Assembly: GCF_031769215.1 (NCBI RefSeq)
Contig: NW_026782351.1
Coordinates: 1-64,000, forward strand
Direction: 5' to 3'
Length of the DNA stretch: 64,000 bases
DNA from: Ylistrum balloti
Taxonomy: Eukaryota
Positions within the stretch are counted from its first letter, which is position 1. Each line of letters starts with the position of its first letter. The position numbers and the translations under genes are program-made. Shown piece after piece: positions 1 to 64,000 of the stretch. The notes under the pieces were generated by a model, which was given only the letters and a program-made list of their open reading frames with translations, had not been told where the DNA came from and did no database searches.

Positions 1-58
1 GATGTATCTATAGATAGAAAGTGTGACGATTTTATTCAGTTAGAGTTATCTCCCTTCA

Positions 59-904
59 TGTAACGTTTTGTATACGTCCTGTTTTGTATCATTCCCCACC
101 TACCTAATTATTTTAATTATCGATGATTGACTTATGTTTTCATGAAACTAGTGTTTACTAAATGTGTAATCATACCTGTATAAATAAATAAAAACATTTG
201 TCTTGCGTATTTGTGGGTTTTGGTGCTGTATTAATTGAGAAGGAAAATACTGGAGACACCCAGAATAATACATAAGATTTTATGTAAATACTGGTTGAAA
301 CCAGTAAACAAAAAGAAGATTTTGACAGACGGAAGAAGGTCGGATATATCACAGGTAATAAAGTATTATAGCACACAGTTCAATTATACTGTTACCAGAA
401 GCTCCTGAGTAAGGGGTTGCCTGAATAAGGCAGCTCTGGTAACAGTTATTGTTACGTGTGGTCGGTGCCAGTACGTTGACGTGTCAGGTACGCCAGAATC
501 TCCTGAGTACTTGGCACAACACTTTGTACTGTGATAATAACAGGACACTGGCAGGCGACGTCGGAGCTGTACGGTGGTCGGCTCAGTAATAAGGGACGTG
601 CTTGCAGTGTTGTAGTGCTGACAGTCTGTTAGTGTTGCGGTGTGTGGTAGCCTTGTTGGGCAACATACGCCTAGGCGACGTGATACGTACCGCGGACACA
701 TTGTTGGCTCGTGTATGGTGACATGGTGGACAGAGGTACTGTCCTTCTCTGTTGTAGTGTATAGATATATTGTTTATTAAATTGAGTAATTGTTCAACTG
801 CTCAGCCAGGTAGCTGAGGAATTCCAATCGCTTCCGGAGCAGGTAGCTCTGTCTAAATTGAGAGACCCGGCGTGCACGCGCGCTACCATAGGGTGCACGT
901 TACA
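59..904. mobile_element. Putative solo LTR (Ty3/gypsy-like termini) in a MICU1 intron
   Basis: 846-bp segment bounded by a perfect 7-bp inverted repeat, TGTAACG (59-65) and CGTTACA (898-904). CpG-rich relative to the flanks, with short internal direct repeats (caggtagct x2) and a hairpin at 389-445. Flanks do not form a matching TSD (cttca / aaagt). No PBS, PPT or coding remnant seen. Confidence 0.45.
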
Positions 905-990
905 AAAGTAAAGCTCTCACTAATTACTCGAGTCTCTGCCTTATTACTGCAAACAGATCATATTCCTATGAGTTCAGTGCTGACAACAAA

Positions 991-1192
991 CATCGACCAA
1001 TTATGATACTCTTTGCCTTATCTTTTTCATGACTACATGTAAATCTGTCTATAAGAAATTTACAAATGGAAATTTGTACTTTAAGAATATCATCGACCAA
1101 TTATGATACTCTTTGCCTTATCTTTTTCATGACTACATGTAAATCTGTCTATAAGAAATTTACAAATGGAAATTTGTACTTTAAGAATATCA
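991..1192. repeat. Exact 100-bp tandem duplication
   Basis: 991-1090 and 1091-1190 are identical (catcgaccaattatgatact...ttaagaatat). Confidence 0.95.
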
Positions 1193-1646
1193 GGCCCTGT
1201 ACTAATCTGAAATATAATGTATTTTGACAAAATCTGGATTGTAAAATTATTTGATGCAGGAGAATAAATTAAATTGGGTTTTTGAAATGTTGCTCTTGGG
1301 CCCCCTGGTAGCATGGTAGCATGGTGGATAGGGCAATTAGGTCAAGGTAAAGATTTTGTATATCACTTCCATATGCAGGGAAAGATTTTTAAGCCAATAA
1401 ATTTTATCTCATAGTAAAATATTTGTATATAGAGATATGTATGGATAGTTTTTGTTTGTATTATCATCATACCCAAGCTGAGCAGTGCAGGCCCTCTTTG
1501 CCTATTGTTGATATACACTGACCAACAAAAAAATCTTTAAAAAAATCACAATTTTAAGGCTAGCTTGGTGTGGCTCCTTTAACAATATGATATAAGGATA
1601 TCAGTGAAATAACAAAGTATTTACTAGCTGATGCAGTGTTTCATAC

Positions 1647-4600
1647 CTGTGGTTCCTCTTTGAACTTCTTGATAACTCTTTTCAGCATGCGTGTCTTTTT
1701 CTTATCTGGATATCCAGCATAAGTAAGAAGAATTCTTCCAAAATCTTTTTCCTGGATCTTCCCATCCTCAGGATCATAACGGTCAAACTAAACAAAGAGA
1801 TTATGTGGGTTTACTAATGTTGCTGACACTTCTTTACAATAGTAGTTATAAGTCTTTACAAAATGAACTCATCAATCTGAAACATTTTCAGAATGAAATA
1901 ATAAAAGGTATCTATAAAAATTAACATTTTTTTACCAGTGACAATAGCATCTCACTGCTGGAAGTATTACTATTTGTGTTCACATTCCATTCCAAAATCC
2001 CATCTACTTCTGTAGTACTTTATGTGTATCACATGTTTAAAATGACTTTGATATATGGTGTGCAGATCAAGACTTTGCCATGGTTCTTCAAAGCTGACAG
2101 TTGTGAGAGATGTATATACATGTATATAGATACATATATCATATATAAATATTAAGACAGCAGAGACAAAGTACACTGCAGCCAGTAGTACGACAGAAAT
2201 GTTGAATATCCTCATCTGTTTTATAGGTACAAACAATCCTGGACTAGAAAGGGTTCAAACTATCACTTGACAGAAAATCATTGCTTTTACTGAAAAAATC
2301 ACGTGTTTGAACTGCCTGCCTATTCAAATTGACCAGACTTAACTTTGATTTCTGTCTTAAAATGATGCCAAACTTTCTGTTTGTCAACCATTACGATTTT
2401 GGTAGAACTAGGGGAAAAATGTATATTAAATGAATGCATTAGAACTGTAAAATCAAGCTTTCCAGTAAGTGTTATCATACATCTTACATAAATTGCAGGT
2501 GTATTCATTACATACACCTTAATCTATGAAAAAAAAAACCTAGTGTTTGTTAAATGAAATACATGTAACTATCAAAATAGGTAGGTTGTTTGTGATAACT
2601 CATATAAATCTGTTATGTCCCCAATGCCCAGGGCTACCTGTAAGAGGCCTAGTCTATTGTCTACTATATGTATATACTGTCTCCCCGGAACCTGCAGGTT
2701 GGAAGGGATTAGTGGTCGTGACATGACACTAATTGTTAATTGGGTTGTATTTTTACCTGGATAAGTCTGATGACCATTATTACCCATATTACATAAATGA
2801 CTACTATCCTCTCATTTTCACTAAGATTTGACAAAATGTGACATTGGCAACTGCTGGTGTGAACCTGTGAAGCACTGTAGGACACTTCCATCCATGAAGA
2901 GTATTTGGTACTACTTTATCTACCTATTGAGAAGATGATTTTTGAAATTTCAGTTAATTTGAACCATTTTTGGACCTGCCAATCAGCCCTAATGGGTCAG
3001 TCGAGGTCAATAAATATATCTCCTAAAACTAATTCTAACCAAATTTAAACGATTTCAAATAGAAAATAAACAAATTATGTTAAAAATATAATTTTTCTTT
3101 ATAACTATTTGACTTTTTCATATATTAAATCACAGTAAACTCCCCAGGGAAAATGTGAGACCCTGGGTTGATGAATTTTACAATTTTGGTTTGGCCTCTG
3201 AAGGCCTTTCCATCAATTAAGAATAGTTGATTCCACCATGCCTTGAAGATTTCAATCAATTTCACTATTTTTGTATAACATTTGCTTGTCTCATAGCCAT
3301 TGCATGCATGCTTAACAATGTTTTGAAAGATTGTTTATAGCATACATATGCTGCTAGGGGTGTGGGAAACTTTTAACCAATCAGAGAGCTAAGATTGGTA
3401 GTAACATCTACTTCTTGGGGCTGTGTCGACAGGCTATAACTTCATCCATCCTATCTGAAAATTAAATACCCAATAAAGGCTCCTGAAATATCAAAAGAAT
3501 GAACATGTTTAACAAAATCAATATGGCATGGCCACTCATTTAAGATCCTTTATGTACATCAGTGAGGTGTTCACTTGCCTCGATTCTGAGCACTTCATTT
3601 TGAACCTGTTGTTGGAAGGCAAGAAACACTGGTACGGTCAGCTTCTTTTTTCCCTCTGGTCCAAAAAAGTAGGTGACCAAAGCTGAGCTCACACCCTTCA
3701 TGACATTCCCAGTTACAGCATGGTCACGGTGACGCATGCCTATGCTAGTCTGGTTACGGATTATCTGATGGACCTGGAAATTCAAAATTGTACAATCCTT
3801 TAATATCGACAAGTAGAGGTCACAGACTGATCCAAACAAGTGGTTGCATTGTGTATCAGTATCTAATGATTCTCCAAGTTTCTTAACATAGTTTCAGAGG
3901 TTTTAAATCTTGGTTTATGTTCAAAACAAAAACAAAACAAAAAAAAATCCTCAAAGAAAAATAATTTTACTGAAGGTTTTCCTTGTTTGCTAATCATGTA
4001 TTTGGTCATATTAATGACAAAAGATGTTAAAATACTGATTGGTAAATGAAGGAATAATGTTTTATGTTACATATATGTTGTGTCCGATATGTTTATGCAT
4101 ATTTCACCCAGTCTGTTTCTTATGTTACTTACAGCAATGAACATGATAGTTGTTAGAATAAATTGTGTGGAAGATAAGCAAATACTTAAAGACTACAGGC
4201 ATTAAAGATGTTTTCAAAAATAAGTTTTTTTAAAATAAAAAGTTTCAGTTATGCTCCAGACATGAAATTTTAATAAAGAACCATAACTGTGATTATGGGG
4301 TTGCAGGCCCTGACTTCAGAGACATGTATCTATGACATCATGTCAAAACAACATGAATAGTTACTAGGCAGTCATAGAGATTATATAATAAGATCAATGT
4401 ACATGCCAAGGTTCACCATCCTAGTTTCAACGCAAGCCAGACACAAAATTTTAACAAAGGGCAATAACTCTGTAGTGCAAACACATAAATGGCCAAGTAT
4501 GTCAGAAATTCTGTATATCAACCTTGTGAAATTCCTCAACATCCACATTGCCATCTCCATCTAGATCAAACATGCGGAAAGCAATTTGAAAATTCCTGGG

Positions 4601-7600
4601 CGGTGCTGTAATCAGAAAATATTCTAACTATATTGTAAGCAAGGATTTTACATCATACAAATATACATCACATTATCAGTAATGCAGTTACATTTGTTTG
4701 CGACACATTCATTAACCTTGAAATACATTGGGTATACTGTGGAGTCTTATTGCCCTCGAAAGATTTATAATTGCCAAATGTGATCTGTGTTTCAACAGAT
4801 GATGCATGGCTTTCAAACTCTTTCTTGTATCTGTTCACCCACACTACATTCGTTGTTCATGAATTTAAAAACTTACTAGAAGCTGTGTACAGAGAAGTAT
4901 TGAGGTATGGTGATGACCTATTGTATGTCAGTCTATCATACCTACAGCTATGTACTAGAGAGGTATGGTGATATTCTACAGTAATTTCGTCTATCATTCC
5001 TTTTGCTGTGTACAGAGAAGTATTGAGGTATGGGAATGGTCTTTGTAATCTCATATTATTGATAATTTACTTACTTGACAAGACAGTAAGAAGGAATATG
5101 TAGTCAGAGAAGGAAATGAGGCCACTCTCCCCAAGCTGATAGAAGATGCTATCCTCTCCCATCTTCCATTCTGCTTTGTTGTGCTGGATATATCAAACAA
5201 AACATCAATAAGGAGCTCAAGTTAACACTAAAAGCCAGAACCACACATTCTAGTTTTACTGGATTTTCAGCATTATTCCAAAATCAAACTTCATTTAATT
5301 CTGAATTAAGCAGAAGTCTTGAATATGATAATGTGGAGAGGATGTAACATATAGCTTACCAGGTGAAAAATTATTTCATATTTCTCATTACTTGAGTCTA
5401 ATAATAATAATAAAAAAAATGTAAATAAATAAAATCATTTATGACATTATCACCCAGTCCTCTTTCTTGCACCTGTTGTTTTGGTGATGATTAGTTAAAA
5501 TACAGCAATACAACACTCTGTATGACAAACAATTTTCATGTCAAACAGATAGGTGAGGATTTGAGTGAGGGAAATATTTATAAGAAACAGTTATAACTTG
5601 TATTATGACACATGACTTTATGGAGGAGTCAGTATCAGTATGGTTTTCCCTATTTTGTTAACAAGGAACTGCGGTATAAAAAATCTGTATCACACATCAC
5701 ACAAAATTAATGGCTAGAGTACTACAAATGTTCTGATACGATACAATGTATGTAAATGTTACAGACAGTTCTTATAAAACAGGATAATAAAGAATTTAAC
5801 CGGACATATAATGTCATCTGGTAGTAATTGGGGAGAAGGTAAACACGAAGGGCAGTGAAGATTCAATCTGTAGGGCAGTGCAAATTAGGTATAACAATGA
5901 TAGAAAGAATCAAAGATGAAGGATAGAGAAGTCATTGTCTATACAAATGATAGTAGTCAGTCAGGTGAGATTTTGTGTTCGAAAGAGACTTGAAGTGTTT
6001 TGAATAAAAACTACAGTAGTTAATGTCTTGAAGTAGTCTAGAGAAGTGAGTGACTGAGAGAGGACTACAGTGGTTAATGTCTAGGTGTAGTCTTGAGGAG
6101 TAAGTGACTGAGAGAGGACTACAGTGGTTAATGTCTAGGTGTAGTCTTGAGGAGTGAGTGACTGAGAGAGGACTGCAGTGGAGTTAGAATCTGAGAGAGG
6201 ACACTGCAGTGGTTAATGTCTGGGTGTAGTCTAGAGGAGTAAGTGACTGAGAGAAGACTGCAGTGGAGTTAGAATCTGAGAGAGGACTGCAGTGGTTAAT
6301 GTCTGGGTGTAGTCTAGTGGAGTGAGTGAATGAGAGAGGACTGCAGTGGTTAGTGTCTGGGTGTAGTCTAGAGGAGTAATTGACTGAGAGAGGACTGCAG
6401 CGGAGTTAGAATCTGAGAGAGGACTGCAGTGGTTAAGTGTCTGGGGTATTCTAGAGGAGTGAGTCACCGAGAGAGGACTGCAGTGGTTAGTGTCTAGGTG
6501 TAGTCTAGTGAACTGAGCAACCGAGAGAGGACTACAGTAGTTAGTGTCTGGGGGTATTCTAGAGGAGTGAGTCACCATGAGAGAGGACTGCAGTGGTTAG
6601 TGTCTTGGGGTATTCTAGAGGAGCGAGTCACCAAGAGATCTGCAGTGGTAAGTGTCTAGGGGTATTCTAGAGGAGTGAGTCACCAAGTGGACTGCAGTGG
6701 TTAGTGTCTAGGGGTATTCTAGAGGAGTCAGCTACTGAGAGAGGACTGCAGTGGTAAGTATCTGGGTGTAGTCTAGAGGAGTGAGTCACTGAGAGAGGAC
6801 TGCAGTGAAGTAAGAGTCTAAGAGGGAACTGTTGTGGTTAGTGTCTTGGGTTGGTCTAAGGAAGTGAGAGTCAGAGAGGACTGCAGTGGTTAATGTTTAG
6901 GGTTAGTTTATAGAAGTGAGAGAGAGAACTGAAGTGTCTGGGGTAGTCTAGAGAGGCAAGTCTGCAAAAGGACTACAGCAGTTCATCTGGAGGTAGTCTA
7001 AAGAAGTGAGTAACTGAGAGAGGACTGCAGTAGTTAGTGTCTGGGGAGAGTCGAGAGAAGGGAGAGGATGTTGATTTATGAGGGTTGTCAAGAAGGGTGA
7101 GAGTATGAGAAAGGACTGCTTTAGTTAGAGTTTTGGGATAGTCTAAAAAAGTGAGTGACTGACTGAGATAGGACTGCTGTGGTTTTTGTCAGGGGGTAGT
7201 CTAGAGAAGTGAGTCAAAGATGACTTTTGTGGTGTAGTGTCAGGGGCTAGTGAATACAAGTGTCTGAAAGAGAATAGTGAAATTGTGACTTTATGAGTGT
7301 TAGAATCTATAGATATTTCTCTCAATATATACCATATGTTCACTGTGTCAAAGATATAGGGAAGAAGATCAGAGAATACCTGATACCTGTGATCTCTTTG
7401 ATACAAAATAAAAGTATGAAATGTAAACATAAAACAGCATGATGGAATAATCAATTGCATTTGATTGGACTATAAACAGGCAATTAAAAAAAACCGCTAT
7501 CAACCTTGAAAGTTTTTCAAGAACAATAAAAATGTCTTAATGTGAACTTTTAGATTTCACCATGATTATATCAGATATATTTCTGTGGTGCAAATAAAAC

Positions 7601-10600
7601 AGGTAGACCCGAGTAGATTGCATTATTTCTGGATGACTAGTGTAAGTGTCTGTGTAGTCTGTTGATAAGGTTTAGTTTTAATAGTACATGTTACAAGACA
7701 CAGGTAAGATACTGATATGTAGGGGGCAGAATAAAAGAGTAAAGAACAGTCAAAAAAATGACTTTAACAAAGACATCAAACGTTGGGAAAGTCAAAGAAG
7801 GGTCTGTATACAATACTGGGTAGTCTAGAGGATATACAGCCAATGAAAAACAAAAAATCTTTATTCATTCAAACTGCTAGGGTATACTAAATTGTTACTG
7901 TGGTATTTCAAATTCTATACAAATTAAGAATGAATGTTGAACAATTTGAGAGCTATATGTGGCAAATACTGTTTCGTATCTACCATATTGTATATATCAT
8001 GAATGACTTACTGTAGGAAAAGAATTCTTTAAATATCAATGGTAGAAATGAAGACAGTTGAATTCTTTTTATTTCCCATTAATCATATGCAATCAAATAC
8101 AGATTCTTATCATCTATCTTATCCAATGGTCAGTCAGTCAAGATTTTACAGTGATAATTGTAATACAAGGAACACTTTATTTACATACTGAAAAGATGGA
8201 TCTTGTGTATGTAATTAATTCCCTTTAATAATAAAAGCAAACAACAAACCTGTCACTCAATCTAAATCTAAGGATGTATTTCATTCAAATAAACCAGGTA
8301 ATTTTTTAAACCTGGAGTATTAGTGGGGAGAAAAAAGGAAAAATATATGTACACCTTCATAAATAACTGTTTACATAATGCTTTACACGAGAAGTAGACA
8401 ATATCAAATTCAATTGGAAGACATTAACAAGAAGAAATGAAAACACACTTTTAAAAATAAATTGAATGGATTATATCCTCATCGACTTAAAAAATGAGAT
8501 CTGCCTACTTAGGAGGGATCTTAACACTTGTTAAGGAAATCAAATGACTCCCGTTTTGGAAAGTAAGGATAATTACCACTGTACAATTACATACTTATCA
8601 ATAGTTTAGAATAACACTCTATGTCTCTAATGAGAAAAAATATATTTTAAAAATGTGCAAGCATGCAATAAGTTGTGAAAAAGGAATGACAGAAACTTTC
8701 AAACACCAACAATCAATGAAATTTGCTTAAAATAAAAAAAAAGAGAAAATTGTACAGAAAATCTCATACCGTTTATTCAAAACAATTTACTATTGGCTAG
8801 TTGTAGCCAGAAAAAAGTAGATTTTTTCTCTAAGCTTTGTCAATTAAAGAGATATTCAATTCAATAATGAAACTAACCTGTTACATATTATAGAAAAATC
8901 TGTCATCCCAGGTTGTAAAGACTCATGGCAAACCGTGCTGTCTACGAAGTTGTATAACTGTACTTATTAACCAAAATGTATCCTCTTTTGTCCCATTGTA
9001 CATCATATTGACATTTAAGGATGTAGAAACCAAAGAAAGGGTGAGTTAGGAAAGAGGGAAGGCTTGTGGGTGATTTAGAGGTAAGATATGTAGGTCATGG
9101 TGAGCAGTGTACTAGATATGCCCCAGTAATGCTTATAAGTTTGGCAAAGGAACTTCTCAAAGTGGTAAAGGTTTCATAGAAAAACATTATATGTCCATAA
9201 TTTGTTTGAAATTTTACACAAACATTTCTCTCACCATCCATAATAATTACATGTACAAGAAATGACATGACAGATAGTTAGGTATAATCATTCATCCTTA
9301 TTTTTTGTAAACTACAGCATCTTTATTTATTTTCCTTTTTAAAAAAAATCAGACACATCAATAGTAAAATAAAACTCAGTAAAATTCAAGAGGTTATGCC
9401 AGGTATGTAGTGTATTTATAGCCATGTAATCTAAAATTTAACTGATCAAATCAGAATACTTACTGAATTTTTAATGAATAAAAGATATAACAGGTCACAT
9501 GACTTGTTTAGAAAATGACAAAGTAATATAGACCTCCAATGAATTGTCATTCTGGTAGAAAATCTTTAATTGTATACGTGTGTATTGTAAACCATATAAC
9601 CAAGTCATCACATGTACATGTTAAATGATACAGCATATAGTGTTCTTTCTGACATAATATTTCATATGTGTTAAAAGTATGTAATTCTGATTAATAATTA
9701 AACAACAAAATCAATACTAGTAACAGGTCAATAATCTAATGCTGCAAGAAGAAAATAGAACTTCACCAGTTAAAAAGAAAATGTGAGGAACACAACTGGA
9801 TTAGCCAAGTATTCTTTTCTTTTTAGTAGGCTATAGAATCATTAACAGTGTCAACAACTCACCTTTGACCCCTAAAGGAATCAACAAAACAGAACAATAT
9901 GTCAATCTAAATTGCACTTCTATTCAAATATATATTTTAAATGTTGATATGATCAGTTATAGTCGTAACTCATAATTCAACCTCTTCTCAGCAGCAGTGC
10001 TGCTAGTCCTCTTAGTTGGGTATAAAACAGACAAATACAAGTCCTTTATCAAAACAAAAACTTCCAGGAATGGTACTGAGGTTTGACATCTTTGTTATTA
10101 TTAACAACATTTTGGAGGGGGGGTTGGTATTTTTGGGATTGGGTGGGGAATAATATGCATGCATTTTGCAAGCACAAGATTAATTCATTAAAATTTGATA
10201 ATTTCACTTGTCACTGTATTTTACAGTGATAAATACATTTATGAAATTGAAAACATGTTACAGTTTAACAAGCACATCCCTTTTTATGACCTTGACCTTG
10301 TGCAATGTTTCAGAAGAAATTGCAAGGCAAATCATTCATATATTCTATCAACTTTTTAATATTGGACTTGTATTCAAAGATTTGTCAGGATCATTCAGAC
10401 TAGCAACTGACCTTGACCCTTGGACTGAGAGTGTTATGTGGTATACAAGCTTGTGTAAACCATTATTGTTATTATTGGGAGTAGGGTAGGGATGGAGGGG
10501 TATCATAAAAGACCAGTTTTAATGGAGAGGCAACAGTTGGCTTGCACAAACATTGAGCAGTGCTTTGGAGGGTTCAAACAAACACTTTAAAAGTAGTAAA

Positions 10601-13600
10601 GGAAGACCAAGAGAGAAATTAATTTAGAGTTGCTATTTGGTAAACTAACAACAATTATCTTTTGATGTTATTTTGGAAAGTTAGGAATACATATCATTAG
10701 GACAACTTGCTTATTTAGATAAGAGAGATTACTCTTTTTCACCCATCATTTTAAGCATTTCAGTTTATCAGCTTGGAGGATATAACAACACGACAGGAGA
10801 GTATATACACAAACACATATATGTGACCAGCATTAAGTATGTTAAACATCATAAAATGTTATATAATATATCACTGACATATACAAGAGGTAGGTGTGGG
10901 ATACAAAACTTCCGATATCGTTATTGCTAGTTCAATGTGGTATTACCAAATAACCCAATCTTTCCATATTCTGATTAAACCGTACAGCCTGAAACAGATT
11001 ATCACCGCAAATATCTTATAAAAGTGCTCCACAATTCTAACGGTGAATTATTTAATTTATTGTAAAATCTATAAATAATAAGCAAACCTAATCTAAGAAC
11101 TGAAAGCTTGGCACTGCTTCCTATCTACAGCTGAGTATGCTAAGGGTCCAAAGAGGAAAATATGTAATAATATGTACACAAAAGATATACTGATGCATAC
11201 AGAATGGTAATATCCTGAACATCATTAACACTTACAATTTAAAAAAAAAAAAGAATAAATTTTCATAATAAAAAAAATTGCAAACAAATATAAATGAAGA
11301 CCAAAGCAATAAGTTAGTATACATATACTGTAGGTTTGAAGAACCATTACTGTTATTAGTAGTTGTAAGTAGGCTACAGTCACCAATCACCACTTACCAA
11401 GCTGTGCACATCGTCCTTCTACAGGCAGTGTTGACAGATAGAGAGTAAACATCAAAGTCTAATATACACAAATGGTACACACTCCCCTAAAGCCTGGTGA
11501 ACTACTGCTTTCTTTAACTACACTTCAATAATGTCTCAATTCATTTTCGACTATAGCACAATTCTTCAATGAAGAAAATAAAATCCTTGAAACATCTAAG
11601 TAATACAAGAATCATGGAGAAAAAGACAGCCTTTTCAATACGTACATGTATGTTTGCATGTGTCCATCACATCATAATATTTGACACTGAATTATGACCA
11701 TATAATACAATCTGAAAGTCTCTTTACCAACCTGAGCATTGATCTTCCCTATACATGCAGATGTTTAGTTTAGGTGAATCACAGAAACCAATGCTTACAA
11801 TACACATATCTCCAAATACATGAATAACTGAAATATTTATGCCAATTTTTAAGCATGTATTCTATAAAAATATGGGTAAGCTCACAGTTTAATGACATAT
11901 GATAAAAGTGAAGAAAAATCTAGCTTTTACATCATTCCTCCATTTAGAAAAAATAATAAATAAATAAAAACTGATTTCCAGCAAAGTCAGCATATGTTAC
12001 TCCTACTGTTTGTTTCTATCTGTGATAAACGTAGTTCAAATCTACCTCCCTTGGAATATTATATTGAAGTCCTTACATTAAGCCTTCCTTAAAGATATGA
12101 CATTCAACTGTATGAAACCAGAACTAAACCTTGCCTCAAGTTATCACAAAATTCTACAGTTTCAGTATCCTATAAGAGTATCTAGATGATTAAGTATGAC
12201 AGCTACAGGTATTAGAATGGTTTAGTAGTACACTATAGTAATAAACCAATGTATAGATATAACAACACATACTGTCATAAACACAAAGCATTTACTTGAC
12301 CTTCCAAAATATATTTTCATGTTAAAATGTACAAAAGTTAATTCTAGTGACACTATGATTAAAAAGATAGGTTCAGAAAATTTTACAACAGTTTTGGTGA
12401 TTTTTAACTGGAAACCATAATTCCTTATGTAGGATAGTTATATCCTAATGCATTAAAAGTTGTCAAATAGATGTGTAGCAGTGTGGGTTGTTATCAGTAT
12501 GTTTACACACAGACAACCTACAGAAGCTGAATCCTAACCAACCACCAGACCTGTACAGATTATGGTTGAAGTTACATACCTGGGGATCAAACTTCATGAA
12601 CTGGTCTAACCCCAAACCTAACAAGAAAACACATATTATTTAGTATAAATCATGTGCATATTACCTATAACATATAACAGAATGGACAGATATGATACTG
12701 TTATCATTTATTTTTCTCCTTTAAAATCTTAATTAATCTAGTTTAATAAACAATATTCTAGACCTTGCAAATACTGGTTATTCTATCTATAATTTTTCAG
12801 TGTGTTTTGAGTTAGTTTGAGACCATAATTTCACAATTGTCTTTCTGTTTGGTCAAAGAAATGATTCATTTTATCAGGGTTGTTTTACAAGATTAAGAAA
12901 GGATTAAAGCAACAGATAAATTCTATGCTTGGTAGGATCTAGTAGAAAATGTAGTTTATTACAGGTTATGGTAAAGTTTGAAACAGTCTTTCCTTCATAG
13001 TTTCTGAAACACCATGAGTTCCTCAATACTGTGGATATTTAACTAGAATATACCTTAGCAGTTTAATTTTGTAACAAATTTTATTTCCTTCCTCTCCCTT
13101 ACATTATTTCTGTTTTTGCAAAAGTTTACCTGTAACTAAAGTAATTGCTGTCAATTATCCGAGCCAAAAAATAATAATACAGTGGAAACAGCTTAATATC
13201 ATGTTCCATTTATCAGGGGGAATTGTGGTAATATGAGTGATGTGACATTAATAGTTGACACATTTTTTCTGACGTCTAATCATGACATTTAACTTTCAGA
13301 TGCACCAACTAACTTGTCTCTAACAGAATAGTTTGAAGACAAAAATTTGTAATTTGATTGGTCTTTTCCCGTAAAAAGAGTGATTTTCCTTTACATTCGT
13401 TTGTTTATTCTTTAAAATGTCTAACCTGCTATCATAAATTATCGTGAACAATTGTGTTATATTTACAGTTTACACATGGTCAAAATTTTACTTGACACTA
13501 CAGTGTCATCAGCTGATATTTTGCCACATGATTCATCCATCCATTACTGTGTAGGCTTCACAGCATCTCAAAGTGGATGTTCATACAGTGTGTACCTCTG

Positions 13601-16600
13601 CAACTTTGATAAAATGTATTCTGAAGATTGAGAATTGCTGAGAAAATAGAGCCAACCAAGTGTGAACTGTTCACCTTTAAAACATGTTTCATTGGTTGTT
13701 ATATTAGTGGCTATTTTTATTGGCCAATCAGATGTTGTGAAAAATGGCACAGGGAAAACCCTGTTTTAAAACATTTTATGGTCACCTTGCCAGTGCTCAC
13801 TATAACTTAAACAACAAATGATTTGTTGTGTTCCCTGAATGAATCATTTGGGAAAGATGACATAAGCATCCCTGCGAAGCTTTTCAGGGCATGTGTGATA
13901 ATCTTCTCTATTCAATAAATCCATACTTCTTTTCCTGATACTTGAAGTTCAGATGAGATATCTTAACATATCATCCTTTGAATCAGAAATGTGTTCATGT
14001 AAATTTAATGATGGTGACATTCATAATTACGACATTGACATGCCGCAATTTAGTGTCCCATCTGTAATTGTAAAATGAAGCAGACCAAACACAATTCATT
14101 GATTATGGTTCATGGTTTTTACATCTTATCTTTTGAAAAGAAATCCTTGTTGTTTTGAAATCGATCCTGGAATGAAAACTACAGACTGATTTTCAGGAAG
14201 TTTCCGCAGCACATCAGAATTGTTCAGGTGACTCAAGATATGAAAAGTTTGCTAGTAGGGCAGTGACGATGTTTACATAACGCATCCAGGTGTGACGTAT
14301 GGCCGTTGAGGCATGATCCCATCGTTCTTGTCTTCACTTAAATGTGATTTACCAGTAGTTTTTTGTGATAGTCATCAAAATGAAGTGATAATAGGGTTTA
14401 CCCACATGAAAATAAGTGACATTATGAGATGTTAAAATAAATGGAGTGTATAGAATAAAAATCAGTTTTCAAGAAGACGTAATATTAAGTGGAAAGTGAC
14501 ATAACATTAAGTGGTTTCCACTGTGCTGCTCAATTGATATTACTAGATATAGAAGTATCTCAAATCAAATAACCATACCCTCTGGTTGTTTCATTCCTGG
14601 AGTGATGGAACGTACAAAGTCCTCTGGAGTCATGTACACCTCCCAGTCACCTTGTTCCTGGTGAACTTTCAATGTTGCAAAGTAGCGAAATATTTTATCT
14701 GGCGTAGAGTAAGCTCGAATGCGGTTTTCATATTCTATAATCTGCAATAAAACAGTTAATATTCTTTTGATCATAACATGTTAATGTATGAAATCTTCAC
14801 ACAAAGCTTACAGGAAGTGGTAAGAACGATAGAACAACACTAAACTATAAGTAGCTAGAAAGCTACAACTACCTGATAAATATGCTGTTGATACTCAGTT
14901 TATACATGTATTAAACTTTCTGATAAGATAAATGTTTCTTAACTCAGTTTAAAGATGGATCATTTAGAATTGTATATGAATAACTACCCTTCGGTCCCTG
15001 AAACCAATTTTCTTCTTCTTCTTCTTTTCGGTCTGTTCACCCCCCTCTTCGTCTTCCTCCTCCTTTGCTTCAACTACCTCTGCAGAATCCTGTTTTTCTA
15101 CTTCTCCCGTAGAGGCATGGACTGTAGTCTTCAAGGGCAACATCCTAAATACAGGTATAACAGTTCAACAATTTCATATTTCTATGTGTATGAAATAATA
15201 TGGTGTATGTCAGGTATCTAAAAAACAATTATCTACCACAGTGCTATGGTTATTATGATATGACCACTGTTAGAGTAGTGAAGATATTGCCTTGGACTTT
15301 TATCCTGTCCCAACATGGTGAACATTTAAGCAAAATCTAATAAATACTTTCAGAAAAAAAATCCAGTGTTAAATCTGTTTGTATGATAAATCAAAGCATA
15401 CTAGGTTTTAAAGAGATTGATTGGAAACTGACAGAATCAATCTCTGGACAAGATAACAGCTGCAAAAAAAGAACAAACAGAAATCACATTTCAAAAATTG
15501 TTGAATCAGAATGCCATTCATGAGAACATCTTCTCATGTTGTGGTTTTAAAGCTGACTAAGTTTCAATGAAGTTGGCTAACAACTGATCATGAGGGAGGA
15601 GATATCTTGATGTGATAAAAAAAGATGAAAACTGGATGATACTCATTAAAAAGCTGTTATATCAAACAATGTTTAAGTTATGAAACTTGGAAAGATTGAA
15701 CAAAATCACTTGAAAACTGATAGAGGAGATCTGTGGACATATTTAACATCATGAAATAAATGACTGACAGTAACTCTTTTAAAATACAGTCAAATCAAAC
15801 TATCTTCAAGGAAAACACAACTTTATGTTATGGTGATGCAGCCAATCAAGTCTGAAAGAGATTGGTAGAATAACGGAAGAGATCAGGACATACTGACAAA
15901 ATGAAAACAAAAACGGCAGTAACTCTACCAAACACATTTGAAGCAAACTGTCATTCAGAAACACACCACTCCACGTCATGGTGGTTAAAAGTCAGGGCTC
16001 TCGATCTGCCAGATTTGGGGCCAATATTCGGCCCCATTCCCAATGCAAAATAGTATCTTTTTTCCCCCAATTTAGACCTGAAGTTTTCCCAATTCTAAGG
16101 AAAACACCATTATTTTTTCCCGATTCTAAGGGCCCCAGGCCCCAGTCCCAAAATGGGGTGTGAGAGCCCTGAAAGCCTACCATGTTTGAAAAAGATCGGA
16201 CACAAACTATGGGAGATCTTTGGAGAATTGAAAGTTTATGACAGATAGAGAGATGGACAGACAATGTTATAATATGTCCTTTCAAAAATTTTGACAAGCA
16301 AATAAAACTGGAAACCAGAGAATCATAACGTATTTCATATAGATATTCTACCCTCAGTAATATTGATCAAATGGAACCCAAACTGAACCTATGTACAATT
16401 GCATTCCAAGAAATAACAAGTTTTGCTCTTGAAATTCAAGGTTGTCATGTACACCCAGCAATTCTTCTTCATGTTCATACTTTTGAGCAACTGCAAAAGC
16501 ATACAGTGATTTGTTAACAGAAAATAGATTAAAATACTCAAGTTCAAATATATATCAATTACTTACGGATTGGTCACCAGAATAAAAGAAGCAATTCCAA

Positions 16601-16913
16601 ACAGCAATCCAAGCCATGCCCTTCCATAGGTCTTTTTGTTTCCTATTTTCACCCTGTCAGCGCCTTGTTCACTTTCATTGTGAGCATATGTTTCATCTTT
16701 TACACACTTTGAACATGTAGTTGTTATACCTCTAGAATGTAACATTTTTCTGAAAGCAAAACTTCTACCATAATGCTTCAGCATCACTCTGTTTTGTGTA
16801 CAAACAGCTTGATGCCAGTGCTTGCTGGAAATCCCAGCTTTGGATGTATAATGAGAGTGGAAAAGTTGCCCTCTCATTATATTCATCCACCATCTTAGTA
16901 CTTCTCGCCTCAT
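1647..16913 (-). CDS. MICU1: Mitochondrial calcium uptake protein 1 (EF-hand gatekeeper of the MCU complex); 3'-partial, remaining exons lie left of the window
   Basis: Coding exons on minus strand: 16913-16567, 15144-14988, 14741-14579, 12617-12580, 5183-5075, 4605-4523, 3773-3579, 1787-1647; phases are consistent. Translation includes the polybasic [69 protein letters not shown]-hand [12 protein letters not shown] and [11 protein letters not shown], all matching MICU1 family motifs. Intron 3578-1788 has a GC donor. Confidence 0.95.
4871..5033 (-). repeat. Short degenerate ~60-bp-period repeat (3 copies) just downstream of a MICU1 donor site, resembling the exon 3' end
   Basis: 29-bp identical blocks at 4882-4910 and 5005-5033, with a partial copy at 4947-4970. 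Minus-strand unit CCTCAATACTTCTCTGTACACAGCTTCTAGTAAGT versus exon end CCTCATTTCCTTCTCTGACTACATATTCCTTCT...CAAGTAAGT. Confidence 0.7.
6009..7260. repeat. 54-bp minisatellite (about 20 degenerate copies) with occasional 23-bp sub-units
   Basis: Unit gagagaggactgcagtggttaatgtctgggtgtagtctagaggagtgagtgact; period 54 (e.g. 6061 to 6115); inserted gagttagaatctgagagaggactgcagtg sub-units; degenerate at both ends. Confidence 0.9.
9863..9871 (-). CDS. MICU1: Candidate 9-nt MICU1 micro-exon (Gly-Ser-Lys)
   Basis: Minus strand: ttgttctgttttgttgattcctttAG|GGG TCA AAG|GTGAGT; lies in a phase-0 intron and preserves the frame. No transcript evidence. Confidence 0.65.
11398..11418 (-). CDS. MICU1: Candidate 21-nt MICU1 micro-exon (KDDVHSL)
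   Basis: Minus strand: tttactctctatctgtcaacacTGCctgtAG|AAG GAC GAT GTG CAC AGC TTG|GTAAGT; phase 0, no stop. No transcript evidence. Confidence 0.65.
15993..16171. mobile_element. Non-autonomous DNA transposon (MITE), 10-bp TIR, 5-bp TSD; copy 1
   Basis: CAGGGCTCTC...GAGAGCCCTG termini; flanks aaagt/aaagc (4/5 match); second copy at 22812-22987. Confidence 0.85.
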
Positions 16914-17929
16914 AATTCTAAATTTCTTCTGTTATCGGCAGCTCTTTACGGCATTGTTTAGACCTGAAAAATTAAACGTTTTATTAGAACTATTGTAGAT
17001 ATAGTGCATATCATTTCATAAGACCATACTACTTCAGACAACTATATAGAGTGAACTCTTTTATTAAATACACCAGATTTACAAGAGTGTCTTAAGAATT
17101 TCTCCCTCAGTGTATTGATAATTTGCCATATCACAGGTGAAAATATAGACTATAAAACTTCAGAAAGCTTGTGTATAATCAGAATGTAAAAGGCAGATAT
17201 TAACAGCACACAAATAGAAGGAGGCAAACTCACATCACCATGGGTATTGGCACCCAGCACTGTATATTCATTATTAGGTACTTATCACTTTGATCTTTCC
17301 CTCACTGTCTTCTGTCCTATCATTTGCTCTTAACACTAACCATGGACAAGTAAACACAAAGCAAAAACTATATTTACAAATGTTCAAAATTGTTTTTAAG
17401 TGAAACCTACCCTTGTATATAGTTATCACTTACATAATGATGTATTACAGCAAAAAATGAAGTTTTTTGTTTTCTTCTACTTTTTTTTTAACTTACTTAA
17501 ATCTTAAGGGAAGCAACAGCTAGACACAGCTATATCCAGTTACATGGCGACCTAGTCAGAACCCAAATATGCTATATATAGCACTGTAATAATTTGAGAC
17601 TTCACACACTTATGTATCAGTACTTTGCACGTGAAGGTCTATTACAGTGAAAGCACTTGTAGAAAATAATAAACTCACATCTCCTCAACTTCAACATTAG
17701 AGATATATATATATAGAGATATAATTGAAAATATAGAATCAACACTACAAATGTGTTTCAGTAACGTTTTCAGGTATAACAGCTATCTTCAGGCAACAAA
17801 AGATTTACTATGTAAGAGATGTAAAACATGTAATAATAATGATAATGATCACACTCTGAGGGGCCAATGCCTTGAAGTTGTAGCTCAGAAAAAAGCCTTC
17901 TTTTGAGGTTTTTAACTATATTTTTGCAA

Positions 17930-18287
17930 AAACTGAAAAATATATAATAAAAAGATATGTTGTTAATAGCAAAAGGTTCAACTATGGCACTAAGTTAATA
18001 TGTGCAGAAAGTTTTGTGAAGTTGAGTGGAACAGTTTGGAAGGTATAGCCTGGAAAAGCCTCTTTTTGTGTTATCTGACTATGTTTCCATGGAAACAGAA
18101 AAAAACATATATAAAGTGAAATGACGCCAATAGCAAAAGGCACAAATAGGGCACCCACTTAATATGTGCAGAAAGTTTTGTGAAGTTGAGTTGCACTGTT
18201 TTGAAGTTATAGCCGGGAAAAGCACTTGGATGGACTGACGGACCCCAATTTAATAACCCCCGCAAACGCGTTTAGCAGGGGATAATA
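17930..18287. mobile_element. HINE/Helentron-like remnant with two 164-bp repeats and a terminal stem-loop
   Basis: aatagcaaaagg...aatatgtgcagaaagttttgtgaagttgag repeated at 17965 and 18129; ends with ccccgc...gcagggg hairpin. Left boundary approximate. Confidence 0.55.
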
Positions 18288-19827
18288 AGTACAGGAATTT
18301 GAGTCATTTAGTTTAAATGCTTTTACTGCTGAACTATCACTGGGATTCATATATTTTTTTATATCAATTAGTTCTGGATATCAACAATATTCTCTAGTTT
18401 ACAATATAATTGTTGACACACATACAAATGTATGGAACTGAGAACATGCGTCATGTATACGAGTAAAAATACCTCTGTCTCAAAACAAATTTATACCTCC
18501 AAAACTCCCAAGCCGAAATCATTGAAATATCTTGAACACCTATATAATCATATTCCATCTTATATATCAAAAAGATATTTCATAGTAGTAACAGCTTACC
18601 ATAATCAAGTATTCAGAGATGTTAAGACCTACAGGTTGACTCACCTGTACCACATGTTAGGTAACCACATTTGATTCCTCACACATGCGTAACAAGTACT
18701 TTTGACTGTCTATAAACAGATATCGGGACCTATTTGATCAGGACCATATCAGTGGAACGCAATTCAGATTATGTTGTAACAGAACATATGAAATCCAAAA
18801 ATTGTGGCCAAAACCCTATAAGGACCATGGGAAACCTATATGTCAGATTTAAGAATTAACCATCCGGTGCTACTCTAGTAATGAGAAGACATATCGATGA
18901 ATGGAGATTTGAACAGCTCACTACCATAGAATATTTCTTGTTTCATAATGAATTTTTTCACGTGCACAATTCTTTGTTGTATTTAAAAGTAAATTTCTTT
19001 TACATATCAATACTGAAAATTGATATTAGCATGTTGATGAATGTGAGGATAAAGATTTTGTGGGCTAATGGTTTCCTTATTTATATAATTTGTAATGAAC
19101 GAGAAAAACAATCAACAGAAAAAAAAAATCCAAAATTTAGCTGGTTCATCATCATAGAATTAAGGGCATATACAATTAATTATTTCTCACATAGAAGGCT
19201 GATGGTCAGACAGAATAAATGTTCGAATGTTATTATGCTATCTGTTGCAAGGCATCTGTCAAAGTATCTTGTCATGAACCTCTAATATACTTGGTCATCT
19301 TTACATACCCATTCACACAAGTAACTGATATACCAATATAGGCCTATTGTACATTATCAGGAAATTTTATGATATCAATACATTCATTGAAACACAAAGG
19401 ATTTTTAATAATTTCTTATGAATATTAAACATCGATACCAATTTTTTATGTGTATATTAACTAATGTCATACATTTCTCTGTGTATTGAATGCGAGTTGT
19501 GGAACCGCAGGCAAAACCTTTCCGGATCAAAGCTATATGGAGGCAGATAGGAATCGAATGCATATGGTCACGGTCAATAAAAATGTAACTCTCTCATTGC
19601 CTTGTCTCTAGATCTGCCTCCAAGTACACCCCCCCACCCCCCACAGTTTCCTCTTTACTGATTTGTACAACTTAACAGTGTCAGTGAAAGTCCCATGTAT
19701 AGGGCGTCATGCATTAAGTTTCTGATCTGTTTCTCAAAAGCAGTTATCAGAGATATATTATAAACAACTATTGCATAAAGTTAAGTAGTGCAATAAAATG
19801 GTTTTAAGATATACAAAGACAAAATAC

Positions 19828-19960
19828 CTTCATAACCCCTTAGTATTTGTTTACTCCCGTTTCGGAGATAGCTCTTTCCTGTCAAACATTCTTCCGACTT
19901 TTGGCAAATCTCGCTATAATCCCAAGCATTTCGAGATGTAGTCATGTGATCGTGTCTTCC
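19828..19960 (-). other. MICU1: Probable non-coding first exon of MICU1 (5' boundary uncertain)
   Basis: Exon 2 has an acceptor at 16964-16965 and an in-frame stop upstream of the ATG, so an upstream UTR exon is needed. Donor AAG|GTATTT at 19828/19827 lies in the CpG-containing region next to the PCNA start. Confidence 0.45.
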
Positions 19961-19979
19961 AATAATGCTGAACGAGCAA

Positions 19980-20004
19980 TTTCCCGCCATTATTAATTTG
20001 GCGC
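19980..20004 (+). promoter_or_regulatory. Two E2F consensus sites in the MICU1/PCNA bidirectional promoter
   Basis: TTTCCCGC (19980-19987) and TTTGGCGC (19997-20004) both match TTTSSCGC, about 170 bp upstream of the PCNA ATG. PCNA is a classical E2F target. Confidence 0.7.
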
Positions 20005-20153
20005 CAGTTCATTCATATACCACAACAACGAAGAGGAGGTAGTCACGGAGAAAGAAAGGCTGGGTTTATAATCCGTGTCATCGCTTAGTACGCTAAAAGA
20101 TTACTTTAGTAATACACAACTTAGGTTTGTGGCAAATTATTTCTAAAGGTTAA

Positions 20154-24035
<3,882 letters not shown>

Positions 24036-24050
24036 ATGGACTATGTTGCT

Positions 24051-24056
24051 AATAAA
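24051..24056 (+). terminator. Candidate PCNA polyadenylation signal
   Basis: AATAAA at 24051-24056; another overlaps the stop codon (24031-24036); ATTAAA near 24363 is a more distal option. Confidence 0.4.
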
Positions 24057-24896
24057 TTGATATTGATAGCACTGTGATTAAGGGGGAGGGGATATCCTTG
24101 GATGAAGTTTGAACTCTGAATTTCCTATTTATAATGATGGAAAGACCAAAAACTTGAAGGCATTGAAAAGGCTTTGATTTGGAATTTATCTCATCTTATT
24201 ACAAACTTTCTTACTGAAGTGATGAGATGATCAATGTGAAACATTACTCATTGTGAACTGCCATATGAAAGATTTATGTTTTGACTGATTTGTTATTCAT
24301 TGTTTCAACAATGTTTCACATTGTAGATGTGCTTGTTTTGTGTATTGACAAGTAAATTGAGAATTAAATTTGTAATATAACATACCATCTTGCTTTATGT
24401 TTGTAATTTTTCAAGGAAGAAACTTGGAGCAGAGATTTGATGGTACTGGAGTCGTCAAAGTGGCTTTGATGTGTATACATGATTCATATCACAGCCAGCT
24501 TTGATGAGCTCTGGTCAGCATCACCATCGACAAACCTTTGGGCGGTGATCATCGATATTGTCCTAATTGATGGACTGGAAATGGCTTGAAACATTTTTGA
24601 TGGGTTTTTAGGCCATCCTCAACCTGATGATGAGTTCAAAATGTTTAATAAGAGAATGTGCAGTGTATGAAATTCAGGACCTCTGACCCTCTCAAATACA
24701 GAGTTATTGACCTTTGCTTAAATTTTGCGTCCTAAGCATTAAATTGTCTGCATTTTGCCTGGAATATTGAAATGGTATGTATACATTTGTCATACCAGAA
24801 CAACATGCATTGTAGCAATGTTGGGGCCTGTAAAGCCTCGGTACTGAGTTATTGGCCTTTGTTAGAATTTCGTGTTATGAGTAAAGCTTTGCTTGT

Positions 24897-26220
24897 ATTT
24901 TCAGCCCACCATCATAATGTTAATTATTGCCAATTCTTCAGAAGTACGTGGCAGATTTTTCTCCGATTGCATATCTAAGTTCCTGTTTGACACGCGTGTC
25001 CGTTTTATTTTGGGTCCGATCAAAAAAACAAAATGGCCGATAGACATCTTGGATTTTGCCTAGTAAAGATTGTTATTGCTATTTCTGAATGGATATCTCA
25101 AATTTCATGGGTATGTTCCCTTTGATCTCTCCTTGTGCTTGTTTTATTTTGGGACTGATCAGAAGAAACAAAATGGCTTCCAGGCTGCTATTTTGGATTT
25201 GGCAGTTGAAGATTATCAATATTTCTGCAAATGCATGTTCAAATGTTTTCTCATTAAGAGCAGAAAAAAGAAAAGAGAAGGTAAATGATTCAACTTTCAA
25301 AGCAAATAACAATGGTGGGCATCAAGATCCCTTTGGGATCTCTTTGTTAAAACTTTGGGTCATGAAACAAGTGTATTCATTGGTCATACTTAGGAGACTG
25401 CACTGTACCAAATTTAGGGCCGGCAAATCCCTTGATAATAGAATTACTGGCCTTTGTTGAAAATGTTGTTTTCATGAAGCATTTATTAGTTTCACTGATG
25501 CTCTTGTCTTGAAAACCGTTTGATATATGTCCTAATTTCTTGTGTATGGTATCTGGTTTTTAGCCCACCATCAGATGGTAGGCTTATTCAAATTGCTCTG
25601 CATCCATAGTCAGTCTGTCCATCCATAAACAAGTTTTGTTATTGCTATTTTTTGGGAAGAACTCTATGGATCTTGTTCAAATTGCATATGTAGCTTCCCC
25701 TTGGTCCTTAAGTTGTGCTACCAGGTAATTTGATTTTGGACTGATCAGAAAAACAAAATGGCAGACAGAAGGACATCTTCGATTTTAACCTTGAAAGTTT
25801 ATTTTCTCTATTTCTTGAGAACTACAGCATAGATGTTTCTCAAATTTAATGTATAGGTTTGTAAGGTCCCTTGTGCCTGTTTGAGTATGGGACTGATCAG
25901 AAAAACAAAATTGGCTGATAGGCAGCCATCTTAGATTTTGAATAGTAAAGATTGTTATCTCACATTTCATGTGTATGTTACTTCCCTTTGGTCTTTCCTT
26001 GTGCATGTGTGATTTTGCAAGGAGAAGAAACAAAATGCCTTCCAGACAGCTAGTTTTGATTTGGCAGGTCAAGACTGTTATCACTATTTCTGCAAAGGAA
26101 TGTTCAAATGTCTTATCATTAAGAGCAAAAACAGAGAAAAGAAGGGAAAAGATCCAACTTTCAAAGGGCATATAAAGATTAAACAATGGTGGACGCCAAG
26201 ATCCCTCTGGGATCTTGTTG
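24897..26220 (+). mobile_element. Two degenerate tandem copies of a HINE/Helentron-like element
   Basis: Both start with tttt(c)agcccaccatca (about 24897 and 25558), contain ~150-bp repeats (gggactgatcagaaaaacaaaatggc...) and end in the hairpin agatccc..gggatct (about 25325 and 26200). Confidence 0.65.
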
Positions 26221-26389
26221 GGGACATAAGAATGATGGAAAAGATCGTGGAAGAATTTTTTGTGGTTTTATCTAATGTCTTTAAAACTTGGTACACTTAA
26301 TCACCAGGACTTGAAATTTTTTTCTTTATGGCATTTTGACTAAGAATATTTCATGATAGAGGACTTAAATTGATCTTTTTCCTGAGATA

Positions 26390-27423
26390 TTTTTTAGGTC
26401 ATAGGGTCGAGATGACCTATAGCCATCGTGCTTTGTCCGTCCTCCGCCGTGCGCCATCCGTAAACTTTTCATTCAAAAAACTTCTCAAATACTAGGAGGC
26501 TAATACTTGGCCCTTAGCATGCTGGGATGGAGCCCTACAAAGTCCATGAATGCTGATATCGGGTCTGTAGCATGTTGAGATGAAGGGCTACCAAGTTTGT
26601 TCAAATGAATGACCTTGACCCACTTTCAAGGTCACAGGGGTCAAATATGTTAAAATATACAAACGACTTCTTCTCAATAAGCAAAAGTCCAAGAGTGCTG
26701 ATATTGGGCCTGTAAGACGCTTGGAAGAAGGGCTACCAAGTTTGTTCAAATAAATGACCTCGACCCACTTTCTAGGTCACCAGGGTCAAATATGTTAATA
26801 TTTTAAAACAACTTCCCAACAACCAAAAGGCTCAGAATGCTGATATTGGGTCTGTAGCATGCTGGGATGAAGGGCTATCAAGTTTGTTCAAATGAATGAC
26901 CTTGACCCACTTTAAAGGCCACAGGGGTCAAATATGTGAAAATATATAAACGACTTCTTCTCAATAAGCAAAAGTCCAAGAGTGCTGATATTTGGCCTGT
27001 AGGATGCTGGGATGAAGGGCTACCAAGTTTATTCAAATAAATGACCTCGACCCACTTTCTAGGTTACAGGGGTCAAATATATTAAAATATACAAATGACT
27101 TCTTCTCAATAAGCAAAAGTCCAACAGTGCTGATAATGGACCTGTAGGATGCATGGATGACATGATACCAAGTTTGTTCAAATGAATGACCTTGGCCCAC
27201 TTTTAAGGTCACAGGGGTTAAATATGTTAAAATCTGTAAACGACTTCTTCTCAGTAACCAAAAGGCTCAGAGTGCTGATATTGGGCCTGTAGGATGCTGG
27301 GAGGAAGGGCTACTAAGTTTATTCAAATGAATAAAGCCAACTGTTTTAACAGCAGACACACAGTTGTTAAGAGTTTGGCTTGCTTTTTGTCAGATGATCG
27401 TTAAGGCCCATGGGCCTCTTGTT
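26390..27423 (+). mobile_element. HINE/Helentron-like non-autonomous element with central ~145-bp tandem array (about 5 copies)
   Basis: T-rich 5' end with subterminal palindrome aggtcat...atgacct, a gtcc-type microsatellite, repeat starts near 26571, 26716, 26858, 27003, 27148, 27293, and a 3' palindrome aggcccatgggcct followed by cttgtt. Confidence 0.8.
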
Positions 27424-29136
27424 ATATTTATGGACATCTTTGCACTTCTGACTGATGTCATTAGAACTTAATATGCTTTATTGAAACATTGCAGTGTTCC
27501 CTTGTGGAATTTCTCTTTTCTTTCTTGTATTTTAAGTTGTTGAACTGAAATCTGAGGGATGTCGCTGTATATACAAAAGTAATGCCCATATTTGTTTGTG
27601 CTCTAGAGGCTTTATTCCTTCAGGGTATTGATAAAAACAAATTTTAGGGGATGTAGGGTCAAGTTAAAAAACCATCTGACAAGTACAATTGTATTTCAAA
27701 TTTCATATGCAGGTGCCCTGTGGTCTTGGTATATTTTGATAGTTTGATTTTTGGATTGATCAGGACAAAAAGAAAATTGATGTAAGCACTGCCTAAAAGT
27801 GAGTGTAATTGAAGATATAGATATGTGCATTTAGTATATTTGTTGGAACTTCCGTGTCATGACTTTACTCCTTTTAAAGGAAAAATCCATAAGCATTCAA
27901 ATATAAAAATCAAACAAAGTTATGCAGGTAATAGAGGAATACAAGTAAAGACCTTCTGGCACCTAATGCATTTCATGATTGCAGCAAATAAGTTTCCACA
28001 GCATAGATTAAAATTAGATAAATGGGAAACATGATGTTTGGCAACATGTTTGATTATTTAAATGATTTTTCTCATTTCTCAAAATGCCTCGGCTAAACAT
28101 CAGTTTTTGAGGTCGTGGACTTGGCTAATCATCAGTTTTCTGGGTCATGCATCAAATTTGTTGAGATATACTAAACACAAGTCATATTTCATAAAGAGTT
28201 GACAGTGACTTTTGACCATGACCAATGATCACTAAAAAATAAACCAGAGGACCAAGAGGCATGTGTTGCTCACCTGGTAGTGGTATTCAATGTTCATCAA
28301 AACTAGAATCTGTGAATATCAGGAGTATATTGACATGTACACCATTTCATTCAAAGTGGGCACATCTATTAATTTTAAGAAATTTCCACAACAAAAAGCT
28401 TCTAAATCTCTGTTCTAAACAGTGACAGTTATAACCTGGATTATTAGTAAGTGCCATTTCTTTTTTTCTTAAAATTTGTTTGATTTTGACCTTGGAAACC
28501 TTTCCACATAATATACTGCTACTTGTACTTTTGGTTTACGAGATCAATATGGGTCAAGATAACTTCTTTTCACACAATTTGTCTTGCTGTAGCCATTGGG
28601 CAAGTTGACCTAAAAACCTGCAAAAGGGTTCATGATTTATCTTCTACATGTACACAAGATTTCAAACAGAGAAGTGGTCCAAGATGACTTTTGTCCTCTG
28701 AGCCTGACTGATGACCACCTTAGTGGGGTGATAATACAGTTAGAATATTGACTAAATGTGTGCATGAGATATCTGGTAGACAATATCATCATGGAGGGAA
28801 GCACAAACAAAGTTATTACTATATCCCCTCACCCTACTAACCTTAGTTGGAGGTAAAACAAGGGGCAGTAACTCACAGCTGAATCAAAATGCCACTCAGT
28901 AATACTTCATGTGGTGATCAAGCTCTAAAGTTTGAAAAAAATGGATGAAAACCTGGGAGGTGACGTCTAGCTGGACAAATAAAAGTTTAAAATAGATTGA
29001 TCAGGAAAGGACTAAGTCATACCAGACTGTCAATATTGTGGACAGATGTAAAAAATGTAATACATGAACTGGACACTAATAATCACCAACAATTCATATC
29101 ATCTTGTAAAATGTCTGAAAAATATTATAATTGTAA

Positions 29137-29703
29137 TTAACTTGAATCATCATTATCAAGATCATCCATTTGTTTGTCTTGACTCTCTGAAGTGTCTTCA
29201 TCACATTCTTCAGAGTCTGTAATAGCAATCTTTCTCAATTTAATATTTTGTAAGTATTTGATTTCTCCATTCCACTGCTTGAAATATTCAAAATTTTTGG
29301 CATTGACAAGGTCAGGTAATTCTAAGCCATTAGATGCAAACTCGTCTTTCTCTTTATTCAATGTCATTGATATTGCTGCTTCCCTTGCTGCATGCTGCCT
29401 TCCTTGTCGGTTTCCAATGTGTTGTACAATATCAATCTGATCTAGTTCATCTTCAAATCTTGATAAATATTTCTTGCAAAGACTGGCCAATTCACTTTTT
29501 TTCAAACATTTTTTTTCTAAATCTACATTTTGCTGAAACCACATCAAACGATCTGCCAGCAACTCTGTTCTTTGTGTGTTTAAATTCTTAACTCCAAGTC
29601 TCTGGTCACGGGAAGCTTTTCTTGTCAATTGCTGAGCTTTCCTACTGTTGGGGTGAATTGGTTTTTTGTCTTGACCAACTTTTGCTCGTGGTGCTTTTGG
29701 CAT
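29137..29703 (-). CDS. TMA16: Translation machinery-associated protein 16, 188 aa, single coding exon
   Basis: MPKAPRAKVGQDKKPIHPNSRKAQQL...LMWFQ...YLSRFEDELDQI...RQGRQHAAREAAI...GLELPDL...WNGEIKYLQNIKLRK matches the TMA16 family. Acceptor at 29711-29712 and a candidate donor at 31050 imply a 5'UTR intron. Confidence 0.92.
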   Translation of the reverse strand: MPKAPRAKVGQDKKPIHPNSRKAQQLTRKASRDQRLGVKNLNTQRTELLADRLMWFQQNVDLEKKCLKKSELASLCKKYLSRFEDELDQIDIVQHIGNRQGRQHAAREAAISMTLNKEKDEFASNGLELPDLVNAKNFEYFKQWNGEIKYLQNIKLRKIAITDSEECDEDTSESQDKQMDDLDNDDSS

Positions 29704-30812
29704 GTTTCTTCTATAAATCTATTAAATAAAAGAGAATACCTTTCAGAGAAAATGAAATATAGATTAATCAATTTTACAAACTAAAAAAGCACACAGCACA
29801 TCAATATTGTCAAAGCTGTGATTGTTTAAATTTATCAGTACTAAGAGGTTAAGATTGAATGTCTACACAATTATGTTCATTGCTGTGTATGCAGCAGGGC
29901 ACCCCATTTCTCTCAAACAGGCAAACACTTTTTTTCTCACTCATTATCTCACTTGCATCCACACTCAACCTAAATGTTGTTTTGCCACCCTACGTTAAGC
30001 AATATCAATTTAAAATTTCAATATGTTCTTGTACACAAGGGGCCCGTGGGCCTTAATGGTCACCTGAGGTCTTTGGTCTGAGGATTTTGGACAGGTAAAG
30101 AACCATCAGTCCCAGTCATGTGAAAAAGATGATGCCTTTGTTTGTTGCAAATTTAAAAGGAACTTAGTTTTTCTACTTCTTAATGACCCTGCATTTGCAT
30201 AACTCACTGATTACTTAAAGCAGTGACAATCTCTCAAATGCAGGACTACCACCAATATGACTGGGTGTGCCCAACCTGATTGATATAATAATATTTGAAA
30301 TTTTCATTATGATTTTAATGACGTTTTAACATGCACTGCATTTGTATTGTTGCAACATGGTGCATAGTTATCCATGTTCTACAGCTACATATGCCAACAA
30401 AAGATTGAGGTTTACACGTCGAGACTCTTGTGACAGGTATCTTCGGCATTAGACACACGTCAAACAGTCCTTATTCCCTTCTGAGATTCCTCCTTAGGAC
30501 TCATTTATATCGAAAATATGACAATGTCCCTTTTCGAAATCCCAAAAGGCATTGAGATTAGGCAGCTCTAATCAATCGGCCGACCAGCAGTCTCTGTTAT
30601 AGGAGAAATGTTCAACATCAAGAAAGCTTTATAACTATACTAGACTTGTAATTTAAATCATCACACGCTAACGACCTTATCTGTGTTGATAAACCATTAT
30701 GGATCCATGTACCTATGTAGACCCCCAAATCCACAAAGACACCATCAGCACTAGAATTCTTGTCGTTTATCTTTTAAAGAGATATTTCTCATTTCAACCA
30801 TATGCATCTACA

Positions 30813-30921
30813 TGTATCTGGAACGTAAACAACACAAGCAAAAATCCAGTCCATCATAGCTTATTTGTATGATGATATAATAGACTGGATTTTTGGTGGC
30901 GTTGTTTACGTTCCAGATACA
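30813..30921. other. Long inverted repeat / hairpin with 39-bp arms
   Basis: tgtatctggaacgtaaacaac-acaagc-aaaaatccagtc (30813-30851) pairs with 30883-30921; the 31-nt loop holds a second stem catcata/tatgatg. Confidence 0.85.
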
Positions 30922-31050
30922 GATGCCTGTTTCAACTAATATACCCCTGGTCCAAACACAGGGTAAGCCAACAAGTATCAGGATGTGCTTTTACTCTGCA
31001 ATCATAAGTCTAACACTTTCGTACATTTGAAACCAATATTAGAGTAATAC

Positions 31051-31236
31051 CTTTTCGCCGTGTTCAACAGGTCCTCAACACGTGTTATTACCGGATGTAG
31101 ATTTGCTGCTAAATAACCAATGGAAAATCGTTTTACATTAGAGGGCGGCGGGACCTTGACATATAGATCACCAAAATGTTTTGTTTTATTGTCATGTTCT
31201 TTTTACAACGAAGCGTCGACATAACATTGACTAGAA
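31051..31236. promoter_or_regulatory. Short bidirectional promoter region TMA16/MRPL12
   Basis: CpG-enriched stretch with a GC-box-like gagggcggcggg, between the candidate TMA16 exon-1 donor (31050) and the MRPL12 ATG (31236). Confidence 0.55.
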
Positions 31237-34200
31237 TGCTCGTCAAGATGTCTGCTGTGTCGCGCATACTCTCCTTGTCGGCTCGTCTTTCTAAACAAAT
31301 TCACAGGTAAAACAAAATATACTCCTAGTGCTCTTACAAAGATTGATACGCATACTTTCTTTTTAAAATTTCCGTGATGTAGGACATTTTATTTACGTAC
31401 TTTCTCGTTAAACCCGAAGAAACTGTTTTATAACTGGCCGTGTGCAGGGATGAAGAGTTTCAGTTTAGCTCGAGTCATCCTGTCCCAACTTCTCCTTCTC
31501 AATCACCCCGCCCCGTTTCTTGCTTCTACAACATTTTATTTATCAAACGGCTTTACGTTTACTAATGTGAAAACAAACACCCGTAAATTTTGGTAAATGC
31601 TTTAAGCACATTACAAATTATAGTAATGCAGTTGACATTAGACATTACAAAATGTATACTTATTGCAGATTACAACACAAAGAGAGGGTAATTCGGGCAT
31701 GCACTAGTTGTATACAAAGATCTCAGTGTACATTAGCTAGTCCACATGAAGGAAAATCCTACTCTCCGAAGATCCAAAACATTGTAGATGACATTGGTCA
31801 ATTGACACTGCTTGAAGTGGCAGAGCTGAATGAACTATTAAAGGTTAGTGTAGTGATATTATTAAATACTAATTGACTCGGTTCCATATCATTCTTAAAC
31901 ATTTTTCAATTATTTACAATTTGGTAATTGTAAAAGACTTTGAGAATTTAATTTGCATCAATGATGCACCTAGAGTTGATTGACAAAACATATGTTGTGG
32001 ATGTTGAATTTGATTTATATTTAATTGATGTAGTATATATAAATATCAGATGAAACAATTTTGTGCATGTACATTCCAAATCAGGGTAATTATAAGTGAC
32101 AAAAAGAATAGATATGACAAGTGGTCAGAGTTGCTGTAATTGACTAAGTTTGTTTTCTTTGAAAAGCTTGGTGTCGTAGACAAATGTATGGTGTGTTGCA
32201 TTGTAAATCAAACTTAATCTTATCCTGACTTGTCTGCAAAACTGTTGGAAAAAAAATGAAAATAAAACCATATGTATTATGATTATTGATAATATTGTCT
32301 TAATTTTTTTCAGACCACGCTGAAAATTAAAGATGCTCCAGTCATGTCAATGGCTGGTGCTGCTTCTGCAGCTCCAGTTGCTAAGGTACTGTGCATTGCT
32401 TTAGAAGTACATTGTGTGTTATACCAGTGAAGTATGGAAAAGTGAATCACATTCCACTTAATCGTTGGTATGGCAAGGGGTTCACTCTATCTTTATAGTA
32501 AAATGTACTTTCCAAAGGAAAAGGCTTCACTTTACCATGGGATTCATTTTAAGATATTAGGAAAATAAAAGTGTTCACTTCACTGTTACATTATTTTGAT
32601 GTGGGTCATTTCATCTTGCTACATAATACCATGCCACGTCAGAAGTAATTTGTAACGTTGCAGAGCTCAAACTTTCATTTAGAGATTATCTGTTTGCTTA
32701 GCATGCTGAGATGACCCAAGCTTTTTTTGTTAACAGAACAATCTCACTTTTTAGGTCATCTGAAATTCAGAAATTTGATTTGACCCCTAGAGACCTGGGG
32801 ATGGGGCCCTAATATGGTAGATAGACAATACTTTGCTTCAAAACGCTACTTTTTCTTAATGCTAGGATTTCATTCAAAATTTGTTGGTAACATCAGTAGG
32901 GGTTGTCAAATAATTCTTAAATTCAGATATTTGATTTGAGTCAGAAGGACTTAGGGCGGGCCCTATATATTTTGCTTTAAAATGGTTCTCTTCCTTAATG
33001 CTTAAATGCATTTCAGTCAAATTTCATCTGATACATGATTGAGGGTGGAGAAACATTTCATAAATTCAGAAAGCTGATTTGACCCCAAGGGACTTCCAAA
33101 AGGGGAAGTAAGACAATATTTTGTTTTAAAATGTGATTTCTTCTGAAAGTCTGGGTAGATTTCAATCAAGTTTAATCCAAAATATAATTGCAGGTGGGTT
33201 ATCATTTCTTCAATTCAGAAAATTGATTCCACCCCTAGGGATCTGGAGATGGGCCCCAAATGGGAAAGATAGTCAATGATTTTACTTCAAAATGCTATTC
33301 TTCCTTAATGATTGAATGGATTTATACCTAATATGGTCTTAAATATCATTATGGGAATTAATCAGATTTGTCAGACCACCATCTGCAAATTCTTTGGTTT
33401 GTCCATGAGATATTGATTGTCAGATGACCATTAGGGTCCATGGTATGGCCCTCTTGTTCTGAAATTGTTCTTTTGCTTTGTTTGTAAGCCTTGTTTATTT
33501 CTGGGTTTTATTGACCTTGTAACATGAATGAACAGTTTTTTGGTTACCAAATTGTCTACATTAAATAATTTTATTGGTGAACAGGAAGAAGAGGAAGGAG
33601 TAAAATCCTCAAGAGAACAGACATCATTTGATGTTAAACTAAAGGGCTTTGATTCTGCTAAAAAGATTGCACTTATAAAAGAAATCAAGAGTGCTTGTGG
33701 CCTCAATTTAGTTCAGGTAAGCTGAGAACATCAATGCACTGATCATGACAGTTGACCTATACTTCTTTTACTTCTATAGATGAATGGTTTCCCTCCTGTA
33801 AGCTTAAGTGAAAATATGGTTTGGTCTGACCTCTGTCAACTAATTCTGCTTATGCAACATAATAAGCGACTGATTCTGGAATCAGCTGCAGCTTGTCTGT
33901 CTGTCTTCCAGAATTTGTCTGAATATCTCTGAACAATTTCAATAAAATTTTACACATTCTTGTATCCTAACTACCCCCAGACTTCTGTGCCTCTGGGTAT
34001 TTCTTTTTTTCATTTTGGCCTTTTATCATGGATTAAGAACCTTTTTTTTGAAAATAGCACAAATCTTTCTCATAACATTTCCACTTTCATTAAAATGTCA
34101 TAGAATTGTTTTCCGATAACATGAAAAAAATAATGTAAAAATACTATATTTTTGTTTGATTTTATGTCCTTAAAACTTCACGTCATCAAAAAATGAAAAT

Positions 34201-35620
34201 TCTCTTACCAGGTATATTCTTCATGCTTTGATAGAAATATATTTGAGGGTTTTTTAAACGATTAAGAAAAAAACAGTTGATCTGCTTTGTTTTTTGTTTT
34301 TTTTTAAATTCCTCCATACAGCCATGTTTTCTAGGTTTAAGAAACAATATTTTCAGGTCCTAAAAATGCTTATCTTATATTTTAACCCTGACTGATATTT
34401 AAACCAACATAGGTAGATTGGTAAAAGAAAACCAGTGAGGAAACAAAGTTTCTGAATGCTACTATGTTTCTGTTAAGAAATTAACATTAATTTCCATTCA
34501 AGGTCAAATTTGTTTAAGCGTTTGAATGATTTTTTTTCTCTTAACAACATTAATATAGAGGAATGTAACAGTTACAGTCATCTGTATGGATACACTTATG
34601 TCTTTACCAGTTCAGTGGTAGATAGATGTAACAGTTACAGGCTTTTGTATAAATTGCCTTACCACTTCAGTGGTAGATAGATGTAACAGTTACAGTCATC
34701 TGTATGGATACACTTATGTATTTACCAGTTCAGTGGTAGATAGATGTAACAGTTACAGGCTTTTGTATAAATTGCCTTACCACGCAGTGGTAGATAGATG
34801 TAACAGTTACAGGCTTTGTATAAATTGCCTTACCACTTCAGTGGTAGATAGATGTAACAGTTAGTCATCTGTATGGATACACTTATGTCTTTACCAGTTC
34901 AGTGGTAGATAGATGTAACAGTTACAGTCATCTGTATGGATACACTTATGTCTTTACCAGTTCAGTGGTAGATAGATGTAACAGTTACAGGCTTTTGTGT
35001 AAATTGCCTTACCTCTTCAGTGGTAGATAGATGTAATAGTTACAGGCATCTGTATGGATACACTTATGTCTTTACCAGTTCAGTGGTAGATAGATGTAAC
35101 AGTTACAGTCATCTGTATGGATACACTTATGTCTTTACCAGTTCAGTGGTAGATAGATGTAACAGTTACAGTCATCTGTATGGATACACTTATGTCTTTA
35201 CCAGTTCAGTGGTAGATAGATGTAACAGTTACAGTCATCTGTATGGATACACTTATGTCTTTACCAGTTCAGTGGTAGATAGATGTAACAGTTACAGGCT
35301 TTTGTATAAATTGCCTTACCACTTCAGTGGTAGATAGATTTTAGTATGTATGTTGACTGTAAGCTGTAAAGAAACTGATGTCATGAACACCTATCTAACT
35401 GGATATTACTGTAAAACAATTATATCTTTTGTCTTACCAAAATATCCCATTCAGTATTTCTGTCATTATAACTGGTACAGTGAATTATTCTTCACTTTTT
35501 CAGTCAAAGAGTTTTGTGGAGTCGACACCACAGGTGGTGAAATCTGGTATCTCAAAAGATGAAGCAGAAAAATTGAAGGCAACATTGGAGGCTGTCGGAG
35601 CCTCTGTGGAAGTAATGTAG
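31236..35620 (+). CDS. MRPL12: Mitochondrial ribosomal protein L12 (bL12m), 188 aa
   Basis: Exons 31236-31306, 31669-31843, 32314-32385, 33585-33716, 35504-35620 (567 nt). Arg/Ser/Leu-rich presequence, [96 protein letters not shown]. An alternative in-frame ATG lies at 31248. Confidence 0.95.
32748..33458 (+). mobile_element. HINE/Helentron-like element in MRPL12 intron 3
   Basis: tttttaggtcatctga 5' end and inverted tcagatgacc near the 3' end (33420), degenerate internal repeats (gatttgacccc...), 3' ggccctcttgtt. Confidence 0.7.
34563..35339. repeat. Two-variant minisatellite, 13 units (63-bp A and 55-bp B) sharing a 28-bp core
   Basis: Core cagtggtagatagatgtaacagttacag followed by tcatctgtatggatacacttatgtctttaccagtt (A) or gcttttgtataaattgccttaccactt (B); order A B A B B A A B A A A A B. 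Confidence 0.95.
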
Positions 35621-37090
35621 AGAAACTTTTAGGACTCGTAGATATTGGTATTGTCACTCTGCAGTATGAAATTTTTGTATTTGTGATATAAAAGTGATTT
35701 GTGCTGATACTTAACTTGTTCTTGTTGTATTCTGAGCATCCTCCATACTCAAGGGGTTGAGTACTTATGTGACTTGGAGATTCAGTTTATGTCCATCAGA
35801 GGATCAAATTAGTCTTCTTGTCTTAACCACAAGGTGTCGCACATGGAACGTTCAATTTTGTCATGAAATGCTCCAGGGGTCTGAGAGCAAAAGTAATCAT
35901 AACCCCTTGGTATCGAGGATGTATTCTGAGTTGAGTGATAGTTTCTGTGAGCTTATGGAATGGTGTGGCATCTGTTGTCTATCCACAAGACTTAAGTACT
36001 GTATGATTAATGCAGTCTGTGGCTACAAACATGACAACTATGAACTAAAGGTATTGTGTAAAAACTTTTTTAGGTTTCTAAACATGCACTGTTCTAGATA
36101 ATAACAAAAAACTGAAATGTACATTCTGCTTTGTTGATTGATTTGAAGTCCAATTGTGGTTCTGCTTCATTTCCTAGAAAATAATGATAACAACCTTCGA
36201 ATGCAATATCCAAGGCCCATGGATGGCAACTTCACTTTTCTTCTCCTTCTCAAATAGGTGTGTGGACATGGGACGACAAATGATCATGTCGGTTTCATCA
36301 TGATCCCTGAAGTATTTTTCAAGAAGTAAAGACAAAAATCATTTACTCACAACATAACTTTATACATCATGAGCAAGAATTCAGTGGACAACTTTTAAGC
36401 AAACATAATGAACTCTTAAGAGAGCCAAACATATCAACTGAATCAAAGACAAAAATAAAAAATAAAAAATTGGTCTAAAAATCTACACCCAGGAGTGAAA
36501 CAATTACCCATTTGTGTGAAACCATAGCTTCGCAAATGAAACTAATTTGTTAACAATCACATTTATACTGTAACATCCATCTGTCATTTGTGCCAGTGTG
36601 TTTAAAAGATTCATCTCGCTTTAGTTTCAGTAAGTCGCATTCATTATGATGTTAAATTGCTAACAAAACTGATTTCTGTCAATATCATGAACTGTTCCAT
36701 AGTGTACTGAAAAAAGTTTTCATGATGTAATTCACATATTACGCTAAGCTCCCTCAGCACTATGTTTCAATCATATCAAATAAAAGACCTGTTCTATCTG
36801 AAAGGTGATTTGCTTCTACTTATGGGTGATCCATGCTTGAATACTCCTTGTATGTGTAATTTAAAGTCTTCTAGAAAAAAACGTCAACCGTTTATTTACA
36901 GGATTACTTGAAATTTGGTGTTACTAGTAAAAACACTTGGAAGGAATGCTAGAATATTTAAATGATTTATGAAATTTTGTAAAAGCACTGTCAACAACAG
37001 ACTTGAACTACACATGATTACATGTTAGCCTGTTCTGCTCTTTACTTTCCCAAAACTTATAATGTAACAGAGGACATTATGTTATTACAA

Positions 37091-37163
37091 TGCCTCCACT
37101 GGGACTTGAACCCGGGACCCCTGGCTTATTAGTCTGATGCTCAAATAATGGAGCTAAAGAGAA
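37091..37163 (-). pseudogene. tRNA-like segment (tRNA pseudogene or tRNA-derived SINE head)
   Basis: Minus strand TAGCTC...GAGCATCAGACTAATAAGCCAGGGGTCCCGGGTTCAAGTCCCAGTGGAGGCA has a degenerate A box, a B box (GGTTCAAGTCC) and an AAT anticodon-like loop. Acceptor and anticodon stems do not pair. Confidence 0.55.
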
Positions 37164-37904
37164 GTTCTCATTAGCCAAGCATTATAATGGGCTAGTATTT
37201 ACTACAATTACAATATTATGGTAAGTCACTGTCTGTTTGAAACCATTTTTTTGCTAGAGATCTCTTCCCACTTTTTGATCGATCTCTTCTAACTTGGTAG
37301 GCTCAATCACCACGACCCAAGTTGTTTTCCTGAGCAGCAGTTAGATTTGGCAGTCACTGCTCTTTGTTTAATAATCTCGTTCAATTCTCCTCCCTAAATT
37401 CAACCGATTTCTTTCAAACTTGGTAGGCTTTGTAACTAAGGCATGAAATTGTTTGCTTGTTGGCAGTTTGATTCACCAGTTCTTGAAGAAGTACCAGGTA
37501 GTGAATTGCCTTATTTCAGCATTTTAATCTTGTCTTGATGTCTCCGCTTTCATTGTTTAACTAATTCCTTTTAAATTTTGTTAACCTAATAATCTTCAAT
37601 GAAATTATACTTTACTGAATTTAATTAACAATACTCAGAAGAGTTTTTACCTTTTTCTTTTCCATAAATTTAATCTTTTGAACTTTATAAACTTTCTAGT
37701 CATGTCATAAAATCGTTTTCTGTAAGGCTTTTTGGAGTTATTGCCCTTTGCCCTTTTAAGCTTTTTGATGCCCTTTTAAGCTTTTTGACCTTGTCTGCAG
37801 ATCATCTCCCTCACTTTTAAATATCATTTACACTTCCTGTGCTTTTTGCATTTCCGGGTTCGTTTGAATTAACAGTATGTAAGAACATTCTGATGTACTT
37901 AATT

Positions 37905-39453
37905 GGCCGAGTGAGCTAAAGGCATACCACGGCATCCGTTATCAACTTTTTCATACAAATTGCTACTATTGATAAACAACTTGCAAGATTTTGACCATAT
38001 TTGGTCTGAAGCATTCTGAGGGAAAGTTGAACAAATTTTGTTTAAATAGTGGGTCTCCGCAGGGCAGGGACCTAAAGGGGAAATTTTAAAATCCTACTCC
38101 TGTAGGAATGATTGGATTTTGCTAAAATTTAGTCCGAAACTTTTTAGGGTAAAAGGGAATTAAGTTTTATATAAATGTTAGGTCCTGAGGGGCGGGGCCC
38201 AAATGAGGTAATAGAACAAATTCTTTAAAATACTACTCCTATAGGAGTGATTGGATTTTGACCAAATTTAGTGTGAAGCATCATTGGGTGAAGAGGAATC
38301 AATTTTGAATACATAGTTGGAAATAGAGGGAATTCTTTAAAATCCTACTTCTCCTGTAGGAATGAATGGATATTAACCAAATTTTGTCAGAAATTTTACA
38401 AGTTCTTTGAAGGGTTCAGATGTCTTTTTACATTGCAGTCATGTTCTAGGTTTGATTGGCATACATAGCACTTGTACCTTTTAAGATTTGGAGCTACATA
38501 ACAATAGGCCCATTAGGGCCTGTATCGCCTATCTGGTATAATTTGCCGATTGATTTTAACTGAAGAAAAAGTTTTTAAAATACTTTTATCTACTGGTATT
38601 TCCCTTTTTTAGGCTCATCCCTTCTTCCCAAAGGGGATAAGATTCACTGTTTGTACAAATTTTAAGTTCTCTTCACCAAGAATGTCTTCATATAAATCTG
38701 GACAAAATTAAATTGTTCCAATGGAAATAGATTTTTAAAGAATTTGCTCTATTCCCTCTATTGACACAACCCCTCCCCATACCAGGTGGCCAAAAACCAC
38801 TGTTCATACAAAGTTGATTCCTCTTCACCAAAGAATGCAAAATCCAGTAATTCCTACAGAAGTCTACTTTAGAGTTTCTTTTCCACTTCCCCTATTGGGC
38901 CCATCTCCTCAAGCCCCAGAAGGCTGAGCTGAGACCAACCATATCATACAAAATTGATTCACCCATGACTGCTTCAGATCATTCCTACAGGAGATATGGA
39001 TTTTTAAAATGTCCTGCATTTCCCCTATTGAGCCTGCCCTTCCGTTTAAAACAAAATTGATTCTCCTTCACCTAAATATACTTCAGACCAGATTTAGGCA
39101 AGATCCAATAATTCCTCTTTGAGCAGAATTTCAATGAATTTGCTTTTTCCACAAATGGGCCCTGTCCCTCCTCCCAAGGAGGCAGAGACACACCATTTAT
39201 ACAAAACTGATTCCAATTCACTCAAGAATGCTCCAGACCAAATTTCGACAAAACTCCACTCATTCTTACAGGAGTGGGATTTTAAGATTTCCCCTTATGG
39301 CCAATGCCCCTCAAGTTCCTGGGGGTCGAGACGCACTATCTATAAAAATTTTTTGTTCCCCTTCCTGGAAAAACCTGTCAGTCATTTATAGCTAGTAGCA
39401 AGTTTTAGGGGAAAAGTTGACGGCAGGACCTTCAGGCCAAGTGAGCTAACAAA
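37905..39453. mobile_element. Cluster of degenerate HINE/Helentron-like remnants
   Basis: ggccgagtgagctaaa (37905), repeated gattggattttgaccaaatttag blocks, aataggcccattagggcc (38503) and ggccaagtgagctaac (39436) terminal motifs. Confidence 0.55.
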
Positions 39454-40438
39454 CCTGACTCGCAAAATCAGATTGGTGCCTATTGTTGTCTTGCAATGCA
39501 ACTGAGGTCATTACTGATTTTTGCCTCAACTATGTATTGAAGTAAGGACATCTTGCTTACACTAGGTTACCGATTACTGGTAATAGGTGATAATTAGTGT
39601 GGCTTTGTGATTTTCACAGAGGTGACTTTGAAAACCATGTAAGCAAGAGCACTTTCTCACACAACTGATCCCTTAAAAAAACCCAAAGAAACCACAAGAA
39701 CATGGCGATTCTCTCAAAAATATTTAATGCAAAAGAAGTAATAAGAATGTTATTGATAACATGAATGTTCCATTTATTACATGACAACATTTTTATAGAA
39801 ATTATGCAAGTACACAGGACATCATTATGATCTTCATGCCAGAACTAATTATTGAAGGTTTCAACCTGTGAATGGTTCCATCATAAATGTGTTTCATGAT
39901 TCTGCAAAACACGCAGTTATAATAAGGCATGTCTACAAACCAAGGTCCTACTGTTAACGTAGTTAACCTGCAGTAAACCCAGGGAGCCTTCATGTCGCCA
40001 GAACACCAACATCAACCAACTAGGGAGCCAACTTACGAAGTCTGAGGATGGGCTCATTACAGTCAGAACAGCAAGACCTATGGATAAGCTAGTTACCAAA
40101 TAAATGTATTAGGATAAATGTTACACAGGCATTAACATCAAAACAAAACAAACATGTCCTCAAATTAATCACATACTGTATATAACTAATAAAAATTTCA
40201 TTCCATAATACAATTAACATAATAAAGACACCACCAAATTTCTTATTTTGAAATATGAAAAAGTAAAAAAAATGATATACATTGTGTAGAAACATACAGC
40301 AATATCACCGACCCCTTTTGTTTAATCAATCTGATCATATGAAGTACTACATTTATAACACTGATCCTATGTCCGCTTTGTTTTGTAGAAGATGATCCAT
40401 CACTAGATATTGATAAAAGGGTTACAGTAACACTAACA

Positions 40439-41698
40439 AAACAAGAGGCCCAATAGGCCAGCAGTGCTCACCTGGTGTATGTATACACCACTCAAATATG
40501 CCTCTAGGCCTTTTAGTTTACTGTGGATTCATTTATTTTCGTTGGGTTCAATTTTCGTTGTTTCTACAAATTAGACAGTTTCGTGGACTCATAAATTCGT
40601 GGATTTTTGATTCTGTGGGAAAAAAATAAAAACGTTAGAATTTTCTCTTTTTGCTTCCAGTCGAATTTTTTTCTGTTTGTATTAAGGCTATGTTCACAGG
40701 AATTAACACTAATGACAAGAATAAAAGAACGTTTTTTTTTCAAGATGGCGTCCTGTGTTTTTATAACGCTGTTTACAACAGTCTCGCATTAATATCAAAC
40801 CACAAATCAGTATATATCCTGGCGTGTAATCAATCGGTAATTATCAGAAACAATTGTTTTCAGTGGATAAACATTGTGTGCTGATCAGTCGGTGTACCGC
40901 AGTCATATGAAAACACCACGCGTATCGATGGGACCATGTGTGTAAACAGGTGTGTAAACAAGATCTGCATTATTAATAATTATTGTGAACCTGTAGTCGG
41001 ATAGAAATACGGATCCAATTTTCAATCGACAGGATGGTCCGATCAAGCCTAGTGTCCACAGTGTCGCTAACGACTGCGATCCCATCATACTTAGCATCAC
41101 AATGGGTACTTACCCTTTGTTATGTTTAATAATATATAATCATATATCGTTGACACCAATTTAGCGTATCCATGTCGAGCCTCAGACTACCCGACTCCCG
41201 ACTAATTACGGGGCTTCTGTCATTACCGGTGGACGTTTCCGGTGTCGGCAAAGATTACTTGGTCAAATTTCAAAATTACTTTAGTAAGTAGTTCATATTT
41301 CGTTGTTTTTAAATTCGTGGATTTGCTCATCCACGAAAACAACGAAAATTGGACCCCCACGAAATAAAATGAATCCACAGTATGAGAAGTCATTTGAAGA
41401 TTTTAACAAATTTGACCCCTGTGACCTTGAATATAGGTAAAGGTCATTTATTTTCCCAAACATTGCCAAGCTTCATCATAGGGAACATACCAGCCAAATA
41501 TCATGCCTCAAGGCTTTTTTTAATTCATAAGAATTCATTTAAAGTTTTTTTTTATTAAATTTTTTTTGTTTACAATTTTGACCCAATTGGTTATTGGGAA
41601 GAATTTGTTAAAAAGTTGACACTGGATGATAAATGGACAATTGACGGCAGACGCCACAGCATACACTCACTTGGCCCTTCCGGCCAAGTGAGCTAAAA
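40439..41698 (-). mobile_element. HINE/Helentron-like element interrupted by a MITE
   Basis: Ends aaacaagaggcccaataggcc...gctcacctgg and cacttggcccttccggccaagtgagctaaaa; internal tgacccctgtgaccttga motif. Confidence 0.7.
40521..41380. mobile_element. 860-bp MITE with ~40-bp TIRs and TA target duplication (Tc1/mariner-type signature)
   Basis: TA|CTGTGGATTCATTTATTTTCGTTGGG ... CCCCACGAAATAAAATGAATCCACAG|TA; subterminal ttcgtgga repeats; no transposase ORF. Confidence 0.88.
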
Positions 41699-43421
41699 CT
41701 ATGAGATTCTATGTTCCGAAACATAAATACTAGTATTTACATCATTAATCTCAAATCTTAGCGTACTGCTTTTTAAAGTAGCTGAATAGTACATAATTAT
41801 ATGTACATATATACTTATAATACATAAGATACATAATTGACAAGCTGTTTTGAAAATGGCTCATATCAATATCCTTAGAGAAATCACTTGATAAAAGTGC
41901 ATTCTGAAGTCTTATTAATTCACCACGTTTTTCTTTCTTGGAAAATATGAAGCTATTTCATGTAAAATTGTATATATCACAACACTTCAATTAATGAATA
42001 TGAATGCGGTACAAACAATAAACTGGCACCTGTCAAAAATATCAATAAACAAGATAAAATGCCTTCTTCACAAGTTAAAATATTGAAACTCAAAGAAATC
42101 ATTGTTTTTCAAAACCTACACACAGGATTGTCAGTATGTTTAGATCCAACCAATGTGTTTCTAACTATAGGGGCTTTAGAAAAAAGAGATATTTGTCCAA
42201 CTGGTGGATTATTGATTCCATTGCAAAATTAAAACCTTTGGAAACAATGAGTGTAAAAATGAGTAATTACATTTTATACTTATTATCCTAATAAGGCAAT
42301 ACAAAAACAAAGAGTGGTTGATTCAAAATTACTAATATCTTCAAGAAAATGCCCGTATAAAGATGGCCAAATTAGTAACTTGATTGAAATTTTTCAGAGT
42401 TCAGAGTGCAATTTCCAAAATTTTAAGCGTCCCCATTTCTAAGAGATATAGGTACTTGATATACAGTATATGCTTATTATCTGGCCATCATACTGAAATA
42501 GCTATGTGAAAGACTGTAGCATACAAAGAAACTACATGATGAACAGACTTAACTTCTTACGTACGAAAAAGAAACTTGTATTAATTATATCAAAATGAAA
42601 ATGTGAAAGCAAATAAAAGCACTTGTATACCCATACTTTGCAATTAGCATTTGATCATGGCTAAATATGTACCTTACCAAAAAATTCACACTAGTTCAAT
42701 CACCTGATTTTGTGAGCTTCTCTCTTCAAATGGTAAAAGCCAAATGGCACGAGAAAAAGAATGACAAGGGCAAAACCCTTTGAGAAAATTCTGATGGTAA
42801 AAAATGCTTGATAATAACTACAAATTGTCAGGGGGAATTGAAAGCACTTAAAAAAAAAACCTTTGCATTCTTAAACTAATAGGAAAGCTGAAGGGGATGG
42901 GATATGAAAATAAACATACTAAATACATGTCATGATGTTGCTTACCCATTTACACTCTGATGGACTATAAAAGCCCAGAAAATATCAAGCTGACATTAGT
43001 TCTCCTGGACTTGATGATAAATTTGTCACAATAAAGCACTATATATGGAATGCCAGTGTAGCTTACACAGTCAATGTAGGAAAGATCTTCTGCTAGGACA
43101 ACAATTTAACTAGTAAACTACTTAAAAACAGTATAACTACTCCCTCTTTACAGTCAGATTGAGCAAATATTTGTCAAAATCCTGAAAACTAGCGCCAGTG
43201 AATGAACCTATTGCTATACAGTAGATAATACATGTACAGCACCAACATGGTAAATAGATGGATGGAATTGTATTTTTTTCCCACCAAAAAAAAAATCAAC
43301 AAAGGATATGGCACTGATAGCCTTTGTAGCTTTAGATTTTTTGAAATGTTTACAATCAAGATCTCCGTCATTCTAGCTAGTTTGGTCTTGAGCTCACTAC
43401 CAATCCACATTTGGTCCCACA

Positions 43422-46400
43422 TTACCAATCCTCATGGCCAGGCAGAGGGAAGGTCAGTGCGAAAGATTCCACCTCTTTCTTGAGTGCTGCTATTTTTGCT
43501 CTCACAGCTTCATCTTCATGAACTTTAGCATTGAACTCCTTGAGGGTAGGTCCACAACTGGACTGAATTTCCAAAGCCAGATTGATTCCTGGAAATGAAC
43601 AAAAGCTATACAAGTTACACTACATACTTTTATAATATTACCTTCATTCCTGATCTTACAAGGATTCTGAAGCAAAAATAGACAGGGTGATTCCTACATA
43701 AATCATTTCAAAGCATGTTTGCATTAAGTATAAACATATACATAAAATGTATTCAGTATTACTAACATATACATTTTAAACTCGTCTCAAAATCACTCAA
43801 GTTGAAATTATGTTTTTGTCAAAATAATAAAAGTCCTGATTTTTTTCCTTCTTCTTTGTAATTTTAGTTCAAATGACTCTAATTTCATCCAGTAGAAATT
43901 TTGATCTAGTCAAAGTGATTTTTCAGTCTCTTATATTGTTAAAGCAAGCGAAAAGTAATTTGTTATCTCAAAATTAATTTTAGTCAAAACATCTGCACAT
44001 CTTTTAATGAGTTTGATTCAAAAGTCATCTTCGCAGAACATAAGGCTAAGTATACAGCAGATTAGTCCAGCATATACAAAACAGTTGAACTATGACATTG
44101 CCAGTTTCATTATCAAATTTAGATGTCTTCTTAATTAGTGTCACTGTACTGTAGCAGTGACTTACTTGTAAGGGCTAGGTTGTGTGAATATTAAAAATGT
44201 TCAAAAAGTGTTAAAAACAAATATGCTTCTTTTTTCAAGGACAACAACATGTACAGGTACTGAAAAAGATTTTCAGTGCTTGCTTGCTTTATATGTTTAT
44301 TCTAGTGAAGTCATTTAACATGATCTGTATCTTCAAACATTGTATCTAGTAGCCTATCGAAAGCCAATTTTTAGTTTAGTTTTTTTCCTTCACATTCCAT
44401 AAAATATATGACTGACCTACAGATGGATAGAAGTGAGAAGTTGATCGGTATTTTTATTTCTTATTTGGATAAATAAACAATCAAACAAGAAAGTAAAATC
44501 AATTTGTTTCTGATTACTTACAGGTCTTTATAACAACAGGTTGATTATGATTAATGATTCACTTAATGAATGAATGAGTACCATGCTATTGTAGCCCATG
44601 CTTCGTTCATCAACCTCAGCAAACCTTATTAGGACACTTCAAGTTGTAATTCTGAATATTTTCCATGATCCCTTGATTTTCAAGATAACAAGTTTCGACT
44701 GTAATTGTGTTGTTGTAAGGTGCCCAGAATGACTAAAATATTTTCTGCTCTGAAACATAAGTTCTTTGAATCCTTGGTATTATGCTGTAACTGTTGGACA
44801 GATTTGCTTTTATTCTGATTGGTTACCAGGTAATCCATTATTGAATTTTAGGAATAAATATGTGTAGATTTTGATTGGGTTTTTCAGTAGTTGGGAGATT
44901 CCAAGGCAATCCATTCTCTTGTAATTATGTCAAAGTCTGTTGGTATTTCAGGTCACTATATTGTCCTCTTAACTCACCTACTTATGTTTTTAAGATCAGT
45001 CAGAACTAAATCATGGACAGTCATTAATTTGAAGGAAAATAACTTGTTTTTATTCATATAGGAAAGCAAGTTATCACACAAAAACAAAAGTGTTGATGGA
45101 AAGATGATAGATGCACAGACAGGGGGACAAGCTGATTACTATAGTGCACCTGCATCTCAATAACTTCCATAATTACCATAATTGTATTGATGATTTGAAG
45201 TAAATGAAGCTAGTTTTTTAAATTGTTATCGTTTCATGAACATGTATTTGCCTTACCAGCTTAACTCTTTGTTGTAAACAAAATGCAAGGTTTCATCACA
45301 TTCACAGTAAACCACTGTAAAAAAACTGTTATAAGGATAGATTTTTCAATAAGACATTAAATAAACAAACCTCTGTCTATAAAATCTACAACTTGTTCAA
45401 AGTCAGCTTCTTTCATGTTCCTGGATGTGAGTGCAGGTGTTCCTATTCTCAGGCCACTTGGTTTCAAGGCACTCTTGTCTCCTGGGCAAGTATTCTTGTT
45501 GATGGCAATGCCAATTTCCTCGAGGATTTTCTCTCCACGAGCTCCATCAATCTTGTTGGGACGAAGGTCTACCAAAATCAGATGATTGTCTGTTCCACCT
45601 AAATGGTCATGTAATCAATTTTAGCATTTTGTTTGATGTTTGTTGTTATGCTTAATTTTTTCACCATTACTGCAAATGTCATGATATATACTCATGATAA
45701 TCAAAAACATGATTCTATGTATACTTACCAGTCACAATAGTGTATCCCCTTTTTTGCATGGCTGCACACATTGTTCTTGCATTGCTAATGACTTGTTGTT
45801 GGTATACTTTAAATTCGGGTGAGCATGCCTGCTTCAGGGCTACAGCAACACCTACAAGAAAAATAAACAATGTACACTGAAGACGAGTATTCCAATACAA
45901 TAAAACTTCAGTGGAAAATCGAAATTAATGTTTTTAATAAAATCTAAACACATAAAGGTATAAGATCATGACATGCTAAGATCATTGGTCTATGGTCCAT
46001 GCCCCAAAGAAACCTACAATTTCTCCCCGATTGGTACCAGGAGGACGTATATACATTTATCATTTTGGTGAAAAGTGTAAACCAAAATTTACTCCCAGTT
46101 GTTCAACACTTCAATATTTTATAAACCATATGGTTGATCATAATTTACAAATTAAAGTGATCCTACCAGCTATCTGATGGTTGTGAGGACCTCCTTGTAG
46201 CCCAGGAAACACTGCTTCATTGATCTTTTTTTCCATGTCATACATCACTTGATTTCCATTCTTTAGCACTTTGCGCACACCTGTAATTGACCAAAGCCAG
46301 CATGACTGAAGGGGTTTGTAATTAGCAAATCATTGTGTGTTGTTTTAGTGTAGACCACAAAAAAAGAAAGATCAATGCTATTTTTTAGGTAAGAAATTTA

Positions 46401-49400
46401 ATGATTTTTACAATTGGTGTAGGTCTGTTAATTGAAAATGTCATAATTTTGTCATTAATCATGAAATGGTTATTACTGTATACCATACAATAAATGAAGC
46501 TTTGTAGAATTGTAATAAACATGTATATCCATACATAGCAGGCATGGAGATTATGTTCAATTCACTGGTCAAAACTTCAGCCAAATCCTGGAAGCCAGAT
46601 GGTTAATGAACCAAGGAAAACTCCAACTGTTCTCTGTGACATCTGTAGTGACTTGGATGGCCAACCAACACCAAATCATGTTTAGTTACCATGGAGTATC
46701 ATTAATCCAACCGACATGCTATTTACTGCAATGGTCACATGCTTTATGTGCAAGATCCAATTCAGGTCAAAATATTGAACTGTGTACGACAGTTAGTCAA
46801 TCTCCAAAAATCTGATAACATCTTTGCAGCTATATTCTAATGTTAAGAGGGACACCATGGTAAAACACATCTTATATATTGGATGGTCATGTATAAAGCC
46901 AATTGTCTATATGCTACCTCATTATCCACATTTAATCATGAATGTTCAGTTTGACTACCCAAGTGATAAAGACTTTAAACATAAAATGTAATTATCCGAA
47001 GAAATTTGCATCTACTTTATTTAACATTTTTCTTTCAACTTCTCCATTCTTGACCCCCTTTACAACATCCACTTGTCCTGTCAACTTTAATTAAATTGAG
47101 TATCGCATGTTTCCTCATTCCCAAGGCAATTGTTCAGTTGTTAGCAATCATTCTATTAATTGGTTTTAATGACTTCCTATCCTGAATGTCCAATCATCCC
47201 AGCACTATTCAACAATTCTTTGCTTTGCAGCTAATGCAGTAACTGATTACTGCAGGTAATTGCTGATAAATAGGGATTCCCATGATTTTAATTATCAAAG
47301 AAAGAAGGACATACTCATCAAGTTTCCCGCCCATGTTCATTTGTGATATATAAACATTTAAAGAGAGCAACATGGAAAACAGAAAAGGATATCAGCCAAT
47401 CAGGTCACAGCAGCCTAATTAAATATGTGTGAAATTTACCTTTTATCAAACTTGTGCAAGGCATTAAGGTAACAAGTGTAACAACCAAGTTTCTTCAAAA
47501 TCTATACCAGTACTTCAAAAGATATGCCGAAAGCAGCATCCCGAGGGACAGATGGACGAATGGATGGAACTCATTTGAATATCCCCCACCAACTTTGTTG
47601 GGCAGGGGTTAAAAAAACAAGAGCAATAAAAAGTGGTCATTGGTAACTTTTGACATTTAACCTTAACCAATGACTGCCAAAATCTAATCAGGTGTGCCAC
47701 CTGATGTGCTGATATGGTATGAAAATCAATTAAATCAGTTTAGGGGTTCATGAGATGTCTTGTAACCTACCTTTTATTTTATTTCTAGTGCACTCCTGGA
47801 CCTTTAATAACCACTTTGATAAGTGATTAAAATGAATGCATGTGTTGTCCTTACAAAACAAAAGTAAGTGATTACTCCTGCTTATATCTTTAATGTTGAC
47901 AAGACAATGACAGGAAGCTTGCATTAACCATTTTTTTGCTAATTAGGAAAATACAGACAAAAATTAGGAAAAATATTCAATTTCCCTTAAGAATGGGTTT
48001 GTGTATTGTACCCTATAAATGCCTGGCAAAAACCAGTCCTTAAATTAAACCTCAACTGATGACCACCAAAATCTACCTAGGTATATAACAATTTGATGCT
48101 ATGGTATGAATGTGAATTAAATCTGTCCAGGAGTACATCAGCTAATTTACACACAAGCTATGCATGGGCAGGTGCACAAAGTGATTACTAAAACGCTTCC
48201 CCCTTTTTATTAATGAGGCTGTATAACAGATATTAAGGAAAAGGATCCAAATAGCTCAACAGTATCAGCCACATAATCATTATGTTCACTTCATGTTGAA
48301 CTTAGGATGATACTTCAGGCTGAAATATGATTGGACCGTTTTTAATACCTTTTCTGTAGAAAATAATTCCAGATCTTGGTCCTCGGAGTGTCTTGTGGGT
48401 TGTGGTTGTAACAATGTCACAGTATTCAAAAGGGTTTGAAACCAGGCCTGCAGCAACTAAACCGCTGACATGTGCCATATCCGCCAATAGGTAAGCATCA
48501 TTCTCATTGGCAATCTCTCGAAAACGTTTGTAGTCAAGATTTCTTGAATAGCAACTCACACCTGTAAATATATAAAAATTCACAAATTTACAACTATTCA
48601 CTTTTTTTCAATAAATTCATTTTTGCCACAACTCTTCCACATTTGATGAGGAAAAGCTATCCAGGGCCTACTTTTGAGCAATCTAGGGCCGATAATGGGC
48701 TACATTTCCAACTAAATCATTTCATGATCGAGCTAAATTCCCGAGGTTTGAAGTAAAGGAGAGATTTGTAATTGATAATCCTGAAAATCTCTTTCCTAAT
48801 TCACCAATTTTCTTCCAAAAATAATCACAATTGCTGCATCCCAAACCAGTGAAAAAAGCAGTTATATCTGTCTATAAAATGTCATCTTTCTAGTGAGAGT
48901 ACATTTTATTTATCCATAGGCAGTTATATAAACAAGTTGATTTGTACAAAGTTCACATTTACCTGCTACAATCATCTTTGGAAGAAACATTTTGGCATTT
49001 TCATGGAGGCGGTCATAATCAATAAGGCCTGTAATAGGATCAACTTTGTAAGGAAAAGACTCAAAGTAAACTGATGTAGCTGATATCTTCTTAGATGGTG
49101 TCATAAAACCATGACTGAGATGACCCCCATCAGGTAGATAAAGACCCATGATGCGTCCATGAGGTCCCACCAGGGCAGTGTATACAGCAAAGTTGGCTGG
49201 TGATCCAGACAGAGGCTGTACATTCACACCCCATTTGTCAGCATCCAATCCATAAGCCTGCAATGCTCTCTTCTGGCACAACAGTTCAATTTGGTCAATG
49301 TATTCATTTCCACCATAATACCTGTACATACAATAGAATCAGTTTGTCAAACAAAAGTTATGTGAAGGTGGGTGGGGGTCTACAGCCTTGATGTATTATT

Positions 49401-50047
49401 TGGTCAATTCAGATAGGGTCTGTAGGTCTAATTTACTCAAAAGTAAGAATTCATTCATAAAACTAGTGTACAAAAAAAGCTGAGAACAGTGTTAAACATG
49501 TTTTAACCATCAAATTTCTTTAAACATCTTTTTATTGCATGTCTGAATCAGTCAAATATACCATCTACATAACTGAAGCAAAGTCACATCTCTCCAATCA
49601 ACAGATACTTTTGATTTGATAGATTTGAAAATGCATTTATTTTCAAAACATTCAAAGAATCAAAATTGATATTACCATGCCTACCTACATCAAGCAATCA
49701 AGTTTTGGAATGTGTTGTAAAGAAATTTATCATGCCCAGACCCTGTTTGACAAATCCCATGCTATGCTTTGAAATATACACTACTTCTGCAATAACTAGA
49801 AACATGATTTATTTTTCTTATTCAAATGATGGCATGCTAACCTTTGACCTGGCTGACCCTCAGAATACTTGTTGGTCAGACATGATCCTAAAGCCTGGTG
49901 AACTGCCTTGCTGGTGAAGTTCTCAGAGGCAATTAGTTCCAGCCCTCTTCTCTGTCGGTCTTTTTCATTAATAATTATCTGTGAAATCTCAGGATCTTCC
50001 ACCCGGATATCTGTTGTCATATTCCAGTGATCTCCCATACTGTTCAT
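43422..50047 (-). CDS. SHMT1: Serine hydroxymethyltransferase, cytosolic-type, 469 aa
   Basis: Exons 50047-49842, 49321-48963, 48561-48349, 46280-46167, 45851-45729, 45598-45371, 43588-43422 (1410 nt). Motifs [33 protein letters not shown]-lysine motif [47 protein letters not shown]. No presequence from this ATG, and the C-terminus TLKEF...[13 protein letters not shown] is SHMT1-like. SHMT family is certain; the paralog call is less so. Confidence 0.93.
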
Positions 50048-52870
50048 TTTCTTTGTAACAGGGTTGATTTTTCTTCCTGAATAAATACACAATTTCAAAC
50101 TGTGCCCTAAGTGAAAACAGAAATGAATCTAGTATTATTATATATGATCCAAAATCACTTAGGTTGAAAATTACATCAAAATCAGCCAGCCAAATACCAA
50201 GATATTGATGTATAAAGTGCACTATTTTCACCTGCCCTTCTAATACTAATCAGCACAAGCACAACTCGCACTGAATGGGACCTTATCAGCTGTGATGTCA
50301 CAAGTTCAACAACTTTTCGTTCTGTGACTTAAGTGCGCTACTGATTTTTGACATTAAACAGTCCATATAATTTTAGTGAATTTATCAGTGCTGTCCTCAT
50401 AAAGTATTGCTGTTGTCCTGAGAAAAAGCAGTGTGATAGATGAACGAACCAAAAGAGAACATGAGAGAAAAACATATAAACTATAAGATAGAGCCATAAT
50501 ATTCATTTTCAGTAAGTGATTTACATTCACAAATGGATATTAAATATTTTAAGCATTTGCCTGTTTTAATTAAAATTACAGGTTGCAGAAATAGGTATTT
50601 CATGAAATTTAGACAAAAAAAAAAAGCAAAAAAGATAAAATTTGATGGCTGATATTTTTACTGTTGTAATATAAGGGAATTACATAAATGTCTGATTTTA
50701 AGAAGCTTAAAGGGACAATTTAGTTAACCATTATTTTGTTAATTCCAGTAGAATACAAAATATACATATCCAGACAAAAAAATTCTTGTATCAATGTCAT
50801 TTGCTATGTAGCCACTGTCTGCTGTGGTAACTTTAAATGTGGGGAGAGCCAGTACCAAATATAGCATGAATTGTCATTTAGCCCAAAATGACACATTATC
50901 TGATGGGAACAAAGTTGCTATTAAACAGATCTAAATGATGGAGGAACAGGGTGATGACATGATTGCCTAAACATTGAAATTAATTACTAGTATTTTTCAC
51001 ATTTAAAAACACAGCAAAAACCGATATTATCTATTTAAAAATACCTTTAAGCAACATTGATATTTCAATATTTTTATGAAGTGATAATTCAGGTAGAATA
51101 CGTTAAGTCTTTATTCATATTTTGTTATCAATTGTTACACAACAGCAAGATATCACACTTAAATGATGGTTAAATAGGTGATTTTCCTTATTTTCTTGTT
51201 TAGGCAAAAAAAAAAAAAAAAAAATCCCTTCCAATGTTTTATTTCAGTACACTTTTCACCCGTCATAAGGTAGACATTTTAAGAATATTTGAAAAAAAAG
51301 AAGAAAGACATAAATAAAACTCTTTTGTAGTTATGTCCCGGTTTTGACTATTTTTTGCATAATTTGACAGAACCATGGTTTAGTACTGCTTCAAAGACCA
51401 AATTTCTTTCCACTATCAATGTATCAATATGACCAAACCAATAAAAACTTATACATACAAATAAATTTATCACTTTTCAGTAGGCTCTATTACCTAAGTG
51501 TGCATACCTCTCTGTGCCTTACAAACTAGGAAATGCTTAAAATAACATGTTGGGATTTATTTAGATAATAACTCTATGCCTTGACGACTAAAATCTAGAA
51601 CAAGCAATTACGTCATCAATAAATAATGATTTTTAGATTAGGAAAATTTGTTGATATCAGCTACCTATAACAAAGTATCAATATATATATATCAACAAAA
51701 AACATTTCATTATCAGCATTTCAAAGAAAATGGTTGACTGATGATGTGTCAAGGTATGAGCACATTGTAAGCTGATCTAATGAAGTAATAGAGCTCAACA
51801 TAATTCTGATACTGAAACTAGTACATGTAGTGTATGTACATATGATACAAAGAGACATGTGTATAGTTAGTTCGTGTCAGGCAAAGTACTATACAAAGTG
51901 CCAGATAAAAAATACTGCCTACTTTACCACAATCTTACCAGTGGTGAATCAATCCAGGATTAAGGATCTGACTGTGCAAGTTTAAAGTCATAAATTGGGA
52001 GATTTAAAAAAAATCAAACAACTTTGCAAAAAATGCTTCCGAGACCTAAAGCATAAAGTGTAAAAAACAAGATGATGTTGAAAATGCTAATCAATGTGTC
52101 CACAGATTTTGGGATATTCTATGTTATTTTAACATTGACAATTTCTTCTTTATCTTTAAACCATATGTATGAAAACAGAAATTCACAGGATTACAAATAT
52201 ACATAATTCAGTTCATAGCATAGAGTAAAAGTATTAAATATACCACAGAATTCTCTGGATACTGTACTTTGCGTTAATTACATCAAAGTTGAACTACAAT
52301 ATACACATGCAAGCAAAAGACTGCATCTTTTGTAAGTGCATAAAAAACCAGTCTGTCTACACCAATGCATTTTAATGTTTTGATGCATCTGTACTATAAT
52401 CCCTACAGCAATAACTTGTACAGTATAATGATTTTTCAAACACTTTCAATTTGGATATTTAAATTATTTTATGAAACACTTCTCTTTTTAAAATTTCATG
52501 TTTTTCTATTGATTTACTTGGAGTTTGTTACATAAATCCGTCAAATAAAATAGCAAATAATAGTAACAAAAACACTAGAACGTTAAAAATGTGACAGGTT
52601 ACTTGTTAATATGAATTTTTAAGAAATATTGAAATTATCTGTGTCCTGAGAGATGGACAATGAAATGGACACAAAATTAAAGTTATAGACCGCTTGTTCC
52701 AACTACTAGGCTATGTTATGCAAGCTTCAGTAACTTTCAAGATTTAAGTTATACTAAACGCACCATATATTTGTATCAAATAATGTCAATTTATTGTATC
52801 ACTCTCGTTATGACATTGGGCTGAAATAAAAATGACTGACATTAAAGCGATACGAAGAAAAATAACTTAC

Positions 52871-53790
52871 AATTACAGATGTTTTGTTTCACACTCCCGC
52901 TCCGCAAAGCGCATGTGCTCCTCTCTGCACCTTGAAGCAAGAAGGCCGAAACATCTGTTTTCCCGGGATATATAGACTTAACAACGAATCAAACATCGGC
53001 TTACGATCATCCAATGATAATATTTGTTACAGTTGAGAAAAGCGGCGCATTCGAATAAATGTCTTAAGAAAACCGTCTATACTTATTTTCTATTCCAATA
53101 GGAACCATTTTTTTTAAAGCAGAGACGTATGTAATACTCGAACGGTCGAATTAAATTAGACTTGTATTTTTCGTTTCTCTTGGTCGTAGAGGAGCGGAAA
53201 TAACAAGTCTATTTTTACCGAAATGATTCTTTCAATCATGACTGAAAAAACCCTCACAGAACCAAATTATGGTCTGTAAGGAGTAGTTTGAAAATAGCGA
53301 CTTCTGAATGAATGCAAAATGACCATATGTTTAAATGACAATATGAAATGGCAAATACTGCACACGCAAATGGTAAAATTGTATATTTTAAGTGGCATAT
53401 CGGTTCAAGTCCTTCCACAGAATTAAGTTTCTTGATTTGTCCAGAGACGTATATATCACATATATACATATGATATATATACGTCTCTGATTTGTCATTA
53501 TTTCATCGGGGACATAAATTATCTTGTACGTCGGTTGTAATGAATCATAATTACATTATTTACATCCTCAATGATATTGTATGGTATATTAGTTTCTGTT
53601 TTGAGTTAAGAGTGACGGAAAATATCTTATAATAGTGGCGTGTTTCCTTATTTTTTGCACAACAGTACGTTTTTTACCTCCCTTCCTAAGAACAGGAAGT
53701 AGCAGGTGCGCGCGCTGACGAAATATTTTGACAAGAAGCTTTCCTCGCAACCTGAATGATTGAATAGCTGTTCAAAACATCGCACAGTCA
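52871..53790. promoter_or_regulatory. Bidirectional promoter region SHMT/CLUAP1, including the probable distal SHMT first exon
   Basis: Minus-strand donor GTAAGT at 52870-52865; CpG-rich patches at 52890-53000 and 53640-53790 with NRF1-like gcgcatgtgc (52909) and ETS-like caggaagt (53693). Confidence 0.55.
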
Positions 53791-56700
53791 TGTCGTTTAA
53801 AGACTTGAGAAGTAGGTGTTCCTTTTGATTAACATATGAAGCCAAATAGCTTTGTATTCTACTTACAAAGGAAAAGTGTTACATAGTAACTATATTTCAC
53901 TGGCGCCAGTGGCGGGCAGGCCTGAAAATTCTGACTTGTCAGGTCGGGCACTGCAGAAGAAGTCAGTCATGGGATTATATGTTGCCTTACAATCCTTTAA
54001 CCAAATGGTAGAATCTACTGCTAGAGTCTTTAAGAAGTTGAAGTTGAGAGTACATGTCGCCTTAATAACCCCGGCTACTGGAAGTTTTCTAACCAAGGGT
54101 TAGAGTACTTTTTTCTGTCTCGAAAATGAAATAAAAGTTAATGTTGACATTGTCATTTTACACACAGAAATCTATCACTGTTTTATCTAACTAGAGACAG
54201 AGGGTCAATAAATCAAACCCCATCAATTGCAGGGTATTTTCAACTCAATATAGTCTTTCGACATCAACAACTACATTAACAATGTTGGAGGTTCAACATG
54301 GATGGAAACTTTTGACAAGATTGGTCAATGGAATTGGATGGAATTAGATCTCTTTTAACTTTACGGGTAGTGGATTACATTTTGATTTATAGCTATTCAA
54401 GTGTATATATTGCTCAACTAGTTTTCCATTAGTAGCTATCAGGAACTGAAGAAAAGCAAGTTTTTCCAAGATAAAATTGCATATGCACAAAACAGAATTA
54501 CCAGAATTATATCAGAGTGCTTATAAACAACATCGAAAATACATACAATTTTTTTTTTTTAGGAATTAATTGAGTTAATTAAGTAGATACTCAATGCTCT
54601 ATTGTTTTAAATCAAAATTAACTGCAGTATATTAAGATATTATTGATAAACATCCCCAGTGAGTTTCAAGTCTCTTTCATGCATATGCATTTTTATCTGA
54701 AAAATAATTTTTTCTTTCATTTTGGTAAAATTGAAAACAGCTATTATAGCGATATCAAAATTAAACAGGAATAAACCAACATGAGCCCAACCTGCATGTC
54801 AAGTTGTCAACCTTAATCCATTAATATCTTGGATTGAAGCATGTAGATCAATGCTCTATTTTATCAAAGCCTTTAAATTCTGACCCATGTACCATATTGT
54901 TTTTTGTAATGAATTGATATACTCTGTCATTACAGAGTCATATTCAATGAAATGAATTAAAAATATCCTTGTGTAAACCTAGCTCAAATTTCCGTTGGTC
55001 CTCACACCAGACGTTGGACATTTGTTAAACATAAATAATCTCTCACTGCTGATATTTTGATAGAAATGTGTGGAAAGTTGGGCTAGTAGAATTTACTGTA
55101 TGACTTCAGTTAATTGTGTTCCTTGTCTCTTGTACGTACATGTAAATATGTAGGCAGCGTTGGCATTTATGTAATATGAATTGCTCTTTCAATGATTTAT
55201 TGCCAGATAACATATAACACTACCTTTTTAATCATCAGGAAAATATATAAGTAATATTTTATTATTAGATACCATATACCAGATATGTACATTATGTAAT
55301 AGGAAAGTGCAATGGGATGTGACCTGGATTCATATAATATATGTGCACACTGCATATATACAAGTAATTTGGAACCAAATCAGCTCCCAGGTCACTGGTA
55401 CAGAGTGGTGCCAAAAGTATTTGTGACTTTCAAGATGGCAGATGTAGATAGGAAACGATTAAACAATTAAAACTCAAATTAAATATGGGTATCTTCAATT
55501 CACTCTAACCTTCTATTTGGTGAGGTGATTGTGTATTTCTGCCAACAGATGATGGGGGATTGAATTACACAGTGAAAAATATAATCAGATCTCAATGGAA
55601 GCCAGATGTTAGAAATAATGGGCAAAGCGTCTTGTTGAGTCCTGATGTTCGGTACCCAATTTGGAAGAATCTGTTTGATCCACAGTTGTTAATTTTTGAT
55701 AATGTTAATATCAGGAAACTGGGCTGGCCTTGTGATGGTCAGAATATTCTTTTGCTTGTATTAAGTGTTAAGATGTGCTGATGGTCAGGGAAATTGTCAT
55801 CTTGGAAATGTTATGGACTGTCTGTTGGCTGAGTAGAAACATAAGCTAGCAATTCAACATCCCAATATGTTATTGGACATTGATATTACTTAGCTTATGA
55901 ATAGGGTCTGTCATCATCATGGAATTATATTCCACACCATAATAGATACATGTCAGTACTGGAGAGGATCTAGGCACTGGGGTTAGTGACCACTGATTTT
56001 CATCAGAAAATATTACAGTTTTCATTACTAGTCCTCGTAAAGCCGTCTTTTCTTTCCTGTTAATTTCTGATACCACATTTTCTTTCACTACTCAATGTTT
56101 CATATCATTGTTACATTTGTATTACAGATTTTACAGAGATGACCAGAGCTTTAGGGTACCCAAGATTAATATCTATGGAAAATTTTCGAACACCAAATTT
56201 CCCATTAGTTGCAGAAGTTTTAAAATGGCTGGTGAAAAGGTATAGTGTTTTATATATTTTTCTAACATGTACTACAAACACACAAATAAAGATTGAGGAG
56301 GAACATCTTGCATTGTTTCACGTAAAAAGGTAGATCTGACCAATGTTTCATTCTGTTAGAAACATTATCTTATCATTGAATAGCACAGTGATCTATGTGT
56401 TAGAAGTGTTATTTAAACATTTATTATATCCATGTACATGTAGTACAATTATGTTCATGTAATATATTTACAGGAAAATCAACTTACTTAACACTTTTTT
56501 GAAATCTGATATTGCAAGTGATAATTTTTACATAATCTGATTGCAATTTTGGATTGCGACAACTTTTCATCAATGATTTTTTTTTCTAGATATGACCCAA
56601 ATGCTGATGTTCAAGGAGATACTGACACTGAACAGGATAGAGTGATCTTTGTGAAGACTGTAGCAGAGTTTATGGTAAGTGACAAAATATTGTTAGCTTT

Positions 56701-59700
56701 GTAAAGTCTGAAGCCAAGTTTCAAGATAGAGTGATCTTTATAAAGTCTATAGCCAAGTGTCAGGATAGAGTGATCTTTATAAAGTCTATAGCCAAGTGTC
56801 AGGATAGAGTGATCTTTATAAAGTCTATAGCCAAGTGTCAGGATAGAGTGATCTTTATAAAGTCTATAGCCAAGTGTCAGGATAGAGTGATCTTTATAAA
56901 GTCTATAGCCAAGTGTCAGGATAGAGTGATCTTTATAAAGTCTATAGCCAAGTGTCAGGATAGTGATCTTCATAAAGTCAAATGTCAGTGATCTTAACAA
57001 ATTGTGGAACCAAGTGTCAGGATAGTGATCTTCATAAAGTCTGTAACCAAGTGTCATGATAGAATGATATTTACAAATTGTTGAACCAATTGTCAAGATG
57101 GAGTGATCTTTACAAAGTCTGTAACCAAGTGTCAGGATAGAGTGATCTTAACAAATTGTGGAACCAAGTGTCACGATAGAGTGATCTTTACAAAGTCTGT
57201 AACCAAGTGTCACGATAGAGTGATCTTTACAAAGTCTGTAACCAAGTGTTACGATAGAGTGATCTTTACAAAGTCTATAGCCAAGTGTCACGATAGAGTG
57301 ATCTTTACAAAGTCTGTAACCAAGTGTTAGGATAGAGTGATCTTTATAAAGTCTGTAACCAAGTGTCACGATAGAGTGATCTTTACAAAGTCTATAGCCA
57401 AGTGTCACGATAGAGTGATCTTTACAAAGTCTGTAACCAACCAATTGTCAAGTGTTATGATAAGTGATCTTTACAAAGATCTTTACAAAGTCTATAGCCA
57501 AGTGTTATGATAGAGTGATCTTTACAAAGTCTGTAACCAAGTGTCAGGATAGAGTGATCTTTATAAAGTTATACAAATTGTAAAGTCTAACCAAGTGTCT
57601 TTATAAAGTCTATAGCCAAGTGTAGATAAGTGATCTTGTACAAAGTCTGTAACCAAGTGTCACGATAGAGTGATCTTTACAAAGTCTGTAACCAAGTGTT
57701 ATGATAGAGTAATCGTAAAAGTCTGTAGACAAATATCAGCATATAGTGTCCTGTGTAAAATCTGTTGGCAAGTTTATGATAAGTGTCAGGGTAGAGTATC
57801 AGTAAGGTAATGTTTGTAGCAGAGTTACACATAAAAATCTCGCTAAATCACAATGTTATTGATGTGCATTATATCAGAATCTTACACTTGTTCTTATAGT
57901 TGATTTTGTAAACCATTTTGATTCTGACTTTATCATTTTAGGCAACCAAAGCTCACATCAAACTCAACACTAAAAAATTATACCAAGCAGATGGCTATGC
58001 TGTAAAGGAATTGTTGAAAGTAACGTCTGTTCTCTATAACGCCATGAAAACAAATGTAATAGATCAGCTGGAGAACCCAGAGGATGATGTTTCTCACCTG
58101 TCATTTGATGTCTCCTCCAGGGTAGGTCAGATAGATCAGTATGCTTCAATGTCTTCCCCATTGTGCATGTATATTGTATGTCAATCCAAAGCTAACTACA
58201 AAAGTTTTTCTATCAAAATCAATAAAATAGTAGATTATAATGTCATTGACTGTATGTCATAATGATAAAACCGAACAAGTTTTGATTTGGTAGAAATTGA
58301 AGAGATCTGAAGGCCATATGAAATTACTTAAAAAGTGAAGTTCGTAACTCTTCCAAAATTTGTTAAATCAAAATCTTATTGAGGAACACACTGCTTTATG
58401 CTATAGTGATTAGATATCTATGTCAAGTTTTAAAGAAAGTAGTGGAAAATACTGAAAGGAAAAAAAATTCTGACAAAGTTTTGAATGTTTAGGAAAAGCT
58501 AACCATTTATATACTTACTAAACTTTGTTGTATCCAAATCCTTTTCAGTAAACATTTTCATATTATAGTAATAAAACTCTCGAAGATTTGAAGATATCTG
58601 ATCTAAACTAATTAGAGAAGTTTCATGGATAGGATTAAAATGCATGAAATCAAAGGGAAATTACTCTTAAATCCTTGCTGAATCAAATGCTGTTCAGGAT
58701 AACACAATTCCATGTCAGAAATAAATAATACGAGGAAAACTCCAGGCAAGATTTAAGTCATATTACAAAAGATTAGCAAAAATCGAATAGCAATGAAATT
58801 ACCAAGTAGGAAAGCACAACTTCATGTCATAGTTATATAGCCTATCAAGTTTCAAAGAGATTGGTTGAAAACTGAGATCTCTCTTGAAAAACTATCAAAC
58901 AACACATATTTTCTATGGTAAGTAAAAAAGAAAATAGATAAATAAATACCATGTTGCACTGCCATGTCTCTTTTTGGGTATGTCACAAAAAAAAACAAAA
59001 AAAAATTTCAGCCTTTTCTTTCATTTCTTAGCAGGGGTAGGTGGCAGATATCTGTCTCCTTCAAGATAGGTCACAGCGTTTGATATAAAGAATTTGATGT
59101 AAACATAAATACAAATAAAAATGAATCCAGAAGCAAGTTAGGATAACTTATATGTATCCATAGAGACATGGTTAAAAGATGTTCAAGATTTTCATTTCTA
59201 GTTGGTAGAGTTGTTGTGTTCTCTTGATATAACTCATTAAATATGTTAAGCAGTTTAAGTATAAATCTAAGATAACATGCTCTTGTTTTACTTGCTGCAT
59301 CAGGGCAGTAAAACAGGTCTATGAGATAGATGTAGAGGCTGTCTGGCACAATATTGTATTTGAAGTGATATACGTATTAGACACAAAAACGTATGTATAA
59401 AAAGACTGCCAGAACAAAGAAGTGAAAATGTTAGTCGATAGTTTTGAGCACTCCATATATTACATGTATAATTGACACTTGTTTTAAATTAGATTAGTGA
59501 ACTGAAGGAAGCAAGAAGATTAGCATCAGAAATCACAACAAAGGGAGCTACGCTTTATGACCTGTTGGGTAGGGAGGTCGACCTCAGGGTAAGTTATTAT
59601 CATTTACTAGGGATGTCAGCAAGTATTCAAATAGGTACCCATTTGGTAGTATTTCAATAGGAAATTGACATTTGATTATTTATTTAAGCTGTTAATAACA

Positions 59701-62700
59701 TTTGTAAGATGGCTAAGATCTTCGACAAAGTTAGTTTTCATTCTAAATAGAACTTTGTCAGCTAAAACAGCTAAGTATAATTAGAGTTCAAAGTTTTCAC
59801 CTGTACAATTCATCATGACACTAATTAGTAAGAGTGTCTGAGGTCACCATAATCCAGGTTAGTGTCACATCTGATGTGCATGTTATTTTAATATAAGCTT
59901 TAATTTACATTTAGTTCGTGTGACATTGTTCTGAACTTGATAATGTTTCTAGAAGAATTCTTTCCTGCACATTTCTGTATCAAAATAATTCAAAATGATG
60001 CATTATAACTTTTGTATTATTTTAGTGACCCAACATAATCTTTAAGTGAAATAATTTATTCTATTTAAACTATACATCCCATTTGTAATCTGTACAACTG
60101 AAAGTGTAAACCTACAGAACTACAACATTTATTTTTTGGTAAATGTGATTCTGATGTCGAGAGAAACTAAACATCATGCTTTGTCTGTACCCAACAGGAA
60201 CAGAGATCAGTGGTTATTGCCAAATCTCTAGAGATCAATGAAGTAGAGAGTGGGATGGCCAACTCCATCAAGGCTGTTGAGGTAATGTATCCTACTATAA
60301 ACAATACATCTATTGACACAGTATGATTACTATAGGTGTATTGTACATAGCAATTATGTCTTAGCTGTGGACATTATCAATGTTCATGGAAATTATGTCT
60401 TAGCTGTGGACATTATCAATGTTCATGGAAATTATGTCTTAGCTGTGGACATTATCAATGTTCATGGAAATTATGTCTTAGCTGTGAACATGATCAATTA
60501 TGGCAATTATGTCTTTGCTGTGGACATTATCAGTTATCATGGCAATTATGTCTTAGCTGTGGACATAATCAGTTAACATGGCAATTATGTCTTAGCTGTG
60601 GACATTAACAATGTTCATGGCAATTATGTCTTAGCTGTGGACATTAACAATGTTCATGGCAATTATGTCTTAGCTGTGGACATTAACAATGTTCATGGTT
60701 ATTATGTCTTTGCTGTGGACATTAACAATGTTCATGGCAATTATGTCTTAGCTGTGGACATTAACAATGTTCATGGTTATTATGTCTTTGCTGTGGACAT
60801 TATCTGTGTTCATGACAATTATGTCTTAGCTGTGGACATTAACAATATTCATGGCAATTATGTCTTAGCTGTGGACATTAACAATGTTCATGGCAATTAT
60901 GTCTTAGCTGTGGACATTAACAATGTTCATGGCAATTATGTCTTAGCTGTGGACATTAACAATGTTCATGGTTATTATGTCTTTGCTGTGGACATTATCT
61001 GTGTTCATGACAATTATGTCTTAGCTGTGGACATTAACAATATTCATGGCAATTATGTCTTAGCTGTGGACATTAACAATGTTCATGGCAATTATGTCTT
61101 AGCTGTGGACATTAACAATGTTCATGGTTATTATGTCTTAGCTGTGGACATTAACAATGTTCATGGTTATTATGTCTTTGCTGTGGACATTATCAGTGTC
61201 CATGGCAATTATGTCTTAGCTGTGGACATTAACAATGTTCATGGCAATTATGTCTTAGCTGTGGACATTAACAATGTTCATGGTTATTATGTCTTTGCTG
61301 TGGACATTATCAGTGTTCATGGCAATTATGTCTTAGCTGTGGACATTAACAATGTTCATGGCAATTATGTCTTAGCTGTGGACATTAACAATGTTCATGG
61401 TTATTATGTCTTAGCTGTGGACATTATCAGTGCTTATGGTAATTATGTCTGACCTGGGTTACTATCATTGTTATGGTAATATGTTTTGGTAGTGGATTTT
61501 GTCAGTATTGTGGTTACTTTAATGGTTGATATGAATAATACTTTTGAGTTGGGATACATGGTTGAAATGATAAACCTTTGATAAATTCAATATGAAGGGC
61601 TCTTTTATGATTGTATTACAGGAACTGTATTTACGTAATATTGTATTTCCAGTAGACATTCAAATTGACTGTAACCACTTATTGACTGCATATCTCTGCT
61701 TCATGACATACAAATTTCAGAAGTCAGCTGTGAAATTTTAAACTTCCAACAAAATATGGTTACAATTAAGTTTAATAAAACATTGATGATTCCAACTTGA
61801 AATGACAAACAAAAAGGCTTCTGCATTAAAAAAGATAATATATTCTGGTCATATGTAATGTTATTAGCTTAAGCCTTGTTTAAATCTGTTTACGTTGACC
61901 CATCTACATGGTCATATGTGTCAGATTTATCTAAAGCTTTAAAAATCAAACTCACTGGTACATTGTACAACAGTATGTAGTATTGCTGGTTATTTGATTG
62001 ATACTGGCTAACTCTACGAGAAACAGTGGTGAATTCATATTTACATTTAAACCTGTCCATAGAGGCTACACTGGAGCAGAAGAAAAGTGGCCTTAGGCAA
62101 GTGACATTTATACAGAAGTTCAAATACTAATTTGTATTGAATGGGGACCTTTAACCAGTAGGCTTTATAGAGAGGTGTTTGTTATAAAGAGATAGCCTTT
62201 ATAGAAAGGTATCATAATTGTTAAATATAGGTGGCCTGGATATACAGGTATTTGTTATGTACAGGTGGTCTTTATGGGGAGTATTTTGATTTAGAGGTGT
62301 TTGTTATCAAGAGGTAGCCTTTATAGAAAGGTATCATAATTATTAAATATAGGTGGCCTGGATAGACAGGTATTTTTTATGTACAGGTGGTCCTTATAGG
62401 GAGTATTTTTATAAAGAGGCGGTCTTAAGGTATGTTTAGCTTTACTTATGTACCTTTGGCAGTGATTCATACATGCCATCTTCTACATGTCACATTTCTC
62501 AGCTCTACATCTTCATCAGTGGTATCCTAGCTTATCGGATATAGATACTGTTACCATTGTGATGAAAAGATGTGATTCATGTACTTACAGACATGCTATA
62601 AGATATGATTGATTTTAATAATGGTACTACAATGTTTATTGATACTTTTTTAGGCTGAGGTTAAGAAGACACTCCACATGTTAGACAATGTAGCATCGGA

Positions 62701-64000
62701 TGAGGCCAATCTGGAGGCCAAGATTGATAAAAAGAGGAATGAACTGGAGAGAAACAATAAGAGGTTACAGACTCTGCAGAGTGTACGACCTGCTTACATG
62801 GACGAGTATGAGAAACTGGAGGAGGACCTACAGAAGTTATATGAGGTCTACATGAACAAATTCAGGAATCTCACATACCTAGAATCACAACTAGAAGATT
62901 ACAATAGAGCAGAGCAAGATAGATTTGAGGTAAGGGCAGGATAAAATTCAGTTTTATGTAAGAAAGATGTAAAACCAGAGCAGTATAAAACTTGAGGTAA
63001 ACAAGGTGTAATATTAGAGCAGAGGAAAACTGAGAGCTTAACAAATTGTAATATTAGAGCAGAGTAAAACTGAGTTAGAGGTTAACAAGAAGTAGTATTA
63101 GAGCAGGGAAAAATAATTTAGAGGTTAACAAGAAGGTTAAATATAAAAGCAGAGTAAAACTGAATTAGAGGTTAACAAGGTGTAATATTAGAGCAGAGTA
63201 AAACTGAATTAGAGGTTAACAAGAAGTAGTATTAGAGCAGAGTAAAACTGAGTTAGAGGTTAACAAGAAGTAGTATTAGAGCAGAGTAAAACTGAGTTAG
63301 AGGTTAACAAGGTGTAATATTAGAGCAGAGTAAAACTGAGTTAGAGGTTAACAAGAAGTAGTATTAGAGCAGAGTAAAACTGAGTTAGAGGTTAACAAGA
63401 AGTAGTATTAGAGCAGAGTAAAACTGAGTTAGAGGTTAACAAGGTGTAATATTAGAGCAGAGTAAAACTGAATTAGAGGTTAACAAGAAATAGTATTAGA
63501 GCAGAGTAAAACTGAGTTAGAGGTTAACAAGGTGTAATATTAGAGCAGAGTAAAACTGAATTAGAGGTTAACAAGAAATAGTATTAGAGCAGAGTAAAAC
63601 TGAGTTAGAGGTTAACAAGAAGTAGTATTAGAGCAGAGTAAAACTGAGTTAGAGGTTAACAAGAAGTAGTATTAGAGCAGAGTAAAACTGAGTTAGAGGT
63701 TAACAAGAAGTAGTATTAGAGCAGAGTAAAACTGAGTTAGAGGTTAACAAGAAGTAGTATTAGAGCAGAGTAAAACTGAGTTAGAGGTTAACAAGAAGTA
63801 GTATTAGAGCAGAGTAAAACTGAGTTAGAGGTTAACAAGAAGTAGTATTAGAGCAGGGTAAAACAGAGTTTTAGGGGAGAAAGCTTGACATCAGTTTGTT
63901 GTTTTAGTGAATGATTATGAATCATGGTATGTGTGATCTTGACATTTGAGAGGGAAATTGGTTGTTATAGGAAACTGAGGAGAAGCTTAAGCAAATGGCT
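53790..64000 (+). CDS. CLUAP1: Clusterin-associated protein 1 / IFT38 (intraflagellar transport complex B); 3'-partial
   Basis: Exons 53790-53811, 56128-56239, 56590-56674, 57942-58121, 59493-59588, 60198-60281, 62654-62929, 63971-64000 (cut by window edge). Translation [32 protein letters not shown]...EQDRVIF...[26 protein letters not shown]...[13 protein letters not shown]...[13 protein letters not shown]...[16 protein letters not shown]. Confidence 0.96.
55399..56090 (-). pseudogene. Decayed Tc1-family (DD34E-type) transposase fragment with one TIR, in CLUAP1 intron 1
   Basis: Minus-strand motifs KTVIFSDE (about 56000-56020), FQDDNFPDH (about 55780-55808), [13 protein letters not shown] (about 55692-55730) and C-terminal SIPHHL...TK, interrupted by stops and frameshifts. 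TA|CAGAGTGGTGCCAAAAGTATTTG at 55399 resembles Tc1 TIRs. Confidence 0.8.
56696..57790 (+). repeat. 39-bp minisatellite derived from the 3' end of CLUAP1 exon 3
   Basis: Unit caggatagagtgatctttataaagtctatagccaagtgt; its first 32 nt match exon positions 56633-56664 at 28/32; more than 20 copies, degenerating to the right. Confidence 0.95.
60340..61452 (+). repeat. 39-bp minisatellite (about 28 copies) in CLUAP1 intron 6
   Basis: Unit gacattaacaatgttcatggcaattatgtcttagctgtg; a 5-unit (195-bp) higher-order duplication is visible at 60781 and 60976. Confidence 0.95.
62140..62440. mobile_element. Degenerate duplicated ~125-bp block with agaggtggtctttatag-type subrepeats (probable DNA-transposon fragment)
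   Basis: agaggtgtttgttat...agcctttatagaaaggtatcataatt...aggtggcctggata occurs at about 62168 and 62294. Confidence 0.45.
62975..63872 (+). repeat. 44-bp minisatellite (about 20 copies) resembling the 3' end of CLUAP1 exon 7 plus its donor
   Basis: Unit tattagagcagagtaaaactgagttagaggttaacaagaagtag (variant ...aacaaggtgtaa); exon end reads aatagagcagagcaagatagatttgag|gtaagg. Confidence 0.95.

What the first reader, a model, noticed from the sequence alone, without database searches (positions are those of the whole stretch)
9863..9871. MICU1 9-nt micro-exon candidate (GSK)
Seen: a long U-rich tract ending ttcctttAG, then GGG TCA AAG and a strong AAG|GTGAGT donor. It preserves the frame alone or combined with the 21-nt exon. 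UGCAUG (RBFOX-type) motifs lie on the transcript strand near 10160 (upstream) and 8662 (downstream). Inference: combinatorial micro-exon splicing could yield several MICU1 loop variants, and the Ser/Lys could be modifiable.
Basis: partly seen in the sequence, partly recalled or inferred. Interest (0 to 1): 0.7.

Follow-up and report, generated by a model that had tools for sequence, protein, structure and literature searches.

The report
Real 9-base MICU1 micro-exon in scallop
The 9-base stretch is almost certainly a real, optionally used mini-exon that adds Gly-Ser-Lys to a flexible loop of the scallop mitochondrial calcium sensor MICU1; sister scallops already list it in public protein variants, so it fills an annotation gap here and is not a discovery.

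Summary
On the minus strand, ...ttcctttAG|GGGTCAAAG|GTGAGT lies at 9863-9871, in the 7.4-kb MICU1 intron between exons 12580-12617 and 5075-5183. The window is Ylistrum balloti (saucer scallop).

On its own the motif is weak: about 20% of shuffled introns give such a candidate. Comparison with other scallops settles it.
- A 21-base run (AG, the 9 bases, GTGAGTTGTT) is invariant in four scallop genomes, where only about 31% of flanking columns are invariant.
- RefSeq isoforms X1-X8 of Mizuhopecten yessoensis and of Pecten maximus are exactly the eight combinations of three cassettes: 7 aa (KDDVHSL), 14 aa and 3 aa (GSK).

So GSK is cassette C of a three-cassette module. It lies in the same loop as the vertebrate MICU1.1/1.2/1.3 micro-exons.

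The public Y. balloti model has only the 21-nt cassette and lacks GSK. No RNA run was available, so use in this species is inferred.

Of the two UGCAUG motifs, only the downstream one (8662-8667) is conserved, in a four-species island. The motif is not enriched in the window.

The scan had already followed up the neighbouring 21-nt exon on this window (s1-240684), but not this one. Novelty is low and interest modest.

The parts
9863..9871 (-). Cassette C: 9-nt micro-exon GGG TCA AAG (Gly-Ser-Lys), phase 0-0
   Evidence: Sequence. Identical 9 nt in P. maximus L001:11634-11642, M. yessoensis L002:10780-10788 and A. irradians L003:15428-15436. GSK is present in RefSeq isoforms X1/X3/X5/X7 of two scallops. 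It is the only AG+GSK+GT site in the intron of each species.
9872..9899 (-). 3' splice site (AG 9872-9873) and U/GU-rich polypyrimidine tract; UGUUUUGUU (9883-9891) is invariant in 4 species
9853..9862 (-). 5' splice site GTGAGT plus TGTT, part of the 21-base invariant run 9853-9873
   Evidence: The longest invariant run is 21 columns; the next longest is 9.
9801..9807 (-). Invariant UGGCUAA block about 55-60 nt downstream of the donor; candidate intronic splicing element with no assigned factor
   Evidence: invariant columns T174-A180. The function is inferred only.
8640..8700 (-). Conserved intronic island about 1.2 kb downstream, holding invariant UUGCAUG (8662-8668), GCACAUUUUU (8649-8658) and UCUG.CAUUCC (8683-8693)
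10947..10988 (-). Cassette B: 42-nt exon ([14 protein letters not shown]), tgtttcAG...GTAATA; not in the public Y. balloti model
   Evidence: Orthologous 42-nt exons occur in 3 other scallops and in RefSeq isoforms.
11398..11418 (-). Cassette A: 21-nt exon (KDDVHSL); in the public Y. balloti model P0283
   Evidence: earlier finding s1-240684.
12580..12617 (-). Upstream constitutive MICU1 exon (..[13 protein letters not shown]), donor CAG|GTATGT
5075..5183 (-). Downstream constitutive MICU1 exon ([36 protein letters not shown])
   Evidence: (human MICU1 structures, E 4e-9 to 1e-7).

Best explanation
9863-9871(-) is a genuine alternatively included cassette micro-exon of the scallop MICU1 gene. 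It is the third and smallest (C) of three phase-0 cassettes in one long intron: A is 21 nt, B is 42 nt and C is 9 nt. Each can be included or skipped independently, which gives eight loop lengths (+0 to +24 aa) between the N-terminal domain and the first EF-hand of the mitochondrial calcium-uniporter gatekeeper. Shown here: the sequence, its strict purifying selection together with its splice sites, and its presence in public predicted isoforms of two sister species. Inferred: a 9-nt exon is too short for ordinary exon definition, so it relies on its near-consensus donor (AAG|GUGAGU), the conserved GU/U-rich tract and conserved intronic elements. These may include the distal UGCAUG island, which would point to RBFOX-type control. 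Inclusion adds a flexible, positively charged Gly-Ser-Lys spacer to a disordered loop. By analogy with vertebrate MICU1.1 (EFWQ in the same loop), this would shift Ca2+ affinity or the uniporter activation threshold in particular tissues.
For: Gene identity: the exon 5075-5183 matches human MICU1 structures. The window's exons match Ylistrum balloti XP_060076662.1 at 100%. Conservation: AG+GGGTCAAAG+GTGAGTTGTT is invariant in Y. balloti, P. maximus, M. yessoensis and A. irradians, while only 31% of the other aligned columns are invariant; fewer than 1e-6 such runs are expected per intron. Annotation: the isoform lengths 531/534/538/541/545/548/552/555 (M. yessoensis) and 533...557 (P. maximus) equal the base length plus {0,3,7,10,14,17,21,24}, and the alignment shows GSK as an independent cassette. 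Each species has a unique genomic source for GSK. Loop context: in the AlphaFold2 model of isoform X1, residues 223-270, including GSK at 261-263, have pLDDT below 50. Precedent: human MICU1 has two micro-exons in the same intron (5' EFWQ and 5'' TE), used in combination as MICU1.1/1.2/1.3 and driven by RBFOX2, and EFWQ raises Ca2+ affinity (PMC8909990). UGCAUG at 8662-8667 lies in a four-species conserved island. The same A-B-C order occurs in oyster (24/45/15 nt), and there are multiple cassettes in mussels.
Against: No RNA-level evidence could be obtained for this species. The only public run holding the locus is DNA. The public Y. balloti model and the A. irradians models lack GSK. The two full-length Logan transcript-derived Argopecten-like proteins (P0326, P0328) skip all three cassettes. 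A fragment-level protein search found no transcript fragment containing GSK. RefSeq XP_ isoforms are predictions, and I could not inspect the evidence behind them. The functional effect on Ca2+ sensing is pure analogy. The conserved UGCAUG lies 1.1-1.9 kb away, further than typical RBFOX enhancer distances, and the motif is not enriched in the window.
Confidence: 0.86

Rival explanations
1. The element is conserved, but it works as an intronic splicing-regulatory decoy or pseudo-exon. It would bind U1/U2AF to influence choice among cassettes A and B and the long downstream intron, and would rarely or never end up in mature mRNA. The RefSeq GSK isoforms would then over-interpret rare reads.
For: The two full-length transcript-derived proteins found (P0326, P0328) skip it. 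Neither the Y. balloti nor the A. irradians models include it. All third codon positions are invariant, which fits RNA-level constraint as well as it fits coding constraint.
Against: Two independently annotated genomes list it in four isoforms each, in every combination. It preserves the frame with no stop codon. A 9-nt exon cannot be called without spliced reads (my knowledge of NCBI's Gnomon pipeline, not checked here). Oysters and mussels have small third cassettes in the same place.
Confidence: 0.08
2. The exon is functional in other scallops but no longer used in Ylistrum balloti: the sequence survives but regulation is lost.
For: The single public Y. balloti model lacks it. The window shows some lineage-specific changes nearby, including a T insertion polymorphism at 9809 and CUAAU in place of CUAAC.
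Against: The exon, the AG, the polypyrimidine core, the donor and the distal island are all intact in the window. The Y. balloti annotation has only one partial isoform, so its absence there says little.
Confidence: 0.05
3. A chance pairing of splice-site-like motifs in an AT-rich intron.
For: About 20% of shuffled introns give at least one comparable candidate.
Against: A 21-base invariant run in four species against a 31% background, and the exact GSK insertion in public isoforms.
Confidence: 0.01

Closest known systems
GSK cassette in RefSeq MICU1 isoforms of Mizuhopecten yessoensis (XP_021348918/21/23/25) and Pecten maximus (XP_033740709/25/42/53)
   Same: Identical 9 nt, identical splice sites, the same intron and the same order after the 21-nt and 42-nt cassettes.
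   Different: Not present in the public Ylistrum balloti model (XP_060076662.1) or in the Argopecten irradians models. These are computer-predicted isoforms, and my searches found no paper describing them (the mollusc search was swamped by its own terms).
Vertebrate MICU1 micro-exons 5' (EFWQ, 12 nt; MICU1.1) and 5'' (TE, 6 nt; MICU1.2/1.3)
   Same: The same loop and the equivalent intron (after ..FDGK / ..FDPQ and before the exon encoding ..[18 protein letters not shown]). Several tiny phase-0 cassettes are used in combination. A UGCAUG motif is conserved in the intron, and in mammals the splicing is RBFOX2-driven (PMC8909990).
   Different: No sequence similarity to GSK. Vertebrates have two cassettes and scallops have three. 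Tissue pattern, regulator and biochemical effect are all untested in molluscs. Common origin versus convergence remains open.
Oyster cassette C (CLQTK/CRQNK, 15 nt) and mussel small cassettes (DPRV/EPKV, MSKMKK)
   Same: In the oyster, the third and smallest cassette lies in the same A-B-C order and ends ..CAAAG|GT just before the constitutive exon. The mussel cassettes lie in the same intron, and DPRV/EPKV was not located in the genome.
   Different: Different length and residues. Homology with GSK is suggested only by order and by the shared ..CAAAG 3' end. Intron alignment at that evolutionary distance was not attempted.
Bilaterian neural SRRM4/eMIC-dependent micro-exons
   Same: Size class (27 nt or less), frame preservation, strong flanking intronic conservation and a surface-loop location.
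   Different: No conserved UGC motif within about 40 nt upstream of the acceptor; only P. maximus has one. This hallmark is therefore not met.

Membership tests
Alternatively spliced cassette micro-exon | Length of 51 nt or less (typically 27 or less), a multiple of 3, with no stop codon | tested here: met
   9 nt encoding GGG TCA AAG, phase 0-0.
Alternatively spliced cassette micro-exon | Functional-looking 3' and 5' splice sites that are conserved across species | tested here: met
   yAG and GTGAGT are invariant in 4 scallops, and the polypyrimidine-tract core UGUUUUGUU is invariant.
Alternatively spliced cassette micro-exon | Both inclusion and skipping seen in mature mRNA | tested here: inconclusive
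   Both forms exist among RefSeq predicted isoforms of two relatives. No RNA run was reachable for this genome, and no transcript-derived fragment with GSK was found.
Alternatively spliced cassette micro-exon | Raised conservation of the flanking intron | tested here: met
   A conserved block of about 460 nt (66-68% identity) surrounds the exon in otherwise unalignable intron, with a peak from -55 to +95.
Ortholog of the pectinid MICU1 GSK cassette | The same gene, the same intron, the same order relative to cassettes A and B, and the same peptide | tested here: met
Homolog of vertebrate MICU1 exon 5' / 5'' | The same intron position in MICU1 | tested here: met
   The insert lies between ..FDPQ and HNKAEW..DSIFY, as EFWQ/TE lie between ..FDGK and KISQ..DSIFY.
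Homolog of vertebrate MICU1 exon 5' / 5'' | Sequence similarity of the exon | tested here: not met
   GSK compared with EFWQ/DFWQ and TE. No EFWQ-like exon occurs on the MICU1 (minus) strand: the only two 3-mismatch matches are plus-strand, outside the gene region, and no more than chance.
Homolog of vertebrate MICU1 exon 5' / 5'' | RBFOX-dependent inclusion | not testable with these tools
   The only indication is a conserved UGCAUG 1.1-1.9 kb downstream.
SRRM4/eMIC-type neural micro-exon | A conserved UGC motif close upstream of the 3' splice site | tested here: not met
   No UGC within 40 nt upstream in 3 of 4 species.
Recursive splice site / RS-exon | A 5' splice site regenerated directly at the acceptor (AG|GTRAGT) | tested here: not met
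   The acceptor is followed by GGGTCA, so joining any upstream exon end gives ..G|GGGTCA, which is not a donor.

The most novel reading that the evidence does not exclude
The A-B-C cassette module and its conserved distal UGCAUG island form an old, RBFOX-type-controlled 'rheostat' for the Ca2+ threshold of the mitochondrial uniporter. It would be either shared between molluscs and vertebrates since the bilaterian ancestor or have evolved repeatedly at the same MICU1 loop. GSK would be its finest step, switched on in fast striated adductor muscle and/or neurons. This would make scallops a natural eight-state system for studying how loop length tunes MICU1 gating.
Probability: 0.2. Interest if true: 0.6.

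Novelty: new member of a known kind. Interest (0 to 1): 0.32.

Why it matters
For this genome it corrects the annotation. The public Y. balloti MICU1 model carries one of three cassettes, and exons of 9 nt and 42 nt are missing.

More broadly, the MICU1 loop that carries the muscle and brain micro-exons in mammals is a multi-micro-exon hot-spot in scallops, oysters and mussels. There are also lineage-specific inserts in crustaceans and insects. In scallops the three cassettes give eight isoforms.

In mammals, four extra residues at this loop change Ca2+ affinity by about tenfold. The molluscan series therefore offers a natural set of loop lengths for testing how the loop sets the uniporter threshold. 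It also offers a test of whether RBFOX control of this event is ancient.

The individual GSK exon is already in public predicted proteins of sister species, so by itself it is confirmation, not discovery.

Tried and rejected
- **RNA evidence.** The look-up of sequencing runs (kind rna) returned only one run, X1. Laying it showed contiguous genomic contigs at about 10x, so it is DNA with no splice information.
- **Transcript fragments.** A fragment-sized protein search with P0270:195-300 looked for transcript-derived pieces carrying GSK. None came from scallops. A blank here says little.
- **EFWQ-like exon.** A search of the window found no candidate: only two 3-mismatch plus-strand matches outside the gene, no more than chance.
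- **RBFOX enrichment.** TGCATG is not enriched. The upstream motif at 10158 is not in any conserved block and has no counterpart at that distance in the other species.
- **'RNA bridge' between the UGCAUG island and the exon flanks.** Only AT-rich, low-complexity inverted repeats turned up, for example 8635-8650 with 9923-9938. I rejected these as uninformative.
- **Repeat or transposon origin of the exon flanks.** There is no second copy in the window.
- **Recursive splicing and SRRM4-type architecture.** Both were considered and not met (see the membership tests).
- **Oyster locus via isoform X3.** It is not on record, so I used the longest C. virginica isoform instead.
- **Literature on mollusc MICU1 splicing.** Nothing specific was found.
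- **Joined model.** I did not build or search a joined spliced coding sequence of the window. Exons were searched one by one by reference, and full-length comparisons used public proteins.

Full report
**What is there.** One search shows, on the minus strand...gttttgttgattcctttAG|GGGTCAAAG|GTGAGTtgtt. The 9-nt unit is at 9871..9863. It lies in a 7,396-nt intron between two MICU1 exons:
- the exon ending ...[12 protein letters not shown] at 12580;
- the exon starting [36 protein letters not shown] at 5183.

The second exon matches human MICU1 structures at E 4e-9 to 1e-7. Stop-to-stop translation and tblastn lay out the rest of the gene on the minus strand: 16913-16566, about 15143-14982, 14744-14574, 12617-12580, 5183-5075, about 4615-4520, 3773-3579 and 1787-1647.

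**Is it more than chance?** By motif alone, barely.
- Only one stop-free site in the whole window (both strands) fits AG + 3n nt + GTRAGT with a pyrimidine-rich upstream tract.
- About 20% of dinucleotide shuffles of the intron nevertheless produce at least one.
- TGCATG is slightly under-represented in the window, at 35 observed against 41.6 expected.

The case therefore had to be made by comparison with other genomes.

I checked this independently:
- An exhaustive profile search with the 65-aa exon 3579-3773 returned full-length MICU1 representatives.
- A word search with one of them returned the RefSeq clusters of Mizuhopecten yessoensis and Pecten maximus.
- A loop-restricted search added Ylistrum balloti and Argopecten irradians.
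- The partial Y. balloti protein XP_060076662.1 (P0283) matches the window's exons at 100%, for example 116/116 in exon 1.

The window is therefore Y. balloti.

**Annotated isoforms in relatives.** Each of the two RefSeq clusters has eight isoforms.
- Their lengths are 531, 534, 538, 541, 545, 548, 552 and 555 aa in M. yessoensis, and 533 to 557 aa in P. maximus.
- These equal a base length plus {0, 3, 7, 10, 14, 17, 21, 24}, which is every combination of 3-, 7- and 14-residue inserts.
- The alignment shows the inserts directly after ...FDPQ: KDDVHSL, then GKLFNKNLERLGYR (TKQFNKNMEKLGYP in P. maximus), then GSK, then HNKAEWK.
- GSK occurs alone (X7), with A (X5), with B (X3) and with both (X1).

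One cassette was missed. In the window the 42-nt exon lies at 10947-10988 (tgtttcAG|GCTGTACGG...TATTTG|GTAATA, encoding [14 protein letters not shown]).

The public Y. balloti model contains only KDDVHSL. The A. irradians models contain A, or A plus B, and are truncated by intron read-through. None of these has GSK.

**Genomic conservation.** I fetched the orthologous loci of P. maximus (L001), M. yessoensis (L002) and A. irradians (L003).
- BLASTN of the intron finds only a few alignable islands. One spans cassettes A and B (about 79% identity over 700-800 nt). Another spans the 9-nt exon (66-68% over about 500 nt).
- In the four-species alignment the run AG-GGGTCAAAG-GTGAGTTGTT (21 columns, window 9873-9853) is invariant.
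- The next longest invariant runs are 9 columns (UGUUUUGUU in the polypyrimidine tract, 9883-9891) and 7 columns (UGGCUAA, 9801-9807).
- Outside the 21-column run only 31% of columns are invariant. A run of that length is expected about 1.5e-7 times per intron.
- In each species this is the only AG + Gly-Ser-Lys codons + GT site in the intron. It must therefore be the source of GSK in the RefSeq isoforms.
- The DNA run X1 confirms the window sequence across the exon.

**Regulatory motifs.**
- The downstream UGCAUG (8662-8667) lies in a conserved island (about 8640-8700). There, UUGCAUG, GCACAUUUUU and UCUG.CAUUCC are invariant in all four scallops.
- This island is 1.07-1.2 kb from the donor in three species and 1.9 kb in A. 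irradians. In P. maximus it holds the only UGCAUG in the 11 kb of downstream intron.
- The upstream UGCAUG (10158-10163) lies in unalignable sequence and has no positional counterpart.
- No conserved UGC lies near the acceptor, so the SRRM4/eMIC hallmark is absent.
- The site is not a recursive splice site.

**Protein context and likely mechanism.** I modelled isoform X1 of M. yessoensis with AlphaFold2, using a 34-sequence alignment.
- Residues 223-270 have pLDDT below 50. This covers the whole cassette region, including GSK at 261-263.
- The region lies between the N-domain and the helix that leads into the first EF-hand. It is best read as a flexible surface loop, with a low-confidence helix over cassettes A and B.

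In mammals the same loop takes EFWQ (exon 5') and TE (exon 5''), in the combinations MICU1.1, MICU1.2 and MICU1.3. Their splicing is driven by RBFOX2, and EFWQ raises Ca2+ affinity and lowers the activation threshold of the uniporter (PMC8909990).

My inference is that in scallops the three cassettes grade loop length and charge. GSK would be the smallest step, a flexible, basic spacer of three residues, and would tune MICU1 gating in particular tissues. The step from sequence to function is analogy only. Phosphorylation or other modification of the Ser or Lys remains untested.

**Wider pattern.** Loop sequences of about 150 MICU1 proteins, together with the isoform sets of oysters and mussels, show that this loop repeatedly hosts cassettes:
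- oysters: TGDFKQIL / SEDFKQIL (A), KKKILTVPRLCRLKV (B) and CLQTK / CRQNK (C);
- mussels: KDDFRTL, MSKMKK and DPRV / EPKV;
- decapods: SAEE;
- vertebrates: DFWQ / EFWQ and TE.

In the Crassostrea virginica locus the genomic order is A (24 nt), B (45 nt), C (15 nt, ending ..ACAAAG|GT) and then the constitutive exon. This is the same layout as in scallops, where C ends ..TCAAAG|GT. Whether oyster C and scallop GSK are homologous is open.

**What could not be done.**
- No RNA run is served for this locus.
- The two full-length transcript-derived scallop proteins found (P0326, P0328) skip all three cassettes.
- A fragment-level search found none with GSK.
- Expression of the exon in Y. balloti is therefore inferred from conservation and from the predicted isoforms of relatives.
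- I built no joined spliced model of the window. Exons were searched singly by reference.

**Verdict.** The exon is a real pectinid MICU1 micro-exon, cassette C of three. It is unannotated in this genome but already present in the public predicted proteins of two sister species. I found no paper that describes it, though my mollusc-specific search was uninformative. Novelty is low: it is a new, unannotated member of a known kind. Interest is modest and comes mainly from the three-cassette, eight-isoform architecture and from the conserved UGCAUG island.

Noticed in passing
window 10947-10988 (-): A 42-nt cassette exon B ([14 protein letters not shown]) lies between the 21-nt and 9-nt exons. 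It is absent from the public Y. balloti MICU1 model. It is conserved in 4 scallop genomes and present in RefSeq isoforms of M. yessoensis, P. maximus and A. irradians X3. Its end residues vary, unlike the invariant GSK.
   Followed up: yes
window 8640-8700 (-): An intronic island is conserved in four scallops, with invariant UUGCAUG, GCACAUUUUU and UCUG.CAUUCC. It is a candidate distal splicing enhancer for the cassettes. In P. maximus it holds the only UGCAUG in the 11 kb of downstream intron.
   Followed up: partly
window 3573-3578 (-), donor of exon 3579-3773: This exon ends GAG|GCAAGT, a GC-AG intron, in Y. balloti. The same junction is GT in P. maximus (GTATTT) and M. yessoensis (GTAAAA).
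   Followed up: partly
window 6010-6922: A tandem array with a period of about 54 nt (up to about 7 copies per block, 74-91% matches) lies inside the MICU1 intron. It accounts for the strong G skew (0.45) and higher GC of the 6-8 kb bin, and on the minus strand it gives long spurious ORFs ([18 protein letters not shown]...).
   Followed up: partly
P0283 and P0321 (Ylistrum balloti public proteins) against window 3881-1647: Two partial public Y. balloti models, on different contigs (1.05 Mb and 4.04 Mb), both match the same window exons at 100%. P0321 starts in intronic sequence. The gene therefore appears split or duplicated (haplotig?) in the public assembly.
   Followed up: no
L003 (Argopecten irradians) and proteins P0284, P0322, P0323, P0320: The A. 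irradians MICU1 models stop by reading into the intron after ..LLTVLS. The 3' half is called as a separate protein on another chromosome-scale contig. This looks like an assembly or annotation problem.
   Followed up: no
L005 (Crassostrea virginica) 3905-3928, 5997-6041, 8315-8329; L004 (Mytilus californianus) 9332-9352, 9595-9612: Oysters and mussels carry their own sets of 2-3 small cassettes in the same MICU1 intron, in the same A-B-C order in the oyster. Decapods, insects and vertebrates also show inserts at this loop. It is a recurrent micro-exon hot-spot that, as far as my searches went, is not described for invertebrates.
   Followed up: partly
window 9801-9807 (-): An invariant UGGCUAA block about 55-60 nt downstream of the micro-exon donor in all four scallops (CUAAY core). 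No factor has been assigned to it.
   Followed up: no

What the first reader, a model, noticed from the sequence alone, without database searches (positions are those of the whole stretch)
56633..57790. Exon echo 1: CLUAP1 intron-3 minisatellite is a tandem amplification of the preceding exon's 3' end
Seen: the 39-bp unit CAGGATAGAGTGATCTTT-ATAAAGTCTATAGC-C-AAGTG-T matches exon 3 CAGGATAGAGTGATCTTT-GTGAAGACTGTAGC at 28/32. It then jumps to AAGTG, which matches the donor-site bases, so the stretch AGAGTTTATGGT including the GT appears deleted. The array starts about 20 nt after the donor. It reads [13 protein letters not shown] in the exon's frame versus [14 protein letters not shown] in the exon. 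From memory, the vertebrate protein has QDRVFFIKAIA here. Inference: the repeat arose from the exon-intron junction with loss of the splice donor, and may preserve an older state of the exon or exchange sequence with it by gene conversion.
Basis: partly seen in the sequence, partly recalled or inferred. Interest (0 to 1): 0.8.

Follow-up and report, generated by a model that had tools for sequence, protein, structure and literature searches.

The report
Splice-junction minisatellite in CLUAP1 intron
About 90% of this CLUAP1 intron is a tandem repeat copied from the end of the preceding exon plus its splice signal; such repeats are already known from amphioxus ("mirages") and human F7, and here the copies later lost the splice signal, so this one is most likely a harmless by-product.

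Summary
Window 56683-57826 is a tandem array of roughly 27-30 units, period 39, lying head-to-tail behind the last 42 nt of CLUAP1 exon 3 plus 8 intron nt (56633-56682). Unit versus exon scores z=15 against shuffles. Its 15-mer and 19-mer occur nowhere else in the 648-Mb genome. Contigs from four other samples in two studies cover both array edges.

A relic 50-nt unit at the far edge (57737-57786) still carries the exon end plus donor, 10 of 11 bases, and the one change turns donor GT into AT. The 39-nt unit is that form minus 11 nt.

Two details need correction. The array starts at intron +9, not about +20. The Ile codons that look vertebrate-like arose inside the array core, because the edge units keep Val like the exon.

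"Older exon state" remains possible only for the Ser codon. Gene conversion is suggested (p about 0.01-0.02) but not shown.

The kind is known: amphioxus "mirages", and human F7, CBS and IFI6. This scan has already noted at least nine such arrays elsewhere in this same genome.

Seven relatives lack this array. One has its own 38-bp repeat at the same junction and another duplicated the exon's acceptor side. No RNA data were available. Interest is modest.

The parts
56590..56674 (+). CLUAP1 exon 3 (85 nt), the source of the repeat
   Evidence: Pfam Cluap1 positions 31-61, 37.2 bits. It has an AG acceptor at 56588-56589 and a GT donor at 56675-56676. Orthologous exons were found in 7 other genomes.
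56633..56682 (+). Unit 0: the 50-nt founding segment, made of the last 42 nt of exon 3 plus the first 8 intron nt (GTAAGTGA). It is still the working exon end and donor, and is flanked by ACA microhomology at 56632-56634 and 56682-56684.
56683..56721 (+). Unit 1: a degenerate 39-nt edge unit, 28/39 to unit 0. It keeps exon-like G at unit position 19. The in-frame stop TAA at 56702-56704 ends any read-through of the donor.
56722..56955 (+). Proximal homogeneous block: six 39-nt units, five of them identical, 32/39 to the exon. The first 18 nt are identical to the exon.
56956..57171 (+). Irregular middle zone with truncated and variant units.
   Evidence: Other samples carry an AG insertion behind 57023 that restores a full unit.
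57172..57699 (+). Distal block of variant 39-nt units (unit positions: 3 C, 20 C, 28 G, 31 A, and hybrids), with partial 78/117-nt higher-order periodicity.
57700..57736 (+). Decayed edge unit (37 nt).
57737..57786 (+). Relic 50-nt unit that still holds the exon end plus donor region. The block at 57773-57783 matches the exon junction 56669-56679 at 10/11. The former donor GT reads AT at 57779-57780.
   Evidence: score 24 against 9.1 +/- 1.3 in shuffles; 36/50 without gaps
57787..57826 (+). Last, partial relic unit. Its final 12 nt (57815-57826) are identical to the exon at 56659-56670, and more exon-like there than any core unit.
57827..57941 (+). Remaining non-repeat part of intron 3 (115 nt) up to the acceptor. 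Exon 4 follows at 57942-58121.
   Evidence: Intron 3 is 1267 nt, of which 1144 nt (90%) derive from the array.

Best explanation
This is a boundary-spanning ("mirage"-type) minisatellite. A 50-nt piece covering the last 42 nt of CLUAP1 exon 3 and the first 8 nt of intron 3 was duplicated in tandem, probably by slippage or unequal exchange at a 3-nt ACA microhomology. The first copy stayed as the working exon end and donor. All later copies lie downstream of that donor and so are intronic. One copy lost 11 nt, including the donor GT, through a deletion between two AAGT words, which gave a 39-nt unit. That unit was then amplified to about 25 copies and is still being homogenised, as five identical units show. 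Units at the two edges escaped homogenisation and keep older forms, including one 50-nt relic whose donor reads AT. The array now makes up 90% of the intron. It most likely has no function: the intron is simply longer and splicing uses the first donor. Shown here: the homology, the relic, locus specificity, presence in independent samples, and absence from seven relatives. Inferred: the order of events, the microhomology mechanism, and neutrality.
For: The array and its period are. The unit matches the exon at z=15, with an 11-nt gap over the donor. The relic unit carries the junction block at 10/11 and is 36/50 overall. In register, the array is contiguous with the exon segment. The edge units are exon-like at unit positions 19 and 28, and the last relic also at 33-34, while the core is homogenised; this is the pattern described for amphioxus mirage clusters (PMC3087553). 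The 15-mer and 19-mer are exact only in this locus of the 648-Mb genome, and BLAST of the array finds only this locus. In all four runs laid, from two studies, contigs run 56000-56754 and 57670-58300, so both edges are real. The exon is conserved in 7 other genomes, 5 of which show no repeat in intron 3. In two of them intron 3 is only about 124-188 nt, so the exon is the source and the array the copy. For human F7 it was shown by experiment that only the most upstream of several reiterated donors is used (PMC1557585).
Against: No RNA run holds this stretch, so use of the first donor and the absence of exonised units are assumed, not shown. The full array length is not confirmed, because short-read contigs break inside it. 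The first 14 nt of unit 1 match the unit only 8/14, so they could be original intron rather than a decayed unit. The last unit ends early. The exact limits of the founding duplication are therefore uncertain. The core's 5' half is identical to the exon (0/18) while the edges differ at 11/36 (p=0.01), which plain neutral decay does not predict.
Confidence: 0.85

Rival explanations
1. Same origin, but the exon and the array still exchange sequence by gene conversion, or did so after the founding event. Under this view the array is partly a record of exon history and could feed changes back into the exon.
For: There is a mosaic pattern. The core units equal the exon in all of the first 18 nt but differ at 6-7 of the next 18 (Fisher p=0.019 and 0.041). 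The edge units differ at 5-6 of the first 18 (core against edges, p=0.0099). The core's 3' half shares derived states (unit positions 33 C and 34 A, and the 11-nt deletion) with the old edge units, so the 5' half looks younger than the 3' half.
Against: The numbers are small, about 18 sites per half. Part of the 3' excess may be changes in the exon itself, since its Val-Lys-Thr-Val is unusual among 7 outgroups. No population data or conversion tract were observed. An unequal crossover involving unit 0 would destroy the exon or duplicate the donor, and neither is seen.
Confidence: 0.2
2. The array has been taken up for a function. Many intronic copies of an exon piece just downstream of the donor could bind splicing factors or slow the polymerase, and so tune recognition of exon 3 or CLUAP1 expression.
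For: The array begins 9 nt after the donor and carries about 25 copies of 18 nt of exon sequence, conserved better than the rest of the unit. A second junction-derived array sits in the same gene.
Against: Seven relatives manage without it. The units vary, and are truncated and rearranged. The depth ratio of the core unitig differs between individuals, 1.9x to 6x, which fits free copy-number drift. There are no RNA data. In F7 and in amphioxus such arrays do not disturb splicing.
Confidence: 0.06
3. The similarity is coincidental: the array is a dispersed satellite or a repeat carried by a transposon that landed next to the exon.
For: Bivalve genomes are rich in transposon-borne satellites. 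A 38-nt-period array on contig C551 shares 17 of 19 bases of one motif.
Against: All exact 15-mer and 19-mer hits lie in this locus, and hits with mismatches are at the level of the reversed-pattern control. The C551 array lacks the rest of the unit, and the C519 hit is an unrelated AT-rich repeat. The relic unit reproduces the exon-donor junction itself.
Confidence: 0.01
4. Assembly artefact: the array, or its length, was created by misassembly of reads.
For: No contig or read spans the array, and bins 56770-56846 and 57309-57462 have no contig in any run.
Against: Both edges, including units 0-2 and the three relic units, lie on long contigs in all four samples laid, which carry two organism labels from two studies. 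Core unitigs are present at 2-6 times the flank depth. Gaps inside a 39-nt repeat are expected with 31-mer contigs.
Confidence: 0.03

Closest known systems
Amphioxus "mirage" minisatellites (Adh3, troponin C, globins BflGb6 and BflGb9, PGBD5), read in PMC3087553 and PMC3902484
   Same: They are tandem repeats that span an exon-intron boundary inside a gene. They are locus-specific, with a homogenised centre and diverged boundary units. Many but not all units keep the splice signal, and they are reported not to disturb splicing.
   Different: Those units are mostly larger (up to 160 bp) and usually keep AG/GT. Here nearly all units have lost the donor through one 11-nt deletion, the array is longer (about 1.1 kb, 90% of the intron), and the host is a mollusc.
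Human F7 IVS7 37-bp VNTR and similar arrays in IFI6 (6-16), CBS intron 13, LMNB2 and PDGF intron 4 (PMC1557585)
   Same: The first monomer contains the exon-intron junction, the following monomers are intronic, and the array is polymorphic in length.
   Different: The F7 unit holds only 4 exon nt and repeats an intact donor 5-9 times. Here 42 exon nt are copied, so the unit still reads as CLUAP1 protein, and the donor is absent from the amplified units. No splicing data exist here.
Intron gain or extension by internal tandem duplication of a junction or AGGT-containing segment, for example the potato RdRp case (PMC4974935; title and abstract only)
   Same: A short intragenic tandem duplication that includes a splice signal changes the exon-intron structure without changing the protein.
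   Different: No new intron is created here. An existing intron is lengthened about tenfold.

Membership tests
Boundary-spanning ("mirage" / F7-type) minisatellite | Head-to-tail tandem array whose first unit contains the exon-intron boundary | tested here: met
   Unit 0 (56633-56682) holds 42 exon nt plus the donor. Units follow in register from 56683. Caveat: the first 14 nt of unit 1 match only 8/14.
Boundary-spanning ("mirage" / F7-type) minisatellite | Units are homologous to the gene's own junction, not to a dispersed repeat | tested here: met
   z=15 against shuffles. The relic unit carries the junction block at 10/11. Exact 15-mer and 19-mer hits occur only in this locus of the genome.
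Boundary-spanning ("mirage" / F7-type) minisatellite | Splice-site sequence reiterated in the units (typical, but per PMC3087553 not present in every unit) | tested here: not met
   All 39-nt units lack the 11 nt that hold the donor, and the one 50-nt relic reads AT for GT. The feature was present in the ancestral unit and has been lost since.
Boundary-spanning ("mirage" / F7-type) minisatellite | Homogenised centre with diverged boundary units (concerted evolution) | tested here: met
   There are five identical units. The distal block units are 35-37/39 to the consensus, against 28-29/39 for edge and relic units. The relics are 28/36 to 36/50 to the exon segment.
Boundary-spanning ("mirage" / F7-type) minisatellite | Length polymorphism between individuals | tested here: inconclusive
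   Only contigs were available. The core unitig's depth is 1.9x, 3.2x, 3.1x and 6.0x that of the flank in four runs, and there is a 2-nt unit variant. This is suggestive only.
Boundary-spanning ("mirage" / F7-type) minisatellite | Normal splicing from the authentic, most upstream donor | not testable with these tools
CLUAP1 / IFT38 gene (host) | Exons match Pfam Cluap1 in order, above the cut-off | tested here: met
   Five exon matches cover profile positions 1-267. Exon 3 also matches the Clusterin-associated protein 1 chain of PDB 8bd7 at residues 45-74, weakly (E=0.07).

The most novel reading that the evidence does not exclude
The exon 3 boundaries of CLUAP1 may be a recurrent hotspot for junction-spanning tandem duplication in bivalves. 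Three of the eight genomes with an alignable exon 3 show one, each an independent event, against none to one echo at the 40 other junction sides tested. That would point to a sequence-dependent or splicing/transcription-coupled mutational process. Under the same reading, such arrays would act as datable fossils of past exon states and would exchange sequence with the exon.
Probability: 0.1. Interest if true: 0.6.

Novelty: new member of a known kind. Interest (0 to 1): 0.3.

Why it matters
It gives a clean, stepwise example of how a short intron can grow tenfold from its own exon-intron junction. All the intermediates are still readable in one locus: the founding 50-nt segment, a relic with a dead donor, the 11-nt deletion derivative, and young identical units. 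It also adds molluscs to the animals that carry "mirage" repeats. For annotation it is a practical warning, because the intronic array translates in frame into a CLUAP1-like peptide that reaches the Pfam cut-off and could mislead gene predictors. It does not reveal a new mechanism, and the same genome holds many such arrays.

Tried and rejected
1. Dispersed-repeat origin is rejected. The BLAST hit on C519 is an unrelated AT-rich minisatellite. The C551 cluster shares only part of a motif.

2. The neighbouring 39-nt array at 60342-61450 is not derived from its upstream exon (z=-0.8). "Exon echo" is therefore not a property of every array in this gene.

3. I looked for the array in relatives. 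The exon-4 reading frame found exon-sized ORFs on genome contigs, and eight loci were fetched. None holds a homologous array. None is a close relative either, at 74-85% protein identity in exon 4, so the age of the array could not be bracketed.

4. Polarising the exon/array differences with outgroups gave mixed signals, because Ile/Val and Ser/Thr flip repeatedly among taxa.

5. RNA evidence: no RNA run was listed.

6. Long-read check of copy number: only Logan contigs were served.

7. Coding potential of the array: the reading frames are broken by stops and frame shifts on both strands, so this is rejected.

8. I did not build a spliced CLUAP1 protein. Exons were searched one by one by reference and the joined step was left out. 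The large representative-protein search was not used.
Full report
**What is there**

Window 56590-56674 (+) is an exon of CLUAP1/IFT38. It matches Pfam Cluap1 positions 31-61 at 37.2 bits, and it is one of five ordered exon matches in the window. It also aligns, weakly (E=0.07), to residues 45-74 of the Clusterin-associated protein 1 chain of PDB 8bd7. An upstream coding exon ends near 56240. The next exon is 57942-58121.

The donor GT is at 56675-56676. Intron 3 is 1267 nt long.

Tandem Repeats Finder reports a period-39 array from 56697 to 57748. It has 7.3 copies at 96% identity, followed by 18.6 copies at 79%, with partial 78- and 117-nt periodicity.

- The unit's first 18 nt are identical to the exon, and 28 of the first 32 match.
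- Aligning two units to the 400 nt upstream of the array scores 33, against 9.3 +/- 1.6 for shuffles.
- The 15-mer GATAGAGTGATCTTT has 17 exact hits in the whole 648-Mb assembly. One is in the exon and 16 are in the array.
- An array-only 19-mer has 19 exact hits, all in this locus. Hits with one or two mismatches are no more frequent than for the reversed control pattern.
- BLAST of the array finds only this locus plus one weak hit that is an unrelated AT-rich minisatellite.
- A cluster on contig C551 shares part of one motif but not the rest of the unit.
- The in-frame translation of the intronic array reaches the Cluap1 Pfam cut-off: 25.9 bits, four stretches, profile positions 43-58.

**Anatomy in register**

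A wrap-around alignment, followed by an alignment of single units to the 50 nt at 56633-56682, gives this layout:

| Part | Coordinates | Description |
|---|---|---|
| Unit 0 | 56633-56682 | Last 42 exon nt plus GTAAGTGA |
| Unit 1 | 56683-56721 | Degenerate 39-nt unit, 28/39 to unit 0 |
| Proximal block | 56722-56955 | Six units, five identical |
| Middle zone | 56956-57171 | Irregular, truncated and variant units |
| Distal block | 57172-57699 | Variant 39-nt units |
| Decayed unit | 57700-57736 | 37 nt |
| Relic unit | 57737-57786 | 50 nt, keeps the junction |
| Last unit | 57787-57826 | Partial |

The array therefore abuts the exon-derived segment at intron +9. The "about 20 nt after the donor" in the finding is only where periodicity becomes obvious. 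One caveat: the first 14 nt of unit 1 match the unit only 8/14, so they might be original intron.

In total 1144 of the 1267 intron nt (90%) derive from the array. In two relatives the same intron is only about 124-188 nt.

**The key new evidence for origin**

- The 50-nt relic aligns to exon end plus donor without a gap, at 36/50. The local alignment scores 24, against 9.1 +/- 1.3 for shuffles.
- It keeps the 11-nt block that the 39-nt units lack. The block at 57773-57783 matches the exon junction 56669-56679 at 10 of 11 positions. The single difference is the donor's G, now A.
- The ancestral unit was therefore the 50-nt junction segment.
- In the relic the 11 nt lie between two AAGT words. 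Deleting one repeat plus the spacer yields exactly the AAGTGT tail of the 39-nt unit.
- The last partial unit ends in 12 nt identical to exon 56659-56670. That is closer to the exon there than any core unit.
- The 50-nt segment is bounded by ACA on both sides. This fits a microhomology-mediated tandem duplication, which is an inference.

**Direction of copying**

The exon is conserved in seven other genomes fetched through exon-4 ORFs. Five of them have no repeat in intron 3, and none has a homologous array. The exon is therefore the source and the array the copy.

**Is it real DNA?**

Logan contigs were laid from four of the seven listed runs, carrying two organism labels from two studies. 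In all four, one contig runs 56000-56754, through the exon and units 0-1 into unit 2. Another runs 57670-58300, through the three relic units.

The contigs break inside the homogeneous repeat, as 31-mer assemblies must. The edges are therefore confirmed, but the total length is not.

The core unitig's depth is 1.9x, 3.2x, 3.1x and 6.0x the flank depth in the four runs, and two runs carry a 2-nt unit variant. This hints at copy-number and unit polymorphism, but contig depth is a weak measure. No RNA run was listed, so splicing could not be checked.

**"Older exon state" and gene conversion**

At the first Ile/Val codon all seven outgroup exons have ATH (Ile). The exon here has GTG, the core units ATA or ACA, and both old edge units GTA. 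The simplest reading is that the exon already read Val when it was copied, and the core later changed G to A. The core's Ile is then a coincidence.

At the Ser/Thr codon all alignable units, and 6 of 7 outgroups, have TCN, while the exon has ACT. That fits an older state preserved in the array. However, L026 and protein P0017 also have Thr, and P0093 has Val-Lys-Ser-Val, so these sites flip often and the count of changes is equal under both readings. I put the "fossil Ser" reading at roughly two in three.

For exchange between exon and array, the core differs from the exon at 0/18 positions in the 5' half against 6/18 in the 3' half (p=0.019). The edges differ at 11/36 in the 5' half (p=0.0099 against the core). 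This mosaic is suggestive. But the numbers are small, and part of the 3' excess may be changes in the exon itself.

**Comparison with what is known**

Minisatellites whose first unit spans an exon-intron boundary are described for human F7 intron 7, IFI6, CBS, LMNB2 and PDGF. In F7, experiments showed that only the most upstream donor is used (PMC1557585).

In amphioxus they are called "mirages" and occur in Adh3, troponin C, globins and PGBD5. They have homogenised centres and diverged boundary units, and not every unit keeps a splice signal (PMC3087553 and PMC3902484).

This array fits that kind. Its particular features are:

- a long exon share (42 nt), so the unit still reads as protein;
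- loss of the donor from all amplified units, with a dead-donor relic left at the edge;
- a mollusc host.

I found no paper in the held library describing such arrays in molluscs.

**This genome and its relatives**

After I had reached this reading, the scan's notes showed at least nine earlier findings of the same kind elsewhere in this genome. The notes call it a scallop, and one names Ylistrum balloti; I did not test the name. A sister note covers a 44-nt array after exon 8 of this same gene. My quick check of that one gives a score of 15 against 7.8 +/- 1.7.

Among the relatives, L026 has its own young 38-nt x 2.8 repeat at 7426-7531. Its first unit is the last 11 nt of exon 3 plus 27 intron nt, with donors intact. 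L029 has an 83-nt-period duplication of the 5' part of exon 3 just upstream of the acceptor, 55/58 identical.

In a small scan of 56 junction sides in nine genomes, the three clear echoes were all at exon 3. This may be a hotspot or may be chance.

**Verdict**

The "older state" and conversion ideas remain open, with the Ile part rejected. The array is most likely a tolerated by-product of local tandem duplication.

It is a new member of a known kind that is already frequent in this genome, so interest is modest. I built no spliced protein model. Exons were searched singly by reference and the joined step was left out.

Noticed in passing
window 62902-63872: A 44-nt array after CLUAP1 exon 8 also resembles the exon end plus donor (score 15 against 7.8 +/- 1.7 in shuffles). 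It is the scan's separate finding "Exon echo 2", so one gene holds two junction-derived arrays.
   Followed up: partly
window 60342-61450: A 39-nt x 28.5 minisatellite at 91% identity in the intron after the exon at 60198-60281. It shows no similarity to the upstream exon (z=-0.8), and its origin is unknown.
   Followed up: partly
L026:7426-7531: In another (unnamed) genome the same exon 3/intron 3 junction of CLUAP1 carries an independent young 38-nt x 2.8 repeat: 11 exon nt plus 27 intron nt, with three intact GTAAGT donors. The same intron also holds a 168-nt x 5.8 array at 8267-9230.
   Followed up: partly
L029:9135-9275: In a third genome, 58 nt from the 5' part of CLUAP1 exon 3 are duplicated 83 nt upstream (55/58 identical), just before the acceptor. 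This is a boundary duplication on the acceptor side.
   Followed up: partly
L030 (G000:C551:203300-204900): A complex minisatellite with a 19-nt base motif and 38/57/190-nt higher-order periods. It shares 17 of 19 bases with part of the CLUAP1 unit but is otherwise unrelated.
   Followed up: partly
window 62164-62419; 34563-35297; 26539-27332; 6010-6922: There are several further minisatellites (122-, 63-, 145- and 54-nt units) in this 64-kb window, so the region is very rich in tandem repeats. Their relation to exons was not examined.
   Followed up: no
L022:10143-11207; L026:1185-3572: ORFs with a reverse-transcriptase domain (RVT_1) lie next to or inside CLUAP1 introns in two relatives.
   Followed up: no

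What the first reader, a model, noticed from the sequence alone, without database searches (positions are those of the whole stretch)
62902..63872. Exon echo 2: CLUAP1 intron-7 44-bp minisatellite copies the exon end and donor site
Seen: exon/donor TAGAGCAGAG-CAAGATAGATTT-GAG|GTAAG versus unit TAGAGCAGAG-TAAAACTGAGTTA-GAG-GTTAAC (10/10, then 7/12, then GAG-GT). The array starts about 45 nt after the donor. The first copies (62975-63050) are transitional forms, and one retains GAG|GTAAA. About 20 copies each carry a weak AG|GT pseudo-donor. Inference: same origin as the intron-3 array, and the copies could act as decoy 5' splice sites.
Basis: partly seen in the sequence, partly recalled or inferred. 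Interest (0 to 1): 0.7.

Follow-up and report, generated by a model that had tools for sequence, protein, structure and literature searches.

The report
Splice-donor echo minisatellite in CLUAP1
About nine-tenths of one intron of the cilia gene CLUAP1 is a 44-base tandem repeat that probably grew from a duplicated copy of the preceding exon's end plus its splice signal; this kind of repeat is already known, and this one is probably a harmless by-product.

Summary
A 44-bp x 20 minisatellite (62994-63870) lies in the CLUAP1 intron after the exon ending at 62929. Its unit matches the exon end as described: 10/10, then 7/12, then GAGGT. The unit occurs nowhere else in the 648.5-Mb genome.

Support for an exon/donor origin is moderate. 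The whole array against dinucleotide-shuffled exon ends gives p about 0.01-0.02. Against real genomic background the figure is 4e-5 to 4e-4. Edge copy 62976-63014 aligns 20/25 to the exon/donor (p about 0.002, uncorrected).

A profile of the unit shows the array reaches the donor (intron +5) and fills 91% of the 1041-nt intron. The donor motif decays stepwise away from the exon: GTAAGG, GTAAGA, GTAAAC, then 18 x GTTAAC. Six other taxa keep the same exon end and donor without this unit, so the exon is the source.

The decoy-donor idea is not supported. The canonical pseudo-donors are weak (predicted U1 pairing -4.2 versus -10.1 kcal/mol). Any use of them would hit an in-frame TAA at 62942. No RNA run could be obtained.

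This is a new member of a known kind (amphioxus "mirages", human F7 IVS7, IFI6, CBS). The scan has noted the same kind before, in this window (intron 3) and on other pieces of this genome.

The parts
62654..62929 (+).
   Evidence: Pfam PF10234, E 6.8e-36. Exon-by-exon Pfam hits in the genome lie only on this contig. The same exon end and donor position occur in six other taxa.
62905..62931 (+). Source segment: last 25 nt of the exon plus the donor GT, which aligns to unit positions 1-28
   Evidence: Smith-Waterman alignment. nhmmer hit at 62903-62931 to profile positions 43-72, E 2.3 in 128 kb, fourth-best hit. Whole-array test p 0.008-0.024.
62930..63970 (+). Intron, 1041 nt: donor GAG|GTAAGG, acceptor ...TTATAG|G
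   Evidence: Sequence. The reading frame continues into a conserved next exon, [10 protein letters not shown]....
62942..62944 (+). In-frame TAA stop, five codons into the intron
   Evidence: ORF 62678-62944 ends ...FEVRAG*. Any downstream pseudo-donor would therefore give a premature stop.
62932..62975 (+). Degenerate copy -1, 28/44 ungapped matches to the unit by my own count from the, 46 alignments; carries TAT|GTAAGA at 62958
   Evidence: nhmmer alignment 62934-63013, E 1.6e-5. Multiple alignment.
62976..63014 (+). Transitional copy 0 (39 nt), which keeps TTGAGGTAA, identical to the exon/donor 9-mer; pseudo-donor GAG|GTAAAC at 62997
   Evidence: 20/25 alignment to the exon/donor, p 0.001-0.003 against shuffles. 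Predicted U1 pairing -6.9 kcal/mol.
63015..63054 (+). Transitional copy 1 (40 nt); donor motif already lost (AGCTTAAC)
63055..63848 (+). 18 full copies of 44-46 nt. Ten are identical, and the last six are an identical run. Each carries GAG|GTTAAC; copy 63099 additionally carries AAG|GTTAAA.
   Evidence: TRF, copy classes, pattern search, GT inventory.
63849..63875 (+). Truncated, diverged last copy; end of the array
63971..64000 (+). Start of the next CLUAP1 exon, which runs to contig position 64058, outside the window
   Evidence: Matches the next exon of the orthologue in L031.

Best explanation
This is an exon-intron boundary minisatellite of the "mirage" / F7-IVS7 type.

Inferred history: a segment of about 43-44 nt straddling the 5' splice site was duplicated in tandem. 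It comprised the last 25 nt of the exon, coding ..RAEQDRFE, plus the first nucleotides of the intron. Because the first, authentic donor sits in its normal exon context, the extra copies fell inside the intron and were tolerated. Unequal exchange or replication slippage then amplified and homogenised them to about 21 copies. A short intron of roughly 100 nt thereby grew to 1041 nt.

The inner copies lost the donor consensus (GTAAG became GTTAAC), either by drift or under selection against competing sites. The copies next to the exon escaped homogenisation and keep intermediate states. The most recent growth is at the 3' side.

The array most likely has no function. Splicing runs from 62929 to 63971, and the copies are silent.

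Shown here: the array, its uniqueness to this locus, its reach to the donor, its similarity to the exon end, the motif gradient, and the age of the exon end. Inferred: the duplication history, neutrality, and silence of the pseudo-donors.
For: - Array and register.
- The unit is confined to this locus in 648.5 Mb: the DNA search hits only the array, and a 32-mer with up to 3 mismatches gives 17 of 17 hits inside it with 0 controls.
- The profile of the unit aligns from intron +5 onward, E 1.6e-5. The exon end is the fourth-best hit in 128 kb and lies directly beside the array.
- Exon end versus consensus scores SW 24, shuffle p about 0.03. Whole array versus shuffled exon end gives p 0.008-0.024; four other exon ends of the gene score 14-18 against 27 here. 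Only 4e-5 to 4e-4 of genomic windows score as high.
- Copy 0 aligns 20/25 to the exon/donor, including a 9/9 TTGAGGTAA, p about 0.002. Copy 3 gives p about 0.001.
- The donor motif forms a graded series away from the exon, read: GTAAGG, GTAAGA, GTAAAC, CTTAAC, GTTAAC.
- Six other taxa have the same exon end (..EQDKFE|GT) without this unit, so the exon sequence is older than the array.
- A control in the same gene, the intron-3 array, is an unmistakable exon echo: SW 37, 0 of 2000 shuffles, nhmmer E 4e-5.
- Contigs of four DNA runs from two studies reproduce the exon end, the donor and the transitional copies up to 63076, and the 3' edge from 63829.
- Precedents: PMC3087553 and PMC1557585.
Against: - Statistical support is modest when composition is matched: p about 0.02. 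With the exon's 40 nt alone, without the GT, it is only 0.04-0.09. Array and exon are both purine-rich.
- The nhmmer E-value for the exon end is 2.3 in 128 kb. It is significant only because the place was specified beforehand.
- The register is not clean. The exon copy is followed by the next copy after 27 nt, not 44, so a deletion of about 17 nt or a more complex history must be assumed.
- The third array of the gene (intron 6) also lies close behind a donor but shows no echo, p about 0.65. Nearness to a donor therefore does not prove exon origin.
- No RNA evidence for which donor is used. No close relative was available to show the pre-array intron.
Confidence: 0.72

Rival explanations
1. 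An ordinary intronic minisatellite that arose from purely intronic sequence starting at intron +3. Its likeness to the exon end would be coincidence, helped by shared purine-rich composition and by the AGGT that any donor supplies.
For: - Composition-matched p is only about 0.02, and 0.04-0.09 for the exon alone.
- Copy -1 (62932-62975) is wholly intronic and in register with the array.
- The intron-6 array of the same gene and the 34-bp arrays of two other taxa sit right behind donors without any exon echo.
- A likeness I saw by eye at the 6010 array vanished on testing, p 0.9.
Against: - The match is collinear and correctly spaced: a 10-mer, then GAGGT 12-13 nt later.
- Edge copies 0 and 3 are more exon-like than the consensus at the positions where they differ.
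- The ancestral unit evidently carried TTGAGGTAA, identical to the real junction.
- The other exon ends of the gene score at the null mean.
- The same gene holds a proven echo.
Confidence: 0.2
2. A functional array. The repeated weak AG|GT sites or the purine-rich units would act in the pre-mRNA as decoy U1 sites, or as an intronic enhancer or silencer, tuning the use of the authentic donor or the output of CLUAP1.
For: - 20 AG|GT sites lie in phase.
- The sense strand is 70% purine and 7% C, a composition typical of protein-binding RNA.
- Three introns of this gene carry arrays just behind donors.
- Copies are highly homogeneous.
Against: - Canonical sites match the 5' splice-site consensus CAG|GTAAGT at 5 of 9 positions, with T at +3 and A at +5. 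Predicted U1 pairing is -4.2 against -10.1 kcal/mol.
- Any use would meet the TAA at 62942.
- Homogeneity is what unequal exchange produces without selection.
- Six other taxa splice the same junction without such an array.
- In F7, even identical pseudo-sites do not compete (PMC1557585).
- No Rfam family matches 56000-64000.
Confidence: 0.06
3. A satellite carried in by a transposable element, or an assembly artefact.
For: This genome is rich in minisatellites: TRF gives 26 rows in 64 kb. Short-read contigs break inside the array, so its length is not independently confirmed.
Against: The unit occurs at no other locus. Both edges of the array are reproduced in four runs from two studies. I saw no terminal repeats or transposase ORF in the flanks I read, but ran no inverted-repeat search.
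Confidence: 0.02

Closest known systems
Human F7 intron 7 (IVS7) 37-bp VNTR (PMC1557585)
   Same: A minisatellite whose first monomer spans the exon-intron boundary, so the donor is reiterated downstream. Only the most upstream site is used in normal conditions. By coincidence it is also the seventh intron.
   Different: - In F7 the monomer holds only 4 nt of exon, and the 4-8 pseudo-sites are identical to the real site and functional if unmasked.
- Here about 25 nt of exon are echoed and there are about 21 copies.
- Here the pseudo-sites have decayed to GTTAAC.
- Usage is untested here.
Amphioxus "mirages" (Adh3 and globin genes BflGb6/BflGb9; PMC3087553, which cites the original Adh3 paper)
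   Same: Tandem, minisatellite-like duplications of an exon-intron boundary. Many but not all copies keep AG/GT. Regular splicing is undisturbed. Inner copies are homogenised while the edges are excluded from homogenisation.
   Different: - The globin mirages have 150-160-bp units in 3-6 copies at 81-100% identity, with an obvious exon part.
- Here the unit is 44 bp in about 21 copies.
- Here the exon part has drifted to about 75% identity, so homology is only moderately supported.
- The host is a different phylum; earlier notes of this scan call it a scallop, which I did not verify.
Human IFI6 (6-16) intron 2 and CBS intron 13 boundary minisatellites (as summarised in PMC1557585)
   Same: The donor site is reiterated by a boundary minisatellite with many copies (25 pseudo-sites in 6-16; 15-20 repeats in CBS).
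   Different: [quoted passage not shown] Here the proximal sites (62958, 62997) are weaker than the authentic site and would give a premature stop. No RNA data.
The 39-bp array in CLUAP1 intron 3 of this same window (56697-57748)
   Same: Same gene, same strand and same layout: the array begins just behind a donor and echoes the exon end.
   Different: The unit is unrelated in sequence. Its echo is far clearer: an 18-nt exact run by my reading, SW 37 with 0 of 2000 shuffles, and nhmmer E 4e-5 against 2.3 here. Its copies have lost the GT altogether.

Membership tests
Exon-intron boundary minisatellite ("mirage" / F7-IVS7 type) | A tandem array with minisatellite-sized units lying in an intron and abutting the splice junction | tested here: met
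   TRF: period 44, 20 copies. The profile alignment reaches 62934, intron +5. The array fills 91% of the intron.
Exon-intron boundary minisatellite ("mirage" / F7-IVS7 type) | The first monomer spans the boundary: the unit is homologous to the exon end plus the splice signal | tested here: met
   Met at moderate strength only. Collinear match of 10/10, 7/12, then GAGGT. Shuffle p 0.008-0.03. Genomic-background fraction 4e-5 to 4e-4. Copy 0 aligns 20/25, p about 0.002. The register has a 17-nt shortfall between the exon copy and copy 0.
Exon-intron boundary minisatellite ("mirage" / F7-IVS7 type) | The splice signal is reiterated in the copies | tested here: met
   20 AG|GT sites in phase, but degenerate: 18 are GAG|GTTAAC, and only 62958 (GTAAGA) and 62997 (GTAAAC) stay donor-like. 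PMC3087553 says that many, but not all, mirage copies keep the signal.
Exon-intron boundary minisatellite ("mirage" / F7-IVS7 type) | The exon sequence predates the array (direction exon to array) | tested here: met
   Six other taxa have ..[NY]R[AVST]EQDKFE|GT at the same place without the 44-bp unit.
Exon-intron boundary minisatellite ("mirage" / F7-IVS7 type) | Normal splicing from the most upstream site; the copies are silent or rarely used | not testable with these tools
There is only an indirect argument from frame and conservation of the next exon.
Exon-intron boundary minisatellite ("mirage" / F7-IVS7 type) | Length instability or allelic variation | tested here: inconclusive
   Short-read contigs break inside the array. 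Runs X1 and X2 carry a 176-nt contig with 11 differences at 63176-63224 that X4 and X5 lack. This could be an allelic copy order or a graph artefact.
Dispersed (transposon-borne) satellite | The same unit at unrelated loci | tested here: not met
   All hits lie inside the array.
Functional decoy 5' splice-site array | Repeats carry near-consensus 5' splice sites able to bind U1 | tested here: not met
   Canonical sites match the 5' splice-site consensus CAG|GTAAGT at 5 of 9 positions, with predicted U1 pairing of -4.2 kcal/mol. Five authentic donors of this gene give -8.0 to -10.1.

The most novel reading that the evidence does not exclude
Donor-anchored minisatellites in this genome would not be rare accidents that selection merely tolerates. 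They would come from a process tied to 5' splice sites, for example breakage or template switching at transcribed, U1-bound or R-loop-prone exon ends. CLUAP1 would be a hotspot: three of its introns carry arrays starting 3-60 nt behind donors, and two of these echo the exon. Such a process would be a major route of intron growth in this lineage.
Probability: 0.1. Interest if true: 0.65.

Novelty: new member of a known kind. Interest (0 to 1): 0.25.

Why it matters
Taken alone it matters little. It is one more boundary minisatellite, of a kind described in amphioxus and in several human genes.

- It shows how a short intron can grow about tenfold by tandem copying of its own splice junction.
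- It gives an older, more decayed example next to a younger one in the same gene. This suggests a life cycle: duplication, amplification, then loss of the reiterated donor.
- If such arrays are as frequent in this genome as earlier notes of this scan say, the species would be a good system in which to ask why donors rather than acceptors are echoed. My inference is that an extra donor downstream of the real one is harmless, whereas an extra acceptor upstream of the real one would be used.
- The same system would allow first-site rules of 5' splice-site choice to be tested outside mammals.

Tried and rejected
- RNA evidence: the one run search returned only DNA contig runs, so pseudo-donor use could not be tested.
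- Laying four DNA runs confirmed the edges but cannot size the array.
- Close relatives: the word search with the exon ORF found no protein above 72% identity over its full length. Only distant orthologous introns could be compared.
- I suspected that two of those taxa have an independent exon echo at the same junction. Their 34-bp arrays start at intron +9 but do not resemble the exon, p 0.45-0.96. Rejected.
- I suspected by eye that the 54-bp array at 6010-6922 echoes an upstream GT site. Shuffle p was 0.9 and there is no open frame. Rejected.
- The intron-6 array shows no echo.
- Transposon or satellite origin is rejected.
- Known RNA families: none in 56000-64000.
- I did not use the large representative-protein search.
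All protein work was done exon by exon, by reference.
- The donor coordinates I used for the control arrays were 1-2 nt off (the exons end at 56674 and 60281). This does not affect 50-nt targets.

Full report
WHAT IS THERE

The window is contig C494, positions 1-64000, of a 648.5-Mb assembly. The + strand carries CLUAP1. Pfam PF10234 matches exon by exon at 56145-56246, 56582-56680, 57933-58163, 59484-59594 and 62651-62920, and nowhere else in the genome.

The exon of interest (62654-62929) translates to EVKK...NRAEQDRFE and matches profile positions 180-267 of 268 with E 6.8e-36. It ends GAG|GTAAGG. The next exon starts at 63971 behind TTATAG and continues the conserved protein ([10 protein letters not shown]...). 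This agrees with the orthologous next exon in another taxon.

THE ARRAY

TRF reports 62994-63870: period 44, 20.0 copies, 91% matches.

- In register, full copies start at 63055, 63099 and 63145, then every 44 nt to 63805.
- Two shortened copies lie at 62976 (39 nt) and 63015 (40 nt). A truncated copy lies at 63849.
- Ten copies are identical, including an unbroken run of six at the 3' end.
- Two minority unit types alternate in the middle. This is the pattern left by block-wise unequal exchange, with recent growth on the distal side.
- A profile HMM built from 14 dimers, searched against the window with 63015-63900 masked, aligns continuously from 62934 to 63013 (E 1.6e-5). A further degenerate copy therefore occupies 62932-62975 (28/44 ungapped matches by my count), and the periodic structure begins at intron +3 to +5.
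- The array fills 91% of the intron. Only about 95 nt, holding the acceptor region, lie outside it.

IS THE LIKENESS TO THE EXON END MORE THAN CHANCE?

Its strength depends on the null model.

- Dinucleotide shuffles of the exon end or of the unit: p about 0.03.
- The whole array as query, so that any copy and any phase may match: p 0.008-0.024 with the donor included, and 0.04-0.09 for the 40 exon bases alone. Four other exon ends of the same gene score 14-18, at or below the null mean, against 27 here.
- All 50-nt windows of the 64 kb on both strands: only 4e-5 to 4e-4 reach the observed score.
- nhmmer ranks the exon end fourth in 128 kb (E 2.3). That is meaningful only because the place was named in advance.

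The gap between the nulls is explained by composition. The array is 70% purine and 7% C, and the last 60 nt of the exon are 62% purine.

Two controls show that the test discriminates. The intron-3 array of the same gene gives SW 37 with 0 of 2000 shuffles and an exon hit at E 4e-5. The intron-6 array gives nothing, p about 0.65.

EVIDENCE BEYOND THE CONSENSUS

The copies nearest the exon, which escape homogenisation, are more exon-like.

- Copy 0 (62976-63014) aligns 20/25 to the exon/donor, including the exact 9-mer TTGAGGTAA (p 0.001-0.003, uncorrected for choosing among about five distinct edge copies).
- Copy 3 keeps exon states in the middle part that the consensus has lost, p about 0.001.
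- The donor motif changes stepwise with distance: GAG|GTAAGG (62930), TAT|GTAAGA (62958), GAG|GTAAAC (62997), AGCTTAAC (copy 1), then GAG|GTTAAC in 18 copies.

The direction is clear. Six other taxa, reached through exon-sized ORFs in public contigs, have ..EQDKFE|GT at the same position. Some have nearly the same nucleotides, and none has the 44-bp unit. The exon end is therefore old and constrained, and the array is the derivative.

The unit is confined to this locus. The DNA search hits only the array. A 32-mer with up to three mismatches gives 17 of 17 hits inside it and none for the reversed control.

One wrinkle remains. The exon copy is followed by the next copy after 27 nt rather than 44, so a 17-nt loss or a more complex start must be assumed.

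Taking the proven echo in the same gene as a prior, I put the exon/donor origin at roughly 80-85%. I put the full explanation, including neutrality, at about 0.7.

IS IT REAL DNA?

Contigs of four runs from two studies cover 61383 (or later starts) to 63076 with no difference in the exon end, the donor or the transitional copies. They resume at 63829. The interior collapses in short-read contigs, so copy number is not independently confirmed. Runs X1 and X2 hold a 176-nt contig with 11 differences at 63176-63224 that X4 and X5 lack. This may be an allelic arrangement of copies or a graph artefact.

DO THE COPIES ACT AS DECOY DONORS?

This rests on sequence alone.

Predicted pairing with the conserved U1 5' end (kcal/mol):

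- Five authentic donors of this gene: -8.0 to -10.1, with 6-7 of 9 consensus matches.
- Canonical GAG|GTTAAC: -4.2, with 5 of 9 matches, T at +3 and A at +5.
- AAG|GTGTAA (five copies): -5.2.
- 62958: -4.3.
- 62997: -6.9.

The frame runs into TAA at 62942-62944, so every downstream site would give a premature stop.

[quoted passage not shown] By analogy, which is an inference, only 62958 and 62997 could matter here, and only weakly. A decoy function for the bulk of the array is unlikely.

WHAT IT IS

[quoted passage not shown] There, many but not all copies keep AG/GT, normal splicing is undisturbed, inner copies are homogenised and edge copies are not (PMC3087553). The human genes F7, IFI6, CBS, LMNB2 and PDGF are listed in PMC1557585.

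This example differs by degree:

- A longer exon part (about 25 nt) than in F7.
- Many copies.
- An advanced state of decay of both the exon likeness (about 75%) and the donor.

No Rfam family matches the region.

I checked both papers myself. Other notes report the same kind of array on other pieces of this genome and call it a scallop. I did not test those claims and do not count them as evidence.

WHY DONORS

This is inference. A duplicate donor lies downstream of the real one and is ignored, so the duplication is neutral. A duplicate acceptor would lie upstream of the real one and would be used, so such duplications are removed. That filter alone could explain arrays hanging on donors, without any special mechanism. 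The alternative is a process that creates duplications at 5' splice sites. It is my "novel case", at about 10%.

VERDICT

The origin claim is supported at moderate strength. The decoy claim is unsupported. This is a new member of a known kind, and its interest is low to moderate.

Noticed in passing
window 60342-61450: A 39-bp x 28.5 array (91% matches) starts about 60 nt behind the donor of the preceding CLUAP1 exon (GAG|GTAATG at 60281|60282). It shows no likeness to that exon end: shuffle p about 0.65, and no nhmmer hit beyond its own edge at 60342. So it is a donor-proximal array that is not an exon echo.
   Followed up: yes
window 56633-57790: The 39-bp array of CLUAP1 intron 3 is a clear copy of its exon end: an 18-nt exact run, SW 37 with 0 of 2000 shuffles, and an nhmmer exon hit at E 4e-5. 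Its copies have lost the GT altogether (CAG|GATAGA). This is a separate finding of the scan; I used it here as a positive control.
   Followed up: partly
L031:3226-3365 and L028:3352-3492 (public contigs of two related taxa, 82% protein identity in the exon): The orthologous intron begins with a different array, 34 bp x 3.6-3.8, starting about 9 nt behind the same donor (GAG|GTAAAGG). It has no significant likeness to the exon end (p 0.45-0.96). Four further taxa have no array there.
   Followed up: yes
window 62654-62929 versus L028, L031, L034, L035, L036: In the other taxa the exon is split by an extra intron just before ..RPAYMDEY... In this genome, and in the source of P0001-P0004, the exon is continuous. 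This is an intron gain or loss in CLUAP1.
   Followed up: no
window 63176-63224 (L026:3777-3825): Runs X1 and X2 carry a 176-nt contig with 11 base differences inside the proximal copies, while X4 and X5 match the reference. This is either an allelic order of unit variants or an assembly-graph artefact.
   Followed up: partly
window 6010-6922: A complex 54/85/137-bp array whose units each contain GTGAGT- or GTAAGT-like motifs. A test against the nearest upstream GT site (5965) gave no echo (p 0.9), and no open frame ends there.
   Followed up: partly
window 62164-62419: A 122-bp x 2.1 direct repeat (90% matches) lies in the same intron 6, downstream of the 39-bp array.
   Followed up: no
window 26539-27332 and 34563-35307: Two further large arrays: 145/287 bp x 5.5, and 63/118 bp x 12. 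Neither has an obvious exon beside it, and their nature was not examined.
   Followed up: no
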